Below, piece after piece: positions 1-26,101 of a stretch of 26,101 nucleotides of DNA; the stretch's first letter is position 1, and every line of letters starts with the position of its first letter. The stretch spans positions 1 to 26,101 of the forward strand of contig JBEKHN010000024.1 of assembly GCA_050012255.1 (NCBI GenBank), read 5' to 3'. The position numbers and the translations under genes are program-made. The notes beneath the pieces are model-generated. The model did no database searches and was not told the origin of the DNA. It saw only the letters and a program-made list of their open reading frames with translations. This DNA is from Candidatus Bathyarchaeia archaeon (GTDB taxonomy: Archaea; Thermoproteota; Bathyarchaeia; Bathyarchaeales; Bathycorpusculaceae).

Positions 1-88
1 GGCGGCTAAGACTAGGGCACTGTCAATGGCTAAATCGGCGGCTAAGACTAGGGCACTGTCAATGGCTAAATCGGCGGCTAAGACTAGG
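1..88 (+). repeat. Perfect 36-bp tandem repeat, at least 2.4 units, truncated by the window start
   Basis: GGCGGCTAAGACTAGGGCACTGTCAATGGCTAAATC at 1-36 and 37-72, partial at 73-88; no spacers. Confidence 0.97.
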
Positions 89-100
89 TCGCTCACATAG
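2..100 (+). CDS. 3' end of a 12-aa repeat peptide (...AAKTRALS-MAKSAAKTRALS-MAKSAAKTRSLT*); candidate RiPP precursor
   Basis: Frame +2 is open across the repeat and ends at TAG 98-100 just after the repeat decays; a hairpin follows. Frame +3 and one minus frame are also open, so the frame is inferred. Confidence 0.6.
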   Translation, partial: AAKTRALSMAKSAAKTRALSMAKSAAKTRSLT

Positions 101-102
101 AT

Positions 103-124
103 GTTGCGAGGTACCCCTCGCAAC
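103..124 (+). terminator. Perfect 9-bp stem-loop after the repeat ORF (terminator, attenuator or mRNA stabiliser)
   Basis: GTTGCGAGG-TACC-CCTCGCAAC, 2 nt after the TAG. Confidence 0.65.
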
Positions 125-212
125 CCATTCGGCGTGTGGACTCGAATGAGCGAGTGCGTCGCAAAGCATACATTTTTTTGTCTGTTTTCATTCATAGTGA
201 AGGGGGGCGAAC

Positions 213-3038
213 ATGGCCGCGGCTGTTGCAGACAAAACAGATGTGATGTACGAAATCCTGTACAATCCGAAGTTCATACCTGTGCAGTCGCCGAAGGTGA
301 ACGTGAAGACAACGATTGTCGAGGGAAGAACCTCACATTTGATGAAGAACCATGCCACGGGAACGTACTATGACCTTGATGAGCTAACGAACTTGATCTG
401 GAATTTGACAGATGGCAAGAGGACAGTTAGCCAAATTGTGAAAGAGGTGCAGCGGCAGAAATCAGAAGTGCGGGAGAAAACTGTTTTTGAAAACCTTCTG
501 TTTCTTGCTGATGCAAACCTTCTGGAGGAAAGATTTGAGCAGAAACAGAAGAAGAGATTCAAAGTGGTTTCGCCTTTTGAAATGGATTTCACATTGATTA
601 GAAATAGCCACAATTTCATCCACTCTCTTCATTCTCGTATACGTCCAATCTTCAAGAGATGGTTGCTCTGGGCGACAATTGCGTTCATCATTGCAGGCGC
701 AGTGTTGTTTGCTCGTGAATTCGTTTCCATCTATGGGCAGAAGGCGAATTTTGAAATTTTGGGATCATCGGTAGTAGGCTTCTTTTTCTACTATTTTGCA
801 GCGTTGGCTCCTGTGATTGCGATTCATGAAATCGCTCATGCAATTACTCTTGTGCATTACGGCGGTCAAGCTGGTGAAATGGGAACAGGCCTATTCTATT
901 TCGGTCCCATGTTCTATACAGATACCACCGATGCTTGGGGATTGAGCAGAGGTGAAAGAATGAAGGTCTATTTGGCCGGAAACGTTTCCACTCTGCTGAT
1001 CGGGACTGCTCTTGTTTTTGTTCATCTCTTTGTTCAGATTCCAGGATTTGCCTCTCACATCGTTTTGATGGTGGCTTTCTACTGTTTTTCAATGTCCCTC
1101 ATGAACTTTGCTCCGCCCTTTGAGACTGATGGTTATTACATACTTTCAGATGCTGTGAGCATGCCGAACCTTCGCCACGACTCATATGGGTATTTGGGGT
1201 CTGTTATTAGACGAGTTTTCAGAAGACCCGTGAAGACGAAGGCTTCCAGCCTGAACAATGGAAAGAAGAGGGTTTTTCTGTTATTCGGACTTGTGTCAGT
1301 AGGTTGGATAGCATATATCATTTTTCAAACGTCAATCTTCCTAGTTTATATGGGTCAAGACGTGACGGCTGCCCTTGCAAACATTGGCGGAGCAATCTTG
1401 TCTTCTCAGGCGATACCATTAGCAGCAGTCGTGATCGCCGCTGTTTCCACGCTTTATTTTGGAATGCAGCTCACAGGATACAGCTTCGCCTTTTCGGCTG
1501 CAATGAAGAAAGCGATGGTGAAACCCCTGACGGTTGAAGCCATCAATGACAGGAACTTGGCTGTTTTTGCTTATCTCCCACCAGGGGTTCCAGAATCGCT
1601 CTCTGGTCGTTTAAGGTCAAGAATGGAAAAGATTGCGAAGAGGCTCACGCCAAAATATGAGATCAAGCAGGCTGGGCGCTCATGTCTTGCAATACTTAGA
1701 ATGGGTGGCACAAGTCTGGCCCTAGTCCAAATCAAGGAACACCTCAGACGGATTGAAAATGAATTTAACTCGACCTACGAGAAGCTTGTCGTAGGCCATA
1801 AGGACACGATTCAAAGGTCGGTGGGCGTCTATGCCCCGAACAAGATTGGCTTCACGAACAATCTCAAACAACTTGCAGTTGAATCAGTCGATGCCGGCAA
1901 TTCCACTGCTGTCAATATTGTTAGAGCGTGTGAAAATGCACAGAAAGAAACTCTGTTGTATCTTCTGCAATCAGCTAGCGGTACGGTTTGGACCATTGAG
2001 GTGCAGCCTTCACAGGAATATGAATTTGAAAAGGAGCTGGTTCCATCTATGCTTCTTGAAGATATGACTCTAACTGACCTGTACCGTGACACTGAGAACT
2101 TCAAGAAACGCACCGTTTACGGTTATGATTCACTCATGGTTCTGGCAACTGAAACTGAAATAGGTGTAAAGGAAGGGCTTGCTAGACCAGATGTGTGTCA
2201 GTGTCTGAGCGTGTTTGAGCCCCTCAAGAGTCGATTTGTTTTCGTAGGTAGGACTGAGCAGGTTGAAAATAAGATGGATGCACTTGCGCCTGTATTCATC
2301 GCGTACACGTGGTCCGGCTACGTGGACAATCTACTGTGCGAGACGTGTCTTAAACTTTCAACCATTACCAGGGCCCGTCTGCCCGGTGCTGAAGAGATAA
2401 AGCAAATGAGCATCGCAGAACTGGCAGTTCTGTCAAAAGATCTTTCGATGTTTGATGAAACTCAGGAGCTGGTTAACAAACACATGAAAAAGACTGAGGA
2501 ACAACTTGGTAAGATGAATGAAAGTCTGGCACAGCTGAAGGACGAGGCAAAAGGCTTTGCGGGTTTCAAGATTGGAAATCTGGACGCGGCGTTGCGTGTG
2601 AATACTGAGAATTTTGCGGCTATTCCCAGCAGGATTAAAGGGTTTCAGAAGGATTGGAATGCGCTGTGCAAACGAATCGAGAAGGTTCGATTACACGTCG
2701 ACCAAGCCTACAGCGAGAGGAAGCCTGTCATCGAAAAGAAGAAGCGTCACATGCTACTGATTTCTCCTTTCATGATCATGATGTCCGTTTTGCTTTTTGT
2801 TCTGGGCTTTCATCCCATGCTAGCATCATGGTCAGTGGCGTTCTTCTCAGTTGCAGCTGTTTTGCAGGTTGTTTATTGGGCATTTTTCTATCAAGCGTGG
2901 GGTTCACTTCATAAAGTCACGAAGTATTCAAGCCAACCTTTCAACGCAGTCCACATAGTCCTGCTATCCTTGACGGAAGCAGTTTTCGGGTATGTGACTA
3001 CGGAGGATGTTTTGACCCCGGTGGAAACTGCCCTCTAG
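213..3038 (+). CDS. PqqD/RRE domain + M50 (site-2-protease/YydH-like) membrane zinc metalloprotease with a long C-terminal soluble/coiled-coil region and terminal TM helices
   Basis: N-terminal YYDLDELTNLIWNLTDGKRTVSQIV..LLFLADANLL (PqqD pattern); HEIAH at aa 205-209; NFAPPFETDG at aa 298-307; multiple hydrophobic helices; purine-rich RBS before ATG. Confidence 0.88.
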   Translation: MAAAVADKTDVMYEILYNPKFIPVQSPKVNVKTTIVEGRTSHLMKNHATGTYYDLDELTNLIWNLTDGKRTVSQIVKEVQRQKSEVREKTVFENLLFLADANLLEERFEQKQKKRFKVVSPFEMDFTLIRNSHNFIHSLHSRIRPIFKRWLLWATIAFIIAGAVLFAREFVSIYGQKANFEILGSSVVGFFFYYFAALAPVIAIHEIAHAITLVHYGGQAGEMGTGLFYFGPMFYTDTTDAWGLSRGERMKVYLAGNVSTLLIGTALVFVHLFVQIPGFASHIVLMVAFYCFSMSLMNFAPPFETDGYYILSDAVSMPNLRHDSYGYLGSVIRRVFRRPVKTKASSLNNGKKRVFLLFGLVSVGWIAYIIFQTSIFLVYMGQDVTAALANIGGAILSSQAIPLAAVVIAAVSTLYFGMQLTGYSFAFSAAMKKAMVKPLTVEAINDRNLAVFAYLPPGVPESLSGRLRSRMEKIAKRLTPKYEIKQAGRSCLAILRMGGTSLALVQIKEHLRRIENEFNSTYEKLVVGHKDTIQRSVGVYAPNKIGFTNNLKQLAVESVDAGNSTAVNIVRACENAQKETLLYLLQSASGTVWTIEVQPSQEYEFEKELVPSMLLEDMTLTDLYRDTENFKKRTVYGYDSLMVLATETEIGVKEGLARPDVCQCLSVFEPLKSRFVFVGRTEQVENKMDALAPVFIAYTWSGYVDNLLCETCLKLSTITRARLPGAEEIKQMSIAELAVLSKDLSMFDETQELVNKHMKKTEEQLGKMNESLAQLKDEAKGFAGFKIGNLDAALRVNTENFAAIPSRIKGFQKDWNALCKRIEKVRLHVDQAYSERKPVIEKKKRHMLLISPFMIMMSVLLFVLGFHPMLASWSVAFFSVAAVLQVVYWAFFYQAWGSLHKVTKYSSQPFNAVHIVLLSLTEAVFGYVTTEDVLTPVETAL

Positions 3039-3114
3039 AACCTTTTACACCCCGGGGACAATGTTGCGAATGCACGGTGTGAGCAACTTTATAAGCGCTA
3101 AAACGCATATTTGA

Positions 3115-3903
3115 TTGATTCATATGCCACAATCTGGCCGCAAGAGATTTTTGAAAACAACATGCAAGTCCTCGTGCATAGAGGAAAGACTCTCAAAGGA
3201 AAAGGCTCTGGGTATTTCGAATGTTGAGGGGGCTAATAGGTTAAGACATCTTGTGAATCATTTTGATGGTTCGAAAAAGCCTCGTCATTCTTTTGATTTG
3301 CCCCAGAGGCTTTTCGGCTACAACTCGGCGGAGGCAAGAGTGGTTGGAGGGATTCCAGCAAATCTGGGCTCGAACTCGTTCTCGGCTGACCCCTTAAAGT
3401 CTCCGGGCATAAGCTTAGATAAGCTGCCGAAAAACAGTTCAAACCTGTTGAACAGAAATGTGAACGGCTCCAATGTCTTGAAGGAAGATTCTGTGCGAAA
3501 TGGGTCTGGAGCTTCGAACTTTCTGTCAGCGTTGATTGATAAGCGCAGGCTGGTAATGCACAAGTCTAATCGATCGCTTTCCGAAAAAGAGATTCAGTCA
3601 GGCGTTGAAAAACCTGAGCAGCTTTCTCAGGCCAGAAGGCATCAGTTGTTTCAGGCTTTATCGAAGGAGCCGTTGCCATTTCTTGACCTTCATGTACGTT
3701 TTGGAGTCTCCAAGCAGACGATGAGAGGATTCGTCAGGAGAGGATGGTTAACAGAAATGTGGGGACAAGGAGGCATCGGGATTAGGTTTAGACTTTCACA
3801 GAGGGGTAGAAATTATTTGAGGGAACTCGAGGGTGCTGCAAAGTACAAAACAAAAGCAACGCAAAGAGATTTGATCCGCCTTAAGCAAAAGGCTTTCCCG
3901 TGA
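3115..3903 (+). CDS. Hypothetical protein with probable C-terminal winged helix-turn-helix; start uncertain
   Basis: C-terminal LFQALSKEPLPFLDLHVRFGVSKQTMRGFVRRGWL...FRLSQRGRNYLREL; N-terminal half low-complexity. Confidence 0.55.
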   Translation: MIHMPQSGRKRFLKTTCKSSCIEERLSKEKALGISNVEGANRLRHLVNHFDGSKKPRHSFDLPQRLFGYNSAEARVVGGIPANLGSNSFSADPLKSPGISLDKLPKNSSNLLNRNVNGSNVLKEDSVRNGSGASNFLSALIDKRRLVMHKSNRSLSEKEIQSGVEKPEQLSQARRHQLFQALSKEPLPFLDLHVRFGVSKQTMRGFVRRGWLTEMWGQGGIGIRFRLSQRGRNYLRELEGAAKYKTKATQRDLIRLKQKAFP

Positions 3904-3976
3904 ACCTGTTCTTGTTCTCGTGTATGTTGGAAGACATTTGTCGCGAATCTAAGCAGACGCAAGACTGGTTTGTCGG

Positions 3977-4143
3977 CTATGCTTCTCCCGTGATCCACCC
4001 TTCTATTCCAAGTTCTTTCACTGTGATCGTTAGCGGCTCAGGCTGATGTGACTTGCCTTTGCCGTTTTCATCGAGGTACAGAATTCCCGAGCCAACAGTG
4101 AATGAGCCTTTATGTTTTGGCTTTACGCTGAACTTCACCTCTT
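3977..4143 (-). pseudogene. C-terminal fragment of an Ig/BatD-like beta-sandwich protein, truncated at a GC motif
   Basis: EEVKFSVKPKHKGSFTVGSGILYLDENG..PLTITVKELGIEGWITGEA*; the frame runs into CGCGCGCGC at 4144-4152 and then into MITE sequence. Confidence 0.6.
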
Positions 4144-4208
4144 CGCGCGCGCTGCAAGAGAGGAGATATCTCCAGCCGCTTTCCTCTTTTTCTGTTTTCC
4201 AGCGCGCA

Positions 4209-4358
4209 TGCCTGTTCCTAAATTCGTTTGCAGAGTATTTTGTGCTTCCGGCTGTACTCCGTCTATGGATAGTGATGGACGTCGGGATACGATGGGCATC
4301 GTTCAGAAGGCGCAAATCAACTCTATCACACTTAAAAAGAGGAATTTAGGAACACGCT
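4209..4358 (+). mobile_element. 150-bp MITE, copy 1 (shares ends with the IS at 15255)
   Basis: Ends TGCCTGTTCCTAAATT ... AATTTAGGAACACGCT; flanking 8-mers AGCGCGCA (4201-4208) and AGCGCGCT (4359-4366); recurs at 11801 and 26001. Confidence 0.92.
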
Positions 4359-4477
4359 AGCGCGCTCTGCTACAAAGCAGTCTGGAATAGACTGAAACTT
4401 GGAAACAGTCGTACGCGGGAGTTGCCGTTCCCAGACTGTAATTTATACCGAAATTTCCCTTTTCTGTTAGATTGCAT

Positions 4478-4495
4478 GCCGCTGGGATTTGAACC
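4478..4495 (-). other. tRNA 3'-end-like remnant (possible att-site relic), not a complete tRNA
   Basis: Minus strand GGTTCAAATCCCAGCGGC (T-loop plus 3' stems); T-stem pairs poorly and the 5' part is replaced by the GC motif at 4505. Confidence 0.3.
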
Positions 4496-4671
4496 GGACC
4501 TCAAGCGCGCGCGCTTGCTCAACGCAGCGACTTTTGCTACTGCCATCATCAACGTTAACACTGTGGAGAATTACACGGTGAATGATTAAGGAGATGGGTC
4601 AAAACCGCCGTCGGGAAATCGTCGGCGAAAAGCTATAAGGCAAACCACAGATGTTGCAATAGGTGAGCTAA

Positions 4672-4839
4672 TTGCTGAAATGTCCAAGCTGCGGTTCTGA
4701 TGATACATACTATCGCCAAACAACATCTAAAGGAGATGAATACGAATGCCGCAAATGCAGCAACACGTTTACAGAGAAAGCTCCAGGCTTCCGTGCTCCT
4801 TCACCAGTTTCCACAGCGACTGAAGGAAGCAAGACATGA
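4672..4839 (+). CDS. 55-aa zinc-ribbon protein (not in the ORF track)
   Basis: RBS AGGTGA at 4661, TTG start, MLKCPSCGSDDTYYRQTTSKGDEYECRKCSNTF...*; two CxxC pairs. Confidence 0.75.
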   Translation: MLKCPSCGSDDTYYRQTTSKGDEYECRKCSNTFTEKAPGFRAPSPVSTATEGSKT

Positions 4840-4945
4840 ACTTCATGGTGCTCGTGAGCTTTCTCGCAGAACAGGCATATCTGCTGATGTTATCTGCGGC
4901 TATTTGAAATTGCTGGATTTGGAGCCTGAGGTTCAGGCGGCTCCG
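4838..4945 (+). pseudogene. ParB/Spo0J-like HTH fragment
   Basis: HGARELSRRTGISADVICGYLKLLDLEPEVQ; ends at palindrome GTGCGCGCAC 4946-4955. Confidence 0.5.
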
Positions 4946-4955
4946 GTGCGCGCAC

Positions 4956-4969
4956 TTTAGGAACGCGCA
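4956..4969 (-). mobile_element. Solo terminal inverted repeat remnant of the IS/MITE family
   Basis: TTTAGGAACGCGCA versus TTTAGGAACACGCA at 21946-21959 (13/14). Confidence 0.65.
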
Positions 4970-4973
4970 TAAT

Positions 4974-5021
4974 TTACCATTCTTCTTCTTCGAAGTCTTC
5001 TTCTTCATCTTCATCTGTCAT
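4974..5021 (-). CDS. 15-aa acidic micro-peptide MTDEDEEEDFEEEEW
   Basis: Strong GGAGGTG RBS just upstream of the ATG (5021); TAA stop. Confidence 0.5.
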   Translation of the reverse strand: MTDEDEEEDFEEEEW

Positions 5022-5200
5022 TCTTTTCCACCTCCATGCCTTTCCAGTGCGTAGTGAGAACATACATGAAATCTTTAAGGATTATTATGCGTCAGTTGTC
5101 AAGTATAGATTCAGGATCAAGTTAATGTTGAGCGTGCGCCCGAGATCGGGTTCACGGTTCACACATTAAATAGTAGGCTGCGCGCGGTTATAGGTAGACG

Positions 5201-5308
5201 ATGAGAATGATTGAAGAACCTAATTTTGACGATGATGAACCGTGGCTAGATGACGATGAAGACCAAGATGAACCGCAAGAACCAATTGAAGGGACTGAAG
5301 AGCCATAG
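5201..5308 (+). CDS. 35-aa acidic peptide MRMIEEPNFDDDEPWLDDDEDQDEPQEPIEGTEEP
   Basis: Open frame ATG 5201 to TAG 5308, lying between GC motifs at 5180 and 5364; strong D/E codon bias. Confidence 0.5.
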   Translation: MRMIEEPNFDDDEPWLDDDEDQDEPQEPIEGTEEP

Positions 5309-5520
5309 TTGAAAAACAGCAATGCTAGTACTGTTTCACACTTCTTTAGTCATTAATCTGTAAGCGCGCGCGGTCAATCGATAACCCGCTAATTTTTAGC
5401 GTGTTTCAACCCCATCTCCCAGCACCTCCATATTGAAAAAGCTGCGTCTTTTTGACGGATAGCTGATCCACGATGACCCATTGACGCGTGCGATTTGGTT
5501 TGGCTGCTGTCAAGACAGGG

Positions 5521-6259
5521 TTATGGGTAGTGCTGGTTGAAGTGGCCTGAAAGTATTATGGCGTCATAGATGTCAACAGTGCCGTCGCCGTTTATGTCTG
5601 CATTAGGATTCCACTTTGGACTGCCTGGACTGGAGTTGAAGGCGCCAGCCAGTATTATGGCGTCGTAGATGTCCACAGTGCCATCGCCGTTTATGTCGCC
5701 GGGGATGCCCACGTAGATCGTGCCGCCCGTCAGGTTGTTGTCGGCGGTGTTTGTTTCGCCTTGAACAGGCCAAGCGTAGGCGCTTATCGTGTAGTTGCCC
5801 TTAGCAATGCCGGTGGTGTTCCAGGTGAAGGTTATGGTGGTGGAGTTTCCGCTTGACAGGGTGACGTTTTGTGATGCTATGATGGTTGTGTTGGCGTATG
5901 CTGTAACATTGGAGGTTTCAGCGGAGTCGCCTACGTCTGCGGCTGTAACGTTGATACTCATGGAACATCCGCTTCCAACAACACTTTTTGAAGTGATGAC
6001 TCCCTCAATTGATACGTCATGGTTCGCTGATGAAGGACCGAAAGCATAGATTTTGCCATCCGTTGATCCTACGTAAACTACTTCGTTGACTACAACAGGA
6101 GAAGAATACACCCAGTAACCTGTCGTGTAGCTCCAAACATACGATCCGGTAGTAGCGTTCAGGCAGTAAACCTTCCCATCATTCCAATACCCTGATCCTA
6201 CGTAGATCAGACCACCAACAACGGCAGGAGAAGAATACACGTCATAGCCACCTGTCGTA
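5521..6259 (-). pseudogene. 5'-truncated PQQ-like beta-propeller + CARDB/Ig + dockerin protein
   Basis: VYSSPAVVGGLIYVGS / VYSSPVVVNEVVYVGS repeats, HDVSI..NVTLSSGNSTTITFTWNT, twin GDINGDGTVDIYD; similarity starts abruptly at the GC motif 6260-6269. Confidence 0.85.
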
Positions 6260-6270
6260 GCGCGCGCGCT

Positions 6271-6429
6271 GATTGGATAATAATCGTCGAAGAGGCAAAC
6301 ACCTTCAAGAACGTGCCGGCATTCGCGAAATTTCTCTATGGAAGCAGGCATGTAGTCAGGAAGATGATAGCTATTACCCCTCAAACCGATGCCTTCACGG
6401 GGCTGGTTACACTTGCGACTTACCACTAG
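6271..6429 (+). pseudogene. C-terminal fragment of an FtsK/HerA-superfamily P-loop ATPase (not in the ORF track)
   Basis: DWIIIVEEANTFKNVPAFAKFLYGSRHVVRKMIAITPQTDAFTGLVTLATYH*: Walker B (IIIVEE), SRH arginine finger, downstream Q; bounded by GC motifs. Confidence 0.6.
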
Positions 6430-6447
6430 ACAGGGCATAGCGCGCGC

Positions 6448-6602
6448 GATATGCTAGGCGCAATGCCCAAAAACGATGTCCACGTGTTCGGCGGTCACAC
6501 CTTGAACAGTCTGAAAGCAATGTTTTCCCGGTCAAGGCGCAGATTGGCTGTTAAGCTACAGAATCCCCGGCTCCTAGACATCCACTTTCACTCGCTACGC
6601 CA
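6448..6602 (+). pseudogene. Internal fragment of a tyrosine recombinase/integrase
   Basis: MLGAMPKNDVHVFGGHTLNSLKAMFSRSRRRLAVKLQNPRLLDIHFHSLR (HxLR box II), cut just after by the GC motif. Confidence 0.8.
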
Positions 6603-6611
6603 GCGCGCGCG

Positions 6612-6648
6612 CCTCCTTTTTTTTGTGTTTCGTTGATGCTTTGTATAC
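6612..6648 (-). promoter_or_regulatory. Orphan leader/RBS, related to 8677-8720
   Basis: Minus strand GTATACAAAGCATCAACGAAACACAAAAAAAAGGAGG, then GC motif. Confidence 0.5.
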
Positions 6649-6653
6649 GCGCG

Positions 6654-7940
6654 CTATATCGAAGGCTTGCGTCTGCCTGCCATCTTGGCAAGAAACGCAT
6701 AACCAACCAGAGTTGCGAACCCAATCAGTCCGAGGACTCCCCAAACAAACTTCTTATCCATCAACGAAGCAAACAAAGAAAAAGCAATCTGCGAACCCGC
6801 TGCCCCGCCTATTCCGAAGAATAGCCCAGTAATCGCCATATACCGTCCCCTCATGTCGGCAGGTGCAAGGTTGGCGACAAAACCCGAGCTAGCCGGAACA
6901 AACGTGATCTCCCCCAGCGTGAGTACGATGACGCCTATCAAGAACTGAGCGAAGCTTACAGCAAACATGAAATACGTGAAGCCCAAGGCATACAAGAACT
7001 GAGCAACTATGAAAGCTCTGGCAGCCCCTATTTTCACAGCTCCTTTTCTAATCGGTATTTGCAACGCAACAACCATCGCTCCGTTGACTGAGAAAAATGC
7101 GCCGAAAATGTAAGGCTCAAACCCAACGTACTGCGTGTAGACCGACAGCAACCCGTACAGCTGCGAGTAAACCAAATTCGTTAGCGCACCCATCAGACAG
7201 AAGAGAACGAAGACTCTGTCTTTGAATATTCCTGCAAACTGGGCAACAGACACCCCGCTACCTTCCTCAGGCGTGTAGGACTCCTTGATTGACAAGACGA
7301 GCCCACCTGCAGCAACCGCCGCAAACACGGCGGCATAAACAAAAAGTACAGGATAACCGTTCGTGCTTGCGATGAACCCACCGATCGGCGGCCCCACCAT
7401 CGTACCGATATTACCGATCATGTAACTCAACCCATACACCTCTTCGCGTCTTTCAGGGTTCACAAGATCGGCGACCATGGCGCTCTGGGCCGGATCAAAG
7501 AAAGCTCCAATGACTCCTGTGGCAGCATACAATAGTAGAAACTCGACGTAGCTGGTGACAAACGCGAAACAAGCAGTCAAAACGGCTAGGATGATCATCG
7601 AGAAAATCAGCATCCTTTTTCTTCCAAACCTGTCGCACAAGTTGCCAGTGACGAGCAGAGCAAACGTGTTTGCAAGACTGCCAATCATTATCATGAAACC
7701 AATGAGCGATGGGTCAAACTGTAGACCCCCGTTCACTCTGCTTCCGGTCAGAAACATTGCCAAGTAGGGGAAAGCTATGTTTCTCCCAAGTGAAAAGACA
7801 AACCCAAGACCAAGAAGGGCCCGAATCTGGAAGGGTAAACCCGTAAGCCCAACTCTAGAAGAGGCACGGAGAAACCACTGGCTTATCACTCTCGTAAGAC
7901 GTGAACTTCTGTACTGAGAGTTCATGATACAATTCATCAT
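6654..7940 (-). CDS. MFS transporter (MdtH-like drug/H+ antiporter type); start uncertain
   Basis: GNLCDRFGRKR motif A, GTMVGPPIGG motif C, about 12 TM segments; the stop TAG is part of the TAGCGCGCG motif. Confidence 0.92.
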   Translation of the reverse strand: MMNCIMNSQYRSSRLTRVISQWFLRASSRVGLTGLPFQIRALLGLGFVFSLGRNIAFPYLAMFLTGSRVNGGLQFDPSLIGFMIMIGSLANTFALLVTGNLCDRFGRKRMLIFSMIILAVLTACFAFVTSYVEFLLLYAATGVIGAFFDPAQSAMVADLVNPERREEVYGLSYMIGNIGTMVGPPIGGFIASTNGYPVLFVYAAVFAAVAAGGLVLSIKESYTPEEGSGVSVAQFAGIFKDRVFVLFCLMGALTNLVYSQLYGLLSVYTQYVGFEPYIFGAFFSVNGAMVVALQIPIRKGAVKIGAARAFIVAQFLYALGFTYFMFAVSFAQFLIGVIVLTLGEITFVPASSGFVANLAPADMRGRYMAITGLFFGIGGAAGSQIAFSLFASLMDKKFVWGVLGLIGFATLVGYAFLAKMAGRRKPSI

Positions 7941-8121
7941 TCTCCGTAGCGCGCGCGGGCACAGACAAATCTTGAATGGCCGTTAAGAACCTTTCTCTTT
8001 AACCAACGCGCGCGCTTATATTTTGTCAGCGCCTCCCACTGCGCTAGAGTTCCCGTCACTATCTGAGATTCATAACACACATTACATCATTTTCTATAGT
8101 TATCTAAGAGGAAATTTGAAG

Positions 8122-8295
8122 ATGGCTAATCGGCCGCTCGTGCTTAATTGTCCAGAATGCGGGAAACCATTGAAAAAGAACAAGGGCGAGGCTAGGTACA
8201 GCTGCGAAAACAGCGCTTGTTCCGTTATATCTGTTCGTCACCCTGACAAGCAAGGCATAATGGAGATACAATACGAGGCCAGAGCTCGCTCTTGA
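8122..8295 (+). CDS. Small zinc-ribbon protein, paralogue of 20732-20920
   Basis: MANRPLVLNCPECGKPLKKNKGEARYSCENSACSVISVR; ATG 8122 preferred over the track start at 8023. Confidence 0.65.
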   Translation: MANRPLVLNCPECGKPLKKNKGEARYSCENSACSVISVRHPDKQGIMEIQYEARARS

Positions 8296-8676
8296 GTGCG
8301 CACCGCGCTTCAGTCAATCAAGTTTCGCGCCGCACGTTGGACACCTAACCGGATAATTCTCTCCATTCATCATTTTCAATGCGCAACCAAAACAGATACA
8401 GATATTGCATTTTGGGCAATGATAGTTTGCTCCCTGAATACGAGTGCCGCACATATCGTAGAGTCTTGTCAAGCAACAGTCAGCCAACGGTTTCGCCCCT
8501 TCCTGATTAATGGAAAGCGCACCTTTGAAAGCTAAAAGGAATTTGCCGATGTGACCTAGATGCGACCGTGAGAGGACAGTTGAAGTGAAGGAATGGCAAG
8601 TTCTTTTTTCTCTAGGTCATAGTTTCGATGTGAATTTCATATTATGAAACCTTATACACTTGTATGGCGCGCGCGC

Positions 8677-8720
8677 CATAACCTCCGTTTTTAGTGTACC
8701 TCGTTGATGCTTTTGTATAC
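8677..8720 (-). promoter_or_regulatory. Orphan leader + RBS + ATG cut at a GC motif
   Basis: Minus strand GTATACAAAAGCATCAACGAGGTACACTAAAAACGGAGGTTATG, then GCGCGCGCGC. Confidence 0.55.
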
Positions 8721-8762
8721 AGACTTTACATTTGTCAATCTTCTGGATGTTTCCAGAATCTG

Positions 8763-8804
8763 GTTATGCGATAGATGTTATGCGATAGATGTTATGCGAT
8801 AGAT
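8763..8804 (+). repeat. 14-bp tandem repeat x3
   Basis: GTTATGCGATAGAT x3, perfect. Confidence 0.95.
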
Positions 8805-8865
8805 TGAGCTAGGTTCAACTATTTCAGAAAGTCTATTTTTCGATCGAGCGACCGGGGCGTTTTGA

Positions 8866-9342
8866 TTACTTGAGAAGTTCTGTGGCTTTTTCGATGGCAA
8901 ACCTAATTCGTTCTGTGCATGCATAGTCATGCACACTTCTGTAATACTCTTTGAATCCTTCAGCAGTCTTAATGTCAAGACCAGTGAGCTCTCGGCATGA
9001 TGTGGCTCCAAATCTTTCCTTGAAAACTCTGATGAACTCGTCCACCTTTGACCAAGTAGCTTGTGGGTTTTCAACATTGCTTTTTCTACCGTACTTGATT
9101 CCGATGGCCATGGCTACGCCTGATATTGATCCGCAAGTAAGTCCGTTCAACGAAAAACCAGCACCAACACCAGTGGCTATCTTCGGGATCAATTCTGATC
9201 TGACACCTAAGAATTCAGCAAGCGGAAGAAGAACGCTTTCACAACAATTGTATGGCCGACCTTCAGGGAAGTTGGCTGGCCTTTGCTGGAAATTCTTAAC
9301 AGCTTCCTCCTGAAGATTTTTCACGATTGACAAGGAAAACAA
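8866..9342 (-). CDS. C-GCAxxG-C-C family putative redox-active protein
   Basis: YNCCESV, GVGAGF..GLTCGSISG, FGATSCREL, terminal C. Confidence 0.88.
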   Translation of the reverse strand: MFSLSIVKNLQEEAVKNFQQRPANFPEGRPYNCCESVLLPLAEFLGVRSELIPKIATGVGAGFSLNGLTCGSISGVAMAIGIKYGRKSNVENPQATWSKVDEFIRVFKERFGATSCRELTGLDIKTAEGFKEYYRSVHDYACTERIRFAIEKATELLK

Positions 9343-9399
9343 CCCTCTTCAGAAAATTGGCCGCGTGGTTTTCAGACGTTTGGAAATACGAAGATCGCT

Positions 9400-9675
9400 T
9401 TATCTTCGCAACTTTCTTGCTTCTTCTTGTGGAATGGCAACCAGTGTTTCTGTTGCAGCCTTGTCAGAGAACATCATTCCGGCCATCATAGCTTCCTTTT
9501 CGCTTGGAGCTTCATAAAGTATCACCATGTCGTATCGCCTAAGCGTGTTCAGAACCTGATGTATTTTAATGCCTGCAGGCGGATGTTTCATAAACTTTTC
9601 AGATTTCTTACTGAATTCCTCGTCAACTGCTCCTCTCATCTTGGCTAATACAACGAATAACATTATCACACCCAC
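9400..9675 (-). CDS. GYD-domain protein
   Basis: TLRRYDMVILYEAPSEKEA..TETLVAIP (G of GxYD replaced by R). Confidence 0.82.
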   Translation of the reverse strand: MGVIMLFVVLAKMRGAVDEEFSKKSEKFMKHPPAGIKIHQVLNTLRRYDMVILYEAPSEKEAMMAGMMFSDKAATETLVAIPQEEARKLRR

Positions 9676-9764
9676 TTGATTGTATATGCTTCAGCATTTT
9701 AGATTTTCCGTCGCACGTACACATAATGCCGCAACTATTCGGGCGGTATAGCGCGCGCTTCATG

Positions 9765-10013
9765 CTAATGTGCACTGGCTATGAGCTTTTTGAGTTCTTC
9801 AATGAATTGGTCTTGGGCCACTATGTGACAAGCATGTCCATCGGGCAAAATGATTACCTTGGGATTTGACTCCAACACCTTCGAAAGCAAGTCCACTATG
9901 CCAGGGTTTTCTCCGACCGAATCCTTTCCCTTGATCAACAAAACAGGCTTGTCACGAAGTAATTGCAGTCGAGCAACGTCATCCGTGTGCTCTATCACCG
10001 TGTGAAGACTCAA
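9765..10013 (-). pseudogene. C-terminal fragment of an alpha/beta hydrolase
   Basis: PVLLIKGKDS..VIILPDGHACHI..DQFIEELKKLI; no nucleophile elbow; fills the interval between GC motifs 9751 and 10016. Confidence 0.7.
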
Positions 10014-10084
10014 GAGCGCGCGCGCAATAAATGAGTGTTGAATACAATGCTCAATGTGATGCCTGAATATTTGGGTGGAGCAGG

Positions 10085-10807
10085 ATGAACAAACTAGTAG
10101 CCGTAGTCATTGCGATAATTGTAGTTGCTGCAGTTGTCATTGGAGCTGTTTCTTACTACAGCCTTACACAGAAGAGTAAGGAATTGCCAACAAGCACTGA
10201 ACACGTGGGTGGCAAATACAATGTTACACTCAGTTTCTTCAACAGCAGTGGAGCCCAAATGGAATATACAGATGAAACTGGAAGCCATTCGGGTTTCATA
10301 ATTTTTGAACCTCAGATGAGGACTGGTTTGGATTGGATCAAGAATGCCACACCCGAAAACGCAGTGTTTCTGTGCTGGTGGGATTATGGCCACATGATCA
10401 AAGGCTACGCCGAAAGAAGCGTCGTCGCTCGAAATCCCTCACACGAGTGGATAAACATGATTGCAGAGCCGTGGCGCTCTCAAGTAACCGAGTTTGATCC
10501 AAACGAAAAGATCGTGGACATCGCCAAGGCCCTGACGACAAGCAATTCTACCGAGACGTTGCAGACTATGCAGAAATATGGTGCTACATATGTTGTCGTT
10601 TACAAGGATGATTTGCTCAAATCATCCTGGATGTACAAAGTCGCCGGGTTGGATCCGCCCACTCAATACGTAACGTACCAGAATTCTACTTACACATTCA
10701 CCGATGCTGGAATGAACACAATGATCTCCAGGCTTCTGGACAACAGAGACACAGGCCTCACCCTAGCCTACCAAGATGCCGTGATGAAAGTCTACGAGAA
10801 AGACTAG
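10085..10807 (+). CDS. Membrane-anchored stand-alone STT3/AglB C-terminal core-domain protein
   Basis: One N-terminal TM; LDWIKNATPENAVFLCWWDYGHMI; YGATYVVV..DLLK (DK-like motif). Confidence 0.85.
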   Translation: MNKLVAVVIAIIVVAAVVIGAVSYYSLTQKSKELPTSTEHVGGKYNVTLSFFNSSGAQMEYTDETGSHSGFIIFEPQMRTGLDWIKNATPENAVFLCWWDYGHMIKGYAERSVVARNPSHEWINMIAEPWRSQVTEFDPNEKIVDIAKALTTSNSTETLQTMQKYGATYVVVYKDDLLKSSWMYKVAGLDPPTQYVTYQNSTYTFTDAGMNTMISRLLDNRDTGLTLAYQDAVMKVYEKD

Positions 10808-11056
10808 AAAGCGCGCGCGAGTGGCACACTGGGTAACACAACAGCTACGCTTACCGGCACGCAAGTCATTGTTCATCCTCAGGGCCGCATGATCCAAGTA
10901 AAGGTCAATCCCCCGAGATTTCCATTCTTACTTTCCCTATTTCAATTGGCCATAATTGCGCGGGCGCAACTCGAAGGAGAGAAGTTCTAGAAGAAAATAC
11001 CATATCTGTTAAGTATGGGTCCAAACAAAACCAACTTGCATAAAGGAGCATAAACA

Positions 11057-11752
11057 ATGATGAAACTCAAATTGTTGACTTTGACTCTAGTGCTTGCTAT
11101 ACTGATGCCCACAACTCTTCTGTCAACATGCAAAGCTCAGACAGAACAAGTGTCACTGAAGTTCAACGCGGTTGCTACAGGGGAATGCCTGGTGCTAATT
11201 GAGAGTATCCTCGGTCCTCAACCACCAAAAGCATTTTTCATAGCGCGAGGCGCGATTGCAATCAGCGGCTCCGCATTGGCCACCGAAGTTCCACCAAGCC
11301 AAGACGTCCCATTCCCATACTACATCACAAATGATGGTGTCAATGCGGTCGGTGCGATTTCCGCAAGAGGGGAGGGCCAAATGATCACTGCACACCTCTA
11401 CTCAGAAGGCGAAGTTAGCGGGCTATTTGCAAACTTAAATGACGCAGACTGGTTCTTTGCAGGAGCTCTGCCAGGGGGATCATTGACTCCATCGATGTCC
11501 TACGAGGGATTATACAAAGATTCCACAGGGGTTCACAAAGTATCTGGAAAAGCCGCGGTTCTTGCATGTCTGATGGGTGATCCTGGTTCCCAATTCTGGG
11601 GAATCGGAGCAATACTTTTGAAACCAGACGGCTCTCCGCTGCTGTCCATAGTATGGGCTCTCACTGACGTAACTCTAGGTCCAGGCGGCGCAATGGGCAC
11701 TCTACATGCTGCAAACCAATTCATACACTCCGTAAGGGTTAGAGCGCCCTAG
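11057..11752 (+). CDS. Secreted hypothetical protein
   Basis: AAGGAG RBS, signal peptide MKLKLLTLTLVLAILMP..CKA; pyrimidine tract after the stop. Confidence 0.75.
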   Translation: MMKLKLLTLTLVLAILMPTTLLSTCKAQTEQVSLKFNAVATGECLVLIESILGPQPPKAFFIARGAIAISGSALATEVPPSQDVPFPYYITNDGVNAVGAISARGEGQMITAHLYSEGEVSGLFANLNDADWFFAGALPGGSLTPSMSYEGLYKDSTGVHKVSGKAAVLACLMGDPGSQFWGIGAILLKPDGSPLLSIVWALTDVTLGPGGAMGTLHAANQFIHSVRVRAP

Positions 11753-11753
11753 C

Positions 11754-11779
11754 TTCCCTTTCTCTCTTTTTCTTTCTTT
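11754..11779 (+). terminator. Archaeal oligo-pyrimidine terminator
   Basis: TTCCCTTTCTCTCTTTTTCTTTCTTT directly after the stop. Confidence 0.5.
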
Positions 11780-11800
11780 GTCATGGGCAGGTAGCGCGCT

Positions 11801-11944
11801 AGCGTGTTCCTAAATTCCTCTTTTTAAGTGTGATAGAGTTGATTTGCGCCTTCTGAACGATGCTCATCGTATCCCGGCGTCCATCACTATCCATAGACGG
11901 AGTAAAGCCGGAAGCACAAGATACTCTGCAAACGAATTTAGGAA
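11801..11944 (-). mobile_element. MITE copy 2, inverted, with the last ~6 nt replaced by the GC motif
   Basis: 4 substitutions versus copy 1; preceded by AGCGCGCT; ends AATTTAGGAA|GCGCGCGCGC. Confidence 0.92.
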
Positions 11945-12024
11945 GCGCGCGCGCTACAGTGACATCATACAAATCAGAAGAATGCATAGTGTAGCAATTG
12001 AGATACGGTCTTTGTTCATTTCTT

Positions 12025-12531
12025 TCACCACGAGTAACCGTTCAGCGCAAAACCGCTTCCTACTTCGATATTTTGCAGTACTCCAACCACGTGCATATCA
12101 CCATGACCGACGAACTGGCCTTCAACAATCTGGTTGCCGTCAATTGTCGGATGCACGATGCGTGCCTTTGCCACTCCTTCTACGATCCTGCCGTTATCGA
12201 ATGTTATCACGAATTGCACTATACTCGTTCCTTGAGCATCATACAAACCATTTGGACCCAGCCTCGCCACAAGCATAATGGTCAAGTCTACTCTTCCAAT
12301 GCGATGATTGCCATATTGATCGCCGAACTCATCCGTCACAAAGCCCCATTGAGTTCCATCAAGTATGAACAAGTTCTCGTTGAATTCTACTTTGCCTCTA
12401 AAGTTTTCAGGAGCAGCATATACCTTCACAAAGAACATTGACTGATTAGGTGCAGCATTTGCCAGTGGCATCAACGTGCAGAACAACAAAAAAAATGTGA
12501 ATACTAGAATCTTTGATTTTGACATGATCAA
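12025..12531 (-). CDS. Secreted beta-rich hypothetical protein
   Basis: Signal peptide MSKSKILVFTFFLLFCTLMPLANA; GAGGT RBS upstream. Confidence 0.72.
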   Translation of the reverse strand: MIMSKSKILVFTFFLLFCTLMPLANAAPNQSMFFVKVYAAPENFRGKVEFNENLFILDGTQWGFVTDEFGDQYGNHRIGRVDLTIMLVARLGPNGLYDAQGTSIVQFVITFDNGRIVEGVAKARIVHPTIDGNQIVEGQFVGHGDMHVVGVLQNIEVGSGFALNGYSW

Positions 12532-12841
12532 AGCCGGTACCTCTTCTTGTCGTCGCCTGCATAAAAGCTCAACTGAAGTCAGTTAAAAGCTTTCAGAAAG
12601 TATCTTCTAGAACGGAATATCATCCACCTTAAAAGGCTGACGCGCGCGCTATTAACTAAGTAAGGTAATAGCGTAGAAACAAAAAGTTTCTTCCTTGCGC
12701 GCGCGCAAACAGCTAGCGCGTGCGAGTTTTCCCGCGGTAATAACTCACTTTGCGGTCTCTTGGTTCTCTTATCCGCTATCGCCAAGAGAAGAAGGGAGGC
12801 TATGGGTAATGTTCTAGGAAGTGGTCTGCCAATATTATGGG

Positions 12842-15220
12842 TCAGTGTTTTCCGAAGTTTATGGCTAAGATGATGATGTCAAAGATGTCTATGACATTAT
12901 CTTCGTTAAGGTCTACTTCAGGATTCCATCTGGGATGGCCAGGATAGGATCCGAATGACAATGCTGCAAGCGTCGCATCAAATATGTCTACTATTCCATC
13001 TTGGTTCAGGTCTCCAGAAATAGGAACGTACGGTTGCATTAGTGGGTAGGGATCAAAATTGAGTGTGTCAATGACATACCAACTGTCTCCTAATCCGTCG
13101 CTTCCGGTTTCATTTTGATAGGGACCACTGTACACGTCAGTGCCATTGTAGTCGCTCCAGTAGTTTCCACCCTGCGGGTAACCCATAAACCAAAGGTTCA
13201 AGTGACTTGCTCTCGCTTGATAGGGTGTGTTGTTGATGAAGTTGTTGTGGAAAACGATGTTCCCAAAACCGACAAAAATGCCACCGTAATTATTATCTAT
13301 CACCGTGTTGCCATAAACCAGGTTAGCCTGCGAATCGCTATAGATAGTTATGCCCCCAAAGTCACTGTCCGTCACGATGTTGCCGCAAATACGGTTGCCA
13401 CCGCCCCCATTCCCCATAATGGTGATGCCGCCTCCATATATCCATACCTGCCACGGCACTTCTGGATAATAGAAAACATCCATCTCCCTCGGGACTTGCG
13501 CGAGCCCTCGCTGCCACCAGTCAGTCAAGAATACGCTACTCTCAGCCACCCGATTTTTGGAAATGAAGTTGCTACTTGCGACAGCGTATATTCCAGTAGG
13601 GTTTCTGAGCACCGTATTATTCGATATAGTCGTGTAATCGCTGAGTATAAACATGCCAACAGCGTTGTCCGTCACAGTGTTTCCCTTGATAGTAGTCCAC
13701 AGAGAGGAAGCGCCCTGCGCGGGTGTTTCCCTCACGAGGATGCCGTATGTAGTGTTTGTTATCGAATTCTCTGCGATTACTGTGCTGTTTGATCCTGAAA
13801 CGAACACGCCTTGAACGTTATTCGACAGGTTTAACCCTTCGACTAGGATGTTTGCTGAATCAACTAACATCACGTACCCAGCGTTTGTTGGAACCTTCAT
13901 GTCGTGCTGGTTTGTCCAGTAGACTATTGGTTTCCCGTTTACAGTGTTAGACGTATCAACATCATTTGTCAGGAGATCACGTACGGCGAATTCGCGCTGG
14001 TATTCATATGGAGATACACCGAAGGCTTCTTGTCCGCCGCTGATATTGTTGCTCCTCATCGTCGTAAATCTTGTGAACTCTCCCAGGTAGATGCCGTTCA
14101 GATTATCCTCAAGCGTATTCCCAACGACAGTGTTGTTGTTGCTGTATATCCATTCGTATATGCCGTAAGCGCTCTTCGTAATGTTGTTGTTGATTATCGA
14201 AGTGTTGTTTGAAAAGAGAAGCAGTATCCCCTGGAGGTTGTTTGATAAACTGCAGGAACTTATCGTGATGTTGTTGCATTCGTTCAGCCATACGTATCCA
14301 GCATCAGCTGGGATATGTTCATTACTTCGATTATCCCAGCAGTAGACGGGTTTTCCATTCACTGTGTTGGAAGAGTCTACGTCATTGACAATTCCATGTC
14401 TCGCGGGCCGATCGCCCCCAGCGAAGAGTGGTGTTTGTCCGCCTAGAATAAGCCCAAAGTTGTATGTGTTGTCGGTCATGTTGTTGTTTCTAAGTATGTT
14501 GTCGTTGGTATCTCCTTCAAGGGTTATGCCGTGTCCATTGTTCAAAACAGTGTTGTTGATTATGATGTTATTAGCAGAGCTGCGAAGATGGATGCCGAAC
14601 AACGTGTTGTTTGCTACGATGTTGTCGGAGACGGTATTGTTTGCACAACTTCGTAGCAGAATACCTCCATAAAGATTGTCTATGATTTGGTTGCCTTCTA
14701 TTCTACTGCCTGTGAACGCCGGAAGTAATCCCCACCACCACACAACAACACCGTATTCTCCGTTTCTCACTGTAAATCCGCTTATGCTAGAATTATCACT
14801 CTCAAGCCATATTGTTCCCCTTTCTCCTGTTCTGTTTCCATCGACAATCGTATTATCCCTGTTTTCTCCGACAAGAGAAACTGTCTGGTTTACCCGCACG
14901 TTTTCATAGTAAGTCCCGTTGTGCACAAAAATAGTATCTCCATCACTTGCGGCGTTTATGGCGTCCTGTATTTTCGAAAAGTCTGCTGGTCCATCATCAT
15001 CCACTGTCCAAGTCCGCGGTCCCGCCTTAACCGTTTGAGTCTCAAACCCCAAAGTCAACATGCTCATTACAAGCAAAGACAACATTAAGATAGAAAAAGT
15101 CTTCCGCAACAATCCGACTGTCCTCTCTCTAAACTCCAGATGAATGCGCGGTGATAAAAGAGTTTTGAATGAATCAGCCATCATCTTCTTCACCCACGGT
15201 TTCTGTTCACGCCCTCCCAT
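12842..15220 (-). CDS. Secreted NosD/CASH right-handed parallel beta-helix protein with C-terminal dockerin; true start probably near 15111
   Basis: WTVDDDGPADFSKIQDAINAASDGDTIFVHNGTYYENV, many N-rich GI-x-L repeats, GGNYWSDY, GDLNQDGIVDIFD..DLNEDNVIDIFD. Confidence 0.92.
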   Translation of the reverse strand: MGGREQKPWVKKMMADSFKTLLSPRIHLEFRERTVGLLRKTFSILMLSLLVMSMLTLGFETQTVKAGPRTWTVDDDGPADFSKIQDAINAASDGDTIFVHNGTYYENVRVNQTVSLVGENRDNTIVDGNRTGERGTIWLESDNSSISGFTVRNGEYGVVVWWWGLLPAFTGSRIEGNQIIDNLYGGILLRSCANNTVSDNIVANNTLFGIHLRSSANNIIINNTVLNNGHGITLEGDTNDNILRNNNMTDNTYNFGLILGGQTPLFAGGDRPARHGIVNDVDSSNTVNGKPVYCWDNRSNEHIPADAGYVWLNECNNITISSCSLSNNLQGILLLFSNNTSIINNNITKSAYGIYEWIYSNNNTVVGNTLEDNLNGIYLGEFTRFTTMRSNNISGGQEAFGVSPYEYQREFAVRDLLTNDVDTSNTVNGKPIVYWTNQHDMKVPTNAGYVMLVDSANILVEGLNLSNNVQGVFVSGSNSTVIAENSITNTTYGILVRETPAQGASSLWTTIKGNTVTDNAVGMFILSDYTTISNNTVLRNPTGIYAVASSNFISKNRVAESSVFLTDWWQRGLAQVPREMDVFYYPEVPWQVWIYGGGITIMGNGGGGNRICGNIVTDSDFGGITIYSDSQANLVYGNTVIDNNYGGIFVGFGNIVFHNNFINNTPYQARASHLNLWFMGYPQGGNYWSDYNGTDVYSGPYQNETGSDGLGDSWYVIDTLNFDPYPLMQPYVPISGDLNQDGIVDIFDATLAALSFGSYPGHPRWNPEVDLNEDNVIDIFDIIILAINFGKH

Positions 15221-15254
15221 AATGCAGACTCAGCCTCAATGATCTGTGCACGCA

Positions 15255-16325
15255 TGCGTGTTCCTAAATCCGCTGAAGCGCAATAAGTTGAGTCCCGTAC
15301 CTCTTTTCTGGAGTTTATCAATGAAGGGATGCGAGACTCTTGAGACCTTGTTTGGCAAGGTCGATTTATCCTTTGTTGAGCCAGTGCTTAATGAGTCTTA
15401 CCACGTGGAAGGCTTTGTCGGCAGGCCGCCGAGGAAGCCGCATGGCGTCTTCAAGGCGCATCTGCCGAGAAGGATGAGGCATGTTTCGAGCGACAGAATG
15501 CTTGTGAGACAGTTGTGGAAGGATCTGCGGTTGAGGCGAATATGTGACTTAGAAGAAAGCGAGCCTCCATACGGGATAGCAGTGTTGTCCAGGTTCAGGA
15601 GGAAGGTTAGACCTGAAAGGTTGATGCGAATCGCTGACCACGCCATAGAAGTGCTTGTCAAGAAGTAAAGAATCAGGGGCGAGACACTAGCGTTGGATTC
15701 AACGTTCATCAAGGCCCACAGCCGCAGAAGCCTTGACGACCGCACGGCTACAGCGACCCTGAATCAAGGGTTGGAAGAGCAGTCAAGACGAGAGACTTGG
15801 GCTCAGGCTTCACTTAGCCGTGGACGCTAAGAGCGAATTGCCCGTCGCCATGACCGTGACCCCGGCAAACGAGAACGAGAAGAGAGACTCTCTTGAGTTG
15901 TTTGAGGAGGCGTCACGCCAAGTGAAGCTTTGGAGTCGCGCGTGCGTGGCTGACCCACAGTACGGTTCACAGAGCCTCAGGGAAGCAACGCTCAGGCAGG
16001 GATCTGTGCCGGTCATTCCGTACCCCAGAAATCAGCAGAAGGGCATCAAGGGCGTCCTCAGGATCGACAGAAGATTTAGGAGTCACGGATCCGAGCACCT
16101 CAGAAGGACATACAAGAAACGCGTCGGAGTCAAACGGGTCTCCAGAGGACTCAAGAACCTCGCGGGCTTAACCCAACACAACCTCTGAGGACTGGCCAAA
16201 ATCACGTTCCCCGCCCAACTCTGCCTACCAGCCAAACTACTCACAGTCCTAGCTGCGCTCAACACACACAAACCGAGCAAAACGAGAAGCATAAGATACT
16301 TCGCAACCTAATTTAGGAACACGCG
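15255..16325 (+). mobile_element. Defective IS5-family insertion sequence (ISH1-group-like), 1071 bp
   Basis: IRs TGCGTGTTCCTAAAT / ATTTAGGAACACGCG; flanking 8-mers TGCACGCA / TGCGCGCT; N-GC ends, ~1.1 kb size and 8-bp DR fit the ISH1 group as I recall it. Confidence 0.85.
15321..16311 (+). pseudogene. DDE transposase pseudogene
   Basis: GRPP, LALDSTFIKA, YSDPESRVG, LHLAVDAKSELPVA..TPANENE, VADPQY; stops at 15666 and 16186, frameshifts near 15745 and 15803, and the expected VER reads VKR. Confidence 0.88.
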
Positions 16326-16549
16326 TGCGCGCTTTGATCGAGTGTGCTGTGTGGAAGCCCTCCATTTGAGGGAAGGGTTAAGCGAAGCTTGAGATGCGAT
16401 AGACACGTGCAAATTCCTTGTCCTTATCCTGCTTCCAACCCCTTGAATGAAACCTGAATCCTGCTCCTTTTCCGAATCAGGTGTTAGAATCTCAGAGGGA
16501 TAAGTTATTTATGTCTATTCATCACTATTTTGTTTTTGGGGATGAGCGG

Positions 16550-16810
16550 TTGACTGAAGAAAACGTCGTCGAAGTGGGACGGATAACGCATTTTTTCTCA
16601 AAGATCAGCGTCGCCGTCATCGAACTCAGCAAGCCCTTGAAGGTTGGCGACACCATAGTTGTAAAGGGTCCAACGACGGATTTTGAGCAGCCTGTCGATT
16701 CGATGCAGATCGAGCACAAAGACGTTCAGAAGGCCGAAGCAGGGCAAAGCATCGGCTTAAAAGTTTTGCAGCGCGCTAGAGAAACTGACCTAGTGTACAA
16801 GAAGCTGTAG
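16550..16810 (+). CDS. Translation-elongation-factor-domain-2-like small beta-barrel protein
   Basis: VGRITHFFSKISVAVIELSKPLKVGDTI..DFEQPVDSMQIEHKDVQKAEAGQSIGLKV; TTG start chosen. Confidence 0.85.
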   Translation: MTEENVVEVGRITHFFSKISVAVIELSKPLKVGDTIVVKGPTTDFEQPVDSMQIEHKDVQKAEAGQSIGLKVLQRARETDLVYKKL

Positions 16811-16834
16811 GCAGCTTCCCCCTTTTTCCACTCT

Positions 16835-17191
16835 TTATCTGACCGGTTCTTCCCAGTCAGTTGCGCATCCGCCTTCTGGAACAAGAATTATCGTTGTTTC
16901 ATCCGGGATAGGCATCCGCGGGTTTTCTCTTACGCTGAGGAACATCCCTGACTTCGTGTATGCTTAAACTGCAACTTGGTTGTAGAATCTGCCCTCGACG
17001 GGATGATAGACCATTTCCATGAGGCACTTGAATCCTTTCACTGAAAACTCGCTGCACTTCTCCCTTATCATCTGGTCAACGGCATTGATGACATCAAGAA
17101 TAGAAGCGTCATCACCGAAAGAAAGTCGCAGACCGCTGGGAAAAACCCAGCTTACACTGGTTTGTCTGATAATCATAGTGACGGCTTTCAA
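16835..17191 (-). pseudogene. Possible ubiquitin-like (MoaD/ThiS/SAMP-type) protein interrupted by an in-frame TAA at 16964-16966
   Basis: Reading through gives ..DASILDVI..FYNQVAV*AYTKSGMFLSVRENPRMPIPDETTIILVPEGGCATDWEEPVR*. Confidence 0.55.
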
Positions 17192-17803
17192 CAGTCAACC
17201 CCCAGCATGACCCCGCATCAGACGAATGCGGCCTGGTAGAACTATGCAAATTCCTCTCAAAATCTCTTTCCCACGACCAGAGGACATGAGCCCATCAACA
17301 TACATACCGATCATCCATGTTCAAAAAGTCTCACATGAATACATAGGGTCACGATCAACACGCTAGGGAAGAGGGACAGGCGTTTCAGCAAGCTCTGAGC
17401 ATGGCGGATCAAACCAGAAGAAGGCGTGATCGCATAGTGCATCAAAAAGTTACTACCCCTGCCCAGACTCTCAGCCAAGCCCCAAGTACGTACTCGCCTT
17501 CAACCCCGCGCAAAGTCAGAGAGGCCTTGCCCAACGCCTACGTGCAGTACTAGTACCCTAGGGGGGAGGGGGAGGGTAAAATAGACGGGGCCAAAACGCG
17601 AACACAGGGATGTAGCGCTCACTGAGAATACAAGAGAAGCAGCTGAAAGATGAAATGAAAAGGCAAACAGATGCCAAGCCCAGCCGACGCACATGCCAAA
17701 TCGTCACACTGACAAATGGATACCTTCAACACACGAACTGGAAATTTCGACCTGACAAACCTGTAGCCCAAACCTAGCGCGCGAGTGTGAGGAAACGAGC
17801 GGT

Positions 17804-19093
17804 CTATTTAACGATCTCGCCTGCGAGATAAGTTGGAAACACGTCTGTAACTCTTACATTCAACGTCTTGCCGAGGAAATTGTCACCGCTCTTAACCGTG
17901 ACAGGTTTGTACGCGAAATTGCGTCCCACCCAAGAACCTGGCGCCTTGCCAATCTCGTCGACGAGGATGTCACCTCTCCAGCCAACCCACTGCTTGTTCT
18001 TCTCATAAGCTACCCGCCTCGCAAGAGCCGCTGCCATACCGCTTCTGCGTTTGATCTCGAACGGAAACACGAAGTCTCTCTGCATCTCAGCCGCAGCTGT
18101 TCTCGGTCTAGCAAAAAACTTCGACACATTAACTACGTCGGGCTTCGTCTCCTCAATCAAACGCAAAGTGCGCTCAAAATCCTCTTTACCCTCACCTGGA
18201 AAACCGCAAATAACGTCTGTGGCAACAGTCAACTCTGGAAACCGAGCCCTAAACGTGTCCACGACCCCTTTGAAATCATCAACAGAATAAAATCGCCGCA
18301 TCCGTCTCAAGATTCGATCGTCACCACTCTGGACGGGCAGGTGAACGAACTTGAAAATCCTTCTGTCACGAAACACGTCGACCAGCTCGTCAAGGATACC
18401 CATAACCATGTTCGGAGTCATCATGCCAACTCGAACCCTGAAATCTCCATCAACCCTGCACAAGGAGTCCAGAAGCTCAACTAGGCTTGTGCCAACGTCT
18501 CTTCCATAGCACGCAGTGTCCTGTGATGTCAGCCAAAACTCGCGAAAGCCCTGACCCACGTCTTCTACAACTCTTTCAACTATCTCCTGAACGGCGTAGC
18601 TTCGCAAGCGACCTCTTGCAAAAACCACGCAACAGTACGCACATGAACCGAGACAACCATAGCCAATGGGCACGACGCTTACAACCGAGCTCTGCTGCAG
18701 CCGGGGCAGTGTCAGCGCGGGCTTGCGATCTGAACTTCCATCAAGAGCCATCACTTTCTCACCCCTTAGAACACCGCTCACAAGTTCAACGAGCCTCTCA
18801 CCAGCTGCTGGACCAGCAACTCCATCAAACTTCACTTCCGCCAGTAGCCTCTCAAGATCGATCAACGGCAAGCATCCGGCAACGATCAGCTTCTTGCCCT
18901 CAGGAACCCGTCTGCAAACCTCGATCATGCGATCTTCAGTTGGACCCTTCACAGCACACGTGTTGTAAACAACCAAGTCGGCACTCGAAACCGAACCTAC
19001 CAGCTCGTGCCCAGCCTCAGCCAGGCACCCAGCTAGAACCGCCCCGTCCGCCTGGTTTGTGGAGCAACCGAAACTTCGCACGAGAACTCGCAT
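17804..19093 (-). CDS. mtaB: Radical SAM tRNA t6A37 methylthiotransferase (archaeal e-MtaB/CDKAL1 type)
   Basis: SFGCSTNQAD, NTCAVK, AGC, CLGSCAYC, SQDTACYG, HLPVQSG, ICGFPGE, C-terminal TRAM; start at MRVLVRS. Confidence 0.9.
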   Translation of the reverse strand: MRVLVRSFGCSTNQADGAVLAGCLAEAGHELVGSVSSADLVVYNTCAVKGPTEDRMIEVCRRVPEGKKLIVAGCLPLIDLERLLAEVKFDGVAGPAAGERLVELVSGVLRGEKVMALDGSSDRKPALTLPRLQQSSVVSVVPIGYGCLGSCAYCCVVFARGRLRSYAVQEIVERVVEDVGQGFREFWLTSQDTACYGRDVGTSLVELLDSLCRVDGDFRVRVGMMTPNMVMGILDELVDVFRDRRIFKFVHLPVQSGDDRILRRMRRFYSVDDFKGVVDTFRARFPELTVATDVICGFPGEGKEDFERTLRLIEETKPDVVNVSKFFARPRTAAAEMQRDFVFPFEIKRRSGMAAALARRVAYEKNKQWVGWRGDILVDEIGKAPGSWVGRNFAYKPVTVKSGDNFLGKTLNVRVTDVFPTYLAGEIVK

Positions 19094-19299
19094 AGCATTC
19101 CATCGACATGCCTTGAATGCTTCAACAAGGAATAAAAACATAGGGGTTCAGGCATTAGAGAATTTACAGAAATCTGCGAGAGAAGTTAGGCAAGCTTTAA
19201 AAAGCCAAAGGCTGACATGTTAGGAACATATTTGCAGCATGTTATAAGGAAGTATAAGTCTGCGCAGAATTTTATAGCCTACACAGAGGGAGATGCGTA

Positions 19300-19455
19300 T
19301 TGAAGTTAATAACACTCTACGTGCCCGAAACTTATCTGAAAGCCTTAGATCAACTCGTGTTCGAAAGGTTCTATCCAAACAGAGCTGAAGCCATCAGAGT
19401 TGCAATCCGTGACTTGATAAACGACGAGCTTTGGAGGAGGGACCGGGTTGACTAA
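19300..19455 (+). CDS. cdrS: Ribbon-helix-helix cell-division regulator CdrS (not in the ORF track)
   Basis: MKLITLYVPETYLKALDQLVFERFYPNRAEAIRVAIRDLINDELW; directly upstream of ftsZ. Confidence 0.85.
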   Translation: MKLITLYVPETYLKALDQLVFERFYPNRAEAIRVAIRDLINDELWRRDRVD

Positions 19456-19456
19456 A

Positions 19457-20569
19457 ATGCGTCGTACCGAAAGCGTCCTCAACTACACTTGGCGCTACAC
19501 GACGGATCAAGGAACTCGGCAACCCGATTACCGTCGTATTGCAGTGATAGGGGTTGGGAGAGTAGGCAACGACACTGTGACGAAACTGATGAACACAGGT
19601 GCGACCTCTGCCCAGTGCATTGCCATGAGCACTGACGTTGCGCATCTAAACGCATCAAAGGCCAGCCAGAAGATTTTGATTGGAGAAAAACTCACCAAGG
19701 GCCGAGGGGTAGGCGGCGATCCTGCGCTAGGCAGGGCAGCGATCGAGGAGTCCAAGAAAAGTGCTGAAGACCTACTTTCAGACATCGATATTGCCTTCAT
19801 AACCGCGGGGCTAGGCGGTGGAACAGGTGCAGGTGCCGCACCAGTCGTTGCAGGGATTGCAAAACGAAAAGGAGCAGTAACTATAGGTATTGTGACAATG
19901 CCGTTTAAAAAAGAAAAAGGCCGCGACAGGCATGCAGCCAAGGCTTTGGCGGAAATGCGAAGACAGTGCGACACGGTAGTGGTGATCGACAACGACAAGC
20001 TTATGCAACTTGTTCCTAACCTTCCAATAGGCGAAGCCTCTAGAGTAGCGGATCAAGTTTTGGCAAACATGATAAAAGAGATTGTTGAAACAATCTCGAC
20101 ACCAAGCCTCATCAACCTCGACTTTTCAAACTTCAAGACTATCGTCACCCATGGCGGGATGGCTGTCGTCGGAGTTGGCGAATCGGATGCGCCGAACAGA
20201 GCAGAAGAGGCTGTGCAAAACGCTTTGAGAAACCCATCGTTGGACGTTGACTATGCTGGGGCTACTGGAGCCCTGATACACGTCATTGGTGACAATCGTA
20301 TGACCATTGAAGAAGCAAACCACGTCGGCGAAATCGTCACAGAAATGATGGACAGAAATGCCCTCGTTATCTGGGGTGCAAGCGTGGACCCACAGCAAGA
20401 AGGCAGGCTGAAAGTCACCTTGGTAATGACAGGTGTGAACTCGCCCAACAGCCTAAGAAGCGTTGGAGCAATAGCCCCACAGCTTTTCAATTTGGAACCA
20501 AACGCAGAACCTGAAAGGCCAATAGACATAAAGCTAGATCTGTACCAAATGGAGACCGATTCACAGTAA
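19457..20569 (+). CDS. ftsZ: FtsZ (ftsZ2-type context) with divergent GTPase motifs
   Basis: AGLGGGTGAG signature, IDNDKL, SLINLDF, VIWGA, LVMTG. Confidence 0.93.
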   Translation: MRRTESVLNYTWRYTTDQGTRQPDYRRIAVIGVGRVGNDTVTKLMNTGATSAQCIAMSTDVAHLNASKASQKILIGEKLTKGRGVGGDPALGRAAIEESKKSAEDLLSDIDIAFITAGLGGGTGAGAAPVVAGIAKRKGAVTIGIVTMPFKKEKGRDRHAAKALAEMRRQCDTVVVIDNDKLMQLVPNLPIGEASRVADQVLANMIKEIVETISTPSLINLDFSNFKTIVTHGGMAVVGVGESDAPNRAEEAVQNALRNPSLDVDYAGATGALIHVIGDNRMTIEEANHVGEIVTEMMDRNALVIWGASVDPQQEGRLKVTLVMTGVNSPNSLRSVGAIAPQLFNLEPNAEPERPIDIKLDLYQMETDSQ

Positions 20570-20731
20570 CAGGACAGTTGTTCGAAATAGCTCTTTCAGT
20601 GCCGTCTCTAAGCATGGCCCAACATCTTTTTTGAGGACATCAGTGTGGATATCCATGTTTGTCATATTGCCTAGTTTGAAATAACGCTCTAATGCCTTCT
20701 CGACTCTCGCTCTTGTGTTAGAGGCAAAAGT

Positions 20732-20920
20732 ATGGTTGACTGTCCAAAGTGCGGCGAGCCTATGGCCAAGGGAAAAAGAGGCAAGTACTTCTGTGAAAGC
20801 GCAAATTGTTCGGTCATATTTGTGCGATGTCCTTCTTTCCCCAGCAGAACGAAGCTTGTCTCCTCGTCATTAGCAACAACACTTCAGTCCATAGAGTTCT
20901 CACCCCCACCGACTGTTTAG
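20732..20920 (+). CDS. Small zinc-ribbon protein
   Basis: MVDCPKCGEPMAKGKRGKYFCESANCSVIFVR; GAGG RBS. Confidence 0.65.
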   Translation: MVDCPKCGEPMAKGKRGKYFCESANCSVIFVRCPSFPSRTKLVSSSLATTLQSIEFSPPPTV

Positions 20921-21043
20921 GTCTGCGACAACTGAAGAGAATCCAAACGTGGACGTGAGCCCGAACTTTGTCAAGGCGAAAGGTGCGAGTGTGCTCATGG
21001 CCACGCTGAGAGGTCTTTCACTCTACTTCTGGGGGATAGCACT

Positions 21044-21547
21044 CTAAACTTTAATGGCAAAAATGCAGTATTCCTTACCCATGGTTCTCGTTTGAAGAAT
21101 ATTATATTTGGCTTTGGGATTAAGAGCTTGCGCTATGCCTTTCTCAGCTTGTCCAACCGCAATACACAGCTTTGGTAAGAAGTACTTTTGCCAAGCACAT
21201 CGATAACAATGGTAAACGACTCTCTTTTCGCTTTTCTCGACTATTGCGGCTTTCATGCCGAAAATCTGATCCTCAACGTCCATAGCGGTGATGATGTCTT
21301 CCATGCGACCACCTAGATGAAGCATGCCTTTCAAGTCTTTTCCAAAGTCAAGGCCCACTTTGTATGAAGCATCAGCGATTGTCTTGGCGGGAACAGTCTT
21401 GCCGCCGCTTTTATCCATTTCATCATAGACAGCCCTGTACAGCTTCCCGACACCTTTCAAAACGGCTTCCCACTTCATCGACGAAGGAACATACCTTTTT
21501 GCAAGATGCTTTTTCCAACCCATTCTTTTCCCAAATATCACATTCAT
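21044..21547 (-). CDS. V4R / ATC-hydrolase-like ligand-binding protein
   Basis: HCYRCAW..LCIAV..GIAQALNP..TRTMGKEYCIF. Confidence 0.72.
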   Translation of the reverse strand: MNVIFGKRMGWKKHLAKRYVPSSMKWEAVLKGVGKLYRAVYDEMDKSGGKTVPAKTIADASYKVGLDFGKDLKGMLHLGGRMEDIITAMDVEDQIFGMKAAIVEKSEKRVVYHCYRCAWQKYFLPKLCIAVGQAEKGIAQALNPKAKYNILQTRTMGKEYCIFAIKV

Positions 21548-21649
21548 GTTGTTCAGCTTATAGCTTCACTTCGTTTTCCATATGAACCAACAGTATCGCG
21601 CACCTTGAAGACCAAGAAGAAGACCATCAAATCAAGTCGAGCAGAAGCG

Positions 21650-21959
21650 TGTGTGTTCCCAAATTCCCTTTTTTCAAGCGTAATAGAGTTAGGCTGAAAA
21701 AGCAAGCCGGTTGATGTTGAAATGTATTTGGATAATATAGTAGACCCGAGGGAGGGAGAGTGAGAGCACACGCAAACGGAAAACCCAAGAGCCTGAATGG
21801 TCTGTGGGCGCTTTCTCCAAACGCCCTTTTCAACTGCGATAGAGCTAAGTCACGTTACGCCCTCTAAGCGATGCTTGTTCGATCCAAGACAAATCACCGT
21901 CCGCATGCTCGCAAGGCCAGAAAAGCAAATTGCGTCACAGACGAATTTAGGAACACGCA
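21650..21959 (-). mobile_element. 310-bp non-autonomous element of the same IR family
   Basis: TGTGTGTTCCCAAATTCCCTTTTTTCAAGCGTAATAGAGTT ... ACGAATTTAGGAACACGCA; both ~40-nt ends resemble the 150-bp MITE, the interior does not. Confidence 0.82.
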
Positions 21960-21970
21960 TCCGCGCTTGC

Positions 21971-22168
21971 TTAAATGATGATCCAGTTGTCTGGATTCTG
22001 GTAGAGCACTTTAGCATCGCCTTGCCACAGTAGGTCAGCAAGCGCAAGAAATTCTTTGCTTGGAAGCCTCTTGCTCATGTTAATCATCCTTGTGAATATC
22101 GTAAATTCCAATATAAACCGTGTTGCAGACGTCAAAACATATCCAAAACTGACACATCCCACAGGCAA
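21971..22168 (-). pseudogene. Degraded fragment, possibly the part of a P-loop ATPase just before Walker B
   Basis: Ends YQNPDNWIII*, matching the DWIII start of fragment 6271-6429; flanked by CCGCGC (21961) and CCGCGCG (22221). Confidence 0.3.
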
Positions 22169-22273
22169 ACTCGGCCTTCAAGACTCAAAAAATAGGTGAG
22201 AACTCGGCACTTGTGAAAAACCGCGCGAATACCTGACGTGCATCTCCGTTGACGTTCCGCTTCTCTGTTTTGT

Positions 22274-22933
22274 CTATGTTTCTTCTCCGAGCCCGAATCT
22301 CCTGCGTAAGACAGAGATCTCCCTTTTCAATCTCACAGCTAGAGGTATTGCCTTGCCGAAAGGTTGGCACTGTTTCCTTCTTATTGCGTTGACAATGTCA
22401 TCGGCGTCAGGATCAGCATCGATCAGCGTGTAGGCGCAGCCTATTTCAGGACCGTAATGGGCGTCGCTGCCGGCTACGCGGGCTATTTTAAGCCTAGAAG
22501 CAATCTGTTCGCCGCGCTTTACAGAGTGCCTGAAAGGAATCGCGGATGAGTTTATCACTTCGACGGCGTCAAATATTGAAGTCGTATGATTGCCCAAACT
22601 TCCTTTGAACATGGCTCCTGGATGACACGCAATTGTGATTCCCCCCGCATTGTGAATTCTGTCCACAGTTTCCTCTGCTGTCAATCCCTTTGCCACTGGA
22701 TCTTGAATGTTGAGCGCAAGGATATGGCCGTCCGAGCTCGTGATCTCCATTCCTGGCAGAATCAGAAAATCTTTTTCCTTGGACATTCTAAGTGCGCCGT
22801 CAAGTCGGTCATGGTCGGTAACCGCAACGCCATCCAGACCTCTTTTCTTGCCGTAGTACGCAACCTCTTCAGGTCCGATGAGGGAGTCGACCGAATAAAT
22901 GGTGTGTACGTGTAAGTCGATCTTTAATCGCAA
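22274..22933 (-). CDS. PHP-domain phosphoesterase
   Basis: DLHVHT, AVTDHD, GMEI, GHIL, CHP, GSDAH. Confidence 0.93.
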   Translation of the reverse strand: MRLKIDLHVHTIYSVDSLIGPEEVAYYGKKRGLDGVAVTDHDRLDGALRMSKEKDFLILPGMEITSSDGHILALNIQDPVAKGLTAEETVDRIHNAGGITIACHPGAMFKGSLGNHTTSIFDAVEVINSSAIPFRHSVKRGEQIASRLKIARVAGSDAHYGPEIGCAYTLIDADPDADDIVNAIRRKQCQPFGKAIPLAVRLKREISVLRRRFGLGEET

Positions 22934-22937
22934 ATTC

Positions 22938-24653
22938 TCAAAGCCCCAACGTGATTTCAGACCGCATTTGCAGACTTCTCCTGACTTTTTGGAGCTTCTC
23001 TTCCAACTCTTCGGGGTTATCCTCTATTTTTCTGAACAACGGTTTTGCCTTTGCAATCCTGTGGTCCGATGGTAATGGCTTTAATGCTTCGTCCCATTTC
23101 TGTTGATGAACGCTTCCGGACAAGTTGAGTGTCTTCCATATTTCTTCAGCAGCAACTGGAACGAATGGAGCTGAGACAATTGCCAACGCCTTGACCACTT
23201 GAGCTGCCGCATATATGACGTTCGCCGCTTTTTTCCTATCCGTTTTGATGAGGTTCCACGGTTCTTTTTCGTTCAAATACTGGTTCCCTATTCTGCTGAT
23301 GCTTATCATCGTGTTTGCTGCGGACTGCAATTTGCAGGCTTCAATTTCTCTCGCGATTGTTTCTGTCTTTTCCTCAAGGGTCTTCAGGATTTGCGCGGCA
23401 TCTTCGTCTGCACCTTCAGCCTTGGGGATCGCGCTATCGAACTGAGAACTGATGAACGTTAATGTTCTGTGTATGAAGTTGCCGAAAGTGTCGTTCAGAT
23501 CAGCGTTGACCTTCTCAGTGAACAGGTCCCATGAAAAGTTTGAATCCTTCGTTTCTGGCCTTGTTGCCATTAAGAAGTAGCGCCAGTAATCTGCATGAAA
23601 GAGTTCTAACGCTTCGTCAATCCAGATCCCTACTCTCTGGCTTTTTGAAGCCTTTTCGCCCTTGAACTGCAAGAATTCTGTTGCTGAAACGTTCCAAGGC
23701 AGGTTGTAGTCTTCGCCTGAGGCCAGCAACAATGCAGGGAGGATTATCGTGTGGAAGGGGATGTTGTCTTTTCCTATGAAATAGTATGTTTTGGCTTCTT
23801 TGTCAAACCAGTACTCTTTCCATTTCTCCGGTTGTTCACGGTTCTTGAAGTATTCGATCGTCGCTGACACGTAGCCTAGGACGGCTTCTACCCATACGTA
23901 GATTCTCTTATTCTCTGCCCCTGGGAAGGGGGCTTGAATTCCCCAGGTGACGTCCCTCGTTACTGCTCTGGGCTTCAAACCTTCTCTTATCAGGCTTATG
24001 CTGAAGTTTTTTGTGTTGCTGGCTAATTGTTCATTATTGCTAAGGTAGGCGCTTATCCGTTCGGAAAGCTTGGGCAGGTCAAAGTACCAGTGTTTAGTCG
24101 TCCTCAAGGCAGGTTTGCTATTGCAGATGGCACAATGGGGGTCTATGAGCAACGTTGTTTCTAGTAGTCTCCCACAGCTTTCGCACTGGTCTCCGCGAGC
24201 GTGCTCATAACCACAGTATGAACATTTTCCTTCAACGTACCTGTCGGGGAGAAAGCGACCACATCTCTCACAATAGAGCATTTCAGTTTCCTGCGTGAAA
24301 ATGTACCCGTTGTCATAGATCTTAGTCAAAAAGGCTTTAACGAATTCCTTGTGCACAGGGTTTTCCGTTCTCGTGTAGTTGTCAAAGGATATTCCCCAGG
24401 CTTTGAAAAGCTCAACAATCTTCGCGTGGTTCCTGTCCGTCAGTTCTTTCGGCGAGATACCTAGCCGTATGGATTCAACCTCCACCGGCGTGCCGTGTTC
24501 GTCTGAACCGCTGACCATGACAACATCTTCACCTTTCACCCGGCAGTACCTAGCGAACACGTCTGCGGACAGTATTGAACCTACCATGTTGCCTAAGTGC
24601 GGAGTGCTGTGCAGGTAAGGCCAAGCGGACGTGACCAGGGTTTTGAGTCTCAA
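22938..24653 (-). CDS. metG: Methionine-tRNA ligase (no C-terminal tRNA-binding domain)
   Basis: SAWPY..PHLGN, GSDEHG, Zn knuckles, YVWVEA, GKDNIPFH, KASKS. Confidence 0.97.
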   Translation of the reverse strand: MRLKTLVTSAWPYLHSTPHLGNMVGSILSADVFARYCRVKGEDVVMVSGSDEHGTPVEVESIRLGISPKELTDRNHAKIVELFKAWGISFDNYTRTENPVHKEFVKAFLTKIYDNGYIFTQETEMLYCERCGRFLPDRYVEGKCSYCGYEHARGDQCESCGRLLETTLLIDPHCAICNSKPALRTTKHWYFDLPKLSERISAYLSNNEQLASNTKNFSISLIREGLKPRAVTRDVTWGIQAPFPGAENKRIYVWVEAVLGYVSATIEYFKNREQPEKWKEYWFDKEAKTYYFIGKDNIPFHTIILPALLLASGEDYNLPWNVSATEFLQFKGEKASKSQRVGIWIDEALELFHADYWRYFLMATRPETKDSNFSWDLFTEKVNADLNDTFGNFIHRTLTFISSQFDSAIPKAEGADEDAAQILKTLEEKTETIAREIEACKLQSAANTMISISRIGNQYLNEKEPWNLIKTDRKKAANVIYAAAQVVKALAIVSAPFVPVAAEEIWKTLNLSGSVHQQKWDEALKPLPSDHRIAKAKPLFRKIEDNPEELEEKLQKVRRSLQMRSEITLGL

Positions 24654-24792
24654 TGCAGCTCCAACATCCGTCGATGCGATTACTACAGATCAGAAGTTCA
24701 ATTACTTAGACTATTCGTTTCTCTTTCAAGCGGAGCTTCCCCCTTTCAGCGATTCTAGAAGGGGGCGCCAGCCTATACGGGAAACTCGTGGC

Positions 24793-25806
24793 CTAACAAG
24801 CCTCTGCAATGGGACTTATTTTGGTTATATCGTTCAACACTGCGTAAGCCGTCTGCCTAAGCCCTGAGAACTGTGCTGAGACGAAGACTTGCTGCGATGT
24901 CTTGAACGAAAGTTTCAGCCCCATATGCCCTCCATTGACTGTGGCCAAAGGGTCGTCCAACGGTACAAGCCGTGGTTCGACACGCATTTCAAGCTTAGTT
25001 CCTCTCTTTGAGATTTCGCACACCAATTTCACTCTCTTCTTCAGTTCTTTAGCTTTCTCAACCATCGGCCCGACGTTCCTTATTCCTTCCACCTTCACGT
25101 TCTCCAGCTTCGCGTCGTTCTTGAAGAGCGAATTGGCAAGTATCACCACTTTTCTGGCCGCATCTATTCCGTCTACGTCGTCAGAGTAGTTTGTCTCGGC
25201 CCACCCTGCTCCTATGGCATACTTCAAGGCGTCTTGGAAGTCTCTGCCCTTCTCCATTTCGCCTATTATGAAGTTCGTTGTAGCGTTGAGTATCCCCTGA
25301 AGACTCAGAAGCTCATCAGCCCTGAAACATGAATCAATCAGGCAGAAGATGGGAACATGAGCTGCAACCGTCGCCTCGTAAAGGAGCTTGACACGGTTGC
25401 TCCTGGCCAGCTCCGTGAGGCTGCTGTATGCGACGACAAGAGGACCCTTGTTGGCCGTGACAACGTTCTTTTTCCTCATCAAGGCGGTCCTAACGTGGGA
25501 TAGGCCCGGCTCGCCTGACGGGGTCGACGGCGTCAGTTCCACGACTACGTCGCTTTCGATGTCTCTAATGGCCTCTGGTGCCGTGTATTCATTGACATAT
25601 TGACTGACGCCTTTCCATCGATTCTCCTTATGCTTCAGCACCTTTCCTAAATCTAGACCTTTCTCATCCACTGCCGTTCCTTTCGAGTCGGAAATTGAAA
25701 CTATTGTCAGTGCAACTCCGAGAGCTTTCAGAGTGTCTTGTTTCTCTCTTATGAGAGAGAGAAGACTCTTGCCAACACTTCCCAAACCTACGACTTGTAT
25801 CTTCAT
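24793..25806 (-). CDS. hom: Homoserine dehydrogenase
   Basis: GLGSVG, VVTANKGP, YEATV, GILNATTNFI, DVDGIDAARK; start at MKIQVVG. Confidence 0.95.
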   Translation of the reverse strand: MKIQVVGLGSVGKSLLSLIREKQDTLKALGVALTIVSISDSKGTAVDEKGLDLGKVLKHKENRWKGVSQYVNEYTAPEAIRDIESDVVVELTPSTPSGEPGLSHVRTALMRKKNVVTANKGPLVVAYSSLTELARSNRVKLLYEATVAAHVPIFCLIDSCFRADELLSLQGILNATTNFIIGEMEKGRDFQDALKYAIGAGWAETNYSDDVDGIDAARKVVILANSLFKNDAKLENVKVEGIRNVGPMVEKAKELKKRVKLVCEISKRGTKLEMRVEPRLVPLDDPLATVNGGHMGLKLSFKTSQQVFVSAQFSGLRQTAYAVLNDITKISPIAEAC

Positions 25807-26000
25807 GCAGAAAGCCTTGTTGATGCGCATATTTTAGGCTTCGTGGACTCTTTTCGTTGAATGAGGAATTAGGCTTAAACTATCAAACAAGTGCAAATCT
25901 TGCCTGAGGAAATTCGAAATAGTCATAGATTGCGAATGAAAGAATAGGAAAAGGGTTTGATTCAGCTCAAGCGTGAGTTTCTAACTGGATTTAGCGCGCT

Positions 26001-26101
26001 AGCGTGTTCCTAAATTCCTCTTTTTAAGTGTGATAGAGTTGATTTGCGCCTTCTGAACGATGCCCATCGTATCCCGACGTCCATCACTATCCATAGACGG
26101 A
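26001..26101 (-). mobile_element. MITE copy 3 (runs off the window)
   Basis: Identical to the reverse complement of copy 1 over 101 nt; preceded by AGCGCGCT at 25993-26000. Confidence 0.92.

What the first reader, a model, noticed from the sequence alone, without database searches (positions are those of the whole stretch)
4144..12706. Mosaic of genes and gene fragments joined by a fixed (T)AGCGCGCGCG linker
Seen: 14 CGCGCGCG cores in 8.6 kb, 12 of them reading AGCGCGCGCG on one strand, and none noticed in the other 17.5 kb. About 0.1 would be expected by chance. Most cores mark a visible boundary between unrelated pieces of ~35 bp to ~1.3 kb, in mixed orientation. Some pieces are whole genes (MFS, WWDYG protein, secreted proteins); others are cut mid-gene (integrase, ATPase, PQQ-dockerin, hydrolase, Ig-like). 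There are no attC stems or CRISPR repeats. Inference: a DNA capture or end-joining process that stamps a constant GC palindrome at each joint. It could be a cassette-acquisition array, or a deletion/repair scar system compacting a hotspot. I know of no described system with this signature.
Basis: partly seen in the sequence, partly recalled or inferred. Interest (0 to 1): 0.88.

Follow-up and report, generated by a model that had tools for sequence, protein, structure and literature searches.

The report
GC palindrome marking DNA joints
A short palindrome, TA(GC)4-5TA, sits at the places where genes and gene pieces have been inserted, deleted or cut in this soil archaeon and some relatives, and in this genome it equals the joined tips of a small jumping-DNA family.

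Summary
The window (a whole 26.1-kb contig of a Bathyarchaeia genome) holds 14 CGCGCGCG cores, all in 4144-12705, against about 0.3 expected. It is the densest cluster in the genome. It is not an artefact: contigs from two other studies bridge several joints without a difference, and all 10 sampled species of the genus carry the motif.

Genome-wide there are 393 alternating GC runs of 8 nt or more. Their consensus is (T)A(GC)4-5T(A). They are mostly intergenic and almost none exceeds 10 nt.

The runs mark homology breaks. Against a 90%-identical species, 127 of 171 testable runs lie at a break, versus 40% of random non-coding sites. Three pieces in the window are gene fragments cut at a run.

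An IS5-type insertion sequence and at least four MITE families end TA|GCGCGC...GCGCGC|TA. At four MITE sites compared between the two species (one by one flank only), the other species has only a short GC scar.

My best reading (0.4) is that runs are tip-to-tip transposon scars and pseudo-ends where DNA keeps being cut and rejoined. The main evidence against: a closed genome of another family (G109) is as motif-rich yet shows no such transposon. An independent palindromic recombination site therefore remains a strong rival (0.3).

The parts
4144..4152 (.). GC run CGCGCGCGC. On its left it abuts the 3'-terminal fragment of a ~1100-aa gene family.
3980..4141 (-). Gene fragment: the last 53 aa of a protein family whose intact paralogues have 1044-1059 aa more on the N-terminal side. 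It is cut at the run at 4144.
   Evidence: tblastn against own genome plus 1.58 Mb of G007
4201..4366 (+). 166-nt MITE with 25-nt terminal inverted repeats, AGCGCGCATGCCTGTTCCTAAATTC...GAATTTAGGAACACGCTAGCGCGCT. It has 6 or more copies in the genome and is 96% identical to a copy in G001.
4505..4514 (.). GC run GCGCGCGCGC, within AAGCGCGCGCGCTT.
5364..5372 (.). GC run GCGCGCGCG, preceded by TAA.
5524..6258 (-). Gene fragment: the C-terminal 245 aa (PQQ-like blades, CARDB, dockerin) of a secreted protein family. Paralogues have 198-583 aa more on the N-terminal side. Homology stops at the run at 6260.
6260..6269 (.). GC run GCGCGCGCGC, within TAGCGCGCGCGCT.
6440..6448 (.). GC run GCGCGCGCG, preceded by TA.
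6451..6600 (+). Internal 50-aa gene fragment lying between two runs. Paralogues have 197-364 aa before the matching part and 81-91 aa after it.
6603..6612 (.). GC run GCGCGCGCGC, about 40 nt downstream of the MFS stop codon.
6654..7940 (-). Intact MFS transporter gene (428 aa), flanked by runs on both sides.
7949..7957 (.). GC run GCGCGCGCG, 9 nt upstream of the MFS start. It lies inside continuous homology: the G009 orthologue has CAAATTTTGTGA here.
8007..8015 (.). GC run CGCGCGCGC. Homology with the G009 MFS locus ends about 12 nt before it.
8667..8676 (.). GC run GCGCGCGCGC with G/C flanks (the atypical form).
9751..9758 (.). GC run GCGCGCGC, within TAGCGCGCGCT.
10016..10025 (.). GC run GCGCGCGCGC, preceded by GA.
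10811..10819 (.). GC run GCGCGCGCG, 3 nt after the stop codon of the 240-aa WWDYG protein gene.
11793..11944 (-). Second copy of the 166-nt MITE, inverted relative to the first (97% complementary over 152 nt). Its outer end is altered: 7 nt of the repeat are missing and the tip is lengthened to a 10-nt run.
11945..11954 (.). GC run GCGCGCGCGC. It is the lengthened tip of the MITE copy.
12641..12649 (.). GC run CGCGCGCGC. Homology with the paralogous stretch C1:168123-168312 begins exactly after it.
12697..12706 (.). GC run GCGCGCGCGC lying inside continuous homology. The paralogue reads GCTGGCGGC here.
15246..16333 (+). 1.09-kb IS5-type insertion sequence with DUF772 and DDE_Tnp_1 domains. It is broken by stops in this genome. 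It shares the terminal repeat (GC..GCATGCGTGTTCCTAAAT) with the MITEs. Intact copies (328-341 aa) exist in G009 and G003.
17018..17757 (.). 740-nt stretch present here and in G001. G007 has the decayed run GCGCCCGCG in its place.
25993..26101 (+). Partial copy of the 166-nt MITE at the contig end. The repeat probably broke the assembly here.

Best explanation
The runs are natural break-and-join sites tied to a cut-and-paste transposon family.

Shown: this genus carries an IS5-type insertion sequence and at least four MITE families. Their ends read TA|GCGCGC...GCGCGC|TA.

Inferred:
- A solo run, TA(GC)4-5TA, is what remains when such an element is lost: its two GC tips joined between the duplicated TA.
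- Because a solo run still looks like two abutted transposon ends, it stays a site where DNA is cut at the TA|GC edge and rejoined. Insertions, deletions and inversions therefore start at its edges.
- Repeated run-anchored deletions eat into neighbouring genes and pull runs together. The window stretch, a junkyard of gene fragments and single genes with 15 runs in 8.6 kb, is the result.
For: 1. The motif is natural.
- Contigs from two other studies bridge the joints with 0 differences. Run X2 spans 6213-6710; run X3 spans 6262-6697 and 12187-12764.
- 10 of 10 sampled species of the genus carry the motif, including a single-contig genome.

2. The transposon ends match the motif.
- MITE families A (12 full-length copies aligned; about 20 partial matches), B (13), D (8) and the 166-nt family (6) all end (T)AGCGCGC...GCGCGCT(A).
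- The IS copy in G001 is flanked TA...TA, and 4 of 8 D-family copies have TA on both sides.
- IS relatives at 51-74% protein identity in other genera keep GC tips, so the tips belong to the element.

3. Solo runs have matching properties.
- Their flanks are T (59%) then A (35%), with nothing conserved beyond.
- Run lengths stop sharply at 10 nt: 201 of 8 nt, 123 of 9, 63 of 10, and 6 of 11 or more. This fits two 6-nt self-complementary tips joined with some overlap.

4. Orthologous places in G007 (about 90.5% identical) show MITE-to-scar pairs.
- G000 has TA-MITE-TA at C3:43050; G007 has TA-TCGCGAGC-TA.
- G000 has a MITE at C1:250246; G007 has TA-GCGTGCGT.
- G007 has a MITE where G000 has GCGCGCGC (C4:77058).
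- G000 has GCGAGCGCGCGC at C7:91888; G007 keeps 25 nt of a terminal repeat plus a run.
- No MITE faced a clean empty site (0 of 4).
- One run looks like a birth with a flank duplication: G000 has TATTA(GC)5TATTT at C3:19943, G007 has TATTT.

5. Runs are joints.
- 60 of 393 runs have an intragenomic homology end within 4 nt, and only 9 are spanned.
- 127 of 171 runs lie at homology breaks against G007. The figure is 121 of 771 for random sites and 306 of 764 for random non-coding sites.
- 25 of 88 indels have a run (at most 1 mismatch) at the short allele, against 4.1% of non-coding control windows.

6. The motif and the repeat pattern co-occur. Both appear in this genus, while the repeat pattern was not found in 20 genomes of other genera of the order.
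Against: - G109 is a single-contig genome of another family with 39% GC. It has 305 AGCGCGCGCG matches and 86 runs in the 420 kb I read, with even clearer TA flanks. In that 420 kb it shows 0 MITE-like run pairs, against 20 in the whole of G000 (2.35 Mb, about 5.6 times as much sequence). It also has no DDE_Tnp_1, no DDE_3 and no terminal-repeat pattern.
- Four more motif-rich genomes gave 2 repeat-pattern hits in total.
- Some genomes carry close IS relatives but almost no runs. Examples are G258 (74% identical transposase, 5 motif hits) and the g67 genomes.
- Within the genus the counts correlate only loosely: G009 has 106 motif hits and 2 repeat-pattern hits.
- Where flanking DNA is missing next to a run, simple excision cannot explain why the tips survived. 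Extra steps must be assumed.
- The four MITE-versus-scar pairs can also be read as insertion into a pre-existing run.
- No excision joint was seen in the laid contigs.
Confidence: 0.4

Rival explanations
1. The palindrome is an independent genomic site, made or maintained by an unidentified protein or by selection. It would resemble REP or HIP1 elements, or be a recombination or fragile site. Under this reading the IS/MITE family of this genus merely targets or mimics it.
For: - It occurs abundantly in lineages without the IS, including the closed genome G109.
- In G109, one run sits in nearly every spacer of an array of unrelated genes: amidase, MFS, CMD, MFS, Zn-ribbon, methyltransferase, MobA-like, NrfD.
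- All four MITE-versus-other-species comparisons show a GC run, never a clean empty site.
- IS elements that target extragenic palindromes are known (Tobes and Pareja 2006, PMC1525189; I saw the search listing and abstract only).
- Perfect runs persist even though orthologous runs change fast. Only 18 of 76 are perfect in both species.
Against: - No candidate protein was found. Y1/RAYT transposase was absent from 5 of 5 genomes, Vsr was not found in any motif-rich genome including this one, and Ku does not track the motif.
- The identity between the run and the element-borne IS tips would be a coincidence or would need mimicry.
- One run arose at a place with no GC run, together with a flank duplication, which points to a transposition-like birth.
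- At C3:43050 the filled allele has only 6+6 GC letters, the size of the tips alone.
Confidence: 0.3
2. The stretch is a cassette array run by a dedicated site-specific recombinase. The 10-12-bp palindrome would be its attachment site. Single genes would be inserted, excised and inverted between runs, as in an integron but without attC.
For: - Gene-sized segments (0.7-2.4 kb) are present or absent at runs between G000 and G007.
- Arrays of the form gene-run-gene-run occur here and in G109.
- Orientation is mixed, as a palindromic site would allow.
- A 1.48-kb segment found in no other of the 10 genus genomes searched sits beside a run in G000.
Against: - Inserted segments usually have a run on one side only or on neither. 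20 of the 25 run-bearing short alleles face a long allele with no run at either edge.
- Fragments cut in mid-gene are not expected of site-specific cassettes.
- The site is shorter than known recombinase sites (this is recalled, not tested).
- No recombinase was found among the window ORFs scanned.
- Only 17 of 88 indels carry a perfect run, or 31 of 88 with a run allowing 1 mismatch at either allele.
Confidence: 0.12
3. The runs are produced by a mutational or repair bias, for example cytosine methylation with biased mismatch repair. Their position at joints would be secondary.
For: Runs differ between paralogues and orthologues mostly by C-to-T and G-to-A changes at CpG, giving forms such as GCGTGC and GCACGC. 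That is the pattern expected of methylated cytosines.
Against: - Vsr was found in 10 of 301 genomes, none of them motif-rich, and not in this genome.
- A bias cannot make flank duplications, cut genes or replace kilobases.
- The sharp length limit and the TA flanks are not expected of such a bias.
Confidence: 0.04
4. The runs are an assembly or library artefact, such as a linker or chimeric joins.
For: None beyond the first impression of a constant linker between unrelated pieces.
Against: - Independent studies hold identical bridging contigs.
- The motif is present in 10 of 10 species of the genus, including a single-contig genome, and in other lineages.
- Runs are conserved at orthologous places in two species.
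Confidence: 0.01

Closest known systems
Excision footprints of TA-targeting cut-and-paste transposons (Tc1/mariner type; recalled knowledge)
   Same: The layout is a duplicated TA, a few end letters of each inverted repeat, then TA. This gives a short palindrome with no further flank conservation. At C3:43050, TA-MITE-TA in one species faces TA-8 nt-TA in the other.
   Different: The element here is an IS5-type prokaryotic IS. Footprints on this scale (hundreds per genome) are, to my recall, not described for archaea or bacteria. Many runs sit at deletions or insertions rather than in otherwise collinear DNA. Motif-rich genomes without the element exist.
REP/BIME elements and IS elements that insert into them (PMC1525189 and PMC2817692; search listings and abstracts only)
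   Same: Both are abundant intergenic palindromes that attract insertion sequences and mark plastic regions.
   Different: REPs are 20-40-nt imperfect palindromes with a GTAG/CGTC head and a RAYT gene. Here the site is a 10-12-nt perfect palindrome, and no Y1 transposase was found in 5 of 5 genomes.
HIP1 (GCGATCGC) of cyanobacteria (PMC5861425; search listing and abstract only)
   Same: Both are 8-nt GC-rich palindromes, many-fold over-represented, restricted to certain lineages and of unknown function.
   Different: To my recall HIP1 is abundant inside genes as well. Here only 91 of 393 runs lie in crude ORFs that cover 82% of the genome. Here the runs also mark homology breaks.
Integron gene-cassette arrays
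   Same: Both show runs of unrelated single genes separated by a recurring site in a variable region.
   Different: There is no attC-like structure, since flanks are unconserved. Orientation is mixed, gene fragments are present, no integrase was seen in the window, and sites are scattered over the whole genome.
IS5-family insertion sequences and their MITEs
   Same: The IS at 15246-16333 has DUF772 and DDE_Tnp_1 domains, terminal inverted repeats and many short non-autonomous derivatives.
   Different: The apparent TA duplication and the GCGCGC tips are features of this particular clade. I could not compare it with ISfinder.

Membership tests
IS5-family IS with derived MITEs (for the elements at 15246-16333, 4201-4366 and 11793-11944) | DDE transposase with DDE_Tnp_1, here together with the DUF772 N-terminal domain | tested here: met
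   DUF772 at E 1.7e-9 and DDE_Tnp_1 at E 2.3e-7 on the broken ORFs; intact 328-341-aa frames in G009 and G003.
IS5-family IS with derived MITEs | Terminal inverted repeats shared by the IS and the short copies | tested here: met
   GCGCGC(AT/TA)GC.TGTTCC.AAATT at both ends of the IS and of MITE families A, D and the 166-nt family. Family B has a related repeat.
IS5-family IS with derived MITEs | Target-site duplication | tested here: inconclusive
   TA lies on both sides in 4 of 8 D-family copies, in the G001 IS copy and at C3:43050. Other copies lack it on one side. A 4-bp GCGC duplication inside a pre-existing run fits some copies equally well.
Transposon excision footprint (for the solo runs) | The same place is filled by the element in one genome and holds the duplication plus a few end letters in another | tested here: inconclusive
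   Four MITE-versus-GC-scar pairs between G000 and G007. Polarity is unknown, and the pairs can also be read as insertion into a run.
Transposon excision footprint (for the solo runs) | Footprints occur only where the element family occurs | tested here: not met
   G109, G144, G237, G106 and G117 are motif-rich but gave 2 repeat-pattern hits in total. G109 has no DDE_Tnp_1 or DDE_3.
Integron cassette array | attC sites (structured imperfect inverted repeats of roughly 60-140 nt) after each cassette | tested here: not met
   no conservation beyond 2 nt from the run; no such repeats.
Integron cassette array | An adjacent integron integrase | not tested
   No integrase domain appeared in the window ORFs scanned with Pfam. 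I ran no genome-wide family search.
REP/BIME with RAYT | A Y1 (RAYT) transposase gene in the genome | tested here: not met
   PF01797 was found in 0 of 5 genomes, including this one.
HIP1-like hyperabundant palindrome | Over-representation of an 8-nt palindrome across the genome | tested here: met
   GCGCGCGC occurs 434 times, 16.8 times the base-composition expectation, the highest ratio of all 8-mers.
HIP1-like hyperabundant palindrome | Presence in coding as well as non-coding DNA (recalled feature of HIP1) | tested here: not met
   91 of 393 runs lie inside crude ORFs that cover 82% of the genome.
Ku/LigD end joining as the maker of the joints | Ku present wherever the motif is abundant | tested here: not met
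   Ku and LigD-like genes lie at G000:C10:11479-14554. Ku was not found in 10 motif-rich genomes and was found in many motif-poor ones (73 of 301 genomes in all).

The most novel reading that the evidence does not exclude
Several Bathyarchaeia lineages share an undescribed genome-plasticity system. In it the 10-12-bp palindrome TA(GC)4-5TA is a universal joint. An unidentified nuclease or recombinase, spread horizontally, cuts at its edges. Gene-sized DNA is inserted, deleted or inverted there and the site is regenerated. In function this would be an integron without attC or IntI. The IS5-type elements of this genus would have adopted the same end sequence.
Probability: 0.25. Interest if true: 0.85.

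Novelty: new variant of a known kind. Interest (0 to 1): 0.7.

Why it matters
If the runs are transposon scars and pseudo-ends, this is a rare case in which cut-and-paste transposition can be read on a genome-wide scale in uncultured archaea. There are hundreds of scars, and about a quarter of the presence/absence differences between two species carry one.

If the runs are an independent site, they point to an unknown way in which widespread sediment and soil archaea gain and lose single genes.

Either way the motif is a practical marker of variable regions and of gene decay in these genomes.

Tried and rejected
- Assembly or linker artefact: rejected.
- tRNA or known RNA families in the window: none.
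- A longer repeat hidden around the core: none. Flanks are unconserved beyond 2 nt.
- Preference for gene starts or stops: none. The four spacer types hold 72, 72, 69 and 61 runs.
- Restriction-type avoidance of CGCG or GCGC: not seen. Ratios are 1.07 and 1.03.
- End joining by Ku/LigD as the cause: the genes exist but do not track the motif.
- Biased repair by Vsr: not found in this or any other motif-rich genome.
- RAYT: not found.
- IS630-type DDE_3 in five motif-rich genomes: not found.
- Whether symmetric A..T runs are more often collinear than one-sided runs: no difference. The break fractions are 0.76, 0.74 and 0.72.
- Excision joints in laid contigs: none seen. All runs were kept as contigs, which cannot show rare variants.
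- Parts of the stretch without cover in runs X2-X4: not interpreted.
- Polarity of the 740-nt difference at 17018-17757: unresolved. G001 has the long form. G008 and G009 have a different gene order and no run.
- Polarity of two other indels: one is a chimeric locus, the other a segment unique to G000.
- Pfam on small fragments: no hits.
- Literature: five searches found no description of this motif. I read only listings and abstracts. Supplementary files were not consulted.

Limits of the analysis:
- ORFs are crude calls (90 aa or more), not gene predictions.
- I read only 1.58 of about 2.4 Mb of G007 and 0.42 of 1.98 Mb of G109.
- IS elements are often missing from draft genomes.

Full report
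**What is in the window.** The window is a whole 26,101-bp contig (C24) of a 2.35-Mb, 38-contig genome with 48% GC. The nearest public relatives of its methionyl-tRNA synthetase are all titled Candidatus Bathyarchaeia/Bathyarchaeota.

CGCGCGCG occurs 14 times, all between 4144 and 12705. None of 100 shuffles reached 14 (mean 0.30). Twelve of the 14 cores read AGCGCGCGCG on one strand. A fifteenth run, GCGCGCGC at 9751, belongs to the same class. With 15 runs in 9 kb this is the densest cluster of the genome, whose mean is 1.5.

**The motif is genome-wide and natural.**
- GCGCGCGC is the most over-represented 8-mer: 434 copies, 16.8 times the expectation.
- There are 393 alternating GC runs of 8 nt or more. 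By length the counts are 355 (6 nt), 171 (7), 201 (8), 123 (9), 63 (10), then only 6 of 11 or more.
- Outward from a run the first base is T in 59% and the second is A in 35%. Nothing further is conserved.
- Only 91 of 393 runs lie inside crude ORFs that cover 82% of the genome. All four kinds of spacer are used alike. Longer spacers hold runs more often: 15 of 512 spacers of 20-99 nt, against 112 of 410 spacers of 300-999 nt.
- All 10 sampled species of the genus carry the 10-mer, from 7 to 154 hits, including a single-contig genome. The 20 sampled genomes of other genera of the order have 0-4 hits.
- Logan contigs of two other studies bridge the joints at 6260, 6440 and 6603 and at 12641 and 12697 without a difference. 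A 5.9-kb contig of the best-holding run spans 5875-11820.

An artefact is excluded.

**Runs are joints.**
- Within the genome, 60 of 393 runs have the end of a repeat match within 4 nt and only 9 are spanned. About five of those nine appear to be a run internal to MITE family B.
- I read 1.58 Mb of G007. Its largest contig aligns over 610 kb at 90.5% identity.
- Of 171 runs with at least one 150-nt flank matching G007, 127 (74%) have only one flank, or non-collinear flanks. The figure is 121 of 771 (16%) for random sites and 306 of 764 (40%) for random non-coding sites.
- Of 88 indels in collinear blocks, 25 carry a run (at most 1 mismatch) at the junction of the short allele. The figure is 4.1% for non-coding control windows. 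In 20 of these 25 the long allele has no run at either edge.
- In the window, 3980-4141 is the last 53 aa of a ~1100-aa family. 5524-6258 is the C-terminal 245 aa of PQQ/dockerin proteins. 6451-6600 is an internal 50-aa piece between two runs.
- Homology with a paralogous stretch starts exactly after the run at 12641.
- Not all runs are joints. Homology runs through 12697 (the paralogue reads GCTGGCGGC) and through 7949 (the G009 orthologue reads CAAATTTTGTGA).

**A transposon family with the same ends.**
- The stretch contains a 166-nt element with 25-nt inverted repeats at 4201-4366, and an inverted copy at 11793-11944.
- The genome holds at least four such MITE families. The IS at 15246-16333 has DUF772 and DDE_Tnp_1 domains and is broken here, but intact in G009 and G003. 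All end (T)A|GCGCGC..TGTTCC.AAATT....GCGCGC|T(A).
- TA flanks both sides of the G001 IS copy and of 4 of 8 family-D copies.
- Relatives of the transposase occur in 57 of 301 Bathyarchaeia genomes. Those whose ends I could read keep GC tips: GCGCGCATG.., GCGCGCCAG.. and CGCGCCAG... The tips therefore belong to the element.
- The repeat pattern was found 86 times in this genome and in 8 of 10 genus members. It was found in none of 20 genomes of other genera of the order.

**Orthologous states.** Only 3 of 31 G000 elements and 1 of 4 G007 elements could be placed in the other genome.
- At C3:43050, G000 has TA-MITE-TA and G007 has TA-TCGCGAGC-TA.
- At C1:250246, G000 has a MITE and G007 has TA-GCGTGCGT.
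- At C4:77058, G000 has GCGCGCGC and G007 has a ~205-nt MITE.
- At C7:91888, G000 has GCGAGCGCGCGC and G007 keeps 25 nt of a terminal repeat followed by CTAGCGCGCGCTA.
- No MITE faced a clean empty site.
- At C3:19943, G000 has TATTA(GC)5TATTT where G007 has TATTT. This is a birth with a flank duplication.

Of 76 runs with collinear flanks (44 from G000, 32 from G007):
- 18 are perfect in both species;
- 12 differ by one change;
- 12 differ by two or more changes;
- 5 are absent in the other species;
- 29 face extra DNA of 4 nt to 2.4 kb.

The point changes are mostly CpG transitions.

**Reading.** The simplest account for this genome is that solo runs are the joined tips of lost IS or MITE copies. 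On this view they keep acting as pseudo-ends where DNA is cut at the TA|GC edge. That would explain several features:
- the TA flanks;
- the sharp length limit, since two self-complementary 6-nt tips joined with 2-4 nt of overlap give 8-10 nt;
- the intergenic position;
- the association with indels;
- the crowding of runs where DNA between them has been deleted.

The cutting of solo runs, the overlap joining and the order of events are inferred, not shown.

**What speaks against it.** A class-wide count shows the motif is also abundant in other, scattered lineages. G109 has 305 hits, G144 151, G117 and G237 107 each, G316 101, G106 95, and G115 and G123 89 and 82. One genus (g63) has the variant T(CG)4A.

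G109 is a single 1.98-Mb contig with 39% GC. In the 420 kb I read:
- it has 86 runs, with flanks T 67% and A 51%;
- 12 of 86 runs lie in ORFs;
- almost no repeats are present and there are no MITE-like run pairs, against 20 in the whole of G000 (2.35 Mb, about 5.6 times as much sequence);
- there is no DDE_Tnp_1, DDE_3 or Y1 transposase and no repeat-pattern hit.

One G109 stretch has a run in nearly every spacer of an array of unrelated genes, including a truncated DNA-alkylation-repair gene. Conversely, genomes with close IS relatives can be nearly free of runs.

The transposon model cannot therefore be the whole story. Either other, unseen elements made the runs elsewhere, or the palindrome is an independent site that the IS of this genus uses or imitates.

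Candidate host factors that I tested do not track the motif: Ku in 73 of 301 genomes and Vsr in 10 of 301. Two attempts to polarise indels with further species were not decisive. One locus is chimeric. In the other, a 1.48-kb segment unique to G000 lies beside a retained run.

**Verdict.** The finding is real, strong and, as far as five literature searches show (listings and abstracts only), undescribed. It is most likely a new variant of known things, namely transposon scars and palindromic hot spots. A substantial chance remains that it reflects an unknown recombination system.

Noticed in passing
G000:C10:11479-14554 (outside the window): A complete-looking end-joining gene set: a LigD-type polymerase domain, Ku (E 5.6e-41), and a ligase with a phosphoesterase-like C-terminus, side by side. 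In the 31-genome order-level sample Ku occurs in 7 of 10 other genus members and in 1 of 20 genomes of other genera. In the 301-genome class-wide sample it occurs in 73 genomes, including other genera of the same family. The domain names for the two neighbours are my reading of the translations, not a family search.
   Followed up: partly
window 17441-17617: A copy of a ~176-nt repeat (my 'family C') with 21 copies in this genome and more than 20 matches in G001. It has no GC tips and no obvious inverted repeats, and its nature is unknown.
   Followed up: partly
window 5152-5326: This stretch is 95% identical to G001, far above the usual 75-90%. It holds a small, very acidic ORF and a 7-nt GC run.
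   Followed up: no
window 10085-10807: A 240-aa protein with one N-terminal hydrophobic stretch and a WWDYG motif, giving a weak STT3/PglB-core hit. It looks like the C-terminal part of an AglB-type oligosaccharyltransferase standing alone.
   Followed up: no
Genus g63 of family f24 (for example G227, G143, G161): In these genomes the reversed pattern GCGCGCGCGA is 2-3 times commoner than AGCGCGCGCG (203 against 75 in G227). This suggests a sister motif, T(CG)4A. Several of these genomes carry many copies of the related transposase and also Ku.
   Followed up: no
window 16481-16810 against G008 and G009 (L207, L208): The small EF-Tu-domain-2-like gene is inverted relative to the neighbouring radical-SAM (MiaB-like) gene in G008 and G009. 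The spacer there is 0-130 nt, against about 1 kb here.
   Followed up: partly
window 8023-8295 and many loci in G001, G007 and G009: A 90-aa zinc-ribbon protein gene (DNA_ligase_ZBD hit) belongs to a multi-copy family at 74-82% nucleotide identity in the related genomes.
   Followed up: no
Genome-wide, G000 against G007: In collinear blocks G000 carries the long allele in 68 of 88 indels and G007 in 20. Either G000 gains DNA, or G007 loses it, more often.
   Followed up: no

Follow-up and report, generated by a model that had tools for sequence, protein, structure and literature searches.

How did short tracts of alternating G and C come to lie exactly where unrelated gene pieces meet in a genome of Candidatus Bathyarchaeia archaeon? 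In the window, by which we mean the whole stretch of 26,101 nucleotides that was analysed, region 6258-6612 contains three such runs (6260-6269, 6440-6448 and 6603-6612), each of which joins pieces that do not belong together. On the minus strand, 5521-6259 encodes the 3' (C-terminal) part of a PQQ-like beta-propeller/CARDB/dockerin gene (Pfam Beta-prop_ACSF4, PQQ_2, CARDB and Dockerin_1), of which the upstream side is cut off by the (GC)5 junction run GCGCGCGCGC at 6260-6269. Beyond it lies an orphan piece of 170 bp (6270-6439) between two runs, for which blastn and tblastn returned no DNA or protein relative in its own genome, nor did a protein search within the genus; both of its open frames are without a Pfam match, and a set of 5.8 billion proteins yielded only the piece itself. 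An ORF at 5521-6438 crosses this piece by chance. The second junction run, GCGCGCGCG at 6440-6448, is followed on the plus strand by a 154-bp internal piece of a tyrosine recombinase (integrase; 6449-6602), with 68% amino acid identity to an intact 412-aa frame in G003:C6. Its translation ends in ...NPRLLDIHFHSLR, and its last two bases are the start of the codon for the His of HxLRH. A second (GC)5 run, again GCGCGCGCGC, occupies 6603-6612, and precedes a T-rich spacer of 35 nt (6613-6647), look-alikes of which adjoin the run at 8667-8676 and occur in C9. Next to the spacer, a CGCGCGC run (6648-6654) truncates an MFS transporter gene (6654-7940, minus strand; Pfam MFS_1, 1e-46) 17 nt ahead of its native stop. 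This gene is bracketed by runs, with one at 7949-7957 standing in place of 12-13 nt upstream of the MFS start, and one at 8007-8015 forming the outer edge of the MFS module.

The window as a whole holds 25 alternating-GC runs of at least 6 nt, of which 21 lie within a motif-dense stretch at 4144-12706. Further long runs are found at 4144-4152, 4505-4514, 5364-5372, 8667-8676, 9751-9758, 10016-10025, 10811-10819, 12641-12649 and 12697-12706, and the ORFs at 9765-10013 and 10085-10807 each have runs on both sides. The 10-mer GCGCGCGCGC alone occurs seven times against 0.04 expected, a number that none of 100 shuffles reached. The window also carries two copies of a MITE: copy 1 (4201-4366) has complete ends, A GCGCGC ATGCCTGTTCCTAAATTC ... 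GAATTTAGGAACACGCTA GCGCGC T, and copy 2 (11793-11954) is 97% identical to it. Contig joints inside 4201-4366 were traced to other members of this MITE family. A tRNA fragment considered at 4470-4504 was discarded, as ARAGORN found no tRNA in the window and Rfam nothing at gathering scores. The mosaic at the junctions was recovered without mismatch in contigs of independent runs, X2 matching 6213-6710 (with one 1-nt gap in a T run) and X3 matching 6262-6697; being identical in independent metagenomes, it is not an assembly chimera.

Intact relatives carry no GCGC at the four cuts of this region. The sequence-only reading had quoted the letters at the integrase, PQQ and MITE copy 2 cuts, which are present as quoted, and had claimed on their basis that the GC run is foreign to the broken genes and that none of the three parents had GCGCGC at the cut. 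For the integrase and PQQ genes this claim stands. At the 3' cut of the integrase, the plus strand of the window reads ...CACTTTCACTCGCTACGCCA followed by GCGCGCGCGC, i.e. HFHSLR and then CA (6583-6612). The nearest intact homologue is G003:C6, and its DNA alignment with the window ends at both runs. At the 3' cut it has CTTCGCCA followed by TTGGAGG where the window has CTACGCCA followed by GCGCGCGCGC, and at the 5' cut it has CTCCTCAAC followed by ATGCTAAA where the window has GCGCGCGCGAT followed by ATGCTAGG, with no GCGC at either. Integrase paralogues in the window's own genome (C13 and C6) read CAC TAC and CAT TGG at the 3' cut, encoding HY and HW after R. At the PQQ cut, the minus strand has (GC)5 and then TACGACAGG (RA-TTG), and similarity to 37 paralogous PQQ repeat units ends within 2 nt of 6260. 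In the 10 nt that line up with the motif, GCGC is absent from all 37 units, which read TGGAACTA followed by CACGACAGG. For the MITE the claim fails: copy 2 reads ...AATTTAGGAA, GCGCGCGCGC and then T at 11935-11954, where copy 1 continues ...AGGAACAGGCATGCGCGCT to end in ...AATTTAGGAACAGGCATGCGCGCT. The intact copy thus does bear a GCGCGC, which forms the tip of its terminal inverted repeat and begins 7 nt from the cut. At this one end, 7 nt of the inner repeat are missing from copy 2, which has (GC)5 in place of (GC)3.

The adjoining MFS gene provides a further case. Its relatives end in ...CCGATATTGTCTATGGACAAATAG, where the window has CGATAT followed by A GCGCGCG, the junction itself providing a new TAG. 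At 7949-7957 the flanks are conserved, with TGTGCC-CGCGCGCGC-TACGGAG in the window against TGTGC-TCATATTCGAAGC-TACGGAG in L020 and CATAGTTGAAAC in L028. The run at 8007-8015 has the same position in the window, L020 and L056, but each of the three continues with different DNA on its far side. Across 16 metagenome loci with MFS relatives, similarity to the window ends around 6656-6667 and around 7998-8022 in every case where the locus extends so far, and alignments of such loci to non-identical relatives repeatedly end exactly at a run. At L025:11905, for instance, a run is found where eight relatives keep the reading frame going, and L037:2144 has (GC)5 where relatives have GGACA followed by AGAATTCC. 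The orthologous MFS region of G009 (L002), which served as a motif-free comparison, has no GC run of at least 6 nt.

How general this is was assessed by comparing 400 kb of G001 with G000, to which it is 92-95% identical, for all runs of at least 8 nt (n = 63). Most motif copies in the two genomes are located exactly at a homology end, or where 0.25-3.3 kb is missing. Of the 63 runs in G001, 21 lie in DNA missing from G000, 26 have only one flank there, and two have their flanks on different contigs. The other 14 are collinear with G000, but only about five of these are conserved in place, and six or seven face 0.5-3.3 kb of ordinary G000 DNA. In 14 cases a single shared flank reaches the run, and G000 then lacks a GC run in about nine or ten; the remainder have the same run with another partner (two) or a partial GCGC (two to three). 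Short replacements in place also occur, of 5 nt by 10 nt and of 13 nt by 10 nt. For the joints themselves, we took 56 motif flanks in G000 or G001 for which the homologous flank in the other genome reaches the run. The run is kept in 18 of these and different in 38, where the number of nucleotides shared with the run is 0 in 14 flanks, 1 in 11, 2 in nine, 4 in two, and 5 and 6 in one each. An opposite-phase control on the same 38 flanks gave 0 nt in 34, 1 in two, and 3 and 4 in one each. Microhomology of at least 1 nt is therefore present in 24/38 flanks versus 4/38 in the control.

Joints thus favour spots that offer a G or GC, while a parental GCGC is almost never found at the cut. As such, recombination between two pre-existing GC sites, against which the sequence-only reading had argued, is indeed disfavoured, with 34 of 38 differing flanks sharing at most 2 nt with the run and four sharing 4-6 nt. 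Alignment of the truncated pieces and counting of shared bases bore out the near-absence of parental GCGC, but also revealed the enrichment of 1-2 nt (G, GC), which indicates that the parental sequence bears somewhat on where the joint falls. The observation of GC runs at breakpoints is real and is in part confirmed here, and the interpretation that came with it is supported in part.

Throughout the window's own genome (2.35 Mb), alternating-GC runs number 201 of 8 nt, 123 of 9 nt and 63 of 10 nt (387 in total), with just two of 11 nt, which amounts to a sharp ceiling at 10 nt. There are also 171 runs of 7 nt. Among the 558 runs with 7-10 nt, the length is thus odd in 294 and even (8 or 10 nt) in 264. 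Under a first-order model 51 windows of 8 nt and 2.9 of 10 nt are expected, where 670 and 85 are observed. The phase is strongly biased, with GCGCGCGC occurring 176 times and CGCGCGCG 25 times, and the corresponding 10-mers 55 and 8 times. An A precedes the run in 63-66% of cases and a T follows it in 56-59%, beyond which the flanks are random, giving a motif of the form A(GC)4-5T. Two bases before the run, a T is present at about 31% of solo runs versus 57% of the element ends described below. TA is found on both sides of 7/176 (8 nt) and 4/55 (10 nt) solo runs, or 4-7%, compared to 0.24% for plain GCGC.

All 11 genomes of the genus carry AGCGCGCGCT, in 7-114 copies versus 0-4 for a reversed control, and 20 other relatives, sampled first, have at most one copy each. 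In a sample of the class, 23 of 251 genomes are motif-rich (10 or more copies, and no less than five times the control count), and these belong to families f1, f26, f35, f36, f27 and f29. The distribution within the class is patchy, and the motif is not unique to the genus. Stretches of G009, G004, G111 and G089 have the same spectrum, with a peak at 8 nt, the G...C phase and almost no runs beyond 10 nt, the two that were found (11 and 13 nt) both being in G111; the A and T flanks were counted in G111 and G089.

A candidate source of this motif lies in the window itself. A degenerate IS5-family element on the plus strand (15247-16333; three stops) has the same terminal repeats as the MITEs, and matches DUF772 at 15246-15668 (1.7e-9) and DDE_Tnp_1 at 15820-16188 (2.3e-7). 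Intact transposase frames of 329-341 aa are found in G009 and G003, G111 likewise has an intact frame, and full-length and miniature copies have their terminal inverted repeats in common. The consensus of these repeats is (T)A, then GCGCGC-(AT/TA)-GC-N-TGTTCCTAAATT. G000 has 105 copies, preceded by an A in 80 and by the dinucleotide TA in 53. Of 101 element ends, 67 have a tip run of exactly 6 nt and seven one of 8-10 nt. Among 46 paired elements of 160-1085 nt (G000 and 400 kb of G001), TA stands on either side of 11, and 27 lack any target duplication. Empty sites of the MITE, AAGTAAGCACTGAC and CTTCTCCTAAGG, are without a GC run, as are 7 of 15 comparable ends in the sister genome, from which it follows that GCGCGC is part of the element and not duplicated target.

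Some runs are allelic to element ends. Where G001 has a 194-nt MITE, G000 has A-GCGCACGC-A, and at a second locus G000 has GCGCGTGC, both of these being 8-mers with one mismatch; such pairs account for just 3 of 15 comparable ends, at two loci, and the change may have run in either direction. Elsewhere, G000 carries 692 nt ending in a MITE tip and G001 just ATA-GCGCGCGC-T beside the same flank, and in G001 an insert of 605 nt is bounded by a full terminal repeat on one side and by GCGCGCGCG alone on the other. Solo runs also cluster with elements: 12% lie within 500 nt of a terminal repeat versus 4% of random points, and in G009 C18, 11 of 24 solo runs are found in the 21 kb adjoining its one IS. 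In G111, of a distant family, 1.1-kb ISs have the same GCGCGCTAGC tip with a different inner repeat, and 17 of the 31 solo runs listed lie between three IS copies. No pair of MITE-bearing and scar alleles was seen in the contigs of four runs, although contigs drop rare variants, and X2-X4 cover the stretch only partly.

At the cuts, then, the runs are non-parental, they mark homology breakpoints, they match the element tips in phase and flanks, and some are allelic to element ends. The explanation that we tentatively prefer is that they derive from the ends, tipped with GCGCGC, of an IS5-family group of ISs and MITEs that targets TA, and are what persists once an element has mediated the joining and has itself been lost. 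ISs and MITEs would insert at TA, with terminal inverted repeats that start with the palindrome GCGCGC. An element end could then be joined to arbitrary DNA, near or distant, truncating genes and juxtaposing unrelated pieces, either through strand transfer by the transposase (adjacent deletion, or moves as a composite transposon) or through recombination between copies. The element body may subsequently be lost, by excision and rejoining or by a deletion between the self-complementary tips, and the residue would be A(GC)3-5T. Two palindromic tips of 6 nt that overlap by 6, 4 or 2 nt would give 6, 8 or 10 nt, which would explain the ceiling at 10. Each enzymatic step, as well as a single origin for all runs, is something we infer. 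Region 6258-6612 would, if this tentative scar reading holds, be a scrapyard of several successive element-joining events. The sequence-only reading had offered one-sided strand transfer from an existing motif as an option; if the existing motif is the tip of the IS5-family IS/MITE, this option fits the explanation preferred here. These data do not demonstrate linker addition, its other option, as a process of its own.

In favour of element scars are the existence of an element with the motif at its tips, the agreement of solo runs with those tips in phase and flanks, the insertion of MITEs at sites that offer no GC target, and the frequent replacement of flanking DNA, as reflected in the 27 of 46 paired elements without duplication. 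However, the motif load does not track the element load. Counts of AGCGCGCGCT against terminal-repeat matches are 82 to 2 in G009, 56 to 2 in G008 and 39 to 0 in G004, and a transposase query returned nothing in G002, G004, G005, G008 and G010. The transposase family is present in 8 of the 23 motif-rich genomes versus 41 of the 228 others. Not one of the five f35 genomes, which carry 13-131 motifs each, yielded it, and 26 of 53 f24 genomes have such transposases without a motif excess. The tip pattern has no match in 9 of the 23 motif-rich genomes, and no repeated word was found beside the GC runs in 390 kb of G009 or 342 kb of G089. Metagenome-assembled genomes lose repeats, and many contigs of G000 end in terminal repeats, which makes the absence of elements weak evidence, yet it is still a problem. 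Furthermore, two G...C tips that are joined do not yield odd runs of 7 and 9 nt, and a simple joining of tips is also hard to square with the weak T at position -2 of solo runs.

These difficulties give room to a joining process of the host, or of another source, that is independent of the elements, which we consider somewhat unlikely. Here a self-complementary (GC)n tract would serve as a universal sticky linker for broken ends, and IS/MITE tips would look like it because the elements acquired or exploit such ends. In its broader form, which is likewise doubtful, several lineages of sediment archaea would cap or bridge broken or foreign DNA with an alternating-GC tract of at most 10 nt, stamping A(GC)4-5T on each rearrangement, deletion and cassette border, with ISs and MITEs merely using the same ends. 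Such a process would account for the recurrence of the spectrum (peak at 8, ceiling at 10, A...T flanks) in distant families where GCGCGC-tipped elements are scarce or undetected, and for the commonness of 7- and 9-nt runs. The short in-place replacements (5 nt by 10 nt, 13 nt by 10 nt), the loss of 7 nt with gain of a longer run in MITE copy 2, and the 1-2 nt microhomology at joints also point this way. On the other hand, the constant G...C phase and the A/T flanks are those of the element tips, allelic pairs of MITE and solo run exist, and no candidate enzyme was found among Ku/LigD and ResT/TelK. G000 does carry a PrimPol-Ku-ligase/PE operon, and among 31 relatives Ku occurs in 8 of 11 genomes of the genus versus 1 of 20 others, but at the class level this link dissolves, with Ku present in 6 of the 23 motif-rich genomes compared to 70 among all 251. 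A protelomerase was rejected as well, since G000 has no ResT/TelK domain.

That A(GC)4-5T is instead a functional intergenic signal, such as a protein binding site, Z-DNA-prone punctuation or a HIP-like palindrome, which is at the same time a hotspot of breakage and illegitimate recombination, seems to us quite unlikely. The location of the runs does suggest it: only 17-28% of 8-10 nt runs fall inside ORFs of at least 150 aa, which cover 80% of the genome, leaving about 80% of runs outside long ORFs. Genes in the window are bracketed by runs, the run is retained at 18 of 56 flanks when G000 and G001 are compared, and the same run position is found with different partner DNA in several lineages. 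Against it, the long (ancestral) alleles have no run at either end of the segment that is missing elsewhere. Moreover, the runs cut conserved frames (the integrase, the 3' end of the MFS gene, and the ORF kept in eight relatives at L025:11905), and collinear conservation applies to just some 5 of 63 runs in G001.

Still further down is the reading that the runs are preferred target sites of the ISs and MITEs, with the GCGCGC at the element ends representing duplicated target. Elements do have A...T flanks like those of solo runs, and 7 of 101 ends carry runs of 8-10 nt; yet the end run is fixed at 6 nt in 67/101, the truncation of genes at runs is left unexplained, and the empty sites without any GC run, including 7 of 15 ends, largely refute this very improbable option. 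An assembly, library or sequencing artefact, for which the origin of the window in a metagenome-assembled genome might speak, is refuted to the point of negligible probability by identical junctions in contigs of independent runs and studies and by the same motif spectrum in 11/11 genomes of the genus and 23/251 of the class.

How would scars of IS5-family elements compare with what is known? Excision footprints of eukaryotic transposons (Tc1/mariner, Sleeping Beauty, hAT) consist of a few terminal bases left between copies of the TA target. Runs that cluster around a resident element would likewise agree with local hopping. The present elements, however, are archaeal and of the IS5 family, and their presumed scars are 7-10 nt long, mostly without TA on both sides. 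Most of these are located at deletion or rearrangement junctions and not at simple empty sites, and they are known from sequence comparison, not from observed excision. Both copies of a target duplication surround the run in only 7/176 and 4/55 cases, most runs joining unrelated DNA, and an occupied allele at the same site is seen at two loci (3 of 15 comparable ends). The runs have the G...C phase (176:25 and 55:8) and A/T flanks, but the length is odd in 294 of 558. Bacterial elements offer another likeness. In nearly precise excision of Tn10, a host deletion between short repeats within the inverted ends leaves a small remnant, and in adjacent deletions mediated by IS1 or IS903 an element end is joined to new DNA while the intervening DNA is deleted. 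Here too, the palindromic GCGCGC tip constitutes a direct repeat at both ends; the difference is that an overlap of tips gives 6, 8 or 10 nt, which leaves the mode of 8 and the odd lengths unexplained.

Other systems of short repeats or junction sequences can be compared as well. HIP1 is a GC-rich palindrome of 8 nt with hundreds of copies in a lineage-specific distribution, which occurs inside as well as outside genes and keeps its positions between relatives. The present runs resemble it in being short, GC-rich, palindromic and strongly over-represented (670 vs 51 and 85 vs 2.9), but some 80% of them fall outside long ORFs, their turnover is fast, and they are located at homology breakpoints, with about 5 of 63 conserved in a collinear setting. 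Its sequence in cyanobacteria is GCGATCGC (PMC6604393). REP/BIME units, imperfect palindromes of 20-40 nt that can form hairpins, differ from the 8-12 nt element described here, of which the flanks are random beyond the first base on either side. Filler DNA and the N and P nucleotides at end-joining junctions (V(D)J, NHEJ) are non-parental, palindromic bases at a joint with short microhomology. In the present case, both sequence and length are constant, and are neither derived from the flanks nor random, and the presence of Ku/LigD does not track the motif (6/23 vs 70/251). Protelomerase target sites of the N15/TelK type have a TACGCGCGTA core, to which the TA-flanked alternating CG palindromes, e.g. 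TATACGCGCGCTATA at 6643-6657, bear a likeness, although the runs lack a long flanking palindrome and G000 a ResT/TelK catalytic domain. At att and attC sites, the core is present in both partners beforehand, which contrasts with the 34 of 38 flanks that share at most 2 nt, and with integrase, PQQ and MFS parents that are without the motif. Full-text searches of the literature on iterated palindromes of archaea, on IS/MITE excision footprints in archaea and on intergenic GCGCGCGC brought up no description of this motif, and a term search of PMC13343696 gave no match to Bathyarchae, footprint or excision.

Whichever explanation holds, the motif can be used in practice to locate breakpoints, truncated genes and variable islands in these metagenome-assembled genomes, and is a warning for their annotation, as ORFs that cross a run, such as that at 5521-6438, are fusions of unrelated pieces. 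Were the runs not element scars, they would point to an undescribed, wholly new DNA-joining chemistry. To our knowledge, excision-type footprints are hardly known in prokaryotes. An archaeal genome in which gene truncations and synteny breaks are marked by constant GC scars in their hundreds would be a new form of the known kinds of transposon footprint and IS-mediated deletion. If the runs are indeed element scars, they would preserve, in readable form, hundreds of past events of insertion, deletion and cassette shuffling, and would account for much of the variability between strains in a major uncultured group of sediment archaea.

Three indels that distinguish the window's own genome (G000) from its relative G001, measuring 2.2, 8.5 and 10.5 kb (#9, #18 and #32 in the comparison of the two genomes), are edged by direct repeats rather than by GC runs, the short alternating-GC tracts found at gene breakpoints. 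These repeats are about 12-15 nt long in #9 and #32; similar AT-rich words occupy the edges of #18. All three resemble integrated elements flanked by repeats of att type.

A family of repeats roughly 250 nt long, represented in the window by the copy at 17359-17621, bears no GCGCGC tip. Its 3' end is constant (...GGGGGAGGGGGAGGGT...ACAGGGATGTAGCG) and its 5' ends are ragged. Blastn with window positions 17300-17800 returned 24 matches in G000, counting the window's own copy, and dozens of copies occur in G001 and in a further relative, G007; presence and absence of the repeat differ among these three genomes, including at indels #30 and #46. Rfam gave no match.

At 4940-4965 of the window, a terminal-repeat-like word, ATGCGCGTTCCTAAAG, lacks the GCGCGC tip and is immediately followed by TGCGCGC. 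The site looks like a MITE that has collapsed or been internally deleted.

Directly adjoining the GC run at 8007-8015, at the outer edge of the MFS transporter module, lies DNA (8046-8301) that has further copies, 74-82% identical, at several sites in each of the genomes G001, G007, G009 and G004 or across them. It belongs to a short zinc-ribbon ORF (8023-8295; 90 aa), which is DNA_ligase_ZBD-like (2.5e-6). The MFS orthologue in G009 (G009:C23:27825-32123) is broken into several overlapping frames, and either is a pseudogene or contains frameshift errors.

At the very start of the contig (1-72) a 36-nt unit stands twice in perfect copies, head to tail; this may be a tandem repeat or an effect of the assembly's end. 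Further on is an ORF of 941 aa (213-3038) whose sole match, near the N-terminus, is PqqD-like (1.2e-5).

Elsewhere in G000, a complete end-joining operon of bacterial type (C10:11503-14557) encodes Ku together with a LigD primase-polymerase and a ligase to which a 3'-phosphoesterase domain is fused; Ku is present in 70 of the 251 genomes sampled from the class.
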